Assembly (NCBI GenBank): GCA_963769425.1
Contig: CAVYLP010000004.1
Location: 128,001 to 192,000 of the forward strand
DNA length: 64,000 bases
Source of the DNA: Candidatus Bathyarchaeota archaeon
Lineage (GTDB): Archaea > Thermoproteota > Bathyarchaeia > TCS64
Direction of reading: 5' to 3'
Part shown: one piece after another, positions 1 through 64,000 of the stretch
Layout of the letters: each line of letters starts with the position of its first letter
Position numbering within the stretch: the stretch's first letter is position 1
The notes under the pieces: generated by a model
The model's input: only the letters and a program-made list of their open reading frames with translations
The model's database searches: none
What the model was told of the DNA's origin: nothing
Position numbers and translations under genes: made by a program

Positions 1-508
1 TCGGCGAGGTCCACCCTGAAGCCGTTGACGTAGCTGACCTGGCTCACCTGAACGAGTCTCGTCCTGTCGTCGACGAGCTTCTCGAGGTCGGATGACGTCG
101 AATCTGCCGTCCCTCGGCTTCCAGACGCGGGACTCGACGCCGTCGCGGCTCGTCGTGTAGGTATCGAGGGGGTTGTGCTCCCACTCTGGGAAGACGACGT
201 TGTCCCCCTCCTCCCAGTCGGTGCCGTTTATGACTATGTTCAGGCCGCTGCCCGTGCACATCGTGTAGGCTATCTCCCGGGGGGAGGCGCCGATGAATGA
301 GGCTATCATCCCCCTGACGGTCGTCGCCTTCTCCAGCCATCCGTCGAGGATGGTCCGGTTGCCCAACGTCGAACCCGTACCACTCGTCCGCCCAGCGGTC
401 GTATCCCTCACTGACCTGCTTCGGCATGAGCCCGACGAAGGCGTTGTCTAGGTAGACCCACTCATTTAGGACGGGGAAGTCCGCTCTTATCTTCGCTATG
501 CTGACCAT
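1..508 (-). CDS. Aminotransferase class V / cysteine desulfurase-like PLP enzyme (runs off window; frameshift near 350)
   Basis: N-terminus IRADFPVL..VYLDNA; after a frame change it continues ..IASFIGASPREIAYTMCTGSGLNIV..GDNVV..EWEH, typical of the family. Confidence 0.75.
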
Positions 509-586
509 TACCCACTACGGATGACTCGGGGTATTTTACATGTGGCGCCGATAACCCTAAACGATCAAACGGGGGAATCAGTGAAC

Positions 587-1072
587 ATGTCGAAGCGGTT
601 CCCGGTAACGCCAGCCACCACCTACCTGGACAAGCTCGGGATAGTCTACGAGAAGCACAGCTACGACTACCAGAGGAAGGGAAGCGACGTCGCAGCTGAG
701 GGCCTCGGCGTCGGACTACACGACGTAGTTAAGACGCTCATAATGCAGAGGGACGACGGCGAACCCATCGTGGTCCTCCAGCACGGGGACATGGAGGTAG
801 GGCTCAAGGACCTCGCCCGCCAGATCGGGGCGAAGAGTGTTCAACCCTGCGATGTGAAGGACGCCCAGCGCCACACGGGGTACCTCGTCGGCGGAATAAG
901 CCCCTTCGGCACGAAGCGCCAGATGCCCGTCTACGCCGAGGAGACCATTCTCCAAATGCCAAAGTTTTACATAAATGGGGGACAGCGCGGCTTCATCCTC
1001 GAGATCACCCCCGCGGAGATACAGAAGTCGCTCAAGATCACGCCTGTGAAGGTTGCTCGGGCGCAGGGTTAA
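587..1072 (+). CDS. ybaK: YbaK/EbsC aminoacyl-tRNA deacylase (Cys-tRNA(Pro) deacylase-like)
   Basis: TPA..YL, VVKTL, TGYLVGGISPFG, INGGQRG motifs; ATG at 587 is the likelier start. Confidence 0.85.
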   Translation: MSKRFPVTPATTYLDKLGIVYEKHSYDYQRKGSDVAAEGLGVGLHDVVKTLIMQRDDGEPIVVLQHGDMEVGLKDLARQIGAKSVQPCDVKDAQRHTGYLVGGISPFGTKRQMPVYAEETILQMPKFYINGGQRGFILEITPAEIQKSLKITPVKVARAQG

Positions 1073-1213
1073 GACCGAGTCTCGAACGCGTGCCCTCATC
1101 CCAGAGTCAGTTAACAGGTCAATCGACCAGTTTTCCCATCTCAAACAGGACGACCTTCACCCAGTCCAACCGAAGATGTAATATCCGTCTAAGTGGACCT
1201 TAACCGGAATCCC

Positions 1214-2650
1214 ATGGCGGACATCTACATTCGGAACGGTTACCTGCTCACGATGAGGGGTGATGGCCTCGGCACGATCGAGGATGGCGCCCTCGCCGTC
1301 GAGGGGCAGGAGATCGTGGCGGTCGGTAAGACCGACGACCTCGACAGGAAGTACCGCAACTCTGAGAGGGTCATAGAGGCTAAGGGGAAGGCGGTCCTCC
1401 CCGGCTTCGTCGATGCCCACATCCACACAGGGCACACCATCATACGCGGCGAGGCGCAGGACGTCCCCGAGATAGAGTGGATGCTCAAGACAATGGCCCC
1501 CTTCAGCAAGTACATCAAGCCCGAGCACAGTATAGCAGGCGGTGCCCTCGGCGTCATCGAGGGCGTTAAGAGCGGCGTCACCACCTTCGGCGAGATAGGC
1601 GTCAACGAGGGCCACGTCGCGGAGAAGGTCTTCGTCCCCGCCGGCGTAAGGGCAAACATCGCTGACACAATAAACGAGATTGGGCCCAACAGCCGCCCCG
1701 ATGCGAACAAGCTCTATATCTTCGACGAGTCCCTCGGCGAGCAAAAACTCAAGGCGGGCATCGAACTCGTGGAGAAGTGGGACGGCGCAGGGGACGGCAG
1801 GATAAGCTGCATCTTCTCCCCCCAAGGGGCGGACATGATGAGTAAGTCGCTCCTCCTTCGCGTCAAGGAGGAGGCGGTGAAAAGGGGAAAGCTCTGCCAC
1901 ATACACGTCGCCCAGGGGGCGCGCGAGGCCATACAGGTCAAGCTCAGATATGGCACAACCTCAATCAAGTACCTCGACTCCATCGGCTACCTCGACGACA
2001 ACATCATAGCGGCCCACTGCCACCAGACGACGGACGACGAGGTCGCCATACTCGCCAAGAGGGGGGTACGCTACATCAGCTGCCCCGCCAGCATAGCCCT
2101 CATCGACGGCATAGTCCCTCCACTCGCACTCTTCCGGCAGCAGGGCGGGAGATATGCGGGCCTTGGCAGCGACCAGGCCCCCGGGAGCACGGGGCATAAC
2201 ATGCTCGTTGGGATGAAGACGGCAGCTCTCCTCAACAAGGTACGCCACAGGGACCCGACGGTTCTCCCCGCTTGGGAGATGCTCCGAATAGCCACGATAG
2301 GCGGAGCCAACGCCATAGGACTGGGCGACAAGATAGGGAGCCTCGAAGTAGGGAAGAAGGCCGACATTATCCTAATGAATTTGAGGGTCCCCCACATGGT
2401 CCCCATAATCTCCAAGCCGGTCCCAAACATAGCCCCCAACATAGTATACTACAGTAGGGGTGACGAGGTCGAGGACGTGATAGTAAACGGCGGCTTCGTC
2501 GTCGAGGGTGGCAGATGCGTGACCCTCAATGAGGAGGAGGTGATGGAGCGCGCCCAGAGGGCGGCGGACGAGATAACAGGGAACGCTGCTGACGACTTCA
2601 TGGCGGCCGACGGCTACCTTGCCAAGGCTGTTAGAAAGGGGTTACTCTAG
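1214..2650 (+). CDS. Amidohydrolase, MtaD/SsnA-like metal-dependent deaminase
   Basis: PGFVDAHIH, HIHVAQ, AAHC, GLGSD, GSLEVGKKAD motifs. Confidence 0.85.
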   Translation: MADIYIRNGYLLTMRGDGLGTIEDGALAVEGQEIVAVGKTDDLDRKYRNSERVIEAKGKAVLPGFVDAHIHTGHTIIRGEAQDVPEIEWMLKTMAPFSKYIKPEHSIAGGALGVIEGVKSGVTTFGEIGVNEGHVAEKVFVPAGVRANIADTINEIGPNSRPDANKLYIFDESLGEQKLKAGIELVEKWDGAGDGRISCIFSPQGADMMSKSLLLRVKEEAVKRGKLCHIHVAQGAREAIQVKLRYGTTSIKYLDSIGYLDDNIIAAHCHQTTDDEVAILAKRGVRYISCPASIALIDGIVPPLALFRQQGGRYAGLGSDQAPGSTGHNMLVGMKTAALLNKVRHRDPTVLPAWEMLRIATIGGANAIGLGDKIGSLEVGKKADIILMNLRVPHMVPIISKPVPNIAPNIVYYSRGDEVEDVIVNGGFVVEGGRCVTLNEEEVMERAQRAADEITGNAADDFMAADGYLAKAVRKGLL

Positions 2651-2717
2651 TAGCCTATCGTCTCTTTTGATTATTTCATATAAATAAAGACGATGAGTTA
2701 TTTCTGAATAAAAAAAC

Positions 2718-2800
2718 CTATCCCCAGATGTTACACTGAGAAAAATGTTATAAATCATAGATGCAGTACGATACCGAAGAACCGGCTCTTTGGGAGAGAT
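2718..2800 (+). repeat. Diverged copy of the 60-64 kb intergenic repeat
   Basis: Ordered matches CTATC..TGAG..TTATA..TAGATG..ATACCGAAG..CTTTGGGA to the copies at 60241 and 62689. Confidence 0.5.
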
Positions 2801-2809
2801 GCTACAGCG

Positions 2810-3187
2810 TTGGTTCTGAACTTCAAGGGGTACGACCCCACAGAGGTAGGACTTAGAAAGTTCCTATCGATCCAGGAAACAGAGGTGCTAATGTGCCTCT
2901 GGGGTAAGGAGAAAAACGGGGCAGCGCCCGAGGAGATTAGAGTGCAGCTGGCCGCAGGGGGTTCCCCTCATAGCCCTGCGACTATTAAGAAGGCGCTCGA
3001 CGGCCTAGGGCGATGGGGTCTGGTGGAATCCAGGATGGTCGCCAGGAGCACGCCGAGGCTCTGCTACTTCGCCGCTGTGGATGAAGAGAAGGCGACGGCC
3101 CACCTCGTCGGGAGGTTCCTGTCCTCGGTGAAGGCCGCTCTACCCGAGGAGTTGGCGAGGGCGGCTAGGGAGCAGGGGCTCATGTAG
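2810..3187 (+). CDS. Winged-helix transcription regulator (BlaI/MecI/CopY-like)
   Basis: QETEVLMCLW...ATIKKALDGL..WGLV pattern; TTG start. Confidence 0.6.
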   Translation: MVLNFKGYDPTEVGLRKFLSIQETEVLMCLWGKEKNGAAPEEIRVQLAAGGSPHSPATIKKALDGLGRWGLVESRMVARSTPRLCYFAAVDEEKATAHLVGRFLSSVKAALPEELARAAREQGLM

Positions 3188-3602
3188 GCTTCGGTAGGTG
3201 CCTGGACAGTACCGCTTCGAGCCCGAGCCTACCGACGGCTCCCAGCTCCTGGTCGACCTGTTTTCCGCCATTGAAGAGTATGAAGTTGGGGATGCTCATG
3301 ACCCTGAAGCGAGCTTGAGTCGCCCTGTTCTGATCGGTGTTTATCTTCGCGAAGTAGGCTTCGCCGGCGTGATCTCTCGCCATTGCCTCCACCACCGGTG
3401 CCATGGACTTACACGGCATGCACCAGTCCGCCCAGAAGTCGACTAGGAGGGGACGCGTGGCACCTGCCACGGCTTGATCGAAGTTCGCGTCCGTGAGGAC
3501 GTTCACGATACCGTCCCGGAGGATGCTTTGCTTCGGTGGCGGGCTCATCATCCTCTCGAGCATCCGCCGCTTTATCTCCTCAAGCTCCCGGTCCTCGGAC
3601 AT
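3180..3602 (-). CDS. trxA: Thioredoxin
   Basis: LVDFWADWCMPCK, SIP motif, archaeal N-terminal DRELEEIKRR extension. Confidence 0.9.
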   Translation of the reverse strand: MSEDRELEEIKRRMLERMMSPPPKQSILRDGIVNVLTDANFDQAVAGATRPLLVDFWADWCMPCKSMAPVVEAMARDHAGEAYFAKINTDQNRATQARFRVMSIPNFILFNGGKQVDQELGAVGRLGLEAVLSRHLPKPT

Positions 3603-3636
3603 ACAGGGAGAGATGAGTAGAAGCTGGTAAAGAGAG

Positions 3637-4104
3637 TTACTTCTTTAGGAAGTTGGGGTTCGTGGAGTCGTACTTGTCGGCCTTAGCCTGGTCACCAGTT
3701 ATCTCCGTGAGCCACTTATCGGCTCCGTCCCTCTTCCAGTCCCCCGCCTTCGTGTGTGCCTTGATGTAGTTCGCGGGCATCGGGTGCGTCCCAACGATCA
3801 CGGGGAGGCCGACGACATTCTCTATGTACTTCTTGTGGTCCTCGATGTGGGGGCAAATGGGGTATCCGGCCAGGTAGCAGCTTGCGAGGAGGATGACCTC
3901 CGCGCCATACTTCTTCATGTCCGCGGGCGCCGCCTCGAGGCGCTCCCCGGGGCAGCCGCCACACGCCATCCAGCCAACGACTTCTATCGGCTCATCCTTC
4001 GGGTACTTGGCGAAGACGCCGTCCCTCTCGATCACCGACTTGAAGCACTTGTTACCGGTGCAGGTCCTGTTCCGGTCACAGATCATTATGCCTACCTTTA
4101 CCAT
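3637..4104 (-). CDS. CGGC-domain protein
   Basis: KVGIMIC..C.G.KC, CGGCPG, SC..CP, VGTH. Confidence 0.85.
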   Translation of the reverse strand: MVKVGIMICDRNRTCTGNKCFKSVIERDGVFAKYPKDEPIEVVGWMACGGCPGERLEAAPADMKKYGAEVILLASCYLAGYPICPHIEDHKKYIENVVGLPVIVGTHPMPANYIKAHTKAGDWKRDGADKWLTEITGDQAKADKYDSTNPNFLKK

Positions 4105-4149
4105 GCCTCATACACTCGGCGAGGTTGGAGATAATGCTTCCCCGGGAAA

Positions 4150-4473
4150 TCAGCCCTCTAAGCCCCGCCTGACGCGTGTGAGCAACTCCACCGAGGGCGA
4201 CGCGTAGGGGCTGATCCACCTCTCGTAGACCTCCCTAATCGGCACGACGTTGAGGTAGTTCCAGCGTAGCCTGCCCTCCCTTTTTACTATGACGAGCTCC
4301 GCCTTCTCGAGGACCCGGAGGTGTTGCATAACGGTGCAGCGGTCGAGGCCGGAGAAGTGTGCGCAGATGTCCCCGGTGGTCATGGGCTTGTCCCTTAGGA
4401 GATCGAGTATCTCACGCCTCCTGCCGTCTGCAAGCGCCTTGAAGACGCGCTCCTGCTTATCAGCTTCGGACAT
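4150..4473 (-). CDS. ArsR/SmtB-family regulator
   Basis: VFKALADGRRREILDLL..TVMQHLRVLEKAELV..REGR. Confidence 0.9.
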   Translation of the reverse strand: MSEADKQERVFKALADGRRREILDLLRDKPMTTGDICAHFSGLDRCTVMQHLRVLEKAELVIVKREGRLRWNYLNVVPIREVYERWISPYASPSVELLTRVRRGLEG

Positions 4474-4479
4474 CCACAG

Positions 4480-4505
4480 TATATGTTATAATAGTATAAC
4501 ATATA
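4480..4505. promoter_or_regulatory. Probable ArsR operator (11-bp perfect inverted repeat)
   Basis: TATATGTTATA-atag-TATAACATATA in the 57-bp gap between divergent ArsR and SRPBCC genes. Confidence 0.7.
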
Positions 4506-4530
4506 TATTGCTGTCGCCAACCATCAAGAG

Positions 4531-5019
4531 ATGAAGCTCAAGTTCCAGGTCCAGGCAAAGATACAGAAACCCTTAGCCGAGGTCTTTAACGCCGTCTATA
4601 ACCCCAAGAAACTCAGCGCATACTTCACCTCCGGTGGCTCGAACGGCCCACTCGACGAGGGGTGCACCGTCCTCTGGACATTCGCCGACATGGCGGGGCA
4701 GAGCGAGACCGTCCCCGTCAGGGTCCAGAAGACGATCCAGAACAAGCTCATCAGGTTCAAGTGGGCTGCGAGCGAGGGCATCTATGCCCCGGAGGAGGGC
4801 AAGACCCCCCACCCCGGCGGATATGACACGACAGTCGACATCACCTTCGAAGCCCTCGGAGAGAACGAGACGCTCGTCAAGATCATCGAGGGAGAGTGGC
4901 GCCCAACCGAAGACGGTCTACAGGGTTCCTACCAGAACTGCCAGGGCTGGACGAACATGAGCTGCTGCCTCAAAGCATATCTCGAATACGACGTCAACCT
5001 AAGAAAGGGATTCTTCTGA
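4531..5019 (+). CDS. SRPBCC/AHSA1-domain protein
   Basis: EVFNAVYNPKKLSAYF, IRFKW, T.V.I.E..W, GW..M..CLKAYLE. Confidence 0.85.
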   Translation: MKLKFQVQAKIQKPLAEVFNAVYNPKKLSAYFTSGGSNGPLDEGCTVLWTFADMAGQSETVPVRVQKTIQNKLIRFKWAASEGIYAPEEGKTPHPGGYDTTVDITFEALGENETLVKIIEGEWRPTEDGLQGSYQNCQGWTNMSCCLKAYLEYDVNLRKGFF

Positions 5020-5681
5020 TGGCTAAAACAAGGAACCACTACTACTCCGAGGAAGAACTTAGGAACATAGCCTCCGAGCTCACCTCCGCCGAGGCTGTGC
5101 CCGTCAACGTGGAGATCGAGGCGGAGCACAGGGTCCTCGACCTAAGCGAAGTTGACAAGATACTCAGGGACTCGGAGAACATCTTCCTGCAGGACTGTGG
5201 GTGCCGCAAGCTCCACCACAACTGCGACTCCCCCCTCGACACTTGCCTCGCCGTGAATGTGGGACCCGACTACGCGGAGAAGTGGCCGGACAACCACTCT
5301 CGCAGGGTCAACGTGGAGGAGGCCCTCGACGCGCTAAAAAGGAGTCACGAGGCGGGGCTCGTACACATGGCCTACGTCTTCAAGGGTGAGGAGAAGCCCC
5401 AACTAATCTGCAGCTGCTGCACATGCTGTTGCCACACCCTTGGCGGCATAGTCGACCATGGGATAACAACACAAGTCCTCACCTCGAAGTTCATAGCAGT
5501 GGACGATGAGTCGAAGTGCATCGACTGTGGGAAGTGCGCTGAGAGGTGTGCCCTCGGCGCTCGGCGCATGGTCGATGGTAAGAAGAGGTACGATAAGACG
5601 AGGTGTTTCGGTTGTGGGTTATGCGTCTCCACTTGTCCCAAAGGGGCCATAGGGCTCGTTGAGAGGAAGAGGCTAGACTAG
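5019..5681 (+). CDS. 4Fe-4S ferredoxin-domain protein
   Basis: CGCR, ICSCCTCCC, CIDCGKCAERC, CFGCGLCVSTCP; ATG overlaps the upstream TGA. Confidence 0.85.
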   Translation: MAKTRNHYYSEEELRNIASELTSAEAVPVNVEIEAEHRVLDLSEVDKILRDSENIFLQDCGCRKLHHNCDSPLDTCLAVNVGPDYAEKWPDNHSRRVNVEEALDALKRSHEAGLVHMAYVFKGEEKPQLICSCCTCCCHTLGGIVDHGITTQVLTSKFIAVDDESKCIDCGKCAERCALGARRMVDGKKRYDKTRCFGCGLCVSTCPKGAIGLVERKRLD

Positions 5682-6666
5682 CCGACCGCAGTGGTAAGTC
5701 CAGTCCCCAGGGTAGACCGTGGGCTGATACCTCGTGTCGAAGATCACCGACCTATATGGCACCCTGCATTCCTCAAGGACACGTCCCGCCGTATCCTTAA
5801 GGACGCCAAGAAGCGCCCCCTTCTCGACTACGGCGCCGAGTTCTATCCTGTTGTACATTACGCCGCCGTGCTCTGTCTTCGGCCAGCTGCTCCCGTCGCT
5901 GACTAGCTGCTCCGAGTCTGAGCCTACGGGCTCCTCGTTGATCATGCCTATGCCTATGAGGACATTCATCACACCCTGCACACCGGTCTCGACGAGATCG
6001 TCCCAGAGTCTGCCACCTCCGCCCAGCTCAGGGCTCAGTGTAGGTATCCCGACAAGCCCAGCCTGTATGCTCAGGCTCCCCATCATGCTTGGGCGGGTGT
6101 TTACGCCGCCGAGGACTGGCACACCCTGTCCGAAGAGCCTGTATAGCTTCTTGTTCTGATCCCCTACAAGCTTCTCCGTCTCCGGGGTCCCGCGGGCGTG
6201 TATGTACCTCGCCATGAATGCTCGGCCCCCCTCGTGGAGGTCGACGACGAGGTTGGAGCCCTTTGATCGCCTCGTCCCAGATGGTCGCCGCGATTCTCTC
6301 CATGAGCAGGCCCCTGTGATCACCGGGCCAGACCCTGTTCATGTTTAGGTTCTCGTATCCCATTGGTGGCGGCGAGGCACGCTCCGCAGAATTGAATGCT
6401 AGGGGATTGGAGACTGGAATGGAGGTTAGTGATCCCCTGAGCTCCTTCGGGTCCACCCCATCGAAGACCCTGTTACTGATCTCCATACCACCGTACTCGT
6501 CGCCGTGCTGGACTCCCAGCATTGTGGCCCTCGGTCCATCCCTCGCCCCGACGGCGACCCGGACCGTTAGCGATATCGGGGTACCATCCGCAAACTCGCC
6601 AACCTTCGCCTGAAACGTCTCGGTGGAGCCCCGAGTAACCCTGCGCCCAAAAACCGTTAGGGACAT
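5673..6666 (-). CDS. Succinylglutamate desuccinylase/aspartoacylase-family deacylase (frameshift near 6260)
   Basis: HGDE, NPLA, NMNRVWPG in ORF 6028-6666; VVDLHEGG, PELGGG in ORF 5673-6323. Confidence 0.8.
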
Positions 6667-6741
6667 ACAGATGATAGTTTCATACCCGAGGTGATAAAAC
6701 CTCGACGCCCTTAATTAGTTGATTCAGGGTGCTCTAAAGAT

Positions 6742-7288
6742 ATGGCGTCCTGGAAGAAGGTTGCGGAACTCGTCATGTTGCACAAGGAGGCGAGACCCGA
6801 GATGAGGGCGAGGGACGCCTACAAGTTCCTCTACCAGGGCGTCTTCGGTGTAGGGCATATAATGGGACCGGGTGCGTGGGACTACCTACAGAAGGAGACG
6901 ACAGGTATCGATCTCAACGACCAGCTAGGCGACCCACTGATGGAGAGCGTCTCCCTCGACGGCTCAGTCGTACGTGTCAACCTCCGACCCTATATGCGGG
7001 AGGGTTATCTCCTCAATTACCTGATGGAGGCGATGAGGAACTCGGAGGTAACAGGGTGACTCCGTCCAATTTGTGGAGATATGGGATGCTTTCGCTGAGC
7101 TCGTCTGGTCGGGGCAGCTAGACTTTGAACACAGTGAGGTAGACGCTATCAACACGAGTCTCGATAGGAACAACCCACAGCCTCAGCACCACACCCCCCA
7201 ATATCGGGAGGCCTACCACCCCGCCTACCGCGTCGTCAGGAGGCGGGAGATACTGAAGATACTCGGCCTCGAGACTTACCAGTTATAA
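6742..7288 (+). CDS. Conserved hypothetical protein (split by a frameshift near 7055)
   Basis: DAYKFLYQGVFGVGH..VRVNLRPY continues to HHTPQYREAYHPAYRVV if one G of GGG at ~7054 is removed. Confidence 0.65.
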
Positions 7289-7312
7289 CCTAGTTGGAAT
7301 TAATTATTCCCC

Positions 7313-8755
7313 ATGGCCAGCCTTGAGGGGATGAAAAGCGACGCGTTAAGCTGGATCGACAGGAACATCGATGTGATCATCGGAATCAGCGACAAGATAT
7401 GGAGCTACGCTGAGCTTGGCTTCGAGGAACACGATTCTTCTAGGCTCCTCTCTGGTGAGTTGGAGAAGCACAGCTTCAGGGTCGAGCGCGGCGTTGCAGG
7501 GATTCCAACTGCCTTCGTCGCCTCGTGGGGGTCGGGGAAACCCCTCATCGGCGTGATGGGGGAGTACGACGCCCTCATGGGCGTATCGCAGGAGAAGGTT
7601 CCCACGAGGGACCCAATCGTGGAGGGCGGCAACGGCCACGGGTGCGGCCACAATATACATGGTGCCTCCGGGATGGCGGGTGCCATCGCCGCGAGGTACG
7701 CCATGGAGAAGAACGATATCAAGGGCACGATCAGGTTCTACGGCACACCCGCCGAGGAGAGCGGCAGCGGAAAGGTCTGGATGGTCCGCGCCGGAGTCTT
7801 CGACGGCGTCGACGCAGTCCTCAGCCACCACCCAGGAGCCATGAACTACGCCCCCCTCGGAAGCAGCCTCGCAAACAACAGCGTCAAGTTCCACTTCCAC
7901 GGCAAGACGAGCCACGCCGCGGGGAGCCCCGAGCAGGGCAGGAGCGCCCTAGACGCGGTGGAGCTCATGAACGTCGGCGTCAACTACCTGCGTGAGCACG
8001 TCGTGCAAGACGCCCGGATGCACTACGTCATCGAGGCCGGAGGCGGCCAGCCCAACGTCGTCCCCGACTACGCACGCAGTTGGTACCTGATCCGCGCTCC
8101 CGAGAGGGATCAGGTTGACAGCATCTACGCACGAATCCTCAAGATAGCCGAGGGCGCCACACTGATGACGGAGACCACCTTCGAGGTCGAATTCCTCAAG
8201 GCCGTCTACAACAAGCTCCCTAGCAGGGCCCTAAGCGACCTCGTCGCCTCAAACATGCGCCTAATCGACGCCCCAAAGTGGAGCAGGGAGGAACTCGCCT
8301 TCGCGACGGAGCTGGGGAAGAGCGTCCCCGCCGAGCAGAAGCGGGACTCGCTGCGCAAGTCGAAGCGCCCCGGCTGGGAGAAGCTCGAGGGCGTCGTGAT
8401 GGATGATAGCGTACCCGACGCTTGGGACGAGGGGGACGTGAGCCACGGCTCCACGGACGTGAGTGACGTCAGCTGGAAGGCTCCCACGATGGAGTTTTAC
8501 ACCGCCACGTGGCCCCTCGGTACCCCGGGGCACAGCTGGATGAACGTCGCCGCCTCGGGCACCGGCATCGGGCACAGGAGCCTCATATTCGCCTCTAAGG
8601 TGATAGCTGCCTCTGCCATCGACCTCCTCACTAAGCCGGAGCTGCTCAAGGGGGCGTGGGAGGAGCAGAGCAGAAGGACGATGGGAAAGACTTACAGGAG
8701 CCCCCTGCCCCCCAATGCTAAGCCACCACTCGGGATGTGGGGGAAGAAGAGCTAG
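7313..8755 (+). CDS. M20 amidohydrolase, AbgB-like (p-aminobenzoyl-glutamate hydrolase subunit B family)
   Basis: GEYDAL, GHGCGHN, GTPAEE, GRSALDAVELMN, GSTDVSDVSW, PGHSW. Confidence 0.9.
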   Translation: MASLEGMKSDALSWIDRNIDVIIGISDKIWSYAELGFEEHDSSRLLSGELEKHSFRVERGVAGIPTAFVASWGSGKPLIGVMGEYDALMGVSQEKVPTRDPIVEGGNGHGCGHNIHGASGMAGAIAARYAMEKNDIKGTIRFYGTPAEESGSGKVWMVRAGVFDGVDAVLSHHPGAMNYAPLGSSLANNSVKFHFHGKTSHAAGSPEQGRSALDAVELMNVGVNYLREHVVQDARMHYVIEAGGGQPNVVPDYARSWYLIRAPERDQVDSIYARILKIAEGATLMTETTFEVEFLKAVYNKLPSRALSDLVASNMRLIDAPKWSREELAFATELGKSVPAEQKRDSLRKSKRPGWEKLEGVVMDDSVPDAWDEGDVSHGSTDVSDVSWKAPTMEFYTATWPLGTPGHSWMNVAASGTGIGHRSLIFASKVIAASAIDLLTKPELLKGAWEEQSRRTMGKTYRSPLPPNAKPPLGMWGKKS

Positions 8756-9393
8756 AGCTTGTAGACGTCACCAGGCTTCAGGATGACAACCTTCGTTGCG
8801 CCGCCGGCCTCCACCTTCTTCTTGAAGACCATCGGGTCCGTGTCCCAGATGTGCATCGGGATGGCGACCTTCGGCTTGATCGCGAGGACGAGGTCGGCGG
8901 CCTCGTCGTTGTCCATAGTGTAGGTGCCACCGGTGGCGCAGAGCATCACGTCGATGCCCTTCAGAGCCCTCAGCTCGGGGACGAACTCCGTGTCCCCGGT
9001 GTGATAGATGGTCTTACCCTCGGCGCGGATGAGGTACCCTACGCCGAAGCCCTTCGGGTGGAATGGGACCCCCGGGGCCCTCAACCTCTTCACGTTGTAT
9101 GCCCAGACCGCCTCGACCTCGACGTCCCCGACCTTCGTCTTCTCCCCGGGCTTGAGGGTGATCGGCTTCGCCCCCGCCTTCGCGCAGTCAGCCGGGGCGA
9201 TGAAAGTCGTCGAGGGACCGAGGGCCTGCCTCAGCTTGTCCTCCTTGCAGTGGTCCTGGTGGGAGTGGCTGACGAGGACGACGTCCCCCTTCGGCGTGTA
9301 CTCACCCTCATAGGGGTCGAGGTAGATCGTCTTACCCGCGGCCTTCACCATCCAGCTAGAGTGACCGAGCCATTTTATCTCCATAATACTCAC
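8752..9393 (-). CDS. MBL-fold metallo-hydrolase
   Basis: WLGHSS, SHSHQDH, YHTGDT, IPMH. Confidence 0.85.
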   Translation of the reverse strand: MSIMEIKWLGHSSWMVKAAGKTIYLDPYEGEYTPKGDVVLVSHSHQDHCKEDKLRQALGPSTTFIAPADCAKAGAKPITLKPGEKTKVGDVEVEAVWAYNVKRLRAPGVPFHPKGFGVGYLIRAEGKTIYHTGDTEFVPELRALKGIDVMLCATGGTYTMDNDEAADLVLAIKPKVAIPMHIWDTDPMVFKKKVEAGGATKVVILKPGDVYKL

Positions 9394-9429
9394 GTGGATG
9401 ACTCAGGCCGCGGGGATTTATCTCTCTTC

Positions 9430-10633
9430 TCATGCAGCGGGTTTGGACTCCCTGATTGTCAGATAGAGCAACCCAAAGGCGAAGCGGAGAACAGTCGTGA
9501 AAACGAGTACCATGCTTATCGCGGAGTAGTTGGTTGATGTGATGAACCCCTGGGTGATGGTGCCCATGAGATATGAGCCAAGGAAGCTTGAGACGCCGAC
9601 GGCGGTCACGCTGGCGGCTAGGTAGGTTGCCCTCAGCTTGGCAGGCGCGATGTCGATGATATAGGTCGACTGCCCGCACGACCACGCCGCCGTCGCGACC
9701 CCGACCAGCCCCTCTATGGCGATTATGTGGAGCCAACTGGTCGCGAAGGCGTAGCCGAGGGTGGAGACCGCCATCGCTACGCGGCTGAAGACTATTATTG
9801 GCCGCCTCCCGACCCTGTCCATCATCCTCCCGAAGATGCTCTGGAAGAGGACGCCGAAGCCTAGGTTCGAGACCGCCGTCGCGGCTATCTGCCAGACGCT
9901 CATCCCCAGCTTCCCTACGGTTATGTATGAGAAGAACGGCAACGCCGTCGCGGAGCCGGCGTTCCAAATGAATGTGATGATCAGGAATCGTCTCAGGTCA
10001 CGATCCCTCATGAGGGCGGCGAACTCGAATCTGCGCCTTCCCCCCACGGGGGGCTTCTCCTTCGTGAACGAGACTCAGAATGGCGGAGGCGAAGCTGGAG
10101 GCTGACGCGAGGAGGAGGAGGGCGGTGAATGATGCCTGTGTTCATCGGCCCCGTCTGGTTGAAGGCTATGATTAGCGCGGTCACCATCGCTGCGAAGCCG
10201 CCGATCTGGGCGACGGCGCTTATCCTCCCGATCACCTCGCCCCTCCCGACCTCCCCCGCGTAGTCGCCGATGAGGCTCCCCCAGGCAGGTGTCGCCATCG
10301 CGGTCGTCGCGCTGATCACGACGATTAACACGAGGAGCCAGAGGGGGGCGCCGACGAATGCGAGGGCGGCGAATGCTAACCCGCTCAGGACGCGCCCCGC
10401 GATGATTATACGTCTCTTCCCAAATGAGTCGGCGAGGTCACCGAAGACGACCTGCGGGAGGGCGAGCGCGATCTGCCTGCTCCCGTTTATGAGGCCCGAC
10501 TCCGCGACGGTTGCCCCCGCGGCGACAGCTATGGTGCCCGTGAACCTGTCGGTTATCGTGTCCGGGATGGACTGGGCTGCGCCCGCGAGGTAGAGTGCCC
10601 TCGACTCCTCAAGGTGCTCCTCGTCGCCTCCCA
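9430..10633 (-). CDS. MFS transporter (frameshifted near 10050-10140)
   Basis: Two hydrophobic halves with MFS motif A (GDLADSFGKRR; GRMMDRVGRRP). Confidence 0.8.
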
Positions 10634-10728
10634 TAGGTCCACCCCTGCACCACACAGATTATTTGAAGGTATCACCGCACCGCCTCCCAGAACCTTTTAA
10701 ATCCCCTCCCCCATCTTCTGTAGGCGCC

Positions 10729-10813
10729 GCAGGGGTTCCCGAGTGGCCAAAGGGGTCAGGCTTAGGACCTGATGGTTAGTCCTCCGTGGGTTCGAACCCC
10801 ACCCCCTGCACCA
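10729..10813 (+). tRNA. tRNA-Leu(TAG)
   Basis: Acceptor GCAGGGG/CCCCTGC, D-arm CCCGAGTGGCCAAAGGG, anticodon arm TCAGG-CTTAGGA-CCTGA, long variable arm, GGGTTCGAACCC, encoded CCA. Confidence 0.95.
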
Positions 10814-10872
10814 TTTTACTAGCGCGCGCCGCATCTGCGAACCTGATCTCTTATGGCTAATCAGAATACACG

Positions 10873-11319
10873 CTACATATCTTTCCTCTTCATAGTCGTG
10901 CAGTAGACTCGGAAGCCGATCTTCTCCCAGAACTTATTGCCACGGGGGTTGGACTCTAAGACCTCGAGACTAAGTTCTGAGCCCTTCGGGAAGTGCTTCT
11001 CCGAGATGAGGTTGAAAGAGGCTTCTCCTAAGCCTTTACTTCGTTTCTCTCGACGAATGAAGAACTGGCGGACATACACCGTTGGCTGATCGGGGAAGTA
11101 GTCGTCCCTGCCCTCCTTGTAGAGCATGTAACCGGCTTCCTCGCCGTCTACATTTATCATAACTGCACGCCAATCGCTTCTAAGAAGTCCAATCATCCTG
11201 TTATTTAGCTCCATTATGTTCATGGGGTTCCGACTTCCCTCGTCCTCGATGAGTTGTTTGTTCCAGTTGGCAAGGGTGGGGACATCTGCGAGTGTTGCGG
11301 GTCGGATCTCAATGTTCAT
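10873..11319 (-). CDS. GNAT-family acetyltransferase
   Basis: IRPATLAD, QFFI....RSKGLG, LEVLESNPRG.KFWEKIGF. Confidence 0.85.
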   Translation of the reverse strand: MNIEIRPATLADVPTLANWNKQLIEDEGSRNPMNIMELNNRMIGLLRSDWRAVMINVDGEEAGYMLYKEGRDDYFPDQPTVYVRQFFIRREKRSKGLGEASFNLISEKHFPKGSELSLEVLESNPRGNKFWEKIGFRVYCTTMKRKDM

Positions 11320-11558
11320 CTCAATCACGCCGGTTACCATGGGTTTTCTATCGAAGTTGTTTGACTTAAAGCGGTTATGACATGACTGGCTCAGTATTCT
11401 ACTTGTTTGCTCTAAGTGCAACAAATCCAAAGACCGCATCTGCGAACCATGCCCTAAACCGGAATCTTGTCAAGTAGGCTCATCAGTACGCGCGCGAGAA
11501 AATCCAGCAGCAGAAAGTAATGATTACTACCTTATATATTTCTTAACAAACCTCTGAA

Positions 11559-13077
11559 ATGATGATTTTCATGGCTCAAAACCCTAAGAATAAAATGTTC
11601 ATAGATGGCGAATGGGTTGACTCCTCCTCCGGCGAGAAGTTCGAAGTACGCGATCCATCGACAGGGAAAGTGTTCGAGAATGTTCCATCAGCGTCGTCAG
11701 AGGATGTCGATAAAGCGGTAGAATCCGCTAGAAATACATTCGATAATGGGAGTATGGAGTAAGGCTCCTCCAGCAGATAGAGCGAACGTCCTCCTGAAGG
11801 TCGCGTCGATGCTTGAGGAGAAGATAAACGAATTCGCGGAACTGGAGACGCGCAACTCCGGAAAATCGATCAAACAGTCAAGAAACTACGACCTACCCTA
11901 CACGATCGACAACATACGTTACATAGCTGGAGCGTCTCGCCTGCTCGAAGGCGACGCTATGGCAGAATACGTCGCAGATGGTACAAGCGCTGTGAGAAGG
12001 GAGCCCATCGGCGTCATTGCCGTGATCACGCCCTGGAACTACCCGTTGATGATGGTCATATGGAGAGCCTTCCCTGCTCTTGCGACTGGAAACAGTGTAG
12101 TACTCAAACCATCCTCCTACACGCCTCTTACCACATTAGAACTCGGACATATACTGCAGAAAGCCGGCGTACCGAATGGGGTCTTCAACATCGTCACAGG
12201 TCCAGGAAGTTCAGTCGGAGAGGATCTCGCTCGACACAAGAAAGTTGACATGATCGCTTTCACAGGCAGCACCGAAGTTGGGAAGCGACTATTGGAGCTC
12301 GGGTCGAAAACAGTGAAGAAGGTCTCTCTGGAACTCGGAGGTAAAGCCCCGTTCATAGTTCTTGAAGACGCCGACCTTGACGCCGCCACAGAGGGAGCGG
12401 TAATTGGGGGTCTCGTCAACAATGGGCAAGACTGCGCGAACTCTACGAGGTATTACATCCAAGAGTCTAGGCTCGAGGAGTTCCAAAGTCTACTCGTCGA
12501 GAAGCTAAGCAAGGTCCGTATAGGTGATCCATTTGATCCAGAAACAGATATGGGGCCGCTGATCTCCGAGGCGCAGCGTACAAGAGTCTTAGACTACATA
12601 GAGAAGGGAGTCGGAGATGGAGGCAGACTGCTTTATGGTGGGAAGAAGCCGAGGATAGCCAGACATCAAGGCGGCTTTTACTTGGAGCCCACGGCGATCT
12701 ACACCGATAACGACGACTCGTCTATCGTGAAGGAGGAGATTTTTGGCCCCGTCTTCACAGTCCTCAAGACTTCAGATTTAGAGGACGCTGTACAAAGGAG
12801 TAATGATGTGGTCTATGGGCTTGGCGCATCCATCTGGACCAGAGACGTGACGAAGGCTATGAGGGCTGTAAGGGACCTGAGGTTCGGCACCGTTTGGGTC
12901 AACGAACACGTCACAGTTCCATCGGAGATGCCTTGGGCTGGCTACAAACAGAGCGGTCACGGAGCCTCTCTATCTCGCTACAGCCTCGAAGAGTTCACCT
13001 ACATCAAGCACGTCTACTTCGATCTAACTGGCTTAGCAAGGAAGTCGTGGTATTACCAGGTGTATGGGAAGAAGTGA
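11559..13077 (+). CDS. NAD(P)-dependent aldehyde dehydrogenase, aminoaldehyde/betaine-aldehyde-like (frameshift near 11750)
   Basis: ITPWNYP, FTGSTEVG, LELGGK, NGQDC, EEIFGP, GYKQSG. Confidence 0.9.
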
Positions 13078-13132
13078 AGTATAATTAGCAAGACACAATA
13101 AATGTCGCATCTTTCATAAGAAAAAAATAACC

Positions 13133-14371
13133 TCAACATGTTAAAGCTCCATCATACATCTGGTGCATCAACACCCTCGTGTTCTCAAGTGTCAGTTTCC
13201 TAGGATTGAATCTGGGGAGGCCGTATAGATGCTGGCGTTCATTGAAGATGTACTCTGCGAACCCGTCGATCTCGCCTTCTGGAATGCCGAGTTGTTTCAG
13301 ATTAGTTGGCAGCTCAAGGTCCTCCAATAGCTCCTTAACGCCGTATACGAATCTGTTGGCCGCTTCACGCGGTGATAGACCAATTACATCGTCACCAAGA
13401 ACTTGCCTAGAAACGTATGCGAGTTTCTCGATGCATGCTGGTAGATTGAACTGTAGTATGTAAGGCAGGACAACTCCACATGCTACGCCATGGGGGACTT
13501 TCCAACGAGGTCCCAACGCTTCCGCAACGCAATGTCCCAGTATTGCTGGGCCACCGATCCAGGGGTACGCGATCACTGTTCCTCCTAGGTTCGCAGCAAT
13601 AGCCATGTACCATCTTGCCTCCAGATCGTCCCCCGTGTGGTAGGCTCTTCTCGCGTATCCGAAGACGACCTTCGTGGCTTCCAGCGCCTGAGAGTCGGAT
13701 ATTGGGTTGGCTTCTCTATCTATAAGGGCCTCAACATTGTGGGATAGGGCGTCCATTGCGCTTCCGGCTGTCTGCTTTGGTGGACAGGAGATCACCATTA
13801 GGGGGTCTACTATCGCCACATCCGCCAAGAGGTTACTGCTGGCTGCCCATGTCTTGTATAGACCCTCGATAACGACGGAGTAGTTTGAGACTTCGCTGCC
13901 GGTACCAGAGGTTGTTGGGATGAGTATCTTCGGCTTCGCCGCGACTTTGCTCTTATCTTCTATGGGATTCATATAATTCATCACGTCTCCGGAGTTCGTT
14001 AAACAGAGGGCAACCATCTTCGCAGTATCCAGCACCGCACCACCCCCCACTCCAATGACGAGGTCATAGTTCCCCTCCCTGCCGAATGTCACAGCGGCCC
14101 CTATGCTGTCCGAGGTGGGTTCAGCGGAAATCTGATCGTAGATCTCAATATCTAAGCCAGTATTCCTTAATTTGTCTGCAACTGAATCAGTTATCCCAGC
14201 TTTTTTTACGCCCTTATCAGTGACCACGAGAATCTTCTTACCTCCGAGCCTCTTAGTCTCGGGACCAATAAATTCCTGCACAGCTCCTGTGGCGAAGATT
14301 ACTCTTCGAGGTAAATCATATACGCTCACCCTGGCCACGTTCAGCCTAGTCTCATAACCTTTCAGACTCAA
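13133..14371 (-). CDS. Iron-containing alcohol dehydrogenase
   Basis: GVGGGAVLDTAK, IPTTSGTGSE, DALSHNVE, GHCVAE..PHG. Confidence 0.9.
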   Translation of the reverse strand: MSLKGYETRLNVARVSVYDLPRRVIFATGAVQEFIGPETKRLGGKKILVVTDKGVKKAGITDSVADKLRNTGLDIEIYDQISAEPTSDSIGAAVTFGREGNYDLVIGVGGGAVLDTAKMVALCLTNSGDVMNYMNPIEDKSKVAAKPKILIPTTSGTGSEVSNYSVVIEGLYKTWAASSNLLADVAIVDPLMVISCPPKQTAGSAMDALSHNVEALIDREANPISDSQALEATKVVFGYARRAYHTGDDLEARWYMAIAANLGGTVIAYPWIGGPAILGHCVAEALGPRWKVPHGVACGVVLPYILQFNLPACIEKLAYVSRQVLGDDVIGLSPREAANRFVYGVKELLEDLELPTNLKQLGIPEGEIDGFAEYIFNERQHLYGLPRFNPRKLTLENTRVLMHQMYDGALTC

Positions 14372-14428
14372 ATTACGTCTCTCCTATTGATTGTATGAAT
14401 TAGATGGGTGTTTATCGAGATTTAAAAT

Positions 14429-14449
14429 AAACATGTTTTACATGTAAAA
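14429..14449. promoter_or_regulatory. Overlapping ACATGT palindromes, candidate operator of the Fe-ADH gene
   Basis: AAACATGTTT (14429-38) overlaps TTTTACATGTAAAA (14436-49), beside a TTTAAA TATA-like box. Confidence 0.4.
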
Positions 14450-14636
14450 GATCTCAAATCCCTCATTATGGGTGCGCGCAGGTATTGCACACACACAAAT
14501 TACTAATAATAACGGGTTGGTGCCCCACCCCTGCACCAACTATTAATAAACAAAACTCCTGTGTGGATATTAGTGTCATAATACCTATGTTATTTAGGAC
14601 AGATTCTATATTGCACCTATCGCAAATATTCCACAT

Positions 14637-15260
14637 ATGTTCACAAGGGTCCTCCCTGCTATCATAGCGGGAAACCAAGAAGAGCTAGATGCTATGTTGG
14701 GGCGCCTGCTGGGCAACGTCGAATGGGTTATGCTCGATTTTATGGATGGCAGATTCGTGGCCTCCACAGCACTTATGTTTGACTTAAAATTGCCGAAAGG
14801 GCTCCGTTACGAGGCTCATCTAATGGTAAAAACGCCTATGCACAATTTGGAGGAGCTTCGAGGGAAGGTAGAGTCTGTGATAATCCATGTTGAGTCGGAT
14901 GGTTTCTCGGAGGCGCTGACCAGGGCAAGGAGCCTCGGTTACGAAGTCGCCGCGGCGATCAACCCCGGGACACCGACGAAACTCCTCGAAGAACACCTGA
15001 AAGAGTTGGACAGAGTCCTCGTCATGACCGTTGAACCAGGCAGGTACGGTGCGCCCTTCGTGCCTGCGGCTCTAGAGACTGTGAAATATCTGAGAATGCT
15101 AGCACCGCAATTACCAATCGAGGTCGATGGCGCTATGAATCCAGAGAATGCAAGAAAGGCCAAGGAAGCTGGCGCCAATATCTTCGCTTCTGGTAGCTAC
15201 ATTGTGAAGAGCCCCGACCTTAAGGGTGCAATAATGGCCCTTGAAGCAGCTGTAAGATGA
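14637..15260 (+). CDS. rpe: Ribulose-phosphate 3-epimerase
   Basis: DFMDGRFV, EAHLMV, AINPGT, LVMTVEPG.YG, IEVDG, ASGS. Confidence 0.85.
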   Translation: MFTRVLPAIIAGNQEELDAMLGRLLGNVEWVMLDFMDGRFVASTALMFDLKLPKGLRYEAHLMVKTPMHNLEELRGKVESVIIHVESDGFSEALTRARSLGYEVAAAINPGTPTKLLEEHLKELDRVLVMTVEPGRYGAPFVPAALETVKYLRMLAPQLPIEVDGAMNPENARKAKEAGANIFASGSYIVKSPDLKGAIMALEAAVR

Positions 15261-15490
15261 GATTCTTTGAATGTCGATTCCTTCGAGTGACTATAATCCA
15301 TGTATGTTGGATATGAGGGTTGATCCGTTATTGAATTATTGTGAATTGTGTTCTCCGCTTTGCCTTTTTATTAACGTTTTAAAAATAATTTCCTTAGAAA
15401 ATATACCAATCCGGACCCCATTTATTGGTAAAGTTTAAATTGGTCCTTTGGAGTGGGTTTTCTTAGTATTAAGCTGTCTCAAACGGAGAA

Positions 15491-15793
15491 GTGCTTAGAG
15501 TTTTGTCATCATCTCAACCGTGTTACTCTAGGTGTAGAGATTTTAGCTGCACAAAGAGGGCTATGTCCTTCAGAGGTAAGTCTACGTGGTGCCAATGGAC
15601 GGAGGCGGAGTGTGAGCCGACGAAGTGCACTTATGCAGTGTGCTTTAAGCGTCAGCTCCTCGACAACGGTGTCTGTGGCTTCACAATCAAAAGGAAGACC
15701 CAAGAGGATTCGGAGCCGGATACTTTCCAGTTACCTGAAGTACGTGCGAGAGGTAAACTCGCCAAGAAGGTCGGGGATAGGAGCATCTATTAG
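15491..15793 (+). CDS. Cys-rich conserved archaeal hypothetical (putative metal-binding) protein
   Basis: Eight Cys (CYSRCRDFSC..WC..C..C..C..C); start codon uncertain. Confidence 0.6.
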   Translation: MLRVLSSSQPCYSRCRDFSCTKRAMSFRGKSTWCQWTEAECEPTKCTYAVCFKRQLLDNGVCGFTIKRKTQEDSEPDTFQLPEVRARGKLAKKVGDRSIY

Positions 15794-15820
15794 CCTCCTC
15801 CTGTAAAATCAAGTTCGGCC

Positions 15821-16666
15821 ATGAAGCGGGACATCCGTAGCGAGTTGTCGGGCATTATCCCCACCGAATTAATCGGGCTTGTGCCACGTTCCTTCGACGT
15901 TATTGGTTCAAAGGGCCGAGCGGTGGCGGTCATCGAGGTACCACCTGAGCTTGAGCAATATGGTGTCGCCATAGGGGAAGCCCTGATGCGAGTTCAGAGG
16001 AACGTGAGAAGCGTCCTCTCGAAGGGGACCGAGCGCATGGGTGGATTCCGCGTACGAGAGATGACTCTCCTTACCGGTGACTCAGACACCGAGGTACTCC
16101 ACAAGGAGTCAGGATGCGTATTCAAGGTCGACCCGGCCAAGGCGTACTTCTCGCCGAGGGAGTCGACCGAGAGGGAGAAGATAACATCGCAGGTGGCTCC
16201 CCATGAGAGAGTCCTTGTTATGTTTAGTGGTGTCGGGCCATTTGCCATTTGCATCGCTAAGAGGCAGCCGACAGTCTCGTGTGTCGCTGTCGAGTTTAAC
16301 CCCGCTGGACACAGATACTGCTTGGAGAACATCCAACTCAATAAAGTAGGTGATCGGGTCACAGCCATCCTCGGTGATGTCCGGGAGGTCTGTCCGTCGC
16401 TCGGTGAAAGGTTCGACAGAGTCCTCATGCCACTCCCGAAGGGGGCATACGAGTACCTCGACGTCGCTGTTCCTATGGTTAAACCCGGGGGTATCCTCCA
16501 TTTCTACCATTGGGCACAGAGGGATGACCCCTTCACGGAGGGTGAAAGAATCCTTACAGAAGCCGCTGAAAGTTTTGGTAGAGTAGCGGAAGTAACTGAC
16601 CGCGTCAGGGTCTCCCAATATAGTCCATCCGCTTGGAAGATCAGATTAGATGCCCGTATTGTCTAG
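15821..16666 (+). CDS. Trm5/Taw2 (Met-10+) family tRNA methyltransferase
   Basis: FDVIG, HKESGC.FKVD..KAYFSPR..TER, MFSGVGPF, DRVLMPLP. Confidence 0.85.
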   Translation: MKRDIRSELSGIIPTELIGLVPRSFDVIGSKGRAVAVIEVPPELEQYGVAIGEALMRVQRNVRSVLSKGTERMGGFRVREMTLLTGDSDTEVLHKESGCVFKVDPAKAYFSPRESTEREKITSQVAPHERVLVMFSGVGPFAICIAKRQPTVSCVAVEFNPAGHRYCLENIQLNKVGDRVTAILGDVREVCPSLGERFDRVLMPLPKGAYEYLDVAVPMVKPGGILHFYHWAQRDDPFTEGERILTEAAESFGRVAEVTDRVRVSQYSPSAWKIRLDARIV

Positions 16667-16942
16667 CTACTTGTTCTCTTCCTTCTCGCCTTCCCTCTCT
16701 AGGTCGAGCGGATTGTCGAGCGGGATCGGCGGCGGGGTCGTCGCCATGGTGTAACCAATCCAGAGAACTATGAAGAGCATTATGTAGACAGCCGCCAGGA
16801 TCGGGAGTTTGAAAGCCCAATCAGCTATTTCTTGGCTGATAAATCCAATCCCTAACTGGGGACCGAAAGACCATGCGAAGTACCCGATCATTATCAGCGC
16901 GGTGATCAGCATAATCGAGTATCCAAGCGACTTATCGTTCAA
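16667..16942 (-). CDS. Small conserved archaeal two-TM membrane protein
   Basis: Two hydrophobic segments, then WIGYTMATTPPP.P. Confidence 0.75.
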   Translation of the reverse strand: MNDKSLGYSIMLITALIMIGYFAWSFGPQLGIGFISQEIADWAFKLPILAAVYIMLFIVLWIGYTMATTPPPIPLDNPLDLEREGEKEENK

Positions 16943-17127
16943 TATCTACGCCTCTCGATATCTTGTTGTGCTTAACATTATTAGTCTTTTCTTTATGAAG
17001 AATTAGATATCAGGTTATTCGACTACACCAGCTGACTAACAAGCTCCCTCTCCCCCTCCATTAACCCTCTGAGAATATAGGCAATGGTTAAAAAGGTAAG
17101 CTGGGAATTAATTCGCTTACGTGACAG

Positions 17128-18351
17128 GTGAACGCGTTGAACAACGTCTTCATCAACGAGCTTAGTCAGGTGCCCCTTCAGTCGAGGTCTCTCGAGATCA
17201 CCGAGAGGAAGGGCCTCGGGCACCCTGACACGATGTGCGACAACATCATGAACCAGATCTCAGTCGACCTCTCAACCGAGTACATGAAGAGGTTCGGGGC
17301 AATCTTCCACCATAACATGGACAAGGGCCTCATCGCAGCTGGCGAGACTACGGTAAAGTTCGGCGGTGGAAAGGTAAACAAGCCGATCCTTATCATCTAC
17401 GGGGACCGCGCCACCTTCAAAGTTGGGAACGAAGATGTACCAGTCAACGAGATAGCCGAGAAGAGCACCAAAGCATGGCTAAAGAAAAACCTCCGTTTCG
17501 TAGACCCCGACATCCATGTAAAGTTCCAGAGCGAGATCAAGCCGGGCTCAGCCGCTCTGCAGGACATCTTCAGCAGGAAGAAGAAGGGCCAGTACCTAGG
17601 CGCCAACGACACCAGCGCCGCAGTGGGCTTCGCCCCCTATACAGAGCAGGAGAAGCTCATCCTCGGCCTCGAAAAGTATCTCAACTCACGGGACTACAAG
17701 AAGGAACACCCAGAGGTCGGCGAGGACATAAAGATCATGGCCCTCCGCCGGGGTAAGAAGGTCGACCTGACCGTAGCTATCGCAATGGTTGACCGCTTCA
17801 TAAAGAGTGAGGACGATTACTTCAAGCGCAAGGACGAGATCCTCGACACGATCCATGCCTGGATAGATGACAAGGGTGGATTCGAGGGTGTAGACGTTGC
17901 CTTGAATGCTCTCGACATGAGAGGTAGGGGCTTAGACGGCCTTTACCTGACTGTGCTCGGCACATCAGCTGAGGCGGGAGACTCTGGCCAAGTTGGCAGG
18001 GGCAATAACGTGCGCGGGGTCATCGCCCTCCTCCGCCCGATGAGTAGCGAAGCCGCCGCGGGAAAGAACCCCGTCAGCCACGTCGGCAAGATCTACAACA
18101 TGCTCTGCTACAAGATAGCGGACAGGATCATCGACGAGGTCAACGGCGTCGAGGAGACGTACGTATGGCTCCTGAGCAGGATCGGCCGCCCGATAAACGA
18201 GCCGAGCGTCATATCCGCCCAGGTCATCCCCCAGAAGGGCGTCTCTATGAAGAGCCTCCAGCCGAGCATAGAGGAGATAATCGACGACGAATTCGACCAC
18301 CTCGACGACTTCTGCAGCGCCCTCGCGGACGGCCACGTCGGCCTCCGCTAG
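17128..18351 (+). CDS. mat: Archaeal S-adenosylmethionine synthetase
   Basis: ERKGLGHPDT, HHNMDK, ANDTS, GEDIKIM, SAEAGDSGQVGRGN, AGKNPVSHVGKIYN. Confidence 0.95.
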   Translation: MNALNNVFINELSQVPLQSRSLEITERKGLGHPDTMCDNIMNQISVDLSTEYMKRFGAIFHHNMDKGLIAAGETTVKFGGGKVNKPILIIYGDRATFKVGNEDVPVNEIAEKSTKAWLKKNLRFVDPDIHVKFQSEIKPGSAALQDIFSRKKKGQYLGANDTSAAVGFAPYTEQEKLILGLEKYLNSRDYKKEHPEVGEDIKIMALRRGKKVDLTVAIAMVDRFIKSEDDYFKRKDEILDTIHAWIDDKGGFEGVDVALNALDMRGRGLDGLYLTVLGTSAEAGDSGQVGRGNNVRGVIALLRPMSSEAAAGKNPVSHVGKIYNMLCYKIADRIIDEVNGVEETYVWLLSRIGRPINEPSVISAQVIPQKGVSMKSLQPSIEEIIDDEFDHLDDFCSALADGHVGLR

Positions 18352-18971
18352 ACGCCTCTTTTCTCGCAGACATTTTCTAGGGGACAAACCCCGCATCGGG
18401 GTCTCCCCGGTTTACAGAACTCCTTACCCAGTCTCAGTATAGCTCCATCAGCGTAGCCATAATCCTCGCGTAGGAGCGATCCCTCGAGGGCGATTTTTAC
18501 ATCATCAGGGCCTGCCTTTTCATGCGCGAGCCCGAGCCTCTTCGTGACCCTGTGGATGTGGGTGTCTACGGCTATGGCAGGCTCCCCGTAGCCGTAGCTG
18601 AGGACAATATCGGCTGTCTTCGGCCCGACTCCGGGCAGGGTCATGAGCTCGGCTCGTGTCCGGGGGGTCAAGCCTCCGAACCTCTCGACGATCGCCCTGC
18701 TCGCGCCGATGATGTGCTTTGCCTTCTGGTTGTAGTAACCTGATGGGCGTATGAGTTGTCTAAGCACTGCTGGGTCTAGGTCGAGTATTTCCTGTGGTGT
18801 TGAGGCGACGGAGAAGAGTGCGTTAGCCGCCTTCGAGGCGTTCTCATCCCTCGTCCTCTGGGATAGTATGCAGCCGATAAGCGCCCTGAAGGGTTCCTCG
18901 GGGCTAACCCTGAAGGCGTCCTCACCGTAGTGCCCCTTAAGGGCCTTCAACACCGTCTCAGCTCTGTTCAA
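18348..18971 (-). CDS. nth: Endonuclease III
   Basis: ILSQRTRD, HhH LPGVGPKTA, VDTH, C-terminal C..C..CP...C. Confidence 0.9.
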   Translation of the reverse strand: MNRAETVLKALKGHYGEDAFRVSPEEPFRALIGCILSQRTRDENASKAANALFSVASTPQEILDLDPAVLRQLIRPSGYYNQKAKHIIGASRAIVERFGGLTPRTRAELMTLPGVGPKTADIVLSYGYGEPAIAVDTHIHRVTKRLGLAHEKAGPDDVKIALEGSLLREDYGYADGAILRLGKEFCKPGRPRCGVCPLENVCEKRGV

Positions 18972-20397
18972 TCCCCTGCATCGCCGCCTGTAGTCGGCTC
19001 GATAGGAACCCCGGGACCGATTTACCGTTCCTCTTAGCGAGCTTCTCGATCATCTTACCCGTCCCCGATGAGTACTGCGCCGCCTTCTTTGGTCTCCCAG
19101 AAACAGCCTGAGGGAGGCCCAGTCTCTCCGCTAGGTTCCTGAGTATAATCTTACGGGGCTCCTTTCCCTCCCTCGGGAGCTTGTACTGGGGTGGTAGGCT
19201 GAGGGCGAACCTCGTGAGCTGGGGGTCTATGAAGGGGAGTCTGAGTTCAAGGCCGAGGTCCGAGCACACCTTCCAGTCCCTCTCCAGGTTCACCTCGTGG
19301 GACCTGAGAACGTCGCGGAACATGCTGGCGACCGCCGCCCTCTCATCTTTCTGGTACTCATCGGCGTACTTCGCGTAGCCCCCGAAGAGCTCGTCGCTCC
19401 CGTTCCCCGAGTAGATGACCTTGCTGGATCGAGTCGAAGCCTTAGTCGCGACGAAGTATAGGGGTGTGGCCACCCCTACTTTCATTGGGTCCGCCTCCTC
19501 CACGCTGAGCAGGATACGGTCGAGGTGCTCATCCAGATCGGTCTCGTTGTACGTCTCAATCATTAGGGGGAGGTCAAGACAGCTGGCGGCGACCTCGGCG
19601 GCTTCCAGGTCGGGGGAATCAGTTGAGCCAACGCACGTGAGGCGGAGGCGTAGCCCAACCCGCTTGAGGTAGTAACCGAGCAACGTGCTATCTATCCCGC
19701 CTGAGAAGGCGAGGGTCGGTGCGGTCTGACCACTGGCGGTCCTCGCTGCGGCATTTGTAAGAAGCTGGTCTAACTGGTCGGTCGCCTCCTCGAGGTCGAG
19801 GGGGAATGTCGACGGGTTGTCGAGCGTCGTTATAGTTTCATCTTCCAACCCTTTCGGGCTGAGTGTGACTATATGCCCCGGGGGCACTCTTGTGGGCGTC
19901 ATGCCGAGCGCGACGAGGGTTTTCATGTTGCTCGCTACCGCAGCGTGTTCATCATTTTGCCCATAATAGACTGGAACGGCGCCGATGGCATCCCTCGCGC
20001 AGATAATCTGTCCCTCTTCGACAACAGCAGCAGCCCATGATCCATCTCTGCCGGTTAGTAATTCCTCCAAACCCTTTCGGGGATTGTTCCTCAGTGAATT
20101 GAAGATGGTCAGCGGGTCGGATGACTCCCAGAGTCGTCCTATGAAGGTTGTCGCGTGCCCCGCATCGAGGATAGGCTGGGGATTATCTAATGGGTTGGTT
20201 TTGATGAGCCTGTGGCCGAGGGCTACGCCGCAGTTTAGTGATGTAAAATCCGGTGCCCCCGGTGTATGCTCTACACCGTCGGGAGTCGCCAAGCCGTACG
20301 CGTCGGGTCGTGCTCCTGATTCTTGCCTGAGTAGTCTAATCAGGCGCGGTGTGACGTCCTCACCTCTTCGGCTGAGCAGCCCAACGAGTTGGCTCAT
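18958..20397 (-). CDS. asnB: Asparagine synthetase B-like protein
   Basis: ARDAIG..PVYY, AFSGGIDS, SGNGSDELFGGY, NLERD, PKKAAQY; N-terminal Cys not evident. Confidence 0.8.
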   Translation of the reverse strand: MSQLVGLLSRRGEDVTPRLIRLLRQESGARPDAYGLATPDGVEHTPGAPDFTSLNCGVALGHRLIKTNPLDNPQPILDAGHATTFIGRLWESSDPLTIFNSLRNNPRKGLEELLTGRDGSWAAAVVEEGQIICARDAIGAVPVYYGQNDEHAAVASNMKTLVALGMTPTRVPPGHIVTLSPKGLEDETITTLDNPSTFPLDLEEATDQLDQLLTNAAARTASGQTAPTLAFSGGIDSTLLGYYLKRVGLRLRLTCVGSTDSPDLEAAEVAASCLDLPLMIETYNETDLDEHLDRILLSVEEADPMKVGVATPLYFVATKASTRSSKVIYSGNGSDELFGGYAKYADEYQKDERAAVASMFRDVLRSHEVNLERDWKVCSDLGLELRLPFIDPQLTRFALSLPPQYKLPREGKEPRKIILRNLAERLGLPQAVSGRPKKAAQYSSGTGKMIEKLAKRNGKSVPGFLSSRLQAAMQGIEQS

Positions 20398-20429
20398 ATC
20401 ATAGTGCTCGCGCGGCGGCGTGTTTCAGC

Positions 20430-20849
20430 TTATCCCTTGGCCTGTTCGTCCTCTGCAGCCTCGAGGATGGAGTCCACCTGCTCCTCCGTCAGCTTGGCGC
20501 CGTTGAGGAAGGCTCCCCGCCTCGGATCTGTGCTCAGGCATGACTTCTTGATGGGGTAGGGCCTCGCGAACCGGGTGAGACCCCTAAAGGTTAGTCCGCA
20601 CTTCCAGCCGTGCCCCCTGCTGTAATCCTCCTCCTCGGGTGCCATCTCCCAAAGCATCTCGACCTTGTCGACTATGCCGTAGCCGACGAAGGAGTCGCGC
20701 CCCTCAGCCTTCATTATGAGAAGGATGGGTGTCCCTCTTTTGTAGTCGCGCATGACGCCCGTGTAATACTTGTTTAGACGAAATACCTGCTCAAGCCACT
20801 CATCTCTGCTTATTCTTAGGATATAGCCGGGGTTCGCTAAGTGAAGCAT
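20430..20849 (-). CDS. Hypothetical protein, possible EVE/PUA-like domain
   Basis: G..ILL....SFVGYGIV..V pattern; fold assignment is inference. Confidence 0.5.
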   Translation of the reverse strand: MLHLANPGYILRISRDEWLEQVFRLNKYYTGVMRDYKRGTPILLIMKAEGRDSFVGYGIVDKVEMLWEMAPEEEDYSRGHGWKCGLTFRGLTRFARPYPIKKSCLSTDPRRGAFLNGAKLTEEQVDSILEAAEDEQAKG

Positions 20850-20882
20850 CAGTAGAGAATGATAGTAAGTATATTATAAATG

Positions 20883-23142
20883 TTAACTCTCTTTCTCGGG
20901 CTCGAACTTCTCCTCTACGAAATCAGTGAGGGCCTTCTGCTCCTTTTCCGCCTTGTCGAGGCTCTTCCACTCGTCCTCCTCGACTAGGCCACCGACCTGT
21001 TCCTTGATTGATTTTGCTAAGCGAGGTCCTATCAGGGGGAGGGCGACGAGGCGCTGCAGGGGGGCGCGCTTGAGCTCTGCGAGACCGGTAAGGCCACTAT
21101 TGTATAGAACGCGTGCGCGTACGCGGCCTATTCCCTTGAGTCGGACGAGCGGCAGCAGCTTCTTCGAGACGCCGTGCTTGACGCGGTCGTTTAGCTCCCC
21201 GAGCTGGCGCTTGTGGTCGGGTGCCCCGACTATGTCGGCTATCTCGTGGGCGCTGTATAGGAGCCACTCGGCATTATGGACGGCGGAGTATCGGTCTCCG
21301 GGCTGGACGCCGTGTTGCTCGAGGATGTCTGCCTCCGACTTCTCGTTTATCCAGTCGTCGAGGACCATAGCGGTCTTCACCTCGCCGAGGAACTGCTCGC
21401 GCTCAATGTAGTCCCCTCCCTCCTGATTGAGGGGGATGGCGAACTCCTCCTGCCTCTCCTCGGCGTATGTCTCGACCATCTCGAGGTCGCCTCTGCGTGG
21501 GCGGAGGATGGGTCTCATGTCGGGTGTGTGACAGATGAGGTGAAGCCAAGTGAAGTCGGTGACGTCCATTGCGCCCTTTCGTAGCCCGTTTCGGAGTACG
21601 ACGGCGGTGAGGGGGTCGATGTAGAGCTCCGAGACCCTCCTGCCGAAGTCGGTGGCGTAGAGATAGTTTCCTTTCTCCTCAAGCATTTCCTCCTTGAGGA
21701 GGTAGCGAAGGACGCCGGTGGTGATGAGCTTGATGCTCGCTGGGGGGTAGTTGAAGCCGTAGAAGGTGCCTCCGAGGAAGTCTAGTAGTCCCTGCTCGGT
21801 GTGTGCGTAGTCGCTGGCTATTGCGGCGAGTGTGTGACCCCGGAGCGCCGACTCCTGAGCGAGGCGGCTGTATAACCTCTCCGGGTCAGCGAGTATATAA
21901 TTCTCCATCAACTGGTCCTGCTCGTCGCTGCTACTGGCGATGAGTATGGCCTCGCCATATGGATCGTACTGTGGACGCCCTGCCCTGCCACTCATCTGCT
22001 TGTACTCGAGGACGGTGATGGGATACATTCCGTAGCCGGCGACGAAACGCTTGTAGTTACCTATTACCACGGTTCGAGCGGGGAGGTTGACACCCGCCGC
22101 CAGAGTCGGGGTGGCGGTGAGAATCTTCAGCGTCCCCGCCTTGAAAGCTCGCTCCACGATGCGCCGGTGCTCTGTGTTTAACCCGGCGTGGTGGAAAGAT
22201 ACACCCTTAGAGACGGCGAAGGCAAGGGCGTCTGTGAGGCTCGTCTTCTCCCCGTGAACCTCAATCTGCGATGCCAGCCCCTCGAGATCGGTCTGTACCT
22301 TTTTACTCTGCATCCCGTTGAGGGCCATCGCCGCCTCTCTCGCCATGCTCTCGGCGCGCCTACGGGACTCGACGAAGATTAGCGCCTGTCCGCCGTCTAG
22401 GACGCTGTTCATGGCAATGTTTAGCGCGTCCATCGTGTTGAGGGGCTTTGAGCTTCTTGACGGTGCCGTCGCGGAAAATGACAGTGTTGCCGTGTGCCAC
22501 ACCCTCATAGAGCTTCGTCGGTCTCCACTCGGTAGTGACGCACTCCGCGTTAAGCCACTCAGCAACCTCGTCGGCGTTCTTGATGGTGGCGCTGAGGGCG
22601 AGGACCTGCATGTTAGGGTTCATCTGGCGTAGCCGGGCGATAGCGATCTCCAGAGTGGGGCCGCGCTCGTCCCCGATGAGGTGGACCTCGTCCGCGATGA
22701 CTAGGGTGACGTTCCCCATCCAAGGGCTTCTGTGCCTGAGTAGTGAATCACACTTCTCGTTCGTTGTGATTACTATATCGTAGCCCTCGAGCCAGGGGCT
22801 CTTGCTGTCGAGGTCCCCCGTGCTGACTCCGACCCGCATCTTTCCCCCGCCGGGTTTCGGTATGCTCGTGTACTCCTCGAATCCCTCGAACTTCTCCCAA
22901 GCTAAGGCACGTAGGGGGCTGAGGTAGAGAACCTTTCCACGGCGCTCCAACACATGCTTGAGGGCACACAGCTCGGCGATGAGGGTCTTCCCGCTCGCCG
23001 TCGGGCTTGCGAGGACGAGGTTCTTTCCCTCAAGGACACCTGTGTTTACGGCGTCGGCTTGCGGCGGGTAGAGTTCCTTGATCCCCTTGAGGGTGAGGAT
23101 CTGCTTCACCTCTTCGGGGATGGGGAGGTCCGCCACAAGCAT
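20883..23142 (-). CDS. hel308: Ski2-like helicase Hel308/Hjm (frameshift near 22443)
   Basis: PTASGKT, DEVH, LSAT, FHHAGL, TPTLAAGVNLPAR, QMSGRAGRP, RVRAR. Confidence 0.92.
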
Positions 23143-23187
23143 CTTCGATCCCGTATGCCTTGTGGGCGGGCTGATATTAAGTATGGT

Positions 23188-23985
23188 CTAGCCCATCGGG
23201 AGGCGCTCCTTAGCGAGGCTGACGAGGATCTCGATCGCCTCCTTGACCCTAGCCTCCAGCTCCCCCCTATCCTTCCCCCTAGCGCTTATCCAGAACTTGA
23301 TCCCCCTCTCCCCGTAGGGCTTCACCAGTGACTTTATCCAGACCCCCGGGACCCGCCTCATCGCCTCGTCTATGAGGGGGGCTAGGGTCGACTCGTCCCT
23401 CAGGGGAAGGCTGAGGACCTCCTCGTAGTAAGCCTCGTCGAGGTGCTGGGTTATGTGGGGAATTAACTGGTTGTCGAATATCCACATGAGCTCGTGTGGG
23501 ACACCGGGAAGAGAGACGACCTCGAAGCCCTCCCGCTCAAGCAGGACACCTGGTGCACCACCGACCTTGTTGTCGAGGGGGCGAGCGCCCTCTGGGAAGA
23601 CCGCCATCTTCCTCCTCGCCTCGGTGATCTCCCCCGACTCAATCCTGCCGCTCTCGTGGAGCTGCCTGTATTGCCTCGCGACTATGGCGAGGCCCTCCTC
23701 GTTCACATCTAACGGGAGATGGAAAGCTTCTGCGACGCCCTTGAGGGTCATGTCGTCGTGAGTGGGGCCAAGCCCACCGCTGGTGATTATGAGGCCGCAA
23801 CCGTCCTCTACCGCTCTATTGATGGCTCTCCCAATCTCGGGGACGTCGTCCCTGATCGTTAGAACCTCCTTAACCATCAAACCGAGTGGCTTGAGGCGCT
23901 CGATCATCCACTTCGTGTTAGTGTCGAGTATAATGCCGTCGAGTATCTCGTTGCCGACGGTTACTATGGCGACTTGGCGTATCAA
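23188..23985 (-). CDS. CinA N-terminal / molybdopterin-binding domain protein
   Basis: VGNEILDG...DTN, SGGLGPTHDDMT, GGAPG, LPGVPHE. Confidence 0.85.
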   Translation of the reverse strand: MIRQVAIVTVGNEILDGIILDTNTKWMIERLKPLGLMVKEVLTIRDDVPEIGRAINRAVEDGCGLIITSGGLGPTHDDMTLKGVAEAFHLPLDVNEEGLAIVARQYRQLHESGRIESGEITEARRKMAVFPEGARPLDNKVGGAPGVLLEREGFEVVSLPGVPHELMWIFDNQLIPHITQHLDEAYYEEVLSLPLRDESTLAPLIDEAMRRVPGVWIKSLVKPYGERGIKFWISARGKDRGELEARVKEAIEILVSLAKERLPMG

Positions 23986-24022
23986 CTCGCTATATGGTTC
24001 CGGGTGGGGCGTAAAGGGTTTC

Positions 24023-25039
24023 CTAGACCCCGATGAGCCGCCCCAGATCGGCTAGATTCAACCCGGTAACGCCCTCCACCCTCGAGAGGACTTTTGAGTA
24101 ATGGATCCTGTTGTTCTCCATCTCGGTGAGGGCTTCGGGCCTCATCCCCCTCGCCGAGGCACCCGCATTCATCGTAATGGCCAAATCCCCTAGCCGGCGG
24201 AGACCCGCGAACGCCTCGAAGTAGGGCAGATCAAGAAGCTCCCTCGACGAGTATTCGGAGTACGAATCATAGACCTCCGTGCGGAGCGCCTCGTCGATGA
24301 ATGTTCCTGCGAGGAGACCCGTCCAGCATAGGTCCTCCCTGAAGTCCCCAACGGTGCAGCCCGCCCAGTCTATTACGACCGGCGAGCCGTCTTCTCGTAG
24401 CAAGACATTACGGGGATGGAAGTCCTGATGGATTAGACAAAGTGGACTCTCGATTACTCGCTCGGCGTTGCTCTTGAGCCACCCAACAAGGGGTTCGAAT
24501 GCGGCTCCGAGTCTACGTCTATTAAGCTCCTTCTCCTCCTCCCCGACCCTTCCGAGTACTCGGCGTCTGCTGTTTACGCGATAAACACCAGGGATGACCT
24601 TGCTCACTGGTATGTCGTGGAGGTTTGCCATGAGACGCGAGTTCAGAGAGAGCACTTCCCCGTACCTCTCTCTCGGGGAGCTGAAGAATACGTCCCAGAG
24701 TGTGCCACCCGTTATACGTTCCATGATGAGGAAGGGTGAGCCGAGCGTCTCGACCCCAGCCTCGTAGGCATAGACCTTGGGGACTGGGTACCCCACCGAG
24801 GCGAGGCGCTGCATGATGTTGAACTCCCACTCGGCCTTACGTGCGCCATCGTCTACCGGGTAGATTCTTGCTACGAGTTCGAGTGGCTCCTCACTTGGGA
24901 TATCGAGGGTGAAGGCCACAATCTGAGTCTCCCAACCGACGGTAATGTCCTTGGGTGCGACGATGCGTGCCCCCTCCCCGTGCAGCTCCCGAAAGAGGGC
25001 GCCGAGTCCCTCCTCGACTTTACTTATTTCAATCAACAT
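24023..25039 (-). CDS. Aminoglycoside/choline phosphotransferase-family protein
   Basis: PVPKV, FLIMERI.G, HQDFHPRN, VIDW. Confidence 0.85.
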   Translation of the reverse strand: MLIEISKVEEGLGALFRELHGEGARIVAPKDITVGWETQIVAFTLDIPSEEPLELVARIYPVDDGARKAEWEFNIMQRLASVGYPVPKVYAYEAGVETLGSPFLIMERITGGTLWDVFFSSPRERYGEVLSLNSRLMANLHDIPVSKVIPGVYRVNSRRRVLGRVGEEEKELNRRRLGAAFEPLVGWLKSNAERVIESPLCLIHQDFHPRNVLLREDGSPVVIDWAGCTVGDFREDLCWTGLLAGTFIDEALRTEVYDSYSEYSSRELLDLPYFEAFAGLRRLGDLAITMNAGASARGMRPEALTEMENNRIHYSKVLSRVEGVTGLNLADLGRLIGV

Positions 25040-25261
25040 CGTCGCCCCGTTCGTTCTTAATGTGACAGCGGTATTAATCTGATTGTTGCAGCGTCTAAAC
25101 TTGACTCCTATATAGCAAATGGAGAGAGCCCGTAACGCTTACCGTCGAAGACTTTATTACACCTATCAGTCAACTATAAGTGATTAAATAACCACTTACT
25201 TTAGATAAAAAAGGTTAAAAGCACTCCTCAACCCCAATCTGTTGGTTTCAGGTGAGGCTGG

Positions 25262-26263
25262 ATGGGCTGCACCGTTGTAGTTGACGGATTCTACGGAGAC
25301 ACTGGGAAGGGCAAGATAGTTTCCTACCTTGCGGTCGCTGACGATGTCGCCGTCGTGGCGAGGGCAGGGGTAGGCCCAAACGCGGGCCACACAGTAGTCA
25401 AAGACGGCAGGGCATACAAGCTCAGGATGGTGCCCTGCGGCTTCGTGAACCCGAAGGCGCGCATGCTCATAGGTCCCGGCGTACTCGTGAACCCGGAGCT
25501 GGTCCTCAAGGAGGTCGCAGAGACAGAGATAGAGAAGCGCTTCGGCATCGACCCACAGTGCGCCGTCATCGAGCCCAAGCACATCCAACTCGACCAGACG
25601 GACAGCAACCTCAAGAACACCGTTAAGACAACGGGCACGGGTACAGGGCCCTGCAACGCGGACCGGGTCATGCGCGTCGCCAAGATGGTGAGAGATATTC
25701 CCGAACTCAAGAAGTACATCTGCGACGTCCCCGCCATCGCGAACAAGGCCCTCGATGACGGTAGAAACCTGCTAATCGAGGGGACGCAGGGGACCTTCAT
25801 CAGCCTCTACTTCGGCCAGTACCCCTACGTGACTAGCAAGGATGTCTGCGCATCCGCCGCGTGCAGCGACGTGGGCGTCGGCCCGACGCGAGTCACCGAC
25901 GTGGTCATGGTGCTGAAGAGCTACGTGACCCGCGTAGGTGGCGGCGAGCTGGACGGCGAGATCAGCCAGGAGGAGGCGAAGAAGAGGGGCTGGGACGAGT
26001 ACGGCACCGTCACGGGGCGTCAGAGGCGCGCAGCCCCCTTCGATTACAACCTTGCCCGGCGGGCGAAGATGATCAACGGCGCGACAATGATCGGGTTGAC
26101 TAAGCTAGACATACTCTTCCCTGATTGCAAGGGCGCTAAGGAGTACTCGGAGCTCGGCGCGGATGCGAAGAAGTTCGTGAAGAAGATCGAGGATGAGGTC
26201 AAGATACCCGTCTCCCTCATTGGAACAGGGCCGGGTTACGACGAGCTCATCGATATGCGTTAG
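25262..26263 (+). CDS. purA: Adenylosuccinate synthetase (short archaeal type)
   Basis: GDTGKGK, GPNAGHT, EGTQG, YPYVTS, GTVTGRQRR, TKLD. Confidence 0.95.
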   Translation: MGCTVVVDGFYGDTGKGKIVSYLAVADDVAVVARAGVGPNAGHTVVKDGRAYKLRMVPCGFVNPKARMLIGPGVLVNPELVLKEVAETEIEKRFGIDPQCAVIEPKHIQLDQTDSNLKNTVKTTGTGTGPCNADRVMRVAKMVRDIPELKKYICDVPAIANKALDDGRNLLIEGTQGTFISLYFGQYPYVTSKDVCASAACSDVGVGPTRVTDVVMVLKSYVTRVGGGELDGEISQEEAKKRGWDEYGTVTGRQRRAAPFDYNLARRAKMINGATMIGLTKLDILFPDCKGAKEYSELGADAKKFVKKIEDEVKIPVSLIGTGPGYDELIDMR

Positions 26264-27414
26264 TGCCTGAAGAATCCCTTCTTTTGGGGCTCGGTGTTGA
26301 ACTCTTTCGCGAGTTCTTCCATGAGCTCGCGCTGATGTTTGGTCATCTTGACTGGGACCCTGACTGTTACGTGGACGAGGTGGTCGCCCCTACCGTAGCG
26401 GCTCGGCATCCCCTTGCCCTTGAGCCTTATTATGTCGCCGCTCTGGGTGCCGCTTGAGACCTTAATGGTTTCTTCACCGTTAATCACTGGGACCGTTATC
26501 TCCGCGCCCAGTGCGGCCTGTGCAACGTTTATCTCGGCTTCGTAGATAGTGTCTGCACCCTTTCGGAGGAGGTAGGGATGTGGCTTGACTCTGATTCCTA
26601 CGAATAGATCACCGGATGGGCCGCCATAGAGGCCCGCGTCCCCCTGTCCCCTGAGGGTGAGGTACATGTCCTCGTCTACCCCTGGGGGTATCTTGACGTC
26701 TATCTTCCTCCTCGTTTCCTCGACGCCGTCGCCCCTGCACTTTGTGCATGGCTTCTCCGGGGTCCTGCCGCGTCCCTGGCAGCGGTCGCATGTGGTGACG
26801 GTGATCATTCTGCCGAAGGGGCTTGCGACGCTCCGCTGGACCTGACCCGAGCCACCACATTTTGGGCATACGATGACGCTGGCACCGGGCTCGGCACCGC
26901 TGCCCCCGCACCTGCTGCATTTCTCCAGCCTGTTGAGGTTGAGTTCCATCGTGGCACCCGTAGCCGCCTGCTCGAGGGTTATCTCGACAGCTGTTTCGAG
27001 GTCCCTCCCCTTCTGGGGACCGCTGCGTTGGCGCTGGAAGCCGAAGCCCCCGAAGTTGCCTCCGAAAGCGCCACCGAAGAAGTTGCGGAGTATGTCCTCC
27101 ATATCGACGCCGAAGCCGCTGAAGTCTGCGCCGCGGAAGATGTCCTCCTGGCTGTAGGCGCCACTAATACCGGCGTGACCGTATGCGTCGTACTTCTGTC
27201 TCTTCTCCGGGTCGCTTAGGACTCCGTATGCCTCGCTTATCTCTTTGAACTTCTCCTCGGAGGCCGGGTCCTTGTTCCGGTCTGGATGCAGCTCGAAGGC
27301 GAGTTTCCTGAAGGCTTTCTTTATGTCGTCCTGGGTAGCGCTCTTGTCGACGCCTAGAATCTCATAGTAGTCCCGCTTCGCCGCCAAGAGCATCCCCTGG
27401 GTGCTAGGTCTCAT
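26260..27414 (-). CDS. dnaJ: Chaperone DnaJ
   Basis: J-domain HPD, G/F region, four CxxCxGxG; true start probably a few codons into the ORF. Confidence 0.95.
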   Translation of the reverse strand: MRPSTQGMLLAAKRDYYEILGVDKSATQDDIKKAFRKLAFELHPDRNKDPASEEKFKEISEAYGVLSDPEKRQKYDAYGHAGISGAYSQEDIFRGADFSGFGVDMEDILRNFFGGAFGGNFGGFGFQRQRSGPQKGRDLETAVEITLEQAATGATMELNLNRLEKCSRCGGSGAEPGASVIVCPKCGGSGQVQRSVASPFGRMITVTTCDRCQGRGRTPEKPCTKCRGDGVEETRRKIDVKIPPGVDEDMYLTLRGQGDAGLYGGPSGDLFVGIRVKPHPYLLRKGADTIYEAEINVAQAALGAEITVPVINGEETIKVSSGTQSGDIIRLKGKGMPSRYGRGDHLVHVTVRVPVKMTKHQRELMEELAKEFNTEPQKKGFFRH

Positions 27415-27627
27415 CCGAGTCGGTCGGCTTAAAAACGTTTACATGTGCCCGTTTAGTCGGCAGCGTGTTCATAGAGGGTTTCGAGGCGATCGAATTATCC
27501 CTCCATCTTGGTGAGCAGCTTGTCGATCGTCTCCTCGTGCTCTATGGGACCTGATAATAAGGTCTAGAGTTGTCAGGTATCTGCGCTCCGTCACGGGGGT
27601 CGATTGACTAGGGAGCGGAAAAGTTTG

Positions 27628-27650
27628 TGTCACCCCGAGGCAGGTCGGGG
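27628..27650 (-). terminator. GC hairpin just after the dnaK stop
   Basis: CCCCGA-cctgcc-TCGGGG on the minus strand, followed by a short T run. Confidence 0.35.
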
Positions 27651-27658
27651 GCGTACAG

Positions 27659-29557
27659 TTACTGCTTCTTTTCGTCGTCGACTACCTTGTACTCGGCGTC
27701 GACGCTCTTCTTGCCCTGTTCCTCTTGGGGCTCGGGGCTGGGCTGTTGTTGTTCTTGGCCGGGCTGCTGTTGTTGTTGCTGCTGTTGTGCCTCGGCGGAT
27801 TGCTTGTAGATCTCTGCGCCGGCCTCCTGGACGATCTTCGTCAAGTCGTCTGATTTGGCTTTAATGGCATCGGTGTCGGTGCCCTTGAGGGCCTCCTTGA
27901 GGGCGGTGAGGCTGTCGCTGATCTTGTTCTTGAGGTCGCTGGGTAGCTTGTCGCCGACGTCTGTGAGGGTCTTCTCTGTGGTGTAGGCGATGCTGTCGGC
28001 GTTGTTCCTGATCTCGGCCTCCTCCTTTGCCTTCTTGTCTGCCTCAGCGTACCTCTCGGCCTCCTCCATCATGCGGTCCTTCTCCTTCTGGTTGAGCTTA
28101 GTTGAGGCCTGGATGGTTATGCCCATCTGCTTTCCGGTGCCGAGGTCCTTGGCGGAGACGTTGAGGACGCCGTCCGTGTTTATGTCGAACGTGACCTGTA
28201 TCTGGGGGACGCCGCGTGGGGCTGGGGGTATTCCGGTGAGGTCGAAGCGCCCCAAGCTTATGTTGTCCTTCGCCATGGCTCGCTCTCCCTGTAGGACGTG
28301 TATGGTGACGGCGGTCTGCATGTCAGCGGCTGTGCTGAAGGTCTGAGTCTGCTTGGTGGGTATGGTTGTGTTGCGTTCTAGGACCTTGGTCAGGACTCCA
28401 CCGAGGGTCTCGACGCCGAGGCTGAGGGGGGTTACGTCGAGGAGGACTATGTCGCTGATCTCCCCGGCGATGATGGCGCCCTGTATGGCAGCGCCCATGG
28501 CCACGCACTCCATGGGATCCAGACCCCTCTCGAGCTTCTTGCCGACAGCCTCCTCGACTATCTGCTGGACGAGGGGCATCTTGGTCATGCCTCCGAAGAG
28601 GATGACCTTGTCGATCTTGTCCTTGGTAATCTTCGCGTCCTCAATGGTTCGGAGGATGGGTTGCCTGATCTTCTCGATTATTGGGCGGGCGATCTGCTCG
28701 AGCTTGGCCCTCGTCATGGTGATGTGCATGTTCTTGGGGCCGTTCGCGCCCATTGCGAGGTAGGGGAGGTCGATGTCGGTGCTGAGGACGCCGCTTAGTT
28801 CGATCTTTGCCTTCTCGGCGCCCTCCTTGAGGCGCGCCATAGCCTTGAGGTCGCTGCGCAGGTCGACTCCGTCGCTGCGCTTGAACTCGTCGACGAGGTA
28901 GTCCATAATGGCTTTATCGACGTCTGCTCCACCGGTCTGGGTGTCGCCGCTTGTGCTGAGGACCTCGAAAACGCCTCCGCCGAAGTCCATGACGGTTGTG
29001 TCGTTTGTTCCTCCACCGAAGCTGAAGACGAGAATCTTGAGCTCCTTATCAGCCTTGTCGATGCCGTATGCGAGGGCTGCGGCTGTTGGCTCGTTGACGA
29101 TCCTAGTCACTTTGAGACCAGCGATCTCACCTGCGTCGATGGTTGCCTGGCGCTGGTTGTCGTTAAAGTGGGCTGGTACAGTGATTACCGCTTTTGTGAC
29201 CTTCTCGCCGAGGAATGTCTCGGAGTCTCGCAGTATTTTTTGGAGGATGAATGCGCTGATCTGCTGGGGAGTGTAGTCCTTACCGTTAAGGGTGATTGTC
29301 TTGCTTGTGCCCATGAGGCGCTTTGCCTCGCGGACCGTGCCCTCGGGGTTTGTGATAGCTTGGCGTCTTGCGGGTTCGCCGACGAGGAGTTGGCCGTCCT
29401 TTGTGAAGGCGACGACGCTTGGGAACATCTTACCAGCGACTGTTGGGCCCTCGGCGCTGGGGATCACTACTGGTTTGCCGCCCATGACTACTGCCGCGGC
29501 GCTGTTTGTGGTTCCTAGGTCTATTCCTATGATCTTCTCACGCTTGTTCTCTGTCAT
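27659..29557 (-). CDS. dnaK: Chaperone DnaK
   Basis: [32 protein letters not shown]-terminus; poly-Gln tail. Confidence 0.97.
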
Positions 29558-30176
29558 CGTCTTTTTCCTCTTGTTTGCTCGGCGCCTTCGCGACCTTTAC
29601 CATTGCTGCGCGTAGGACCTTGTCTTTGTAGGAGTAACCCTTCCTTATCTCCTCTACTACTGTTCCAGGTGGGCAGGTGTCACTCTCGGATTCGAGAACG
29701 GCCTCGTGGTGGTATGGGTCGAATGGCTTGCCTACGGCTTCAAGCGGTGTAACTCCCTCGGATTCGAGGAGTGTGAGGAGCTTTGTGTGGATCATCTTGG
29801 CACCTTCATCACCTGTGTGGTTTGCTACTAGAGCGAGTTCGTCGGCGAGGATTGTAAGCTGGGCGAGAATGCGTGCGTTGTTTCTGTCGTTTGCCTCCTC
29901 GATTCGTCGCTGGCTCTGCTTCTGAATGTTGTCGAGATCTGCCTTGGCGTACTTGAGTTGGTTGAGGTATGATTCAGCCTGGGTCCTTGCCTCAGCTAAC
30001 TGGGCTTCGAGTTCGGCTATTCGTTCGTCCTTGCGCTTTGGTTTTGGCGGCGGTGGCTCCGGGCTCATGTCGTTAGGTGTTGACGCGGGTTGGTTTATTT
30101 TCTTTGTGCTGTCTGTGGAGGATGTTTTCTCATCGATCGCTAATAATAACATCGGGCGGGTTATTGTGTGGTTCAT
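29538..30176 (-). CDS. grpE: Nucleotide exchange factor GrpE
   Basis: [18 protein letters not shown]....VLRAAMVKV; start uncertain (ATG 30068 or 30152). Confidence 0.9.
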
Positions 30177-30258
30177 TGTGCTTGGTTGGGGGTTTGCGTC
30201 GTGTTTTGTTGATTTTATATTTTTGTGTCAGCGGCGTGTTTTTTCGCTATTTAAGGGG

Positions 30259-30275
30259 TGTTATGAAGCATAACA
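30259..30275. promoter_or_regulatory. Candidate heat-shock operator of grpE-dnaK-dnaJ
   Basis: TGTTATG-aag-CATAACA perfect inverted repeat just upstream of a minus-strand TTAAATA box (30248-54). Confidence 0.45.
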
Positions 30276-30313
30276 ATCTGATGTGTGTTTGTGTTGGATT
30301 TAGGAATTGTTAG

Positions 30314-30769
30314 TTATTGAGCAATGTCTGCGATCGTGTGAGGGACGGCGCGTAGTAGGTCTGCAGTCCTCATCTCGATGCCGTGTAAGTGGTGGCCGGA
30401 GCCGAAGTTGACTCGGGAAAGCTTAGTGACGCGTGTGTCGATGGTGAGTGGGATGCTGAGGGTTAGAGGGCAGACGGCGCCGGGGTCTACGCCCGCCACC
30501 TCACGCACCTCGTCGGGGGACGCCACCGAGAGCCTCCTCCCCGTGACGCCCTTCGCCTTTAGGAAGTCGACGCGGTCCGTGCCGATGAGGAAGAAGGCGT
30601 ATCGCCCGCCCTTGGAGTCGCGCATTATGACCGTTTTGCACACCTCCTCAGCGGGAAAGTCTCCCCTGCTGAATCGGAGGACATCTGCGACAGTCATGGC
30701 GCAGTCGCTAAGCTCTATGAGACGATAGGGGATGCCCTTCTCGGTGAGGATTCGCTCGGCTTCGAGCAT
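30314..30769 (-). CDS. YbaK/ProX-family tRNA editing protein
   Basis: VCKTVI, G..PGAVCP, FGSG...GIE. Confidence 0.8.
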   Translation of the reverse strand: MLEAERILTEKGIPYRLIELSDCAMTVADVLRFSRGDFPAEEVCKTVIMRDSKGGRYAFFLIGTDRVDFLKAKGVTGRRLSVASPDEVREVAGVDPGAVCPLTLSIPLTIDTRVTKLSRVNFGSGHHLHGIEMRTADLLRAVPHTIADIAQ

Positions 30770-30852
30770 CGTTCAGGTATTGGGTCGACTGCTTAAATAA
30801 GCGGCGGTCGAGCTTGCGCTACGGTATAGATAAGAGAAAAAAACTCGGGTAC

Positions 30853-31524
30853 TTAGGCCAGCTTTATTGCGACTAGCGCGAGGAGATGGAGTGGGTAGTA
30901 GACATAGAAGAAGTACTTCCTGAAGAGTGGGTGCGCCCTGCCGCCACCGCCGAAGTTGAGTCTCCCCCAGCTGTGCAGGAGTATCAGTGGAAGTGCGAGC
31001 AGCGCGAGTGGCTGGTAACTGGGCTCGATCACGTACAGCACCGCGTTTACTAGGGCGAAGAGGCCGACGCCCACCCTCCAGTCCTTCCTGAGAAGGTAGA
31101 AGAAGAGAATCGTCGCCGTGCCGTAGATGCCGTAGTCGACGGGGAGGAACGAGGCGGCAAGCGGGATGAAGATGAGTGGGCTGTTCTTCTCCATGAGGTA
31201 GACTGTCGTCAGCCCCAGGGCAAGGGTGAAGAAGATGTTAAGCTTCTCCCAGGGCTGCACACCGTTCGCGAGGGCGAAGGGGATCTGCGAGACCAGACCG
31301 AAGAAGAGGAGCCTGTTGAAGTAGCCCCTCAGGTTCCGAGTGCTCTCCACTCCGAGCACCAGGAGATACGCGAAGAGGGGAAAAGCGAGCCGACCCACGA
31401 AGCGTAGCACCGTATACTCGGGGTAGAGCACCAAGCCTATGTGGTCCACTGTCATCGTGGCTATCGCCACCCACTTGAGGAACTCCCTCCCCCAGTCATA
31501 GCTCGCCGCGTCAGGGGCTTCCAA
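30853..31524 (-). CDS. TraX-family membrane protein
   Basis: LKWVAIATMTVDH, GRLAFPLF, NIFFTL, DYG, FFYVYYPLHL. Confidence 0.85.
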   Translation of the reverse strand: MEAPDAASYDWGREFLKWVAIATMTVDHIGLVLYPEYTVLRFVGRLAFPLFAYLLVLGVESTRNLRGYFNRLLFFGLVSQIPFALANGVQPWEKLNIFFTLALGLTTVYLMEKNSPLIFIPLAASFLPVDYGIYGTATILFFYLLRKDWRVGVGLFALVNAVLYVIEPSYQPLALLALPLILLHSWGRLNFGGGGRAHPLFRKYFFYVYYPLHLLALVAIKLA

Positions 31525-31687
31525 TGCAATCGATTGTACTAAACAGCGAATAAAAACCGTATAGCTGCGGTTCTGATCCTGCTTCTGCGTAATCCTGAAT
31601 TTCGCCTGTAGGGTGGCGAGTTCGTATAACTATACTTGCGGAGGATATAGGCTTCCACGGATTCGATAGTTGCGCGCCGTGGACCGG

Positions 31688-33024
31688 CTACAGCTTCTCT
31701 CTCAGCACCTCGACGGCTCTGTCGACCTGTTCGACACTTGTGCCAATGTAGGTGTGGGGGTTAAGCCACTCGTCCATCTCTGCGGGGGTGATGAGGTGGG
31801 TTGCCTCCTTATCCTCCTCCATGACCTGCCTGAGGGGGCGCTTCTCCGCCCACGCCTTGAGGGCTAGACGACGCATGAGTTCGTGCCCATCTTGTCGACC
31901 TACACCCTTCGAGACGAGCTCGATCATCACCCTCTCAGTCAGTATGAGCCCAAGCGTCATGTTCAGGTTCCTCTCGATGTTGTCAGAGTCGAAGCTGAGG
32001 CCTTTTATTATCCCCGTCATCTGGCGAAGGATGTAATCGGTGAGTATGAAGCCCTCGGGGATGTTGATCCTCTCCATCCCGCTGTTGCTGATGTCACGCT
32101 CATGCTCAAGCGCAATCGATTCGAGGCTCGCGTTCACGCTCCCCCTGACGATCCGGGCGAGGCCACAGATACGCTCCGTGTTGCTCGGGTTCAACTTCTG
32201 AGGCATCGTGCTGCTCGGACTCCGGACGGGTTCAGATATCTCCGCTATCTCCGTCCGCTGCAGGTTCCTGAGCTCCCGCCCCATCTTGTCCATCGTCCCT
32301 GCAATGAGGGCGAGCAGACACTGCAGCTCAGCGTGGCGGTCCCTCTGGATTATCTGGTTCGTGATGAGGGCTGGCTCAAGCTTGAGCCTCTCCATGGTGA
32401 GTCTCTGTATCTCGAAGCCCTTCTCCCCGAAGCTCGCCATCGTACCGACCGCGCCGCTCATCTTCCCCACCTCGACCCTCTTCCTAGTCTCGGCTAATCG
32501 GTCCAAGTGGCGCGCTACCTCCGAGGCCCAGAGGGCGAATTTCATACCGTACGTCGTCGGGAGCGCGTGCTGTCCATGCGTCCGACCGATGCAGACGGTT
32601 TCCCTGTGCTCCACCGCCTTGTCGAGGAGCACCTTCAGGAGCGCCTTGAGGTCACCCTCGATGATGTCCATGGCCCTTCGAAGCTGGAGGGCGAGCGCTG
32701 TGTCCTCCGTGTCGTAGCTCGTAGCCCCTAGGTGGATGTAGCCGCCCGCGTCCCCCTCGCATACCTCCTGGAGCGCGTACACCATTGCGAGGAGGTCGTG
32801 CTTCGTCTTCTCCTCAATCTCCTTGCACCGCTCTACCTTGACGACTCCGACCTTCGCCTTGCTCTCGATCTCAACGGCGCAGTGCCTCGGGATTGTGCCC
32901 AGCTCAGCGTGCGCCCACGCCAGCGCGACCTCCACGTCGAGCCAACTCTGCAGCTTCGCCTCCTCGGTGAAGACTCGTACATCTCGTGGTACCTGTACCG
33001 GAACTCAATGGGGTGGACGGGCAA
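31688..33024 (-). CDS. purB: Adenylosuccinate lyase (frameshift near 32975)
   Basis: MPVHPIEFRY, IHLGATSYD, GRTHGQHA, SSTMPQKLNP, HERD. Confidence 0.92.
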
Positions 33025-33134
33025 AGCGATCAGCTAAAGGTGGCGGCTTTCGGCGGATAAGTGTTGAGACCCAGCCATACGGACACGTCCAAAATCTTAT
33101 GCACCACCGTTAGAGAGGATACCCCTGAACGACC

Positions 33135-33551
33135 ATGATGAAGGACCTCAAGGTAACCCTGGAGAACCGACCCGGGACGCTGGCCGACCTCAGTGAGGCG
33201 CTCGGAGACGCTGGGGTCAACATCGAGGGTATCTGCGGCTTCGCCCGTGAGGTTAAGGGGAGCGAGGACCGCGAGTTCGTGACACACGTAGCCCACATAC
33301 TCGTCGACGACGCCACCAACGCCAAGAGGGCACTCAAGGCCGCGGGAATTAAGATCGAGGAGGAGCGCGAGGCTGTCGTTATAGACATGAAGGACCGCCC
33401 AAGCGAGCTCGCAGCCGTTGCCCGCCGTATGGCGGATTCCGGAGTAAACATAGAGTTCTTCTACACCGCGACCCGCACACGCATGGTACTCGGCGTATCA
33501 GACACAGAGAAGGCTTGCAAGCTCCTCGACGTCAAGTATGCCCCCGCGTAG
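33135..33551 (+). CDS. Tandem ACT-domain protein
   Basis: ENRPGTLADL..AL.DAGVNI; DRPSELA.V...ADSGVNIE. Confidence 0.85.
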   Translation: MMKDLKVTLENRPGTLADLSEALGDAGVNIEGICGFAREVKGSEDREFVTHVAHILVDDATNAKRALKAAGIKIEEEREAVVIDMKDRPSELAAVARRMADSGVNIEFFYTATRTRMVLGVSDTEKACKLLDVKYAPA

Positions 33552-33618
33552 CCTCGCGGACCTACCCTTTTATACCACCACCAACAGCGTAATTTCAGCA
33601 AAAAGCGGGGATACTTCG

Positions 33619-34416
33619 TTGAGTGTCGGTCTTAACATCGTCATTTGCATAAAGCAGGTCCCTGAGACCACCGAGGTGGAGTTCGACAAGGAAACTGGCC
33701 GCCTCAAGCGCGAGGGCGTCGCGGCGGTTATCAACCCCTTCGACGAGTTCGCCATAGAGACCGGTCTACGCCTAAGGGAGAAGAACGGCGGCCGCGTCAA
33801 GGCGATAAGCATGGGCCCACCCATGGCCGAGCAGGCGCTACGCGACGCCATCGCCATGGGCTGCGACGAAGGCTGGCTAGTAAGCGACCGTGTCTTCGGC
33901 GGAGCAGACACCTGGGCAACGAGCCTCACACTAGCCAAGAGCATCCAGCTCACCGGCCCCCACGACATAATCATCTGCGGCCTCAAGACCACCGACGGAG
34001 ACACCGGTCAGGTAGGCCCTGAGATGGCGGAGCACCTCGGAGAGCCCTGCATAAGCTATGTCAGTCAGATACTCGACGTAAAAGACGGAAAAGTCACACT
34101 GAAGAGGAACCTTGACGATGGGGTCGAGACGCTGGAGGCGCCCCTTCCTCTGATTATCACCGTTAGCAAGGATGTGGGGCAGCCCCGCCTCGCAACCCTC
34201 CGCGGCAGACTCGCCGCAAAGAAGGCCACAATCAAGACCATCACAAACAAGGAGATGGCGATGAACCCCAAGGAGCTCGGCCTAGACGGCAGCTACACGC
34301 GTGTTACCAAGATATTCACGCCAGAACCCCACGCCGGGGGCGAGGTGATAGAGGGCACACCCGATCAACTCGCAGACGCCATATACCAGAAGCTCAAGGA
34401 GGCCAAGATAGTATGA
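33619..34416 (+). CDS. etfB: Electron transfer flavoprotein beta subunit
   Basis: VICIKQVP, INPFD, MGPP, GADT, DGDTGQVGP; TTG start at 33619. Confidence 0.92.
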   Translation: MSVGLNIVICIKQVPETTEVEFDKETGRLKREGVAAVINPFDEFAIETGLRLREKNGGRVKAISMGPPMAEQALRDAIAMGCDEGWLVSDRVFGGADTWATSLTLAKSIQLTGPHDIIICGLKTTDGDTGQVGPEMAEHLGEPCISYVSQILDVKDGKVTLKRNLDDGVETLEAPLPLIITVSKDVGQPRLATLRGRLAAKKATIKTITNKEMAMNPKELGLDGSYTRVTKIFTPEPHAGGEVIEGTPDQLADAIYQKLKEAKIV

Positions 34417-35612
34417 GCAAGCTGGTGAACGTAGGCGACGCCTGCACCGGCTGCGAGGTCTGCGTCTCCGCCTGCCCATTCGGCGCAATCACAATCGTCG
34501 GCGGCAAGGCACAGATCAGCGACGCCTGCAGAGTCTGCGGAGCCTGCGAGCCCGCCTGCCCCATGAAGGCAATCACAATCAAGAAATCAGATGCCCCCCA
34601 GAACTTCGCTGACTGGCGCGGTGTCCTCGTCTACGCCGAGCAACGCGAGGGCATGGTCCACCCAGTCGCCTACGAGCTACTTGGAAGGGGCAAGGAACTC
34701 GCGACAACCCTCGGGGAACCCGTATACGCCATCGTCATAGGTACCGGCCTAGACAGGGCCGCGGAGGAGTTGGTTAAACGCGGCGCGGACAAGGTCCTCG
34801 TCTACGACCACCCAAGCCTCGCCACATACCGCGACGACCCCTACTCCCAGATACTCACGGAGGCCACAAAGGAACTTAAGCCCAGCATCTTCCTCATCGG
34901 CGCAACATCCATAGGCAGAACGTTAGGCCCACGCGTCGCCGCCATGCTCAGGACCGGACTAACCGCCGACTGCACCAGCCTCGACATCGACCCGCAGATG
35001 AAGGTACTCCTCCAGACCCGCCCTGCATACGGCGGAAACATCATGGCCACCATTTACACCCAGAACAGTCGCCCACAGATGGCCACCGTCCGCTACAAGG
35101 TCATGACCGAGGCCAAGATCGACCCCGCCCACATCGGCGAGGTAGTTAAGAAGCAGGTCGACCCAGCGAGACTGCAGGACCGCGTCAAAGTCCTCGGCTT
35201 CGAGGCGGCGAAGGAGCAGGTGAGCATCGTGGACGCAGACGTGGTCGTCAGCGGCGGCAAGGGCCTCGGTGAGCCGAAGGGCTTCGAGCTCATCAAGCAG
35301 CTCGCCGACGCGCTCGGTGGCGCCGTTGGCGCGAGTCGCCCAACCGTCGATGAGGGGTGGATTGAGTACAGGCACCAGGTAGGTCTCAGCGGCCGCACCG
35401 TCCGGCCCAAGCTCTACGTGGCCTGCGGCATCAGCGGGGCTGTCCAGCATCAGGCTGGCATGAAGACGAGCGATGTGATCATCGCCATAAACAAGGACAG
35501 AGAGGCCCCCATATGCAGGATAAGCACCCTCGCCGCAGTCGGTGACCTTTATGAGGTGGTGCCGCGCCTCATAGAGAAGATTAAGGAGCAGAAAGTCCGT
35601 GGCACACCCTAG
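34413..35612 (+). CDS. etfA: Electron transfer flavoprotein alpha subunit with N-terminal 2x[4Fe-4S] domain
   Basis: CTGCEVCVSACP, CRVCGACEPACP; TGLTADC, GASRP, QVGLSG, GISGAVQH. Confidence 0.92.
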   Translation: MSKLVNVGDACTGCEVCVSACPFGAITIVGGKAQISDACRVCGACEPACPMKAITIKKSDAPQNFADWRGVLVYAEQREGMVHPVAYELLGRGKELATTLGEPVYAIVIGTGLDRAAEELVKRGADKVLVYDHPSLATYRDDPYSQILTEATKELKPSIFLIGATSIGRTLGPRVAAMLRTGLTADCTSLDIDPQMKVLLQTRPAYGGNIMATIYTQNSRPQMATVRYKVMTEAKIDPAHIGEVVKKQVDPARLQDRVKVLGFEAAKEQVSIVDADVVVSGGKGLGEPKGFELIKQLADALGGAVGASRPTVDEGWIEYRHQVGLSGRTVRPKLYVACGISGAVQHQAGMKTSDVIIAINKDREAPICRISTLAAVGDLYEVVPRLIEKIKEQKVRGTP

Positions 35613-36993
35613 GATCGACGAGGAAATCAAACACGCTCTAGAAGCCATCGTTGGCGCCAAGAACGTCTCATTCTCAAAGGACGACATCGAGAAGGCCTCA
35701 GTGGACGAAAGTCCCCTTGAGCCACACCCACCAGAAGTTGTCGTGAAACCAATCACCAGTGCTGAAGTCTCCGAGATTATGAGGCTCGCCAACGAGAAGT
35801 TAATTCCAGTCGTCGCGCAGGGCAGCCGAACCGGCCTCGCAGGCGCAAGCCACCCCATCCGCGGAGGCATCGCACTCAGCCTCGAGCGCATGAATAGGAT
35901 TCTAGAGATCGACGAGGAGAACCTCATGGCGGTTGTGGAACCCGCAGTGCTAGTAGACGACGTTCACAAAGCGGTGGAGAAGGTAGGCCTATACTACCCC
36001 CCTGATCCGGGGCAGGAGTCTGGGAGCATCGGGGGTAACATAAACACAAACGCCGGTGGGATGCGCGCCCTCAAGTATGGTACAACCCGCGACTACGTCC
36101 AGGCACTAGAGATTGTGCTCCCCAACGGGGAAGTCATCAACGTCGGCGGCAAGGTGGTCAAGGACACCACTGGATACAGTCTCCTCGACTTAATCGTGGG
36201 CTCAGAGGGCACGCTAGGTATCGTGACCAAGGCGACGCTCCGCCTCGTCCCGAAGCCAAAGTACACCGCCCTCATCTACGCCCCGTTCGACTCGACACAC
36301 GACGCCGCCAAGGCCGTCAGCGAAGTCATCCGTAAAAAGGTCCAGCCCTTCGCACTCGAGCTGATGAGCAGACACGCCGTCGAGACCGTCGAGCGCTACT
36401 TAGAGCGAAAGCTCCCCGATGACACCCACCCCGCCTACCTGATAGTCGGCGTCGAGTCAAACAGCGAGGCAGAGCTGGGAACCCAGCTTGAGACGGCTGG
36501 GGAGGTCTGCATCGAAAACGGAGCTGTGGACGCCTACATTGCAGACACGGCGGAGAAGCAGCGCCAGATGTGGGAGGCGCGGAAGGCTGTCTACGACGCT
36601 TATAATACCCTTTATGAGGTGGACGAGGCGGACATCTGCGTCCCGAGGAGCTCTATCCCCGCCTTTATGGACCGCCTCGACGAGATCGGTGCACGGCACG
36701 GTGTGCAGATAATCCCCGTAGGCCACGCGGGGGACGGCAACATCCACTGCAACGTCATCCGCCTCGGCGGCACCGACGAGAAGTGGCACGAGGAGCTGGA
36801 GGCCACTATCAGCGACCTCATTGACCTCGGGCTCAGCATGGGCGGGACAGTCAGCGGGGAGCACGGCCTCGGCTACACGAAGCGCCTCTACCTCGTCAAG
36901 AAGGTGGGCGCGAAGCAGATAGAGTTGATGAAGGGGATAAAGAGGGTCTTCGACCCCAATGGCATCCTCAATCCAGACAAGATCTGGGGCTGA
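35599..36993 (+). CDS. FAD-linked 2-hydroxyacid oxidoreductase (GlcD/LctD-like)
   Basis: YPPDPG, GGNINTNAGG..ALKYG, GSEGTLG, GHAGDGNIH, GEHGLG, FDPNGILNP. Confidence 0.9.
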   Translation: MAHPRIDEEIKHALEAIVGAKNVSFSKDDIEKASVDESPLEPHPPEVVVKPITSAEVSEIMRLANEKLIPVVAQGSRTGLAGASHPIRGGIALSLERMNRILEIDEENLMAVVEPAVLVDDVHKAVEKVGLYYPPDPGQESGSIGGNINTNAGGMRALKYGTTRDYVQALEIVLPNGEVINVGGKVVKDTTGYSLLDLIVGSEGTLGIVTKATLRLVPKPKYTALIYAPFDSTHDAAKAVSEVIRKKVQPFALELMSRHAVETVERYLERKLPDDTHPAYLIVGVESNSEAELGTQLETAGEVCIENGAVDAYIADTAEKQRQMWEARKAVYDAYNTLYEVDEADICVPRSSIPAFMDRLDEIGARHGVQIIPVGHAGDGNIHCNVIRLGGTDEKWHEELEATISDLIDLGLSMGGTVSGEHGLGYTKRLYLVKKVGAKQIELMKGIKRVFDPNGILNPDKIWG

Positions 36994-37042
36994 CCCTACC
37001 GATAGTTTAAAGATTTCTCACACTCATCTCCACCTGATTCAA

Positions 37043-37195
37043 TTGTCTGGTCTCGACGTACAGGGTGAGATCGTTCAACTCAGGGAGAGGGTGACGCGGC
37101 TTGAGACGCGCCTCGACGAGTTGGTGAAGAAGATGGACGCGTTGTCCGCGTACCAGAGGCAGCTGTACGACTACCTTCAGAGCCAGCGAAGGTAG
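37043..37195 (+). CDS. Small coiled-coil protein (50 aa)
   Basis: Heptad pattern LRERVTRLETRLDELVKKMDAL; TTG start after a TTTAAA box. Confidence 0.55.
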   Translation: MSGLDVQGEIVQLRERVTRLETRLDELVKKMDALSAYQRQLYDYLQSQRR

Positions 37196-37615
37196 CTAGA
37201 CCGGTGGCGGTGGGGGTGGCGGGGAGACCTCAGCTGACGCCCTCCCCGTGAACCAGTTGACAACGTTTGGTCTTGTTAGGTAGTAGATTATCGCGCCGTC
37301 TATTACAACAAACACTATCCCAATCGGAAGTGTGGCGAGTCCACTCAGCACGCCGAGTGCTGAGACGATGATTCCAATCCACCTTGCCCAATTCTTGCCT
37401 GTTAACAATCCCCAGGCGATGACGAAGGTTATAATTGCGAGGACGATGAACACACCGCTCGCTACGCCGCTAATCGCAGTATACATCTCGCCGTAAGCGG
37501 CGAAGTATGGGGCCAGAGCCACAAAGCTGACTCCACCGAGTAGATAGAATAAACCCGCGATGATCTCAAGCGCCGCTATGATCGTTACACTCATCGGTCT
37601 TTGACCCATAACCAA
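37196..37615 (-). CDS. Membrane protein
   Basis: RP.SVTIIA, GL..GKNWA, IIYYLTRPNV; Pro-rich tail. Confidence 0.75.
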   Translation of the reverse strand: MVMGQRPMSVTIIAALEIIAGLFYLLGGVSFVALAPYFAAYGEMYTAISGVASGVFIVLAIITFVIAWGLLTGKNWARWIGIIVSALGVLSGLATLPIGIVFVVIDGAIIYYLTRPNVVNWFTGRASAEVSPPPPPPPV

Positions 37616-37703
37616 TCACAATTCACCAGCTTTACTTCAATTGAATTATATATATAACATTTAGACTCGGAGGATGAGGGTGATGTGGACCTCCGGGTCG
37701 CAC

Positions 37704-38117
37704 TCAGTATTCGCGGTAAGCCTCGGCGAGTGGGTGGCCGATGTTGGTCAGCGTGAAGCTCTTGTACCACCCGAAGGGGCTCCTGTGGGCCTCGAAGCCC
37801 TCCGTCTGGAGCGCCTCCTGCAGCTTCTTCAGGAACTCCTTGGCGAGGCGGGGGGAGCCGAGCTGTTTGCTCAGGTGCGCGTATGGGTGAATGAGGACCC
37901 GCTTCGTCCCTATCCTCCCAGTGTCTACCTTGATGTTCTCCACGTACGCCTTCATGATCTCCTCCATCTTCGTCTCGTCTTGCTTCTCAAAGCACGTGAG
38001 GCAGACGAGGACGTTCTCAAGGCTCTCTGCCTTAGGGTTCGGGGGTTGCTCGGCGACAGGAGTCTCCTTCTTAACCTCGTAGCTGAAGTTACTGCAGTGT
38101 AGCTGGAGGACTCTCAT
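37704..38117 (-). CDS. Free-standing archaeal ThrRS editing domain
   Basis: MRVLQLHC..F.Y, HPYAHLS..L, RSPFGWYKSF....GHPLAE. Confidence 0.88.
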   Translation of the reverse strand: MRVLQLHCSNFSYEVKKETPVAEQPPNPKAESLENVLVCLTCFEKQDETKMEEIMKAYVENIKVDTGRIGTKRVLIHPYAHLSKQLGSPRLAKEFLKKLQEALQTEGFEAHRSPFGWYKSFTLTNIGHPLAEAYREY

Positions 38118-38191
38118 AGCTGGTGAGCGGCGCAACGAAGTTTTAAGCCGTTTGCTCAACACCGGTGGAGATATCACGAAAAAGTATTTGG

Positions 38192-39955
38192 TTATTCTCG
38201 GCGAAGGACCTTGCCAGGGGTCGCGCTAGTGTGTTTCGCCTTCGCTACAACGAGTTTGCCGTTCACAACGACATACTCGATCCCCTTCGGGTAGACACGT
38301 GGGTTGAGTGAGGTTCCGCAATCGGTGATCGTATCGAGGTTGAATATTGTGATGTCGGCGTAGGCGCCTTCCTTGAGTATGCCGCGGTCCTTGAGCCTGA
38401 ACTTGTTAGCTGGTAGGCTCGTTATCTTTCGGATCGCCTCCTCGAGGGTGACTATCTTTGCCTCGCGTACGCAGGTGCGGAGATAGCGGGGGTGGCCTCC
38501 AAAGGTGTTCTCGTTCGGGAGGATGCCTGGGGGTGTCTTTATCTCCCACTTGTCGTCGATGCCAAAGGTGTCCACCCCGATCATGGCTGCTGGGTGCTTG
38601 ACAAGCATCATGAAGCCGGGTACGCCCCCCGCCATGTTCGCCCTCGTGTGGGGGTCGACGCGGAGCACCTCCATGAGGGCGTCGAGGTCCCCAACCTTGA
38701 GTTCCTCCGCTATCTGGGCTATGGTCTTGCCCGTGAATGTCTTCTCCTTGCACTCGGCGACGATGGGACCCATCGCCCAGTTGGGGATGAGGTTTGGGTT
38801 GAGGTTGTACCACTTGCCCGACATGATTGTTGCTTTGATCTCCTCTCTGAGGGCGGGCATAGCGAGGGCTTTACCTAATTGATCGAGGCTCCCCGCGATC
38901 CTCAACCACGGCATCAGCGCCGATGCGAGGTAAGGAGTGGAGTAGATGCCGCCGGTGGTGTTTGGGATGAGGTCGAAGTTCACATCAAGTCCCTCACCAC
39001 GTGCGTCATCAATCGCCTTGAGAGTGGCTTTCGCCGACGCCTCCGCCATCTCCCTGTTACCCGGGGGGTATACGTCATAGAGTGGGCTGAGGTGGCTCAC
39101 CTCGACTGGTATCTTCGCCCTCCTCCCCACGTCGATAGCCTCTAGGACTCCCCCGATCTTCGGCGGGGAGGGTTCGCCTGGGCGCCTCTCCTCTCTTAGC
39201 CCGGTGCGGAGGCTGTGGCTCGTGTAGATACCGCCGTACCTCGCAGCGATCTCAGCGCAGGCGACCAGCTCCGAGGTCTCCGCCCAGTAGCCGGGATTGT
39301 AGTCCCTGCCGACGCTGAGACCCCTGCAGCCGTCCTCCATCGCGCGGGCGACATGCTCTAGCATCACGGTGGTCTCCTTCTTCGTTGCCTTCCGGCGGTA
39401 GTCCCTTCCCATTACGAGGTACCGGATGTCGCCGTGGCCGGCTATTGGGACGAGGTTCGCGGATGTCCCCTTCGCCGCAACGCGCTCCATCCACTCGCCG
39501 AGGGTCCTCCAGTCTATCTCCCAGCCGTATACCTCCTTGTGCAGCTCGTTGACCTTGTCGAGGGGCTGCAGGTGCTCACCATAGTACATGTCGGGGGCGA
39601 TGCGCCAGTAGAGGTCGTATAGGAAGTAGGCGGCGTCGATGTAGTCCCCGTAGGGGCCGGGGCTTGTACCGCAGTTGCCGCCGACGAAGGTTGTCACCCC
39701 TTGTCGGACCCAGCTCTCCGCCTTGGGGTAGTAGAGGATGCTGCAGTCGCCGTGGTTGTGGGCGTCTATGAAGCCGGGGGAGACGACGAGGCCTCTGGCG
39801 TCGACCACCTCCTTGGCGTCGACCCTGAGGTCCCCCTCAACCCTGCCAACGGCCTGTATCCTCTCACCGCTCACCGCGACTGCCCCCTCGAAGGAGGGTG
39901 CGCCGGTACCGTCAACGATCCTCGCATTCTTGATCAGGAGATCGCACTCGGGCAT
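38192..39955 (-). CDS. N-acyl-D-amino-acid deacylase (D-aminoacylase)
   Basis: VDGTGAP, PGFIDAHNH, GVTT.V.GNCG, EEAIRKITSLPA, RG.LKEG.YAD. Confidence 0.88.
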   Translation of the reverse strand: MPECDLLIKNARIVDGTGAPSFEGAVAVSGERIQAVGRVEGDLRVDAKEVVDARGLVVSPGFIDAHNHGDCSILYYPKAESWVRQGVTTFVGGNCGTSPGPYGDYIDAAYFLYDLYWRIAPDMYYGEHLQPLDKVNELHKEVYGWEIDWRTLGEWMERVAAKGTSANLVPIAGHGDIRYLVMGRDYRRKATKKETTVMLEHVARAMEDGCRGLSVGRDYNPGYWAETSELVACAEIAARYGGIYTSHSLRTGLREERRPGEPSPPKIGGVLEAIDVGRRAKIPVEVSHLSPLYDVYPPGNREMAEASAKATLKAIDDARGEGLDVNFDLIPNTTGGIYSTPYLASALMPWLRIAGSLDQLGKALAMPALREEIKATIMSGKWYNLNPNLIPNWAMGPIVAECKEKTFTGKTIAQIAEELKVGDLDALMEVLRVDPHTRANMAGGVPGFMMLVKHPAAMIGVDTFGIDDKWEIKTPPGILPNENTFGGHPRYLRTCVREAKIVTLEEAIRKITSLPANKFRLKDRGILKEGAYADITIFNLDTITDCGTSLNPRVYPKGIEYVVVNGKLVVAKAKHTSATPGKVLRRE

Positions 39956-40002
39956 GACCCATCGGTGAAGAGTAGTTCTTTGGGGTTAAGAAGCTGCGGA
40001 CC

Positions 40003-41163
40003 TCAGAGCGCCATTCGGTAGAGAGCGACTATCTCCTCGGGGGTAGCCCTCCGTGGGTTGTTGCCGGGGCTGCCGCTGGCGATTGCGTCGGCCGCCATCT
40101 TATCGACCACCGACTCGAACTTCGCCATGTCGATTCCGAGGCCGCGTAGGCTGGGTATCTGGAGGTCAGAGTTGAGACTCCTCACGGCGGAGACCGTTTT
40201 CTTAGCTGCCTCTTCAGTTGTGAGGCCCCCAGTCTCCTCCCCAATCGCCATCGCGATCTCCGCGTATCGGCCCGGGTTACCGGGGACGCTCCACTCGATT
40301 ACTGTGGGGAGTAGGACGGCGTTTGAGACACCGTGGGCGATGTGGAAGTAGGCTCCGATTGGGCGCGCCATGCCGTGGACGAGGGCTACGGAGGAGTTCG
40401 CGAAGGCGAGACCCGCCTGGAGCGCCCCCATGAGCATGTTGCCCCGAGCGGGAAGGTCGTCGGGGTGCTGGTACGCGTCGCGGATGTTCTTCGAGATGAG
40501 ACTGATGGCGCGGAGGGCGAGTGTGTCCGTGAGGGGCTGCGCCCGGGTAGAAACGTAGGCCTCTATGGCGTGGGTTAGGGCGTCGAGCCCCGTCGCCGCG
40601 GTTATGCTCCTCGGCATCTTCACTGTCATCATAGGATCGACTAGGGCAACCGCGGGCAATAGCCTAGGGCTGGAGATGAGCATCTTCACGTCTGTCTCGG
40701 TGTTTGTGATGATAGTGAATGGGGTGACCTCGCTCCCCGTCCCCGCAGTGGTTGGGATAGCCACGAGTGGGGTGCAGGGTCGTGGTATCTTGTTCGCCCC
40801 CATATAGTCGCTTATCCTCCCCGGGTTCGAGGAGAGAACCGCGATAGCCTTACCGGTGTCTATGGGGCTTCCGCCTCCAACGGCGACGATTAAATCGGTC
40901 GCTGACTCCTTGAACGCTCTCAAGCCTTCCTCGACGTATTCTACAGTCGGCTCGGTGACGACTTTGTCGTAGATCGAGTAACCGACTCCGGCGGCGTCGA
41001 GGGATGCCTTCACATCAGTGAGTAGCCCGATCTTCTCAAGATTCGAGTCCGTGACTATCAGAGCACGTTTTCCGAGCTGCCTTGCGTGATCTCCAACCTC
41101 CTTCGAGGCTCCGATGCCCGTGCTGATGATGTTGGGTGACCTAAATTGCCTCGCCTGACTCAT
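40003..41163 (-). CDS. Iron-containing alcohol dehydrogenase
   Basis: GGGSPIDTGK, PTTAGTGSE, DALTHAIE, VHGMA..HG. Confidence 0.92.
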   Translation of the reverse strand: MSQARQFRSPNIISTGIGASKEVGDHARQLGKRALIVTDSNLEKIGLLTDVKASLDAAGVGYSIYDKVVTEPTVEYVEEGLRAFKESATDLIVAVGGGSPIDTGKAIAVLSSNPGRISDYMGANKIPRPCTPLVAIPTTAGTGSEVTPFTIITNTETDVKMLISSPRLLPAVALVDPMMTVKMPRSITAATGLDALTHAIEAYVSTRAQPLTDTLALRAISLISKNIRDAYQHPDDLPARGNMLMGALQAGLAFANSSVALVHGMARPIGAYFHIAHGVSNAVLLPTVIEWSVPGNPGRYAEIAMAIGEETGGLTTEEAAKKTVSAVRSLNSDLQIPSLRGLGIDMAKFESVVDKMAADAIASGSPGNNPRRATPEEIVALYRMAL

Positions 41164-41226
41164 CTACTACACCTTCCTAGTCGTAACATTGCTGTGTGGT
41201 CGTTAACCTTTTTCCCCTGAGCGTGT

Positions 41227-42843
41227 ATGGTGGTGGCGATGTGGTTCAACTCGCGCCGCTCCCCCGTCTACGGGACCCGGGGCGCGGTCGCATCGAGCCA
41301 GCCCCTCGCCAGCGAGGCAGGCATGAGGATACTCCAGAGGGGTGGTAACGCAGCAGACGCCGCAGTCGCTGTCGCCGCAGCTCTCAACGTCACCGAGCCA
41401 TGCAGCACGGGCATGGGCGGCGACTGCTTCGCACTGTTCTTCGACGTAAACAAGGGACGCGTTCTCGGTCTCAACGGTAGCGGAAGGGCGCCCATGGGAC
41501 TAACCCCTGAGAGGCTCCTCGCGGAGGGGATTGCGAAGATGCCCTCAAATGGTGTTCACACAGTCACCGTCCCCGGAGCGGTCGCCGGGTGGGTTGACGC
41601 CATTGAGAGATTCGGCACACTCACCATGGGTGATGTTCTCGCCCCTGCCATCGAGTTGGCTGAGGGTGGCTACCCCGTCTCCCCAATCACCGCTCGTGCC
41701 TGGGCGAACGGCGTCCCCTTCCTCAAGTCGGGGCCGTACGGGGACGAGATGCTCGTAAACGGTAGAGCACCCGGAGCGGGGGAGTTGATGAAGAACCCGA
41801 CGCTCGCCCGTAGCATGCGTGAGGTCGTCGAGCACGGCAAGGCGGGCTTCTACGAGGGCAGGATCGCCGAGGCGATAGTCGAGCTGCTCCACCTCAAGGG
41901 GGGCACAATGACCCTGGAGGATCTGAGGAGACACCAGACGACCTTCGATGAGCCAATCACCGTTAATTACCGAGGCATCGATGTCTGGGAGATTCCTCCA
42001 AATGGGCAGGGGATAACAGCCCTCATCGCCCTCAACATTGTCGAGGGATTCAATCTATCAAAGCTTCATTACGATTCCCCGCAGAGGCTTCACCTCCTGA
42101 TCGAGGCGATACGCACCGCCTTCGCCGACACCCGCTGGTACGTTGCCGATCCCTCCGTCACTCATGTCCCTATCAAGGGGCTCATCTCAAAGGACTACGC
42201 CGCCGAGAGGCGACAGCACATAAACCCCCTCAAGGCAACTCTTGACAGGGTACACGGCTCACCCGTAGCGGGCAGCGACACGGTCTACTTCTGCATAGTC
42301 GACAGGTGGGGAAACGCCTGCAGCTTCATAAACAGCAACTACGCCGGCTTTGGCACCGGCCTAATCCCTCGTGGATGCGGTTTCACCCTCCAGAACAGGG
42401 GGGCTGGTTTCAGCCTCGATAAGGGGCACCCTAACATCCTCGCCCCGGGTAAGAGACCATACCACACGATCATCCCCGGCATGATGACAAGGGATGGTGA
42501 ACTCCACGGCCCATTCGGGGTCATGGGCGGTTTCATGCAGCCTCAGGGTCACCTACAGGTCATCACCAACATGGTCGACTTTAATATGGACCCGCAGGAG
42601 GCGCTTAATGCTCCTCGTTTCTGTATCTTGGATGGCACCACTGGTGGCAAGGTGAGCCTAGAGGAGGGGATATCAGTCGAGACGATGGCCACCCTCGCCA
42701 GGATGGGGCACGAGATAATACCAGTCGCAGGCCCCAATCGCGTCAGTTTCGGCAAGGGGCAAATAATCCTCAGAAACCCAAAGACTGGTGCACTCACAGC
42801 CGGCAGCGACCCGAGGGGCGACGGGCAGGCACTCGGCTGGTAG
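41227..42843 (+). CDS. ggt: Gamma-glutamyltransferase
   Basis: GGNAADAAVA, VPGAVAGW, DTVYF, LQNRG, PGKRPYHT, VMGGFMQPQG, DPRGDG. Confidence 0.92.
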   Translation: MVVAMWFNSRRSPVYGTRGAVASSQPLASEAGMRILQRGGNAADAAVAVAAALNVTEPCSTGMGGDCFALFFDVNKGRVLGLNGSGRAPMGLTPERLLAEGIAKMPSNGVHTVTVPGAVAGWVDAIERFGTLTMGDVLAPAIELAEGGYPVSPITARAWANGVPFLKSGPYGDEMLVNGRAPGAGELMKNPTLARSMREVVEHGKAGFYEGRIAEAIVELLHLKGGTMTLEDLRRHQTTFDEPITVNYRGIDVWEIPPNGQGITALIALNIVEGFNLSKLHYDSPQRLHLLIEAIRTAFADTRWYVADPSVTHVPIKGLISKDYAAERRQHINPLKATLDRVHGSPVAGSDTVYFCIVDRWGNACSFINSNYAGFGTGLIPRGCGFTLQNRGAGFSLDKGHPNILAPGKRPYHTIIPGMMTRDGELHGPFGVMGGFMQPQGHLQVITNMVDFNMDPQEALNAPRFCILDGTTGGKVSLEEGISVETMATLARMGHEIIPVAGPNRVSFGKGQIILRNPKTGALTAGSDPRGDGQALGW

Positions 42844-42855
42844 GGGGCATCAGGG

Positions 42856-43761
42856 ATGGGGGAGAAGTCGACAGCGACGGCGACCATCCGCCCCGCTCAG
42901 CCCTTCGACTTCCACCTAAGCTGCAGCATCTATGCACGCACTGGGGTCTACACCCATACTGCCTACCTCGACGGTGTCCTCTACAAGTGCCTTGAGTTTG
43001 ACGGGGCGCCTAGCCTTATCACGGTTAATCAAAAGAATGAGGTGCTGAAGGCTAGGCTCTACGGCCATGGTAACCGAGGGCAGTTAGGATCAACCGCCTC
43101 GTGGATCACCTCATCAGACCTAGATCTCAACCCGTTCTACGCGGAAGCTGATGAAGTGTTAAAGCCCATAGTTGACCGACTTCGAGGGCTTAAGCCCCCG
43201 AGAACCGCGACGGTTTATGAAGCGCTCATCATCGCTTTTACGGAGCAACAGATTAGCCTGCGAGTCGCCATGGCTTTCCAGAAGAGGATAGTTGAGCGCT
43301 ACGGGAAATCCCTCCGTCACGGTGAACTCGCCTTCTACTCCTTTCCATCCCCCGCGGAATTAGCCTCTGCCAACGTCGAGGAACTGCGGGCGCTGGGTCT
43401 GAGCCGAAACAAAGCCGACTTCATAACCGGCCTCTCGAAGAGGGTCGAATCTGGGGAACTCGATCTGGAGTCGCTAAAAGGGATGCCAACTGGGGAGGCA
43501 AGAGAGATATTACAGTCCATCCGCGGCGTTGGGGAGTGGACGAGCGACTACGTACTTGTCCGTGGCCTCGGAAGGACCGAGATGGTTCCGTACGACGACC
43601 TCGGGACGCAGGACTCCGTAGGCCTATACTATAAGGGTGGTGCAAGAGCCACTAGGAGCGAAGTGGAAAAGGTGCTTGGCAGATTCGGTTCCTACGCGGG
43701 TCTCGCCAACTACTACCTCATCTTCTCCAGGTTCTTCAATGTTGAACCTAGACCCACTTGA
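42856..43761 (+). CDS. alkA: DNA-3-methyladenine glycosylase II
   Basis: YEAL....EQQIS, FPSP..LA, HhH IRGVGEWT, PYDDLG. Confidence 0.85.
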   Translation: MGEKSTATATIRPAQPFDFHLSCSIYARTGVYTHTAYLDGVLYKCLEFDGAPSLITVNQKNEVLKARLYGHGNRGQLGSTASWITSSDLDLNPFYAEADEVLKPIVDRLRGLKPPRTATVYEALIIAFTEQQISLRVAMAFQKRIVERYGKSLRHGELAFYSFPSPAELASANVEELRALGLSRNKADFITGLSKRVESGELDLESLKGMPTGEAREILQSIRGVGEWTSDYVLVRGLGRTEMVPYDDLGTQDSVGLYYKGGARATRSEVEKVLGRFGSYAGLANYYLIFSRFFNVEPRPT

Positions 43762-43967
43762 CCTCTTCGGGGCGATGGTGAACGCTAGTTTCGAGGGCGG
43801 GATCGCAGGCGCCGCTAAGACCGCTGCAATAGGGTTCAAGGTAATGCGTGGTAAGACCGCGAGGCGCAAAAACGCATCGACGAAATGACGACACTCAACA
43901 TTAGCTTGATCGGTTTATCTACGCGAGAAAAAAAATTGGAATGCGATGGGACGAAGAGGACTTGGGT

Positions 43968-44087
43968 TTACTTCTTCTTCGTTGTGGCCTTTTTCTGGAC
44001 CATTTCGCAGTCTCTTTCGTGGGCAATCTTCTCGGCTTGGGTGCTGAACCCTTGGCCGCATCCTGAGCAGCTGAACTTTTCGGGCAT
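43968..44087 (-). CDS. 39-aa zinc-finger microprotein (below ORF-track cutoff)
   Basis: MPEKFSCSGCGQGFSTQAEKIAHERDCEMVQKKATTKKK*: C-x2-C-x12-H-x3-C. Confidence 0.65.
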   Translation of the reverse strand: MPEKFSCSGCGQGFSTQAEKIAHERDCEMVQKKATTKKK

Positions 44088-44140
44088 TTTATATCCCAAT
44101 TATTTATCCTGAAAAAATGAATAAAAAGAGGTTAACTCGG

Positions 44141-44755
44141 CTAGACACCGAGTCGCTCCTCGACTAGAAGCATCTTAATCTTTCGGATAGGGCTGACCTC
44201 TCTCTCGAATATGAGGAGCTTTCCGATGTTGGTGCCTGGTTGCCCAGCAGCCTTCATGCTCTTGTCCTCCATCGGTAGGCAGTACTCCCAAACCCTCTTC
44301 AACGCCACTTCTAGTGTAGGTACGATCTTCTGTGTTCCGACGACCCAAATGACATTGGGTGAGCTGTAGACGTAGCTTGGGAGCTGGCTGCCCGTGTTGC
44401 TCGCCACAACTACTTCCCCCGTCTCTGCCACGGCGTGAACGCTTCCTAGGAAGTATTGGGCGAGGGATGTCTTCGCACGTAGCTCGTATCGCTTCACAGG
44501 TTCAGTCACACCATTCATCGTTTCCCTTTGGTTCCTCCACCCCTCTTGCCCGTTCTTGACGAGGTCGTAGAAACCTATCTCAGTGAGGGTGTCGGAGCTC
44601 CCCGTCATGAACTCCGCCCCCTGAGGCAACAGCTCAGTAATCCGTTTTAGGGCTTCCCCCCTATTCTTGAGCAGCTCGACATCGATGTTTCTGGATTTCA
44701 GCGAGGCCATCGTTCTTGCGACTGCGGCTCCGTCTGCGAGATCGACCCAGCCCAT
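44141..44755 (-). CDS. LUD-domain (LutC/YkgG-like) protein
   Basis: GSS.TL.EIG, LGSVHAV...G.V, TGSQL, VVGTQKIV. Confidence 0.8.
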   Translation of the reverse strand: MGWVDLADGAAVARTMASLKSRNIDVELLKNRGEALKRITELLPQGAEFMTGSSDTLTEIGFYDLVKNGQEGWRNQRETMNGVTEPVKRYELRAKTSLAQYFLGSVHAVAETGEVVVASNTGSQLPSYVYSSPNVIWVVGTQKIVPTLEVALKRVWEYCLPMEDKSMKAAGQPGTNIGKLLIFEREVSPIRKIKMLLVEERLGV

Positions 44756-44860
44756 CTAGTACACCGTGAGATAGTTTAGAAGACTGGGCTATATTTCATA
44801 AACATCTTGCTTTACCCAAAATGATAATTCCCTAGTGCTAGTTGTATTGAGGCGATCCTA

Positions 44861-46169
44861 TTGGAGTTCAAGATCGGTGTCGATTTCGCCAAGAAGCTCG
44901 ACAAGGAGGATCCGCTCGCCTCCTACAAGAAGAAGTTCTACATCCCTGAGAGGGAGACCCTCAACATGGATGGCAAGACCAAGTCTGTTAAACCCATCAT
45001 ATACATGGACGGCAATAGCCTGGGTCTTGCCTCAAAGGACGTAGAGGAGGAGATCAAGGCCGAGTTCGAGAGGTGGAAGAACCTATCCACCCGCCGATAG
45101 CGGCATCGACAAGAAGGCGGCTGAGTACCAGGCGAAGCTAGTAGGCGCCGAGGCGGACGAGGTCATCGTCACGGGCGGTGCCTCGATAAACCTCCACGCC
45201 CTCGTCGCCACCTTCTACAAGCCTAAGGGGAAGAGGACGAAGATAATCGGCGACGAGTTGAACTTCAGCAGCGACATCTACGCCCTTGCTGGTGAGGTGC
45301 GCCTCAAGGGGAGGGACCCCGAGAAGGACCTAATAGTCGTCAAGAGCAGGGATGGCAGAACCATCGCGGAGGAGGATATAATCGCGGCGATGAGCGATGA
45401 GGTGAGCGTCTGCCACCTCCCAAGCGTCTACTTCGTCAGCGGGCAGCTACTTGACATCAAGCGCCTCACGAAGGCAGCCCACGACAAGGGGATCATCATC
45501 GGCTACGATTGCTGCCACAGCGTCGGCGTCATACCGCACAAGTTCCACGAGTGGGGCGTCGACTATGCCCTCTGGTGTAACTACAAGTACATGAACGGTA
45601 GCACCGGCGCCATCGCCGGCCTCTACGTCCACAGGAGCCACTTCAAGGAGACCCCCGGCCTCCCCACCTGGTGGGGGAACAGCCCCGGCAACAGGTTCGA
45701 CTTCAAGGCCGAGTGGACGCCCACTGGCAACGCCGCCTCTTGGCACCTAGGTAGCAACCTCGGCATCGGCTTCGGTGTCTCACCCGTCTACGCGAGTAGC
45801 AAGATGATCGTCGAGGCAGGCCTTGATAAGATACGTGAGAAGAGTCTGAAGGCCACTGACTACATGATGTTCCTTATAGACGAACTGCTCAGCAAAAAGC
45901 CCTACAACTATAGCGTGGGCAATCCACGCGAAGCTGAGAAACGGGGCGGCCATGTCGCATGCGAGCATGCGGAGGCCCGCCGCATCTGCGAGGCACTCAC
46001 GGCGCGCGGCGTACTACCCGACTTCCGCCCGCCCACGACCATACGCCTCAGCCCCATTCCCCTGTACACCACGTACCAGGAGGTCTGGGAGGTCATGCAG
46101 CACCTCAAGGCCGTCATCGACAACAAGGAATACCTGAAGTACGACGCCAACAAGAAAGAATCCTACTAA
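44861..46169 (+). CDS. kynU: Kynureninase (frameshift near 45090)
   Basis: LDKEDPL, YMDGNSLGL, NF.SD.YA, DCCHSVG, WCNYKYMN, RGGHV, DFRPP..IRLSP.PLY. Confidence 0.85.
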
Positions 46170-46240
46170 AAGCATACACGGGGCGAGTCCTACCCTTTAC
46201 GTTAGTAACCATATAATAACTCAAAGTGGTTTTATAGGCG

Positions 46241-46924
46241 ATGAAACTCGCCGCCCTGTTCTCAGGTGGAAAAGATAGCACCTACGCAGCCCGCCTCGCC
46301 GAAAAGGGGGGGCACGATGTCTCTATATTTGCGTGTATGCGACCCGCTCGTCTGGATAGCTACATGTTCCACGGCGTAAACATCCACCTCGCCCCCCTCG
46401 TCGCCGAGGCACAGGGTAAGCCTCTCGCTTCCGCGCCGAGCAGTGGGGAGAAGGAGAAGGAGGTTGAGGAGCTTAGGCATCTCATAGAGCTACTCGATGT
46501 TCAGGGTGTCATCTCCGGCGCAATAGCCTCAAAATATCAGCGGGACAGGGTCAACCAGATCTGCTCAGAGCTCGGAATCATCCATCTCTCACCCCTCTGG
46601 GGGAAGGAGCCCCAGGGACTCCTCGAGGCTGAGATCAAGTCGGGGATGGAGATCATAATGGTTCATGTCGCCGCTAACGGCCTCGACAGAAGCTGGCTTG
46701 GCAGACGCATCGACATGAAGGCAGCCGCTGAGCTGGCGAAGCTGGGTGAGCGCTACGGGATAAACGTCTGCGGCGAGGGCGGGGAGTATGAGAGTCTCGT
46801 CGTCGACGCCCCATGGTTCAGGAAGAGACTCGAGATAGAGAATGCGGAGGTCATCTGGGAGGGCACGAGCGGCACCTACGCCGTTCAGGGCGCTCACCTT
46901 GCCCCCAAAGCACATAAAGGTTAA
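46241..46924 (+). CDS. dph6: Diphthine--ammonia ligase
   Basis: LFSGGKDS, SYMFH, SGAIAS.YQ..R, PLWG, GEGGEYES. Confidence 0.9.
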   Translation: MKLAALFSGGKDSTYAARLAEKGGHDVSIFACMRPARLDSYMFHGVNIHLAPLVAEAQGKPLASAPSSGEKEKEVEELRHLIELLDVQGVISGAIASKYQRDRVNQICSELGIIHLSPLWGKEPQGLLEAEIKSGMEIIMVHVAANGLDRSWLGRRIDMKAAAELAKLGERYGINVCGEGGEYESLVVDAPWFRKRLEIENAEVIWEGTSGTYAVQGAHLAPKAHKG

Positions 46925-46949
46925 AAACACCCCCCTCACCGTGAATGCC

Positions 46950-47082
46950 AGAGGAGAGCGCGGTGACCGCCCGCCAAACAGCCTAGGCCGAGAGGCCCAC
47001 AGCTTACCCAGTCGCTCCCCCGCAGTTCTAGGCAGCCAACCGAGGCTAGGGGATAGAGGGCGCCACCTGCTCCGCAAGGAAG
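46950..47082 (+). ncRNA. Candidate structured 5' leader / ncRNA upstream of thrS
   Basis: GC-rich gap after a TTAAAA box; GGCC-GAGA-GGCC and TCC-GCAA-GGA GNRA hairpins plus longer-range pairings. Confidence 0.35.
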
Positions 47083-47091
47083 TAAAAAACA

Positions 47092-48549
47092 ATGGCTGAA
47101 AACAAGAAGGAAGAGGTCGTATCCGCCGCATTGAAGGCGGAGGAGAAGCTCAAGTCACAGTGGTGGATCCTCGATACTGAGGGTGAGCTCCACAAGATTG
47201 ATGAGTTCAACTTCAAGGGCCGCGATAACCTGCGTAAGTTCGCGGGCTACGAGGTCGACAAGGACAGGACGGTTCACCAGGAGCCCCCACACGTCACTAT
47301 GATGAAGGCTCTGGAGCTTGTTGACTACGAGCCCGCCAGCGATCCCGGTAACATGCGTTACTACCCTAAGGGGAGGATGATCAAGGCGCTGCTGGAGGAG
47401 TACGTATCCTCGAAGGTCGGTCAATACGGGGGGATGGAGGTGGAGACCCCCATCATGTATAACCTCAACCACCCGACCCTCGCCAACTACCTCAACCGCT
47501 TCCCCGCTCGCCAGTACACCATCGAATCCGACGACGACAAGTACTTCCTACGCTTCGCGGCGTGCTTCGGCCAGTTCCTCATGGCGCACGACGCCACTAT
47601 CAGCTACAAGAACCTCCCCTTCAAAATCTACGAGCTCACCCGCTACAGCTTCCGCAGGGAACAGAAGGGGGAACTCACCGGTCTCCGCAGGCTCCGCAGT
47701 TTCACCATGCCCGACGTCCACGCGATGTGCCGAGACCTAGACCAGGCAAAGGAGGAGTTCATGGTCCGTTTCAAGATGAGTGGAGACGTCCTCGACGGCA
47801 TCGGCATACACAACGCCGACTATGAACTCGGAGTCCGCCTCACCGAGGAGTTCTGGGCAAACAACAAGGACTTCGTCGTCAACCTAGTCAAGACCCACGG
47901 CAAGCCCGTCCTCGTGGAAATGTGGAAGGAGCGCATCTTCTACTTTATACTGAAGTGGGAGAGGAACTTCGTCGACAACCTCGACAAGGCCAGCGCCCTG
48001 AGCACCGACCAGATAGACGTGGAGAACGGCGAGCGTTACGACATCAAGTTCATGGAGGAGGACGGCACTACGAAGCACCCGCTCATCCTCCATTGCAGCC
48101 CAAGCGGCGCAATAGAGAGGGACATCTATGCGCTTCTAGAGAAGGCGGCCTTCGACATGAAGGTGGGTAAGCGCCCGACGCTCCCCCTCTGGCTTGCCCC
48201 AACTCAGGTCCGTGTAATCCCCGTCAGCCAGGACTATCTCGGCGTCGCTGACAAGGCCGCTGCGGAGATCGAGGCATCAAAGATACGTGTCGACGTGGAC
48301 AACCGCGACGAGTCTGTGGGGAAGAAGATCAGGGACTCGGAGAAGGAGTGGATACCTTACACCATCGTCATCGGTGAGAAGGAGGCGGGTAAGGAGAAGC
48401 TCCCCGTGCGCATCAGGGAGACCGGTAAGCTCGTGGAATATTCGACGGGTGACCTCGCTGCAGAGATTAAGGGGGTCGTCGGCGACAAGCCTTGGAGGCC
48501 CCTGCCGATGCCGAGGTATATGCAGCAGCGCCCCAAGTTCAGCGGCTAG
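47092..48549 (+). CDS. thrS: Archaeal-type threonyl-tRNA synthetase lacking the N-terminal editing domain
   Basis: [66 protein letters not shown]. Confidence 0.95.
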
Positions 48550-48758
48550 ATGCCGTGGCGCCACCGCTCGATCTGATCGGTCTTCTTGTTTCCTTTCTTG
48601 TACTGTTTGTAGTGCTCCTCGCAGAGATAGACTGCCTTGCCCTCGACGTCTAGGCCCGCAGTCTTCGCCTTCGCGACGTTGACGGAGCGCACAGCGTCGT
48701 TCTTGCAGTTCCTCACCGTGCACTTCTGTCCCTTGTCTATCCTACCCAATGCTATCAT
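48546..48758 (-). CDS. Small basic zinc-binding conserved archaeal protein
   Basis: KCTVRNC...AVRS...[12 protein letters not shown]. Confidence 0.7.
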
Positions 48759-48835
48759 GAGATACCCGATGAGACGCGATTTAAGCCTAGCCCATCCTCA
48801 ACCCATATTAACCGCCTCAACCCTCCTCAGCCCCT

Positions 48836-49783
48836 GTGCCAAGCCTCAACGCCTCCATCATAGGCTCACTGGAGTACTCGAAGCAGCTCGGGAAGAAGAG
48901 CGGCGAGACCGATGTCACCTTTTATGACCTGAAGAAGGGTGAGACCGTCATCACCATCGTTGAGCCGAGCAGGTACCCGGAGAAGATACAGAGCCTCTAC
49001 TACGCCGCTGCCTTCGGTGACTACGCCGTCCTCGTCGCGGAGAAGTTGGACCAGTACTTCGGGGAGAGCCTCCTCATGATCAACGCATGCGGCATCAAGG
49101 AGGGCACCATTGTGCTCCGAAACTACATCACCGAGGACCAGTTGAAGATGTTCAGGAAAGGCACGGTCTTGGAGGGATACGAGGTTATGGAGGATGATCC
49201 CATTAAGCTCAGGGACAAGCTCATCGCTCTTGCGGAGAGGCCGAGGCAGCTCCAGACGGGGTCAGGCACACTCAGCGTCGAATCCGCCTTCAACGTCCGC
49301 GGCATAGGCACCGTCGCTCTAGCCACAGTCAAAACAGGTATGATCAGGAAACACGACCAACTCAAGGTCTTACCTGGGGATAAGGTAGCCGAGGTGCGGA
49401 GCATACAGAAACACGACGTAGACTTTGAGACAGCAGAAGTCGGGGACCATGTAGGCGTCGCCCTGAAGGGGGTTGAGGCGTCGGATCTGGACAGGGGCAC
49501 AGTCCTTTCTGGGGATAACCTCAAGATGACGACGTCGGTCACTGCGAAGGCAGAGATCATACCCTACTTCCAAACGCAGTTACACGAGGGCAGCACACTC
49601 CACTTAGGCTACTGGTTACAACTCAACCTCGCTCGAATAACCCGCATCGACGATAAAGGGGACAAGAAACCAGAGATGACTATCACTTTAGAGAGGCCAC
49701 TTGTCCACCCTCTTGGTGCACGCGCCGTCCTCGTGTACCTTGACGGGGGAAGATTGCGAGTCGCAGGAACGATACCCCTATAG
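48836..49783 (+). CDS. SelB/EF-Tu-like protein with degenerate G domain
   Basis: LGKK...DVT.Y, YPEKIQSL, domain II FNVRGIGTVAL..VRSIQ.HD..VGVALKG; no GxxxxGKS/T. Confidence 0.8.
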   Translation: MPSLNASIIGSLEYSKQLGKKSGETDVTFYDLKKGETVITIVEPSRYPEKIQSLYYAAAFGDYAVLVAEKLDQYFGESLLMINACGIKEGTIVLRNYITEDQLKMFRKGTVLEGYEVMEDDPIKLRDKLIALAERPRQLQTGSGTLSVESAFNVRGIGTVALATVKTGMIRKHDQLKVLPGDKVAEVRSIQKHDVDFETAEVGDHVGVALKGVEASDLDRGTVLSGDNLKMTTSVTAKAEIIPYFQTQLHEGSTLHLGYWLQLNLARITRIDDKGDKKPEMTITLERPLVHPLGARAVLVYLDGGRLRVAGTIPL

Positions 49784-49841
49784 TGAAGTAAATAGCGGGA
49801 TTAATTCGTTCTAATCCGGTTACTCGTTTACCCCCCGCATG

Positions 49842-50237
49842 GGTACCTGCCACTAAGAATCAGATTCCTACTAGGGTGGTATAGCACACTAGCTGGCTGG
49901 GCGTATATGCCTCGCTAGTAGGAACAAGGAAAAACACCACTTTTTGCACCTGCCACTAGGAATCGATCATGGTCGCGGCCTCTCAACAGTCGATTGTGGT
50001 ACCCAGTAGTAGGGTACTTGGTACCAAGTAGGAGGGTACCGTCGGTACCTAGTAGGGTGGTACCGCGGTACCCAGTAGCATGGTACCGTTGTTCGGATTC
50101 TGTGCATATTGGTACCATGTAGTAGGGAACTCGGTACCATGTAGTGTGGTATGTGGTACCCTGTAGGGTGGTTCGGGGGACCCACTAGGGTGGTATAAGG
50201 TTTTTTCATCGCGTCGGTACCATGTAGCTGGGTACCG
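49842..50237. repeat. Array of ~22-bp units, consensus GGTACC-NN-GTAG-NNN-GGTACC
   Basis: 13 GGTACC hexamers; units start at 49998, 50020, 50044, 50067, 50111, 50133, 50155, 50177, 50216, plus a degenerate unit at 49863. Confidence 0.9.
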
Positions 50238-50320
50238 CGTAGTTACGGCCTTCAGATAATAGTAAATTGTTGGTTAGCTTTAACAGCCACTCGATCAACT
50301 CCTAGGCATCCGGTGTACTC

Positions 50321-51146
50321 GATGGGATGCGTTGGCATTACACTCTCGACTGTCGACCCCGTGGGGGCAAACGTCTTCGAAATGCTGAAGGGCCGAGGCT
50401 TCTCCGAGGTCCGGGCGGGGATTTACGTAAAGGGAGACACCTATCTTGTCCCTGTGCCAAGATTCATCGTCCCCGAGGAGGAGTACAAGACCCCAACGGA
50501 GCCGAATCCCTACCCTCTCGACTATGACGCATTAGCCGGAGAGCTAGGAGTCAACTTCTTCGTCGTGGCGAGCCGCCACTGGTCGAAGAGTGGGCAGCCG
50601 AGCCTCACCGCCCACGCCACAGGAAACTTCGGGAAGGCGATATTCGGGGGGCATAACCGCGAACTTCAGGCGGTACCGCCGAATGCCTTGAGGAATGTCT
50701 ACCTAGCGCTACTGAGTAACCCGCCCCAGGGTTACCCGGTTAGTCTTGAGGCGACGCACCACAGTCCAACACAGTTTCGGGTCCCCATGTTCTTCGCCGA
50801 GGTGGGTAGTGGTCCAGATCAGTGGGCGGATCTCAACGCCTGTGAGTACCTAGTTGACGCCATCCTAGACGGGATCGCGTCAGCGGAATCTGTACCCGCG
50901 GCGATCGGTTTCGGAGGCGGTCACTACTGCCCAAAGTTCAGCGTCATGGAGAGGGATCACGCCTTCGGCCACATAGCCGCCAAGTATGCTTTTCCCGAGC
51001 TAACCGATGAGATGATAGCCCAGATGGCTGCAAAAACTGTTGGTGGCGTCGAGAAGGCGTACATCGAGAGTGGGGTGAAGGGATCGGATAAGAGGATGCT
51101 CGAGGCCGCGCTAGGCCGTCTTGGGATAGAGAGCGAGGTTGTCTAG
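50321..51146 (+). CDS. dtdA: Archaeal D-aminoacyl-tRNA deacylase (DTD2)
   Basis: ASRH.S..G.PSLTAH.TGN, SLEATHHSPT, AEVGS, GFGGGHYCPKF, FGHI..KY. Confidence 0.88.
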
Positions 51147-52396
51147 CGCCTCTTACTCTGGACCTTCATCTCGTAGTTCCTGATATCGTTCATCCACTCG
51201 CGATCTGAGGAGACTTCCTGTTCCTCGCAGAACTTGTTCCAGACTGCGCCGACTGGGAGAGTTTTCGCCTCCTCCAGCAGGGCGAGGCGCCCCGTGTAGT
51301 CACCAGCCTCTTCCGCTTCCAGCAGCATCTTATGAGGCTCTAGCAGGGCTGAAAGGAGGGCCTTCTGTGTTGCCCTTGCCCCGATGACCCATGCGGCGAC
51401 CCTGTTTATGCTCGCGTCGAAGTAGTCGAGGGCGAGGTGGACCCTGTCGAGGGCGTCGCAGCGGACAACCTCAAAGATCGTGTCTCGTAGCTGGTCGTCG
51501 AAGACGGGGACGTGGTCGCTGTCCCAGCGGACGCCGCGGCTCACGTGGAGCATCAGCTCCGGCATCTGGAGGAGTATTGCGCTTAGCTTGTCTCCTATCG
51601 ACTCTGTCGGATGGTAGTGTCCCATGTCGATGCAGATGATCAGATCGTGCTTCAACGCGTATGCTAGGTAGAAGTCGTGGCTCCCTACGACGTAACTCTC
51701 GCTGCCGAGTCCGAAGAGCTTCGACTCCAACGTGTCCTTGAGGTGTGCCTGCGGATACTTCTCCACATATATTTCATCGAGGGACTTCGCCAGCAGCCTT
51801 CTGTACCCCATCCTGTCGACGCAGTTGTCCTTCATGCCGTCGGGTATCCAGAGGTCGTGTATGCAGGGCGTGCCAAGGCGTTTACCGATATATGCGGAGA
51901 TTCGGCGCGCGTGCCTGGCGTGCTCGACCCAGAAGCGGCGAGTCTCCTCGTCCTTGCTGCTGAGGGTGAATCCCGTGTCGGATTTGGGGTGACTAAAGAA
52001 CGTGGAGTTGAAGTCGAGTCCTAGGTTCTTATCCTTCGCCCAGGAGACCCAGCCGTCGAAGTGCTCCGGCTCGAACTCGTCCCTGTCGACCTTGCCATTG
52101 AAATCGCCGTATATTGCCTGCAGGTTGACCCTGTGCGGGCCGGGTATGAGGTTCATCGCCTTCTCGAGGTCACTGCGCAGTTCAGCGGCGTTCCTCGGCT
52201 TGCCCGGGTAGTTGCCGGTCGCCATTATTCCGCCTGTGAGGGTGGCGCCGGCTCTCTCGAAGCCTGCCACGTCGTCCCCCTGCCAGCATTGGAGCGATAT
52301 GCTCTTATCCGCCAGCTTCTTCATCGCCTGTTCAACGTCTACACCGAACTCGGCGTAGGTCTTCTCGGCCAGATCGTATGCCTTCTCAGCGTTCAA
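51143..52396 (-). CDS. rhaA: L-rhamnose isomerase
   Basis: CWQGDDVAGFE, TGNYPGK, WIPDG.KD, ESKLFG.G.ESY, GHYHPTE, SRGVRWDSDH, DYFDASINR. Confidence 0.93.
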   Translation of the reverse strand: MNAEKAYDLAEKTYAEFGVDVEQAMKKLADKSISLQCWQGDDVAGFERAGATLTGGIMATGNYPGKPRNAAELRSDLEKAMNLIPGPHRVNLQAIYGDFNGKVDRDEFEPEHFDGWVSWAKDKNLGLDFNSTFFSHPKSDTGFTLSSKDEETRRFWVEHARHARRISAYIGKRLGTPCIHDLWIPDGMKDNCVDRMGYRRLLAKSLDEIYVEKYPQAHLKDTLESKLFGLGSESYVVGSHDFYLAYALKHDLIICIDMGHYHPTESIGDKLSAILLQMPELMLHVSRGVRWDSDHVPVFDDQLRDTIFEVVRCDALDRVHLALDYFDASINRVAAWVIGARATQKALLSALLEPHKMLLEAEEAGDYTGRLALLEEAKTLPVGAVWNKFCEEQEVSSDREWMNDIRNYEMKVQSKRR

Positions 52397-53857
52397 TCAA
52401 TCCTCATCTCCTTTAATTCGGTGAACTTGTTGTATGCCTCGTCCCACGCCCGGGTATCCCCGGGTTCGTACTCGATTATATCCGATGAGCCTCGGACTAT
52501 TTTCCTTATATGGTTGAGGTCCCTGACCCTGCCCGTCGCGATGGCTTGGACGAGGAGGTTGCCTATGGCCGTTGCCTCCGCGGGGCCGGCGTATACGCGC
52601 CTCCCCGTGGCGTCCGCGGCGAAGTGGCTGAGTAGCCCGTTTCGCGAGCCGCCGCCGACGATGTGTATCCTCCTTATTCTCCTCGCCGTGGCTTCCTCCA
52701 GCTCGGCGAGGGTGTGCTTGTAGGCGAGGGCGAGTCCCTCCAACGCGACGCGTATAATCTCGCCGTGGCTCCGGGGCGGTCTTCTGCCCCGTCTTGATGC
52801 AGTACCCCACGATGGCGTCTGGCATCGAGGGCGGGTTGAGGAAACCATGCCAGGAAGGGTCGATGACCGCGACGTGTGGCCTCGCCGCCTCAGCGAGGGC
52901 GACAAGTTCATCATACCCATAGCCACCCCCCCACGCCCTCCTACACTCCTGAAGGAGCCAGAGCCCCCCGATGTTCTTCAGCACCCGGTAGGTACCCTCC
53001 ACCCCGCCTTCGTTTGTGATGTTGTATCGGAGGGACGCTGCGTTGACGATAGGTTTCCTAGACTCCACCCCCATTAGGCTCCAGGTCCCTGAGCTGATGT
53101 AGGCGAAGTCTTCTCCCTCAGCGGGGACGGCGGCGACGGCGGAACCCGTGTCGTGGCACCCCACGGCGGCAACTGGAACATCCCCCAACCCCGTCGCGGC
53201 ACGTGTCTCCTTGCTGAGGGTACCGAGGATGGTCCCCGGTTCGACTATCCTCTGGAAGAGCCTCCTCGGGACGCCGAGCGCCGATATGACCTCCTCATCC
53301 CATATGTGGCTCCACGGGTTGACGAGGTGGGTCGTCGATGCCAAGGTGAACTCAGAAGCGGGGACGCCGGTGAGCTTGTAGTTGAAGTAATCCGCGATCA
53401 TGAGCAGGCGGTGAGCGGAGCGAAGCGTATCCGGCTCATCCCTCGCGGTGGCGTCGAGTTGGAAGAGGGTGTTAAAGATGATTACCTGTATCCCCGTTCG
53501 CTCGTAGAGCCTCTCAAGTGGCATCTTCTTTGCGAAGTCATCTATCGTGCCCTCTGTCCGTCTATCCCGGTAGGCGTAGGGTAGCCCAATTTCTTTACCT
53601 CGGTCGTCAAGGAGGGCGTAGTCGACGCCCCAAGAGTCTACGCCTATGCTGTCAGGGTCGCCCCCACACCGGCGCATACCCTCATGAACCTCGGTCAGCT
53701 GCTTCGGCGTATCCCAGTGCATGTGCCCGTCCACATTCACCATGCCGTTCGGGAACCTGTGCACCTCGGAGACCGTGAGCCTGTCGTCGTCGCCCAGTTC
53801 CCCGAGTATGGCCCTACCATTGGACGATCCGAGGTCGAATGCCAGATACCGGGACAC
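52393..53857 (-). CDS. rhaB: Rhamnulokinase (frameshift near 52770)
   Basis: DLGSSNGR, DSWGVDY, YRDRRT, FNTLFQL, HDTGSAV, SSGTWSL.G.E, NEGG, VGGGSRN, EATAIGN. Confidence 0.9.
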
Positions 53858-53892
53858 GAATCAGAAACCGCGGGATCAGTATTTAACGAAAG

Positions 53893-55056
53893 TTACTCGA
53901 AGGTCCAATCGTCTTTTTGTTCCCAGATCTTCTCAAGAATCTTGCGAGCCTGTCCTGGGGGGAGGCTCAGGAAGAACTTGTCGACGTGCTTGCACATCCG
54001 CTTTCGGTCGGTTGTCTTCTTCCAGTCGTCGCAGTCGTGGCGGAGTACCTTGCCCGATAGATCGACCTCGATTGTGTAGTCCTTGATCTTAGCCTTGACG
54101 AGGTCCTTGGTGTTCAGGGTGACCTTTACCTCCTCGGGCATCTGCTCCGCTCTTGCGAGGCGGCCGTTGTCGGTGAAGTGGGTGAGTAGGTCGGCGACGC
54201 TGAGCCCCTCCTCCTGTTCTTTATAGGATTCGAGGGGTTGGATACCACCGGGGCGGAAGGCTCCGCTCCTGTGTTCCTTGATCTTTGCGAGCGCCCCCTC
54301 CTGCTCGGGAGTAGCCCCGCCCATGCCCTGGAGGAACTCGATAGCGTTCTTCACCGCGGATGCGTTGAAGTGGTTGTTGAAGTAACCGTAGGTCCTCTTC
54401 GCCTTCTTACTGACCTCCTCCACCTTCGGCTTCCACTCCTCCAGCTGTGGCTTCGTGTATTCGTAGTCGTACCAGAGGCGTTTGCCTTGGCCATGCCAGC
54501 GAATATATGCGAAGTCAGCTGTGACGTGGGTCTCCGGGGGCAGCAAGGGCTCATCCACTATCGTGTAGGCAACGTTGTTCTTCTCCAGCATTCCGTATGT
54601 CTCCTTCCGGAGCCAACTGTCGTGGCGGAACTCAATTGCCCACTCGTGGTTCTTCGGGAGTATCTCGAGGAACTTCTCCAGGTCCGCTGCGCTCTCCTTG
54701 TAGGTGAACATGGGGCGTGTTTGGATGAGTATGGGTCCGAGCTTCTCGGCTAGTGGCTGCATGAGGTGGATGAACCTCCACATGTCGTCCTCGACGCCCT
54801 CGCTGAGTTTGAGCCACTTGTCGTGGGTGATTAGCTGTGGGAGCTTGGCGGCGAAGACGAAGCCAGGGGGCGCAGTTCGAGTCCATCCCTCGACTAGGCG
54901 CTCCGTCGGGTAGCTGTAGAAGGTGCTGTTGATCTCCGTCGTTCTGAAGACCTTGGTGTAGTTCGTGAACATGCCCTGCTTCTTATCGTAGAATGGACCT
55001 ATCCACTCGTCGTAGCTCCACCCTGAGGTGCCTATGAGGAGACTCAACGCGTTCAC
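53893..55056 (-). CDS. DUF72 protein fused to a C-terminal SWIM-like zinc finger
   Basis: IGTSGWSY, EINSTFY, KLPQLITH, EFRH.SW, YIRWHG, YFNNH; C-terminal HDC-x12-CKH. Confidence 0.85.
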   Translation of the reverse strand: MNALSLLIGTSGWSYDEWIGPFYDKKQGMFTNYTKVFRTTEINSTFYSYPTERLVEGWTRTAPPGFVFAAKLPQLITHDKWLKLSEGVEDDMWRFIHLMQPLAEKLGPILIQTRPMFTYKESAADLEKFLEILPKNHEWAIEFRHDSWLRKETYGMLEKNNVAYTIVDEPLLPPETHVTADFAYIRWHGQGKRLWYDYEYTKPQLEEWKPKVEEVSKKAKRTYGYFNNHFNASAVKNAIEFLQGMGGATPEQEGALAKIKEHRSGAFRPGGIQPLESYKEQEEGLSVADLLTHFTDNGRLARAEQMPEEVKVTLNTKDLVKAKIKDYTIEVDLSGKVLRHDCDDWKKTTDRKRMCKHVDKFFLSLPPGQARKILEKIWEQKDDWTFE

Positions 55057-55133
55057 CGATAGGGAATCGCTCTACGCCGGTTAAATGCTTCACCGAGGGG
55101 ATGCAAAGTATGAAATGCGCGCCTTCCTAATTC

Positions 55134-55559
55134 TTGTTCCATCGGGTGTTATACTTGATCAGGGTGAGGAGGCTCAACGAGGAACCTGGGGAGCCTGAGA
55201 AGGAGGAGGGCTCCCAAGGCGTCAACTCTATCGATGTCATCTTGAAGAGGTCGGACCTGAAGGCGTTCAGCAGTCGAATTCTACGCATAAACCCAGGTGG
55301 GCACACAGCGTTCCATAGCCACACAAGGGAGCATGTCGCCATCGTCCTCACGGGCAAGTGCAAGGTAGAAACAAAGGAAGCAACGCAGGAGCTGCGGGAA
55401 GCTATGATAGTCACCATCCCCTCCGGGGAGGGGCATAGGTTCATCAACGCAGGGAATGTCCCACTCGCAATACTCATCCTAAACCTCTTCACGGAGGAGG
55501 AGCCTAAGCCAGCGGAGCCAGCTCCCATCGGAATGGTCGAAGGGGATCCCAGAGCTTGA
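55134..55559 (+). CDS. Cupin-domain protein
   Basis: PGG.T..HSH..EH.....G, IPSGEGHRFIN. Confidence 0.75.
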   Translation: MFHRVLYLIRVRRLNEEPGEPEKEEGSQGVNSIDVILKRSDLKAFSSRILRINPGGHTAFHSHTREHVAIVLTGKCKVETKEATQELREAMIVTIPSGEGHRFINAGNVPLAILILNLFTEEEPKPAEPAPIGMVEGDPRA

Positions 55560-56569
55560 AGGTGCTTGAAGAGGGTAAGGGCGAACTCCTCGCGTGGATG
55601 GATCCCGACGATGCACGGGACTGGATGTCGACTAAGAAGAGCAGGCAGCTGACTGACAAGTTGATGCCGATTAAGGAGGCGGTATCAAAGTTCACCTTCG
55701 ATGGCGGATACCTCGCCATGGGTGGCTTTGGACACGTTCGGGTCAGCATGGCGGGGATCTACGAGATGATACGGCAGAAAAGGAAGAATCTCGTCATCGC
55801 GGGGAAGACCGCCGTACATGACGTAGATGTCCTCATCGCCTCCGGCGTCGTTGACCGCGTCGAATGCGCCTACTCCTTCGGTCATGAGCTTCGCGGGCTC
55901 AGCCCTGCGGGTCGCAGAGCCGTCGAGGGCGGAAAGGTCAAGATCGTGGCGGAGCTTAGCAACGCAGCCTTCCAGTGGAGGTTCAAGGCAGCCTCGATGG
56001 GCCTACCGTGGCTACCAGCGCGCGTGATGATGGGCACTGACACCTTCAAGCACAGCAGCTCCAAGGTTGTGGAAGACCCCTACACGGGTAAGCCGATCTG
56101 CCTCATACCCGCCTGCTACCCCGACTTCGCCTTCGTGCACGTCCACCGATGCGACAAGTACGGAAACGCCCAGATCGACGGCACCATCATCGAGGACAAG
56201 GAGCTGGCTATGGCGGCTAAGAGGCTCATAGTCACCACGGAGGAGATCGTCCCTGAGGAGGAGATCAGGGCGGCTCCAGACCGCACCGTAATACCCTTCT
56301 TCATGGTGGACGCCGTCTGCGAGGTCCCCTATGGTAGCCACCCGGGGAACATGCCGCTACTCTACTACAGCGACGAGGAGCACATGGCGGAGTGGCTGGC
56401 GCTCAGCAGGACAGAGGATGGGGTGAAGCAGTACCTCGACAAGTATGTCTATCCGGTCGATGACTTCGCGGAGTACGTCGCCCTCGTCGGTGGGGAGAAG
56501 AAGATGGAGTACCTGCGGAGGCTGGAGAGGCTCGAGGAGCCTCTAACGGCCCCGTGGGCGAAGAGGTGA
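55556..56569 (+). CDS. CoA-transferase subunit A (GctA-like)
   Basis: GGFG..R, AASMGLPWLP....GTD, VHVHRCDKYGN, VDAVCEVPYGSHP. Confidence 0.88.
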   Translation: MKVLEEGKGELLAWMDPDDARDWMSTKKSRQLTDKLMPIKEAVSKFTFDGGYLAMGGFGHVRVSMAGIYEMIRQKRKNLVIAGKTAVHDVDVLIASGVVDRVECAYSFGHELRGLSPAGRRAVEGGKVKIVAELSNAAFQWRFKAASMGLPWLPARVMMGTDTFKHSSSKVVEDPYTGKPICLIPACYPDFAFVHVHRCDKYGNAQIDGTIIEDKELAMAAKRLIVTTEEIVPEEEIRAAPDRTVIPFFMVDAVCEVPYGSHPGNMPLLYYSDEEHMAEWLALSRTEDGVKQYLDKYVYPVDDFAEYVALVGGEKKMEYLRRLERLEEPLTAPWAKR

Positions 56570-56574
56570 ATGTA

Positions 56575-57336
56575 TTGGCTTACAATCCCACCGAATTGAT
56601 GGCCTGCGCCGCGTCTCGGGTGCTGGAAGATGGTAAATCCGTCTTCGTAGGCACCGGCCTACCTATCATAGCGTCGATGCTCGCCCAGAGGACCCACGCA
56701 CCGAACCTCCTGGTTGTCTTCGAGGCAGGGGGCATTGGCCCCAAGATTCCCGCGATACCTATCAGCGTCGGCGACAGCCGCACCTTCTACAAGGCGATCA
56801 TGGCGGCGAGCATGGACTACGTGATGAGCTGCGCCCAGCTCGGCCACATCGACTATGGTTTCCTCGGCGCTGCCCAGATAGATCAGTACGGCAACCTGAA
56901 CACGACCTGCATCGGGCTGCATGAAAAGCCTAAGACGCGGCTACCAGGCAGCGGTGGCGCAAACGACCTCGGCAGCCTCTGCCATCGCACAATCGTCCTC
57001 ATGCGCCAGGATACCCGCAAGTTCGTAGAAAAGATCGATTATCTCACCACACCAGGATACCTCTCTGGGCCTGGAGCGAGGGAGAAAGCGGGGCTCCCGC
57101 GGAACACTGGTCCGTACAGGGTTATAACCCAACTCGGCGTCATGGGGTTCGACCCGGAATCGAAGAGGATGACCCTCGTCTCTGCCCACCCAGGGGTGAC
57201 TGTAAAGGACATTATTGACAACACAGGGTTCAAACTTATAGTCCCCGATGTCGTCCCGACAACGGACATGCCCAGCGCCGAGGAGTTACGCATACTCCGA
57301 GAGGAGCTGGACCCCAACAAGATAGTTATTGGGTAA
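56575..57336 (+). CDS. CoA-transferase subunit B (GctB-like)
   Basis: FVGTGLP, VFEAG, FLGAAQIDQYGNLN, RLPGSGGAND, HPGV....NTGF. Confidence 0.88.
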   Translation: MAYNPTELMACAASRVLEDGKSVFVGTGLPIIASMLAQRTHAPNLLVVFEAGGIGPKIPAIPISVGDSRTFYKAIMAASMDYVMSCAQLGHIDYGFLGAAQIDQYGNLNTTCIGLHEKPKTRLPGSGGANDLGSLCHRTIVLMRQDTRKFVEKIDYLTTPGYLSGPGAREKAGLPRNTGPYRVITQLGVMGFDPESKRMTLVSAHPGVTVKDIIDNTGFKLIVPDVVPTTDMPSAEELRILREELDPNKIVIG

Positions 57337-57350
57337 CAGTCTTCAACGGT

Positions 57351-57611
57351 CTATCTGATTAGTCCTCTGCTTCGGATTTTCTCTTTAGTTTCTTGCGGGA
57401 GAAGCTTGTACGCCTCCGCCATCTCATCCCAGTCGAGCATCTCCCACCACTCGGGTTTGGAGATGCTGATCGAAGGGTTCCCAACCTCGATTTTTACGAG
57501 GTCGCCATCGTTAAATTGCCAATTAGGATCGTCTAAGACGCTCTGAGGTAGGTATAACCGTGCACCTGATTTCTTGAAGTACTTGACCTTAGAGACCGCC
57601 ACTTTCCCCAT
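57351..57611 (-). CDS. Small AbrB/MazE-like DNA-binding protein
   Basis: SKV.....G.RLYLP..V......GDLVKIEV....I.I pattern; family call is inference. Confidence 0.5.
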   Translation of the reverse strand: MGKVAVSKVKYFKKSGARLYLPQSVLDDPNWQFNDGDLVKIEVGNPSISISKPEWWEMLDWDEMAEAYKLLPQETKEKIRSRGLIR

Positions 57612-57829
57612 AGTAGACCCTTCCATTCTCCGCACCTTAGATGTTAAGGAGCAGATTTTATAATTACTTAGTAACTTTTAAACTTTTTAGTATTTAATAT
57701 CTTACTAAGTACCAAATTTATATAACATACAATTTATATTGTATCTATCCTCGCCATAGTGGGCGTGAGAGATCCTATGGTATTACGATGAATGGTATCG
57801 CTGTTCTCGAGGTTTGGGGCTGATCTGAG

Positions 57830-58778
57830 CTAGAGTTGGGGCTTCACCTTCTCGGTGAAGAGCCTCATCCCTCGATTTCCTCACCGAAGTGGAATCTGAG
57901 GATGAAGTGGTCGACGCCAAGTGCCGTGTATTCCTTAATGCGGGCGGCGACTTGGTCGGTTGTACCGACTAGGTTGGCGGTTGCTTGGCGAGGTACCTCA
58001 TGTAGGGGGTGTTCGCTGCGTGCTTCGCGTTCCCGGAGCTTTACTTTGAGGGCATCTTCGTCCTCTGCCATAGTGATCATGAGTCCGGCGGACTTCCGGA
58101 TGCTCGAGTAGTCTCTGTCACGAGCCTCGCAGTAGCTCTCTGAACTCATCCAATTTGGCTTTAAACTGTTGGTACTGGAATTGTCCATGCGAAGTTGATA
58201 GCGTCTGCGTGGCGGGCGGCTATCTTGAGGGTGAAGCTGCCTGTGCCGCCGATCCAGATCGGCGGGTGAGGCTTCTGTATGGGCTTCGGGGCGCAGATCG
58301 CGTCTTTTACACTGTAGTATCTGCCCTCGTAGGTGGCCCTCTCCTCCGTCCACATTCTCTTAGCTATCTCGAGCGCGTCGTTGAGCTGCCTGATGCGTGT
58401 GTCTGGGCGAGGGGAACGGGTACCCGTAGGCCTTGTACTCTACGTCTTTCCACCCGCGCCAACTCCGAAGTTGAGTCTACCCTCCGCTCATGTTGTCGAC
58501 GCTCGCCGCCATCTTCGCGGCTAGGGCGGGGTTCCTGTAGCTCTGCGAGGCGACCATGGCGCCGAGGCGGAGCTTCTTCGTGTCCCGGGCGAGGGCGGAG
58601 AGGGTCGTCCAGCACTCGAGACACGGCGTATCAGCAGACTCCGGCGTCAGGAAGAAGTGATCCGACACCCAGAGCGACTCGAAGCCGAGCCGCTCAGCCT
58701 CTGCAGCGATCCCCTGATGCTCTCGTAGGTGAAGCCGTACTGGGGCTCGATCTGCAAACCGAAGTCTAGGCGAGCCAT
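57830..58778 (-). pseudogene. LLM-class (F420-dependent-like) oxidoreductase, several frameshifts
   Basis: FGLQIEPQYG, GFESLWVSDHF, ECWTTLSALA, YRNPAL.AK, PKP.QKPHPPIWIGG and GVDHFI lie in different frames; may be assembly error. Confidence 0.75.
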
Positions 58779-58897
58779 CACTCCTGAGTGGCTGGTGGAA
58801 CGATATAACCCATAACACCTAAACCACGGTTTGACGAGCGTTTAGTTATCTGACGGGGAAGCTGAATTTCTCGAGTTTACAATGGGGAGAAGATGAC

Positions 58898-59740
58898 GTG
58901 TCTTACAAGTTGAGTCTCGAGGAGGTTGAGAAACTCGGCTACTACGACTTCATGGGTTACCTGGGCGTGCCCTTCTTCAACATCGGGGGATTCGCCAGCA
59001 TAGACCACCTCGCGGAACTGTGCCAAATAACGCAGGAGACCAGGATACTGGAGGTCGGCTGCGGGACAGGGGACGAACGCCTGCTACCTCGCCGAGAAGT
59101 ACGGGTGTACCGTCGTTGGCATAGACATCGCCGAGTACATGGTGGGGCAAGCGACCAGGAAGGCGGAGGAACGGGGCCTCTCCGATCGAGTATCCTTCAG
59201 GGTAGGGAACGCCTACCGGCTCGACTTCCCCGACACCACATTCGACGCCGTCATAACCGTCTTCGTCAGCCAGTTCCTCGACCCTGCCAAGGCGTTCCCA
59301 GAGTTCATCAGGGTCCTCAAGGACGGCGGCCGTCTCGGTGTAAACGAGATGTACCGGGCGGAGAACGTGCCCCTAGAGATTAAGGAGAAGGTAGACGAAA
59401 ACGAGAAGGCATTCCGCGAGCTGACCGGGCTGCCCTTCACCCTCCGCAGCCCCGAGACGTGGCAGTCGAGCCTTCGAATCCGCTGGGTTCGAACCCGTCA
59501 CGCTTAGAGAAGCACCCCAACGCCCAGCAGCAACCCTACTCGGAAGTATAGTCGAGGAGTTCGGTGGATGGGGCAAACTCATCGGCACCTTCTGGATGTT
59601 GCTCGTCTACGCCCTGAGGAGCGGGGAGATAGAAGAAGACGCTTTACCAAGTAGGCAGCACCAAGAAGACCCTGATAAGAGACAAGGAGACGAGCAAGTA
59701 CATCGGCTACGTTCTCTGCGTGGGTTCAAAGAACCCTTGA
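58898..59740 (+). pseudogene. Class I SAM-dependent methyltransferase, several frameshifts
   Basis: ILEVGCGTG, then GNAYRLDFPDTTFD, RVLKDGG in another frame; C-terminus KYIGYVLCVGSKNP*. Confidence 0.75.
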
Positions 59741-60183
59741 ATCCTAAGGTTTCTTATGAATAGCTGAAGATTAGACCAGCCCATCAATACAAAAAAGGTA
59801 AACAGTACAATGAATCCCATTCTCCGATTGAGTCTAAAAGAAACTCCAATGATGCTGAATTCAGCTGCATAAAATACAAGAATATATGAGATATGCATTA
59901 TTAAGTTCTCCCTAAATGGGATAAACAAAATATAATCAAGCAATAACTCTAATAGAAGATAGAGAATGATCACTATATTGGATATTATTATCCGTTTTTC
60001 CTCATCACCCTTCAAGAATTCTATTAAGGTGTAGGTAAACGGGATAATCAAAATTATTATCGGGACACCAATGACCCGAACGAGAGTCATTTGATCAAAC
60101 TTAGAGAAAACGTAGACAGCACTCACTAGAATATTAAACATGATGGAGGCAGCAATGAATATTCTATCTCGGTTTTTGTTCAA
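59707..60183 (-). CDS. Multi-TM membrane protein, AT-rich
   Basis: About five hydrophobic helices, LELLLDYIL.IPFR; 3' end may be frameshifted. Confidence 0.65.
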   Translation of the reverse strand: MNKNRDRIFIAASIMFNILVSAVYVFSKFDQMTLVRVIGVPIIILIIPFTYTLIEFLKGDEEKRIIISNIVIILYLLLELLLDYILFIPFRENLIMHISYILVFYAAEFSIIGVSFRLNRRMGFIVLFTFFVLMGWSNLQLFIRNLRIQGFFEPTQRT

Positions 60184-60240
60184 AGGATTCTTTACCTGAA
60201 CACAATTCGATCCCTCGTGTACGTGACCACGTCAACCACA

Positions 60241-60353
60241 AATCACTATTAACTATCAGGTGGATGTGAGGATAAGACTATTACACGTAAGATGAGGCTT
60301 ATACCGAAGTAACTTTGGGATAAGTTTTTTCGAAATCAGGCAGAGCTAAGGAT
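60241..60353 (+). repeat. Intergenic repeat, copy 1
   Basis: AATCACT..ACTATCAGGTGGATGTGAGGATAAGACTATTACACGTAAGATGAGGCTTATACCGAAGTAACTTTGGGATAAGTTTTT..GAGCTAAGGAT. Confidence 0.9.
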
Positions 60354-60408
60354 GAGCACAGGAAAACTTGACGCATGAACAACAAATAAGATGTATACTG
60401 TAACCACG

Positions 60409-61851
60409 TTATTTTTTACCTTCATAGACCTTTGCCAGCTCTCTGGCCTTGTCGAGCGGCGGCTCAATAGACGAGTCTCGTTTATACTCCCTACCCCGAA
60501 GCCGTCTGACATGCTCTCCCTTCGCGTCCCTCAACAGGTTAGGGGTCATTAACAGATCTAGGACAGACCCAGCCATGGTTTTAGACGCGAATAATAGACT
60601 CTTATGACCGATGCCAGACCCGCTGCAGGCAGTAAACTGCCAGCTGTGACCCGGAGCACCATTAACATTACAGGCGGTGTTAAACTCCATGGTCGGAGTA
60701 ATCCAGCTGACATCAGCCACATCGGTGCTTCCGGGACTCGTAGTCCCATCGTCCCAAGCGTCGAAGATCTCCGTTATTAGGTCCTGATCCACATATTTTT
60801 CCCAGTTGGGAACCTTATCCTTCCTTAGACTCGTCTCTCTATCCTCAAGCGGGAAGCTCTTAGCGATCTCCGCCGCGAACTCGTGATCCTCCGGGCTAAA
60901 TCGCTGGGGACCGACGAGCCGCATATTGGCTGTAACAACCTCGCTGAGAACCTTGTTCGGAATCTTATGGTACCCACCCCAACTCATCTCAGCCTCCAGT
61001 CTCGTCTCAGTCATCAACGCAGCTCCCTCAGCTACCTTCAATACACGTTGCTTGATAGGTTCCAGGAGAACCTGCTCGGGAGCCCGGATGTAGTAGTAGC
61101 TGCGCGCATAGTCAGGCACAACGTTGGGCTGACCACCACCGGCCTCGATGACGTAGTGGATTCTAGCCTCGGGGATTATGTGCTCCCTCAGATAGTTTAC
61201 ACCAACATTCATGAGCTCGACGGCGTCGAGGGCGCTTCTACCCGCCTCAGGATTCGCGGCTGCGTGGCTCGATTTCCCGTGGAAGTGGAAGTACGCACCA
61301 CTTATCACGTTGCTGCTGGCCAGGGTAGCCACATTCATATCCCCCGGGTGGTGGCTTAAGGTGGCGTCTACGTCGTCGAAGAGGCCGTGGTTGACCATGA
61401 TTCTCTTCCCGCTGAAGTTCTCCTCGGCAGGGGTACCATAGAATCGAATAGTTCCCTGTATGCCATGTTTCTCCAGCGCCTCACCGGCCGCAATAGCTGC
61501 CGCGAGGGCAGTTGTGCCGTGGATGTTGTGTCCGCATCCGTGGCCCATCCCGCCCTCGATTAGAGGCTCTTTTCGAGGTATGGGTCTGTTGCTTAAGTTT
61601 GGTAGGGCATCGTACTCACCCATGACGGCTACAATTGGTTTGCCTTGCCCTTTTTCGGCCAGAATTGCTGTGGGCATATTGGCGACGCCTTGTTGGACTC
61701 GGAAACCGTTTTTCCTCAGGGTTTCGGCGAGTAGTCGGCTTGATTTTTCCTCGCATAGGCCGTACTCTGCGTAACCCCATATCTCATCGCTAATGGAGGT
61801 TAGTTGGTCCTGGTGGTCTTCTATCCATTTCCACGCCGTTTCTTTGATCAA
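60409..61851 (-). CDS. M20 amidohydrolase, AbgB-like (paralog of 7313-8755)
   Basis: GEYDAL, GHGCGHN, GTPAEE, GRSALDAVELMNVGVNYLREH, GSTDVADVSW. Confidence 0.9.
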   Translation of the reverse strand: MIKETAWKWIEDHQDQLTSISDEIWGYAEYGLCEEKSSRLLAETLRKNGFRVQQGVANMPTAILAEKGQGKPIVAVMGEYDALPNLSNRPIPRKEPLIEGGMGHGCGHNIHGTTALAAAIAAGEALEKHGIQGTIRFYGTPAEENFSGKRIMVNHGLFDDVDATLSHHPGDMNVATLASSNVISGAYFHFHGKSSHAAANPEAGRSALDAVELMNVGVNYLREHIIPEARIHYVIEAGGGQPNVVPDYARSYYYIRAPEQVLLEPIKQRVLKVAEGAALMTETRLEAEMSWGGYHKIPNKVLSEVVTANMRLVGPQRFSPEDHEFAAEIAKSFPLEDRETSLRKDKVPNWEKYVDQDLITEIFDAWDDGTTSPGSTDVADVSWITPTMEFNTACNVNGAPGHSWQFTACSGSGIGHKSLLFASKTMAGSVLDLLMTPNLLRDAKGEHVRRLRGREYKRDSSIEPPLDKARELAKVYEGKK

Positions 61852-61960
61852 GTCTTATCGAATATTCATGGCGAGGGTGGATGTATAAAGTATTAAAAGT
61901 ACACATTGGAATTAGGCGATCGATTTTTAGTTGGAGTGAATTGTAATTTTGATCAAGGCT

Positions 61961-62052
61961 GACTATCAGGTGGAACCGGATAAGACATTCACCCCTAGAT
62001 TTCTATTACGTTAGATGAGGCTAATGCCAAAGAGACGTTGGGATTAGATTTT
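61961..62052 (+). repeat. Intergenic repeat, copy 2 (14-nt insertion after TAAGA)
   Basis: GACTATCAGGTGGAACCGGATAAGA[CATTCACCCCTAGA]TTTCTATTACGTTAGATGAGGCTAATGCCAAAGAGACGTTGGGATTAGATTTT. Confidence 0.88.
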
Positions 62053-62113
62053 CTTAACCAAGTAGTTTGATAAAAAGCGCACGTTTTACCCGAATAGATG
62101 GCAATACTATATT

Positions 62114-62629
62114 ATGGGGTATCCAAAGACTCTTTTGGAGATTCTCTTGTCTGACAGAGTTAAGACCCTAAAAGCATTCGCTGAAGTTCTCTTCGGTAGA
62201 TTCGATAACTCGGTGAAGGATCTGAAAGAGGCCGAGGCTGTCTGGAAACCCGTGGGCGAGGCAAACAACATCATGTGGATTCTCACCCACCTTTCTCAGG
62301 AGTGGAATGTAGGCGTAACCCGAGCCATCAAGGGCGACCCGACATTCAAAGTTGCAGGCTGGCCTGATGATTACGTCGGCAACTCGTCATACTCCTTGAA
62401 TAAGATTATGAAGGACCTTAAACAGGGTAGGGAGATTTTCATTGGAGCGTTGGACAAGCTTAGCCCCGCGGACCTGGATGTTGAGATTAACACGGCCCGT
62501 GGGGTTAGGAAACGTGAGATGATGCTTATGATGCTTATATCAGAGATTTCTCATCATGCGGGGCAGATCGCCTACATTAGAGGAGCAGTCGGTCGTAGGA
62601 AACTGACTGAACCTGCTTTCCTCGCATAA
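62114..62629 (+). CDS. DinB-family protein
   Basis: NNIMWILTHL and EISHHAGQIAYIR motifs. Confidence 0.8.
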   Translation: MGYPKTLLEILLSDRVKTLKAFAEVLFGRFDNSVKDLKEAEAVWKPVGEANNIMWILTHLSQEWNVGVTRAIKGDPTFKVAGWPDDYVGNSSYSLNKIMKDLKQGREIFIGALDKLSPADLDVEINTARGVRKREMMLMMLISEISHHAGQIAYIRGAVGRRKLTEPAFLA

Positions 62630-62688
62630 GGCCCGCACATTATTGGGTAAATAACGTTATAAACAGAGGCGTAAGCGCCTCGCCAATC

Positions 62689-62803
62689 AATCACTAGATT
62701 ACTATCAAGTGGAGGTGAGGATAAGATTTCTTATACATTAGATGAGGCTAATACCAAAGTGAATTTGGGTTAAGATTTTTCCGGATAGAGTTGAGCTGAG
62801 GAT
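62689..62803 (+). repeat. Intergenic repeat, copy 3
   Basis: AATCACT..ACTATCAAGTGGAGGTGAGGATAAGATTTCTTATACATTAGATGAGGCTAATACCAAAGTGAATTTGGGTTAAGATTTTT..GAGCTGAGGAT. Confidence 0.9.
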
Positions 62804-62866
62804 AAATCTATGGCAAGGCTGTACACGCGATAAAAATTAAAGAAGTATCGACGATATAATCGAATC

Positions 62867-63709
62867 ATGGCTGAAACAATGAGAGTGCACGGGTACTCAA
62901 GGGAGGATCTCATGAAGATGGATGTAGGCTCTCTGAGGGCAGTGCTGCACGAGAGAACGCACCACGGTATCGAAGTTCACCTCTACAGGATCCTTAAGGG
63001 CAAAATGGAGAAGCCAAAGGAATACGGCGCCCAGGCAAAATACATTCTAGGGTTATGGGAGGAGAGGGGACTCCCTATCGACACACCGGATATCCAATGG
63101 TGTAAGTGGAACATCGAAGCAGCGGAGAAGCTGAACAGAGGCGAAAGGGTTGAGCTCGAAACTAGTAAGCCTGAGCCCTTCACCGACGGCGAGATGCTGA
63201 CGGTGAGGAAGCTCCTATACGGGAGGAGATCTATCCGCCAGTTTAGGAATAAGCCCGTACCTGAATCGATGCTACGGGAGATCCTCTATGCGGGCCTCAT
63301 GTCTCCGCAGGGATGTAACGTCGACTCGAGGAGGTTCCTGATTCTGAGGACGCCCGAGGAATGGAAACTCGTCAGTAGCGACCTACCGGTGGAGAACTGT
63401 GTAATGATCCTTGTCCTCCAGGACACGAGGGTCTACAAGACTCTGGGGTTCGATAAACGTGCGCCGCAGAATATGCTCTATGACGCCGCAGCCGCAGCTG
63501 ACCATATCTGCCTGATGGCTCACGCTCTGGGACTGGGTGCGTGTTGGCTCACACATGGGGAAGAGACTCAGGTGAAGATTAGGCAGCACTTTGGTCTGGA
63601 CGAGGGTATCGTGAGTCGACTCCACATAATTGTGGGGTGGCCGGATGAGGCCCCTGTGAAGTCTCTTAGAATGAGCCTAGATGATGCAATAATTGAGACT
63701 CGAAAATAG
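62867..63709 (+). CDS. Nitroreductase-family protein with N-terminal extension
   Basis: RRSIRQF...PVP, SPQGCN, L.AHALGLGACW, VGWP. Confidence 0.85.
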   Translation: MAETMRVHGYSREDLMKMDVGSLRAVLHERTHHGIEVHLYRILKGKMEKPKEYGAQAKYILGLWEERGLPIDTPDIQWCKWNIEAAEKLNRGERVELETSKPEPFTDGEMLTVRKLLYGRRSIRQFRNKPVPESMLREILYAGLMSPQGCNVDSRRFLILRTPEEWKLVSSDLPVENCVMILVLQDTRVYKTLGFDKRAPQNMLYDAAAAADHICLMAHALGLGACWLTHGEETQVKIRQHFGLDEGIVSRLHIIVGWPDEAPVKSLRMSLDDAIIETRK

Positions 63710-63760
63710 TCCAAACAACTCGTGGGACGTTGATTGGAGAAAGGAAATTCATCATTATAA

Positions 63761-63801
63761 TTCACTGTTGACTACCAGGTGTAAGTGAGGATAAGACTAT
63801 T
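63761..63801 (+). repeat. Intergenic repeat, copy 4 (5' half only)
   Basis: TTCACTGTTGACTACCAGGTGTAAGTGAGGATAAGACTATT; similarity then stops. Confidence 0.8.
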
Positions 63802-63930
63802 GAATTTGAAGTGGCAGGATTTCCATTAATTTTGAATAATGAATTCTATTTTAAAAAAAGGTAAAATCAAATTACCTATCTTTGGTAATGGTGTGAAAAA
63901 ATGAAGAATCTCAGATGAAAACCTACTAAA

Positions 63931-64000
63931 TCACCTGACATAGTCGTCAAATTTCCAGTAGTGCTCTTCTTCCTGCATCACTATGTCTTCGAACATTCGC
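63931..64000 (-). CDS. C-terminus of a ferritin-like domain protein (partial)
   Basis: ..RMFEDIVMQEEEHYWKFDDYVR*; ExxH di-iron motif. Confidence 0.55.
   Translation of the reverse strand, partial: RMFEDIVMQEEEHYWKFDDYVR

Follow-up and report, generated by a model that had tools for sequence, protein, structure and literature searches.

Interspersed mosaic repeats are known from bacteria, the BIME/REP elements of enterobacteria being one case that resembles the array considered here and the BOX elements, whose boxB unit is longer than 21–24 bp, being another. Phased direct repeats of ~22 bp beside AT-rich DNA are found in the iteron arrays of theta plasmids (the R6K gamma origin), and the R1 parC site and the heptad arrays of pSM19035 omega place short direct repeats near a promoter core, where they are bound cooperatively by a small dimeric protein. 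The BOX elements of Streptococcus pneumoniae consist of boxA, a variable number of boxB units and boxC, and are described as mobile and parasitic (PMC3049150), with context-dependent effects and no known transposase. A search of the literature gave no description of comparable arrays for Bathyarchaeia or other archaea.

The array lies in a genome of six contigs (2.55 Mb) that is archaeal, as it carries TBP, Orc1/Cdc6, an archaeal DtdA and BRE/TATA promoters. The window, by which we mean the whole stretch of 64,000 nucleotides analysed, has 33 GGTACC sites where 13.99 ± 4.05 are expected, a number that none of 100 shuffles attained. Thirteen of the 33 fall within 49842–50236, in the 529-bp gap (49784–50312) between a 315-aa ORF and the DtdA gene, a gap devoid of long ORFs. 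Nine phased units of the form GGTACC-N-WGTAG-NNN-GGTACC (W = A/T) occupy 49998–50237. Their starts are spaced by 22, 24, 23, 44, 22, 22, 22 and 39 bp and adjoining units are separated by linkers of 0–4 nt; the unit at 50177 is degenerate, with GGGACC in place of GGTACC. Tandem Repeats Finder reported periods of 22–23 bp for the array, and a separate repeat search found seven and four in-register copies. An earlier note on this DNA had described a GGTACC array with these spacings in a non-coding gap, and the counts, the shuffles and Tandem Repeats Finder confirm it. The note had also treated the 13 GGTACC sites as one array; the positions it implied are exact, but the solitary site at 49842 belongs to a separate dispersed repeat of ~120 bp. 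The features of the gap and its borders are:

48836..49783, plus strand: upstream flanking gene, the 315-aa ORF, with EF-Tu domain 2 (Pfam GTP_EFTU_D2, 3e-11; 'SelB-like' in the earlier note); outside the element
49842..49965, plus strand: copy of the separate ~120-bp dispersed repeat (repeat family D3), which holds single GTAG-type units
49998..50088, plus strand: first array block, four units GGTACC-N-AGTAG-NNN-GGTACC starting at 49998, 50020, 50044 and 50067, in register with three paralogous arrays
50089..50110, plus strand: 22-bp spacer, responsible for the 44-bp step, across which the units stay in phase, as seen in alignments of the four arrays
50111..50198, plus strand: second array block, four units starting at 50111, 50133, 50155 and 50177, with degenerate right arms, the last unit running into the box
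50192..50206, plus strand: terminal box GGTATAAGGTTTTTT, BRE/TATA-like on both strands
50216..50237, plus strand: post-box unit GGTACCATGTAGCTGGGTACC, the ninth unit (start 50216), at a fixed ~9 nt past the T-run and the last stretch common to all four paralogues
50275..50285, plus strand: dtdA promoter motif TAGCTTTAACA (TAGnTTTAAC), downstream of the array and outside the element
50313..51146, plus strand: downstream flanking gene DtdA, D-aminoacyl-tRNA deacylase (Pfam PF04414, 7.3e-56); outside the element

Parts of the array are also covered by Logan contigs from other public metagenome runs. One contig, from run X1, spans 49948–50366 minus 24 nt, the length of one unit. Hence, the array is no assembly artefact, a possibility the earlier note had named as one that would refute it, and its unit number is variable. 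A contig from a second run (X2) has a loose end that shows a spacer of the same type as that at 50089..50110. The ~120-bp repeat upstream of the array is edged by 17-nt direct repeats ACCTGCCACTARGAATC at 49845–49861 and 49948–49964, and BLAST located it at 80–94% identity in at least 12 other places in the genome, for example C4:10012, C4:409616, C4:108023 and C1:110218 (C4 being the contig that carries the window).

Given the exact units, we searched the whole genome for GGTACCNNGTAGNNNGGTA with at most one mismatch. This gave 35 matches (33 forward, 2 reverse) versus none for the reversed control, and 30 of the 35 cluster in four loci, C3:~290.5 kb, C4:~178.0 kb (the array of the window), C4:~396.5 kb and C6:~520.5 kb. 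The window array is one copy of an interspersed repeat family and one of four GGTACC paralogues. The genome-wide count that the earlier note had proposed shows that the locus is not unique. The four GGTACC arrays align unit by unit with 77–87% identity over 190–390 bp, their flanks are unrelated, and the genes beside them differ from site to site (those near the window array are a ProRS-like gene, the EF-Tu-domain ORF, DtdA, RhaA and an FGGY kinase). All four have the same layout, which is four units, a 22-bp imperfect-palindrome spacer, four units, the box, a linker of ~9 nt and one unit. The paralogue counterpart of the spacer at 50089..50110 is of the type GTGCAC...GTGCA, the box reads GGTATAA(G/C)GTTTTTT, and the fourth unit of the second block merges into it. 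Unit number differs by one between some paralogues, and the shared similarity stops at about position 50238–50240 of the window.

The GGTACC arrays are part of a larger family. When the genome was searched for at least four phased core motifs in a chain, 23 arrays were returned, of which 19, with 147 units, were kept after four doubtful rows (0, 2, 12 and 18) had been dropped for poor cores and spacings; the dropped rows were taken for 120-bp elements, an echo from the reverse strand and a chain that probably arose by chance. The family thus has at least 19 arrays, which sit at about 16 intergenic loci of 0.5–2.4 kb and have 4–13 units each, with a spacing of 21–24 bp throughout. The arms differ by module (GGTACC, ATTCC/GTTCC, GATCC or GACTCC), and all modules have in common the core T-W-C-C-n-w-G-T-A-G-S-n-G-G (TWCC-NW-GTAG-S-N-GG). 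The strict core has 129 matches in the genome versus 4 for the reversed control, almost all of them inside these repeats. Modules are often chained, as at C4:9.4–10.1 kb, where array A and its box are followed by array B and its box and then by the ~120-bp element. A tail motif recurs 3' of some modules; a loose regular expression for a conserved 3' tail gave mostly chance matches.

Most arrays end in a box of the general form GG(T/G)ATAA(C/G)G(A)TTTTTT (in summary, GGTATAAsGTTTTTT). A genome search gave 17 matches to the box pattern and none to its reversed control. Each of the 17 closes a phased array at its 3' end, and in every one of these modules the post-box unit follows the box at an unvarying distance. 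To score the box we built a promoter weight matrix from the regions upstream of 42 tRNA genes, whose consensus, sgwAAasnTTTAAAtc, lies ~41 nt before the tRNA 5' end. The box of the window scored 8.5 in the forward and 8.8 in the reverse orientation, the latter being the 99.94th percentile genome-wide, and most boxes of the family come out near the 99.9th percentile whichever way they are read. Three GGGATAACGA variants retained high forward scores (7.7–11.1), with reverse scores of 2.5–3.7. By the matrix, then, the box is promoter-like and scores alike on both strands. The next long ORF downstream is co-oriented with the module at 8 of 16 loci (ORFs below 140 aa excluded, such as a 125-aa cupin gene), and several flanked genes, dtdA and a putative S15 gene among them, retain promoters of their own. 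Hence, the data do not support a view of the module as nothing but a promoter for its neighbor.

The promoter of dtdA accounts for a further feature of the gap. The earlier note had joined to the array an AT-rich patch at 50253–50284, and this patch contains the TAGnTTTAAC motif, which agrees with the tRNA promoter consensus. The same motif stands at a similar distance upstream of dtdA in the relatives G008, G015, G003 and G017, all of which lack an array there; a related TTTAACA motif, with TAG missing, is found upstream of dtdA in G016 and G001. As the motif is kept in relatives without the array, the AT-rich patch is dtdA's own promoter.

Synteny with relatives bears on the history of the arrays. 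DtdA orthologues were found in 13 of 17 congeners. The EF-Tu-domain gene lies directly upstream of dtdA in three of them, G008 (86% identity at the protein level), G016 and G001, with a gap of ~85–135 bp and no array. The earlier note had looked to conservation of the array between the SelB-like gene and dtdA, and had said beforehand that absence from close relatives would speak against its reading; the array is missing from all three. The second array forms part of a 1,028-bp non-coding insert upstream of a thiolase gene (C3:290079–291106) relative to G008, and G012 has a similar gap with less exact edges. The divergent gap between a MobA-like and a cupin gene, where the array numbered fourth lies, measures ~95 bp in G015 versus 1,085 bp here. 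No array was found at the thiolase and cupin loci in G008, G012, G015 or G016. As congeners keep the same flanking genes with short, array-free gaps (only ~85–200 bp at these three loci), three of the four GGTACC arrays are, judged by synteny, insertions relative to congeners, the remaining one at C4:396 kb lying outside the comparison.

Searches beyond these loci gave a narrow distribution. The GGTACC pattern was counted in 40 relatives, and only G002 had more than two matches (six, of a GATACC variant) versus 33+2 in the genome of the window; a class-wide scan for the box pattern gave 13 matches in this genome versus 2 single matches in 300 other genomes; and a 741-bp module chain was found in none of 70 other genomes of the taxonomic family, two single-contig genomes included. 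Repeats may have failed to assemble in most of the relatives, whose genomes are fragmented and come from short reads, and absence is firm only for those contiguous syntenic gaps which were read through. G002 carries short arrays (3–5 units) followed by a box with an A-run, resembling the 120-bp element, and hence the repeat family is older than this species yet expanded here. Two metagenome contigs bear related modules, one of which has the same chain upstream of a putative ribosomal protein S15 gene (read by eye) with its own canonical promoter present. Viral contigs gave no match to a two-unit-plus-box pattern, nor did BLAST against plasmids and phages give any match. A degenerate box pattern run across genome contigs gave at least 110 single matches in unrelated bacteria, evidently due to chance.

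Candidates for a mobilizing or partner function were sought in the sequence and among the neighbors. No terminal inverted repeats were found; the 1,028-bp insert ends without an inverted repeat and shows at most a 2-nt TA overlap at the junction defined by G008, so that no clear target-site duplication was seen. The flanks of the window copy have diverged too far from those of the relatives for its ends to be placed. No Y1 (RAYT/IS200-type) transposase was found, and one tyrosine recombinase lies about 100 kb away. The only AbrB-type gene beside a copy, by the arrays at C4:396 kb, was considered as a partner and rejected, as it is the VapB antitoxin of a VapBC pair.

The aligned paralogues made a test of constraint feasible, in which three paralogous arrays were compared with the window copy as reference, column by column. 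Differences were found in 4 of 144 comparisons in the left GGTACC, 5 of 96 in GTAG and 0 of 47 in the GG that follows GTAG. The NW positions differed in 12 of 48 comparisons, the NNN positions in 19 of 72, the linker in 5 of 24, the TA of the right arm in 8 of 46, its CC in 7 of 46 and the other columns in 46 of 143. Paralogues thus differ by 0–5% in the GGTACC, GTAG and GG blocks versus 25–26% at the N positions. This pattern supports a constrained motif among the paralogues, to which homogenization between units (gene conversion) could have contributed, and the comparisons share ancestry. The earlier note had proposed phased binding motifs kept by selection, and both the family-wide spacing of 21–24 bp and the block-sparing substitutions argue for such motifs.

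On this evidence the window array is probably, if by no means surely, a copy of a lineage-specific, non-coding interspersed mosaic repeat built from phased putative protein-binding sites. A module has 5–13 direct units with a period of 21–24 bp, close to two turns of the helix. The window copy was inserted where a short gap had separated dtdA from the EF-Tu-like gene, and modules of several arm types are combined with the ~120-bp repeat and scattered over long intergenic gaps. A single DNA-binding protein with sequence specificity may bind the units, loading cooperatively on one side of the helix, with the box perhaps supplying promoter-like, easily melted DNA. The family could then persist because the protein–DNA interaction is needed for its spread or has a local effect on transcription or DNA structure. 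A more specific proposal, which we regard as unlikely although credible, is that the modules are mobile cis-acting platforms: each of the ~20 phased arrays would recruit many copies of one dedicated DNA-binding protein near a bidirectional BRE/TATA-like box and act as a portable enhancer, silencer or insulator or as a chromosome-structuring anchor, the four GGTACC copies forming one specificity class.

The same arrays could instead be selfish or neutral satellite-like DNA without a binding function, lengthened and shortened by slippage and unequal exchange and carried to new sites by recombination, in which case the core would reflect no more than recent shared ancestry and homogenization of the units. 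Restriction to this species among the genomes searched, insertion relative to congeners and polymorphic unit number all agree with such an origin, as do an orientation unrelated to that of the neighbors (8 of 16 co-oriented) and the fact that no partner gene was found. Several features make us doubt it. Substitutions are 5- to 10-fold rarer in GGTACC, GTAG and GG than at the N positions, the core is kept across subfamilies that have different arms, and the distance from the box to the post-box unit is fixed in 17 modules. Sparing of certain columns is not expected of neutral decay, although gene conversion could in part produce the same pattern, and we therefore leave neutral satellite DNA a minor share of the probability.

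Somewhat less probable still, and in our judgment quite unlikely, is a non-coding RNA gene in which the box is either a promoter that reads back into the array or a T-run terminator, and in which about ten tandem 22-nt motifs or hairpins act on an RNA-binding protein by titration or as a scaffold. Read on its reverse strand, as AAAAAAC-(C/G)-TTATAC, the box fits the BRE/TATA consensus of the tRNA genes at about the 99.9th percentile in most modules, and a T5 run lies past the array on the minus strand (~49931–49935 in the window). No terminator recurs past the other arrays, however, and in the three modules with variant boxes the reverse promoter score falls to 2.5–3.7 against 7.7–11.1 for the forward strand. 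The GGTACC arms can pair, and the array strands gave fold z-scores of −4.8 and −5.5, equally strong on either strand. Since the GGTACC units are palindromic these values follow trivially and are uninformative. When the arms were compared throughout the family the complementarity was 3.75 of 6 versus 3.46 of 6 in a control that paired arms between arrays (control maximum 3.71 in 500 draws), and arrays 5, 15 and 21 have none, nor do arrays with arms such as TGTTCC...GCGTCA. As arm complementarity is not general, a hairpin explains the units less well than sequence-specific recognition of a ~14-bp site that recurs every two helical turns. A search of the window and 15 related loci with Rfam 15 returned tRNAs only, and no other family reached the gathering threshold.

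The earlier note had offered three such readings of the locus: an origin of replication of non-canonical type, a segregation site resembling a centromere, or a chromosome-organizing locus. On the first of these, the four GGTACC arrays could be four origins. The arrays number exactly four, they share one layout, and direct repeats of iteron size stand beside an easily melted box. Four origins have been reported for one crenarchaeon: according to two reviews (PMC4009838, PMC4010727) four were mapped in Pyrobaculum calidifontis, of which only one is defined in sequence, lies next to cdc6 and has Orb-1, a 12-mer palindrome. The four origins of P. calidifontis lend no backing to a link with the four GGTACC arrays. 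Domain searches of the neighbors found no orc1/cdc6, par, rep, integrase or transposase gene adjacent to any of the four, which confirms the remark in the earlier note that no cdc6 or parAB gene is adjacent. The sole Orc1/Cdc6 gene of the genome (the only Cdc6_C match) is on another contig (C1:24363–25535) and no repeat array lies beside it. All units of the window array are direct rather than inverted around AT-rich DNA, the AT-rich patch is the promoter of dtdA, and the motif differs from the archaeal ORB consensus, as the earlier note had remarked. Cumulative GC skew, which the earlier note had suggested examining for an inflection, reaches an extremum at none of the four arrays (C3:290 kb, C4:178 kb, C4:396 kb and C6:520 kb), the skew being weak overall (mean |skew| ~0.04). 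Compared with an archaeal oriC, the arrays thus lack a nearby orc1/cdc6, an inverted ORB layout and a conserved position. Compared with an iteron plasmid origin, they have the direct repeats phased at 21–24 bp and the AT-rich box GGTATAAGGTTTTTT, and no Rep-like domain lies beside the four. Nor was any parA/parB, parM/parR or segAB, as expected of a partition centromere, found adjacent to the four arrays. Three of the four are missing from the orthologous gaps of congeners, and together the four make up a single subfamily in a family with at least 19 arrays built alike. Given these numbers, the absence at syntenic positions and the lack of initiator and partition genes, an origin, a centromere or a unique chromosome-organizing locus is unsupported and very improbable. 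A CRISPR array, which the earlier note had discounted, was likewise rejected: the units abut (linkers of 0–4 nt) where a CRISPR would have unique spacers, no Rfam CRISPR family matched and no cas domain was found among the neighbors.

A translated ORF as the cause of the periodicity, which the earlier note had named as a way in which its reading could fail, has next to no probability: a minus-strand ORF does span each of the four arrays (80 aa in the window, 116–121 aa over the paralogues), but each of the three minus-strand frames has only 0–2 stops, so that open frames arise from composition alone, the 22-bp period breaks the reading frame, the four copies do not agree in where the ORF begins and stops, and the products are low-complexity strings of P, Y, T, H and W with no Pfam match at E values up to 0.1.

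If the mosaic-repeat reading is right, a tempting call of an origin or centromere on a GGTACC array is removed, and the family would be an archaeal counterpart of bacterial interspersed mosaic repeats with an unusual design of phased 22-bp units, a constrained 14-bp core and a promoter-like end. Should a cognate protein exist, the arrays would be a ready, high-affinity bait for finding it. Insertion of promoter-like modules by housekeeping genes (dtdA, thiolase and the putative S15 gene) could alter their expression. Such a repeat family would also explain intergenic breaks in short-read assemblies of genomes of this kind.

The known systems each share part of this design. Like MITEs, the arrays are intergenic and non-coding, measure less than about 1 kb, exist in many copies and differ in presence between close relatives; neither terminal inverted repeats nor a matching autonomous IS element was found for them, and the one hint of a target-site duplication is the 2-nt TA overlap. 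R1 parC and pSM19035 similarly have two blocks of direct repeats that flank or adjoin a core resembling a promoter; the arrays differ from them in that no parM/parR, parAB or omega-like gene is a neighbor and in their dispersal over about 16 loci. An archaeal oriC likewise presents repeated elements, the ORB or mini-ORB sites bound by Orc1/Cdc6, near easily melted DNA, and some archaea have several origins on one chromosome, whereas the present arrays lack the ORB consensus, consist of direct repeats only, lie away from orc1/cdc6, are not syntenic and are too numerous. The iterons of R6K type share the conserved blocks and variable positions within each unit, the helical phase and the AT-rich neighbor, but here no rep gene stands beside any copy, at least 19 arrays are present and no plasmid, phage or viral contig matched. 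The BIME/REP elements of enterobacteria are comparable more loosely, as mosaic interspersed repeats, and hairpin folding, which is central to both BOX and REP, is not general in this family. BOX comes closest, since here too fixed end modules enclose tandem units (4–13 of them) in combination with other repeat types. Both are small, non-coding, multi-copy intergenic repeats of a narrow lineage with a variable number of tandem units between fixed ends (PMC3049150 for BOX), and both are nested with other repeat types, have no consistent tie to the function of neighboring genes and are taken to be mobile although no transposase is known. What distinguishes the present family from BOX is its phased units of 21–24 bp, repeated 5–13 times, its constrained 14-bp core, its BRE/TATA-like end box and its archaeal host.

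The repeat modules lie on the contig plus strand at 12 of the 16 array loci of the genome containing the window (G000, contigs C1-C6), and 33 of its 35 GGTACC-type pattern hits are forward, a bias that may stem from replication direction or from how the contigs are oriented. The same genome carries further features:

Window 49842-49965; C4:10012-10136; C4:409616-409735; C4:108023-108143; C1:110218-110338; others: copies of a ~120-bp dispersed repeat
C4:83919 (-); C6:901522 (+); C6:67859 (+); C1:235902 (-): third small repeat family
C1:24363-25535: sole Orc1/Cdc6 gene
C4:395535-395902 (L021:4535-4902), minus strand: VapB (AbrB-type)/VapC (PIN) pair
C2:39.0 kb (L036); C1:234.9-235.1 kb (L037); C6:323.2 kb (L029); C1:183.2 kb (L033): array loci near tRNA genes

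The ~120-bp repeat is present in at least 12 copies of 80-94% identity, and is bounded by the 17-nt direct repeat ACCTGCCACTARGAATC. Within it lie the palindrome GGAATC-N-GATTCC and a TATAAGG-A5 box, and at C4:396.0-396.2 kb several copies follow one another in tandem. Members of the third family read ...GGAGCTGTTTTCAAGTCTCCCTTGTACCCTGTAGCAGGGTATAAG followed by a run of eight or nine A residues, and in them a single GTAG-type unit is joined to a TATAAG box. No obvious ORB-type repeat was found in the non-coding DNA beside the Orc1/Cdc6 gene (140 bp upstream and ~700 bp downstream), the only feature being an AT-rich stretch at ~C1:23690-23750.

Two loci of related genomes may be affected by assembly. 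Motif positions in G002 C40:1701-11700 (L025) are mirror-symmetric about ~5155 (pairs 1830/8530, 2951/7409 and 5020/5288). The pattern implies that ~3.3 kb are duplicated in inverted orientation, which may be a fold-back artefact in the assembly of that MAG. Contig C64 of G012 (L041) begins just 270 nt upstream of dtdA and could be broken at a repeat; hence, absence of the array upstream of dtdA cannot be claimed for this genome.

The VapB/VapC pair directly adjoins the C4:396 kb arrays, and its antitoxin frame is interrupted by TAA after 32 codons. At the four loci listed, tRNA genes lie 0.3-1.4 kb from the arrays, and in G002 a tRNA follows one array at a distance of ~130 nt. Such proximity, seen in both genomes, could point to a connection with integration hot spots.

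Follow-up and report, generated by a model that had tools for sequence, protein, structure and literature searches.

Bathyarchaeia are abundant, uncultured sediment archaea whose gain of accessory genes is little understood. The window analyzed here, a 64,000-nt stretch from a Candidatus Bathyarchaeota MAG (G000, 91% complete), carries near its right end a 4.2-kb low-GC island set between two convergent core genes, which code for a class-I SAM methyltransferase and a double ferritin-like protein (Table 1). GC content over 60–64 kb was 45–53%, compared to 57–63% in most of the window, in agreement with the AT-richness noted in a preliminary description of this sequence. The methyltransferase gene is frameshifted in this assembly (161 aa compared to 282–287 aa in relatives). 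The membrane protein encoded by the first gene of the island matched 0 families in Pfam, PHROGs and PADLOC. The three genes enclosed by the repeat copies, previously read as amidohydrolase, DinB and nitroreductase, were matched as Peptidase_M20, DinB_2 and nitroreductase, respectively. Orthologues of the M20 gene with 76–83% nt identity were present in four genomes (G016, G011, G009 and G007) with no element adjoining, and DinB_2 orthologues (77% nt) lay on other contigs of G012 and G013.

Table 1 Features of the island and its flanks (positions in the window)
Feature	Position	Strand	Remarks
Class-I SAM methyltransferase gene	58898-59736	+	Left flank of island
Membrane protein gene	59707-60183	-	AT-rich, multi-pass, 158 aa; first gene of island
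Low-GC island	59737-63932		4.2 kb; between the convergent methyltransferase and ferritin-like genes
Copy 1	60229-60362	+	Module A 60252-60283, module B 60289-60327, A′ about 60335-60360
Copy 1 start-codon stub	60229-60237		Reverse complement GTG GTT GAC
Peptidase_M20 amidohydrolase gene	60409-61851	-	Cargo; between Copies 1 and 2
Copy 2	61953-62080	+	Module A 61962-61985 (2 nt shorter), long linker, module B 62012-62051, degenerate A′
DinB_2 family gene	62114-62629	+	Cargo; between Copies 2 and 3
Copy 3	62678-62815	+	Shine–Dalgarno remnant, module A 62701-62732, module B 62739-62777, A′ about 62785-62813
Nitroreductase gene	62867-63709	+	Cargo; conserved block begins at 62798, within A′
Copy 4	63759-63802	+	A-only form; ends in CTATTG
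Double ferritin-like gene, 3′ end	63931-64000	-	Right flank of island; 325 aa, extends beyond window; duplicated attachment sequence in relatives

The four repeat copies share one orientation and enclose a single gene per gap, an arrangement claimed in the preliminary description and borne out far above chance in comparisons with shuffled sequence; repeat finding and MAFFT alignment recovered the same four copies. The repeat is modular, comprising module A of ~30 nt, module B of 40 nt carrying a palindrome, and, often after B, a weaker second A (A′). At ≤3 mismatches the core pattern of module A gave three matches, all on the + strand (60252, 62701 and 63771), where 0.00 were expected from 100 shuffles, and Copy 2 escaped the pattern solely because its A is 2 nt shorter. 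The module B pattern was matched at 60289, 62012 and 62739 (expectation 0). A 14-nt insertion in Copy 2 and the early stop of Copy 4 had been taken as signs of a breakpoint; instead, the former proved to be a long-linker variant found across the repeat family, and the latter the A-only form, the most frequent of all (52/106 composite copies). Among 47 B copies, the A–B linker measured 26–31 nt in 14 (one of these 59 nt) and 12–13 nt in 12, with A not recognizable at the stringency of this count in the other 21. The array does not continue past 64 kb; nhmmer detected no further copy in contig C4 from 191.8 kb to 411 kb.

The repeat was found genus-wide in Bathyarchaeia, with up to 167 candidate elements per genome (G012) and 76 in G011. 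Besides the A-only form, the 106 composite copies examined comprised the combinations B (30), AB (17), BA (3), BB (2) and ABA (2). A′ followed B in 22/47 copies, A and A′ forming direct repeats. Neighboring copies separated by <5 kb had the same orientation in 78 of 79 pairs and the opposite one in a single pair, and the flanking genes occurred in all four combinations of orientation (29/28/25/14 of 96).

Site of the island in related genomes

Homology of the window to two relatives (G008 and G017) ended at 59736/59724 and restarted at the stop codon of the ferritin-like gene. The site was empty in G008 and in three metagenome contigs (L104, L088 and L087), where the two flanking genes were spaced by 11 nt and about 25 nt, respectively. 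Another metagenome relative, L094, carried a different array at the same site, flanked by a duplicate of the ferritin 3′ end, a direct repeat of 33 nt (31/33 identical) such as integrase-mediated integration would leave. Tandem accretion was seen in L079 and L078, each with an additional island and an additional copy of this duplicate. The units thus varied among relatives, as the preliminary description had anticipated. The island is horizontally acquired, with unrelated genes swapped in and out of it, and the 3′ end of the ferritin-like gene represents a concrete integration hotspot that is empty, filled or doubly filled across relatives. In G000, the 4.2-kb island would have entered between the ferritin-like and methyltransferase genes; no duplicate of the ferritin 3′ end was detectable at its borders. 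The 33-nt duplicate of L094 and the tandem accretion in L079 and L078 resemble the islands placed by tyrosine integrases at gene 3′ ends (review of archaeal tyrosine recombinases: PMC8371274). Unlike such islands, that of G000 has no detectable duplicate and no integrase inside or beside it, and the likeness accounts for the island but not for its internal repeat.

Module A and the upstream regions of DUF4760 genes

The reverse complement of module A corresponded to a block upstream of DUF4760 genes (PF15956) that contains a BRE/TATA-like box, a Shine–Dalgarno sequence and an ATG-GTT-GA start. In relatives, the reverse-complemented A was located 7–23 nt from the DUF4760 start codon and was followed by the Shine–Dalgarno sequence and ATG GTT GAT, and the window copies, when reverse-complemented, aligned with six DUF4760 upstream regions. 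The 20 array loci held 17 DUF4760 genes coding for ≥150 aa (our count from the listed matches), and 12 of these had an A within 90 nt upstream at ≤7 mismatches. A related block stood at an equal distance from the ATG in two genomes of the same genus without the window-type element (G010 and G001), and a weaker version of it at that distance in two other genera (G018 and G021). Module A resembled the BRE/TATA consensus at −36 to −28 of 42 tRNA genes of this genome, and its TATA-like box, 46 nt from the ATG, placed the predicted transcription start just 5′ of the Shine–Dalgarno sequence. The box lay about 46 nt from the ATG in all six aligned upstream regions, with corresponding blocks in relatives. 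Judged from these sequence features, module A is presumably an active promoter or operator. The preliminary description had proposed the element as a recombination site and had named a match to a decayed gene as grounds for abandoning that proposal; the element did give a match of this kind, to the DUF4760 promoter, Shine–Dalgarno sequence and first codons on the opposite strand.

The number of DUF4760 matches was 0 in G000, 74 in G012, 24 in G011 and 15 in G009, relatives thus reaching at least 74, and in a separate count 0/38 matches fell in G000. Traces of the coding sequence accompanied some copies: a stub at C1:7276 of G000 retained 15 codons (MVDLTVIQSAYYMVA), and in L094 and L078 a stub of about 38 codons preceded the point at which cargo cuts in. 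The GH53 gene of G012 started 24 nt after a DUF4760 start stub. Stub lengths run from 0 to about 38 codons, so that a fixed crossover point does not fit.

With moderate confidence, and relying on sequence comparison, we read the repeat as the 5′ control region of DUF4760 genes, seen on the opposite strand and surviving as co-oriented stubs after loss of the genes. Module A would be a 30-nt block reaching from the BRE/TATA-like box (CAATAG + TCTTATCC) down to the predicted transcription start, followed by a GTGA-type Shine–Dalgarno sequence and the ATG-GTT-GA start of the family, and module B would be a palindrome-bearing block often placed directly upstream of A, frequently with A′ beyond it. 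DUF4760 genes would build large co-oriented tandem arrays in variable islands of this genus, and during fast turnover of these arrays they would become pseudogenes, be truncated and give way to unrelated accessory genes, with their 5′ modules persisting. G000 would have lost all its DUF4760 genes and kept 16 orphan stubs, and four of these mark the window array, so that their common orientation would be inherited from a tandem array.

Several observations count against this reading. Most A copies were orphans in relatives too, with 89/106 in the loci examined (a number that includes A′ and weak matches, in loci picked as element-rich), and by our reading only 9/16 stubs of G000 faced a gene that they could drive. 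Mean mismatches, out of 29 positions, were 3.78 in orphans, 2.83 in gene-linked copies and 3.75 in G000; this near-equal divergence speaks against the stubs being relics, because passive relics should decay faster. DUF4760 paralogues were only 22–49% identical as proteins, yet carried near-identical A, a pattern that would require gene conversion, active spread or very strong constraint. Finally, the A–B–A′ layout resembles a 29-nt duplication around an inserted B, which the promoter reading leaves unexplained.

This layout, with direct A/A′ copies flanking B in 22/47 cases, is what would be expected if the repeat, or at least module B, were a selfish MITE/REP/BOX-like mosaic that inserts into and duplicates a conserved A, its common orientation then arising from strand-biased insertion, for example relative to replication. 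The free combination of modules among the 106 copies, the lineage-specific copy numbers (up to 167 candidates in G012), the absence of B from G010 and G001, whose DUF4760 genes carry another A variant, and the predominance of A variants species by species, which by our reading suggests amplification, all point in this direction, as do the peaks of read depth on element bins in sediment metagenome contigs and an orientation kept uniform over 17–40 kb within contigs. However, 47 B-centered and 81 A-centered copies, when aligned, revealed no terminal inverted repeats or short target duplications, and a 29-nt duplication matches no known transposase class. The Y1 (IS200/RAYT-type) transposase was absent from G000 and present in 4/18 genomes of the genus, no filled-versus-empty site was found for the element alone, and the position of A relative to DUF4760 start codons was conserved across genera. 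A selfish origin is quite unlikely in our judgment.

The same modules could also encode a small or cis-acting RNA, such as a reverse complement of B transcribed from A′ or a leader sequestering the Shine–Dalgarno sequence. A′ on the opposite strand does sit at the place of a promoter for B, B contains an 11-pair hairpin paired in 84% of cells, and the CCACCTGAT of some copies is able to pair with the Shine–Dalgarno sequence of the DUF4760 gene, ATCAGGTG(A). The hairpin showed no covariation above shuffles, however (84.0% compared to 83.4% paired; score reached in 62/500 shuffles), folding energy was like that of shuffles in 4/6 strands tested, and Rfam gave 0 matches at E up to 1 for 58000–64000 on both strands. 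We consider an RNA function very improbable. Thus, without terminal inverted repeats, short target duplications or significant covariation, neither the MITE nor the sRNA alternative raised earlier was established.

Exchange of genes between arrays

An SDR gene (in G000, G012 and G009) and the nitroreductase gene (in three genomes) recurred in different arrays next to different neighbors, and each met the 3′ end of an A at a constant junction, with everything beyond the A differing. Since these genes recur in arrays with unlike neighbors, exchange resembling that of cassettes does take place, and recombination between the repeats is its probable route. Under the stub reading, we infer that the A/B repeats, being abundant and co-oriented, allow units the size of a gene to pass from array to array through ordinary recombination, with no dedicated site-specific enzyme, but the constant junctions are also what exchange units bounded by A would show.

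Module A could, alternatively, be the core site of a cassette system that is distinct from integrons and not yet described, and on which a site-specific recombinase, encoded elsewhere, acts in trans. Units about one gene long, with co-oriented A sites as their limits, would then be inserted, excised and exchanged, with DUF4760 genes as the commonest, resident cassettes; a 30-bp promoter-bearing core would replace the folded attC, and the units would be captured into co-oriented arrays in integrated islands and exchanged between Bathyarchaeia species. Besides the junctions, which were constant in at least three genomes with unlike neighbors, this fits the near-perfect co-orientation (78 pairs to 1), the sharp outer edge of A, where conservation ends directly after CTATTGAG, and orphan copies conserved like gene-linked ones. 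A-only termini and (B+A) repeats followed the same order in the window, in L094 and at 335 kb of C1, the SDR gene was inverted relative to the repeats in G011, and between species the cargo reached 83–89% nt similarity compared to 71–81% for the core. A 441-aa Zn-ribbon tyrosine integrase was located at the end of the G002:C34 array.

On the other hand, an integrase stood beside an array at only two of the places listed (G002:C34 and G016:C10), G011 with its 76 element candidates had no PF00589 match, and the single integrase of G000 is unrelated to that of G002. The 91%-complete G000 had this one PF00589 gene, 90 kb away, and no Y1 transposase or resolvase; no IntI-type or other recombinase was found near the array and no dedicated one was found. 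Module A itself shows no dyad symmetry, its stub-side boundary varies, with between 0 and about 38 codons retained, and in two G000 arrays on C1 the A-only copy stood at the opposite end. Four cargo units (M20, FAD oxidase, NHL propeller and HTH-acyltransferase-beta-lactamase) had orthologues without an adjoining element in other species, and no excision-type joint was readable in the contigs examined. Such a cassette system appears unlikely. Should the blocks prove to be recombination sites, the cassettes would form a system that does not depend on integrons; otherwise, the blocks would provide a clean case of promoter stubs serving as portable homology in fast-turnover islands. Detoxification and stress units (nitroreductase, SDR, DinB and M20) recur between the blocks in different arrays and species.

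Comparison with known repeats

Integron attC sites are imperfect inverted repeats over their whole length, one strand of which forms a long hairpin (R″–L″…L′–R′). Single-stranded folds of both strands of Copies 1–3 contained only small local hairpins, with z-scores of −0.4 to 0.0 for 4/6 strands and −2.5/−2.9 for Copy 3, and neither RYYYAAC nor GTTRRRY was read at the ends of the aligned copies. Lacking both an end-to-end single-strand hairpin and a nearby recombinase, the repeat is not an attC, as had been argued before. The array does resemble integron cassette arrays (attC/Vibrio cholerae repeats) and CALINs, archaeal ones among them, in having a co-oriented repeat of ~100–130 bp in every gap, small accessory and stress genes whose content varies among relatives, and mostly no adjoining recombinase. 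It differs in the absence of the attC fold, of R″/R′ inverted ends and of a detected IntI, in genes lying in either orientation, and in a repeat that has one variable boundary and combines a promoter-like box with the beginning of the genes of one particular family; archaeal attCs are reported to retain the bacterial single-strand fold (Ghaly et al. 2022, PMC9668308).

The spacers of 0.6–1.7 kb hold genes and set the array apart, in line with the earlier description, from CRISPR, in which short, regularly spaced repeats alternate with spacers of 25–50 nt. Xer/dif sites are 28 bp long and consist of two inverted arms separated by a 6-bp spacer, and their orientation alternates around modules. 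The proposed likeness to dif modules did not hold up, as A has no dyad, the inner arms of the B palindrome measure 5–6 bp, and all copies are co-oriented.

Mosaic intergenic repeats are represented by BIME/REP and the pneumococcal BOX A–B–C elements, with which we compared the repeat by description. Modules in varied order, a strictly intergenic location, one palindromic module and a lineage-specific copy number are common to both. Unlike them, the repeat keeps a uniform orientation over tens of kb, one of its modules is the 5′ end of a protein gene family, and G000 has no RAYT/Y1. A search for RAYT by PF01797 gave 0 matches in G000 and none in the copy-rich, incomplete MAGs G011, G012 and G016. 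As for MITEs, the internal palindrome and the direct repeat formed by A and A′ (29 nt) were all that the aligned copies showed.

Literature searches on intergenic repeats and cassettes in archaea and on mobile elements of Bathyarchaeia yielded no description of this repeat, and full-text searches for "DUF4760" returned a single passing mention and no paper about the family. DUF4760 is a family of membrane-anchored proteins that reaches 74 or more copies per genome, and its near-invariant 30-nt control block would outlive the genes themselves; co-oriented intergenic repeats can, as a caution, be what is left of a gene family after its loss. The bacterial literature knows both tandem multigene families with conserved 5′ regions and "mobile promoters". 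The DUF4760 block resembles these in that a near-identical upstream block and start codon accompany diverged paralogues and sometimes precede unrelated genes (GH53 in G012), and differs from them in that most copies here are orphans delimiting unrelated genes in a genome from which the whole family appears to be lost.

Organisation of the repeat in the window and its relatives

The repeat in consecutive intergenic gaps at the end of the window was real, both core patterns matching three times each at ≤3 mismatches compared to 0.00 matches expected from shuffles. The genes between the copies were those named in the preliminary description, Peptidase_M20 (−), DinB_2 (+) and a nitroreductase (+), as were the outer ones, a membrane protein gene beyond copy 1 and a double ferritin-like gene, running off the window, beyond copy 4. 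The 158-aa membrane protein matched no family in PHROGs or PADLOC. The AT-richness ascribed to the array was borne out as well, with a GC content of 45–53% compared to 57–63% over most of the window. A second low-GC stretch at window 11001–17000 (47–53% compared to ~60% around it) carried zero repeat copies and may be another island. Among the sequencing runs searched, the stretch turned up solely in Logan contigs assembled from sediment or peat metagenomes, at shares of ≤0.19, and in no listed RNA dataset.

Scanning the studied genome (G000) with an nhmmer profile built from the three long copies detected 8 long and ~8 short copies, arranged in co-oriented clusters. The common orientation claimed for the window copies also held in these clusters, and over G000 and the relatives' loci together 78 pairs of adjacent copies <5 kb apart were alike in orientation compared to one unlike pair. 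Since the flanking genes occurred in all four orientation combinations (29, 28, 25 and 14 of 96), the orientation is a property of the array and not of transcription of the neighbours; 6 of 106 copies fell inside called ORFs. A DDE_Tnp_1 transposase fragment (111 aa, G000:C1:333174–333509) lies at a distance of 1.6 kb from the repeat pair at C1:335 kb, next to an MFS transporter gene.

Positions of repeat copies, clusters and ferritin 3′-end duplicates (C, contigs of G000; L, loci of relatives)
Feature	Location	Orientation	Remark
Element copy 1	window 60229–60362	co-oriented with copies 2–4	
Element copy 2	window 61953–62080	co-oriented	
Element copy 3	window 62678–62815	co-oriented	
Element copy 4	window 63759–63802	co-oriented	
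G000 cluster	C4 188–192 kb	+	window array
G000 cluster	C1 3–11 kb	−	
G000 cluster	C1 311–315 kb	−	
G000 cluster	C1 335–336 kb	+	
G000 cluster	C6 70–72 kb	+	
G000 single copies	C1 94.6 kb; C4 411 kb; C6 905 kb		
33-nt ferritin 3′-end duplicates	L094:1086–1118 and 3782–3814		
33-nt ferritin 3′-end duplicate	L079 about 5950–5990		
33-nt ferritin 3′-end duplicate	L078:5693–5725		

Copy 1 was also searched against 17 other genomes of the genus, 7 of other genera in the family and 16 more distant ones. Matches were found in 13 of the 17, several with a single match, in none of the 7, and as one weak match among the 16. A first look gave up to 167 element candidates in the relative G012, 76 in G011 and 73 in G009. 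Viral contigs contained no exact match to a 22-mer of module A; the five matches to a 20-mer of module B were rejected as 21–22-nt chance hits in unrelated phage ORFs, with neither A nor DUF4760.

Module A (~30 nt, family consensus AGTATCAGGTGGAAGTGAGGATAAGRCTATTGAG) was conserved at nearly 2 bits per position across 81 copies, and this conservation ended abruptly past CTATTGAG. Module B spans 40 nt with an 11-pair palindrome and was followed by a weaker second A (A′) in 22 of 47 copies. The 106 composite copies from G000 and 20 array-rich loci of relatives consisted of A alone (52), B alone (30), AB (17), BA (3), BB (2) and ABA (2). The insertion in copy 2, previously taken for a breakpoint, turned out to be the common long-linker form, the 47 B copies comprising 14 with a long linker, 12 with a short one and 21 without recognisable A. 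Variants of A dominated by species in the A alignment, ACTCAGG in G009 and G011 and AGTGAGG in G000, G002, G012 and G016, which suggests concerted evolution or amplification.

That the repeat is an RNA element is very improbable: covariation in the B hairpin did not exceed that of shuffles, and Rfam gave zero matches over 58–64 kb at E values up to 1. Also discarded were a micro-ORF in B (MRLIPK), which on reading lacked a stop in about one-quarter of copies and a ribosome-binding site at usable distance, and a hammerhead-like GATGAGG...AAAG, whose core does not fit. The density of GC-rich palindromic motifs (GCGCGCGC, GCACGCGC) in the arrays of some relatives was ~5 times that in G000 (L041:12772–12888; L046, L047 and L040 generally). 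In the relatives' arrays they border cargo, for example the SDR gene, and one copy (~60 nt), accompanied by an 8-nt duplication (CCAAAGTG), lay within the hairpin of a B copy; they may represent a second small mobile repeat. As a general cargo boundary, GCGCGC motifs were rejected, G000 having 674 compared to ~1070 expected, with those in the window island confined to M20.

Module A and the DUF4760 genes

In the relatives' arrays, genes of the DUF4760 family (PF15956) recurred on the opposite strand, with start codons at a distance of 7–23 nt from A on its 5′ side. The order of parts on this strand is B, CAATAG-TCTTATCC-TCACTTCCACCTGAT (module A), a short spacer, a GTGA-type Shine-Dalgarno sequence and ATG GTT GAT, so that the partly conserved stretch 5′ of A (TCAACCAT...TCAC) is the reversed start codon and Shine-Dalgarno sequence. 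When reverse-complemented, the window copies aligned across the whole stretch with the upstream regions of six intact DUF4760 genes. A related block (AATCGTAGGTTTTATCCTCAGTTCATAC...) occupied the same distance from DUF4760 starts in G010 and G001, members of the genus without the window-type element, and a weaker version of the A-like block preceded DUF4760 starts in two other genera. The BRE/TATA consensus read upstream of the 42 tRNA genes of G000 (for example GAGCTTATCTAGG and gataaGCTTAAAAT at −36 to −28) resembles CAATAG+TCTTATCC of A, and the box spacing would place the start of transcription immediately 5′ of the Shine-Dalgarno sequence. On the grounds of this position, the related blocks, the likeness to the tRNA boxes and the spacing, module A, which probably also holds an operator, is read as the putative core promoter of the DUF4760 genes. 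Locus L048 (G012:C24) carries a GH53/CARDB glycoside hydrolase gene (L048:3147–5740) that starts 24 nt past a DUF4760 start stub, directly behind A, and looks like a foreign gene put under the promoter of this family.

PF15956 matches numbered 74 in G012 (103 candidates), 24 in G011, 15 in G009, 14 in G002, 12 in G016 and 11 in G010, and zero in G000; all 38 ORFs matched by our own DUF4760 profile likewise lay in relatives' loci. Seven contigs of G012 (C72, C77, C50, C84, C86, C75 and C90) carry back-to-back DUF4760 tandem arrays with a period of ~600 nt, at least 74 genes per genome. All 16 A copies of G000 were orphans. Remnants of the gene persisted to different extents: 15 codons (MVDLTVIQSAYYMVA) at C1:7276, three codons (GTG GTT GAC) at copy 1, the Shine-Dalgarno sequence alone at two further stubs, and divergence directly past CCACCTGAT at the remaining ones. 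In L094 and L078 a stub extends over ~38 codons, as far as AAIYY, where cargo sequence takes over. That the gene side is cut at varying points argues most strongly against a fixed crossover on this side.

The DUF4760 proteins (~180–200 aa, with an N-terminal membrane helix) matched no family in PHROGs or PADLOC, and a protein atlas search returned DUF4760 clusters only, Bathyarchaeota being the commonest taxon of the look-alike clusters. An AlphaFold model (pLDDT 91) is all-alpha with one long N-terminal helix and had no significant PDB match, the best being a weak lead to the helical (EP) domain of plant EDS1 (E 0.3).

The island at the ferritin gene

Homology to G008 and G017 ended at window 59736/59724, at the end of a class-I SAM methyltransferase gene, and restarted at the ferritin stop codon. 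As anticipated, content at this site differed between relatives, being empty in G008, where the two convergent genes lie 11 nt apart. Of 80 metagenome loci retrieved for their ferritin homologues, four also contained the methyltransferase gene, and in three of them (L104, L088 and L087) the gap was ~25 nt. The fourth, L094, with flanks 93–95% identical to those of L104, carried a 2.7-kb array consisting of A, a 342-aa ORF of no family, B+A, a 266-aa methyltransferase gene and B+A, all repeats facing the ferritin gene in the same way as the window copies do. In the window, the class-I gene (58898–59736) is split by a frameshift into a 161-aa and a 122-aa ORF in another frame, compared to 282–287 aa in G008, G017 and L094, reflecting a pseudogene or else an error in the assembly.

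On both sides the L094 island is flanked by a direct repeat of 33 nt, 31 of 33 positions identical, formed by the last 30 nt of the ferritin gene and its stop codon. In L079 a further 4.3-kb insertion encoding a NosD/beta-helix protein separates the ferritin gene from the second 33-mer copy, and L078 has the same layout with 400 nt in between. These duplicates are the signature of integrase-type integration at a gene 3′ end with tandem accretion, and the ferritin 3′ end looks like an integration hotspot. No such duplicate was found in the G000 island.

The sole integrase match in the 80 loci lay ~8 kb from the ferritin gene. G000 encodes one tyrosine recombinase (C4:281837–283093), 90 kb from the array, and neither a serine recombinase nor a Y1 transposase. 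In G002:C34 (L041:2142–3467), a tyrosine integrase of 441 aa, its N terminus bearing a zinc ribbon, is encoded on the strand of the repeats at 440 nt from the final A in a 15-kb array; a common integrase for the two genomes was rejected, as the proteins are unrelated (best BLASTP E 0.058).

Exchange of units and origin of the element

The nitroreductase block opens with the last 14–16 nt of A (GGATAAGACTATGG) in G000, G002:C45 and G012:C68, its left side being unrelated, and two metagenome contigs break at this junction. The SDR gene (C6:70.4 kb in G000) is enclosed by two A copies in G000, G012:C68 and G009:C75, by two B copies in G002:C47 and by A copies of reverse orientation in G011:C2, with different neighbours in every case, and occurs without any repeat in G016:C26. 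These recurrences of gene-sized units in different arrays speak for cassette-like exchange, as does the cargo identity between species, 83–89% at the nucleotide level compared to 71–81% for adjacent core genes. The repeats supply 30–150 nt of co-oriented homology on both sides of the units, whose exchange is most simply explained by recombination between repeats. In G000 the SDR gene itself (C6:70441–71224) is broken up into ORFs of 75 and 170 aa; it is intact at 260 aa in G009 and G011.

The earlier suggestion of a recombination site is less likely; the element corresponds to no known site of this kind and is best read as a 5′ control module of DUF4760 genes. Its distinction from integron attC was sound: single-strand DNA folds showed no attC-like hairpin, whereas the archaeal integrons described in Ghaly et al. 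2022 (PMC9668308) retain canonical folded attCs, so the element does not belong with them. That A forms the core of a dedicated cassette system is unlikely. M20 orthologues at 76–83% nucleotide identity occurred in four genomes with neither A nor B nearby, and repeat-free orthologues were also found for an HTH-acyltransferase-beta-lactamase unit (G002:C24), an NHL propeller (G016:C10) and a FAD oxidase (G012:C26); such close orthologues of four cargo units in other species argue against a site travelling with its cassette. Homology edges within A (61976, 62798 and 63783) were indistinguishable from alignments ending where the window A copies are atypical. Contig joints (e.g., 62779 to 63776, or 63797 to 62740 across a linker) proved to be other genomic repeat copies aligned over two window copies and not excision products.

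We slightly favour the reading in which the element is a 5′ control module that outlasted its DUF4760 tandem array, now lost, within an integrated, horizontally exchanged island. Loss of the array would have left the control modules as stubs between cargo genes, and recombination between the repeats is the simplest account of cassette-like turnover. Several features are poorly explained by this origin. The divergence of orphan A copies hardly exceeds that of gene-linked ones, with mean mismatches of 3.78 of 29 positions in 89 orphans of relatives and 3.75 in the 16 of G000 compared to 2.83 in 12 copies upstream of intact genes. Furthermore, A is near-identical between paralogues whose proteins are 22–49% identical, its variants predominate by species, and direct A copies bracket B. 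These features keep alive both the recombination site and a selfish mosaic repeat, the latter being quite improbable in our estimate.
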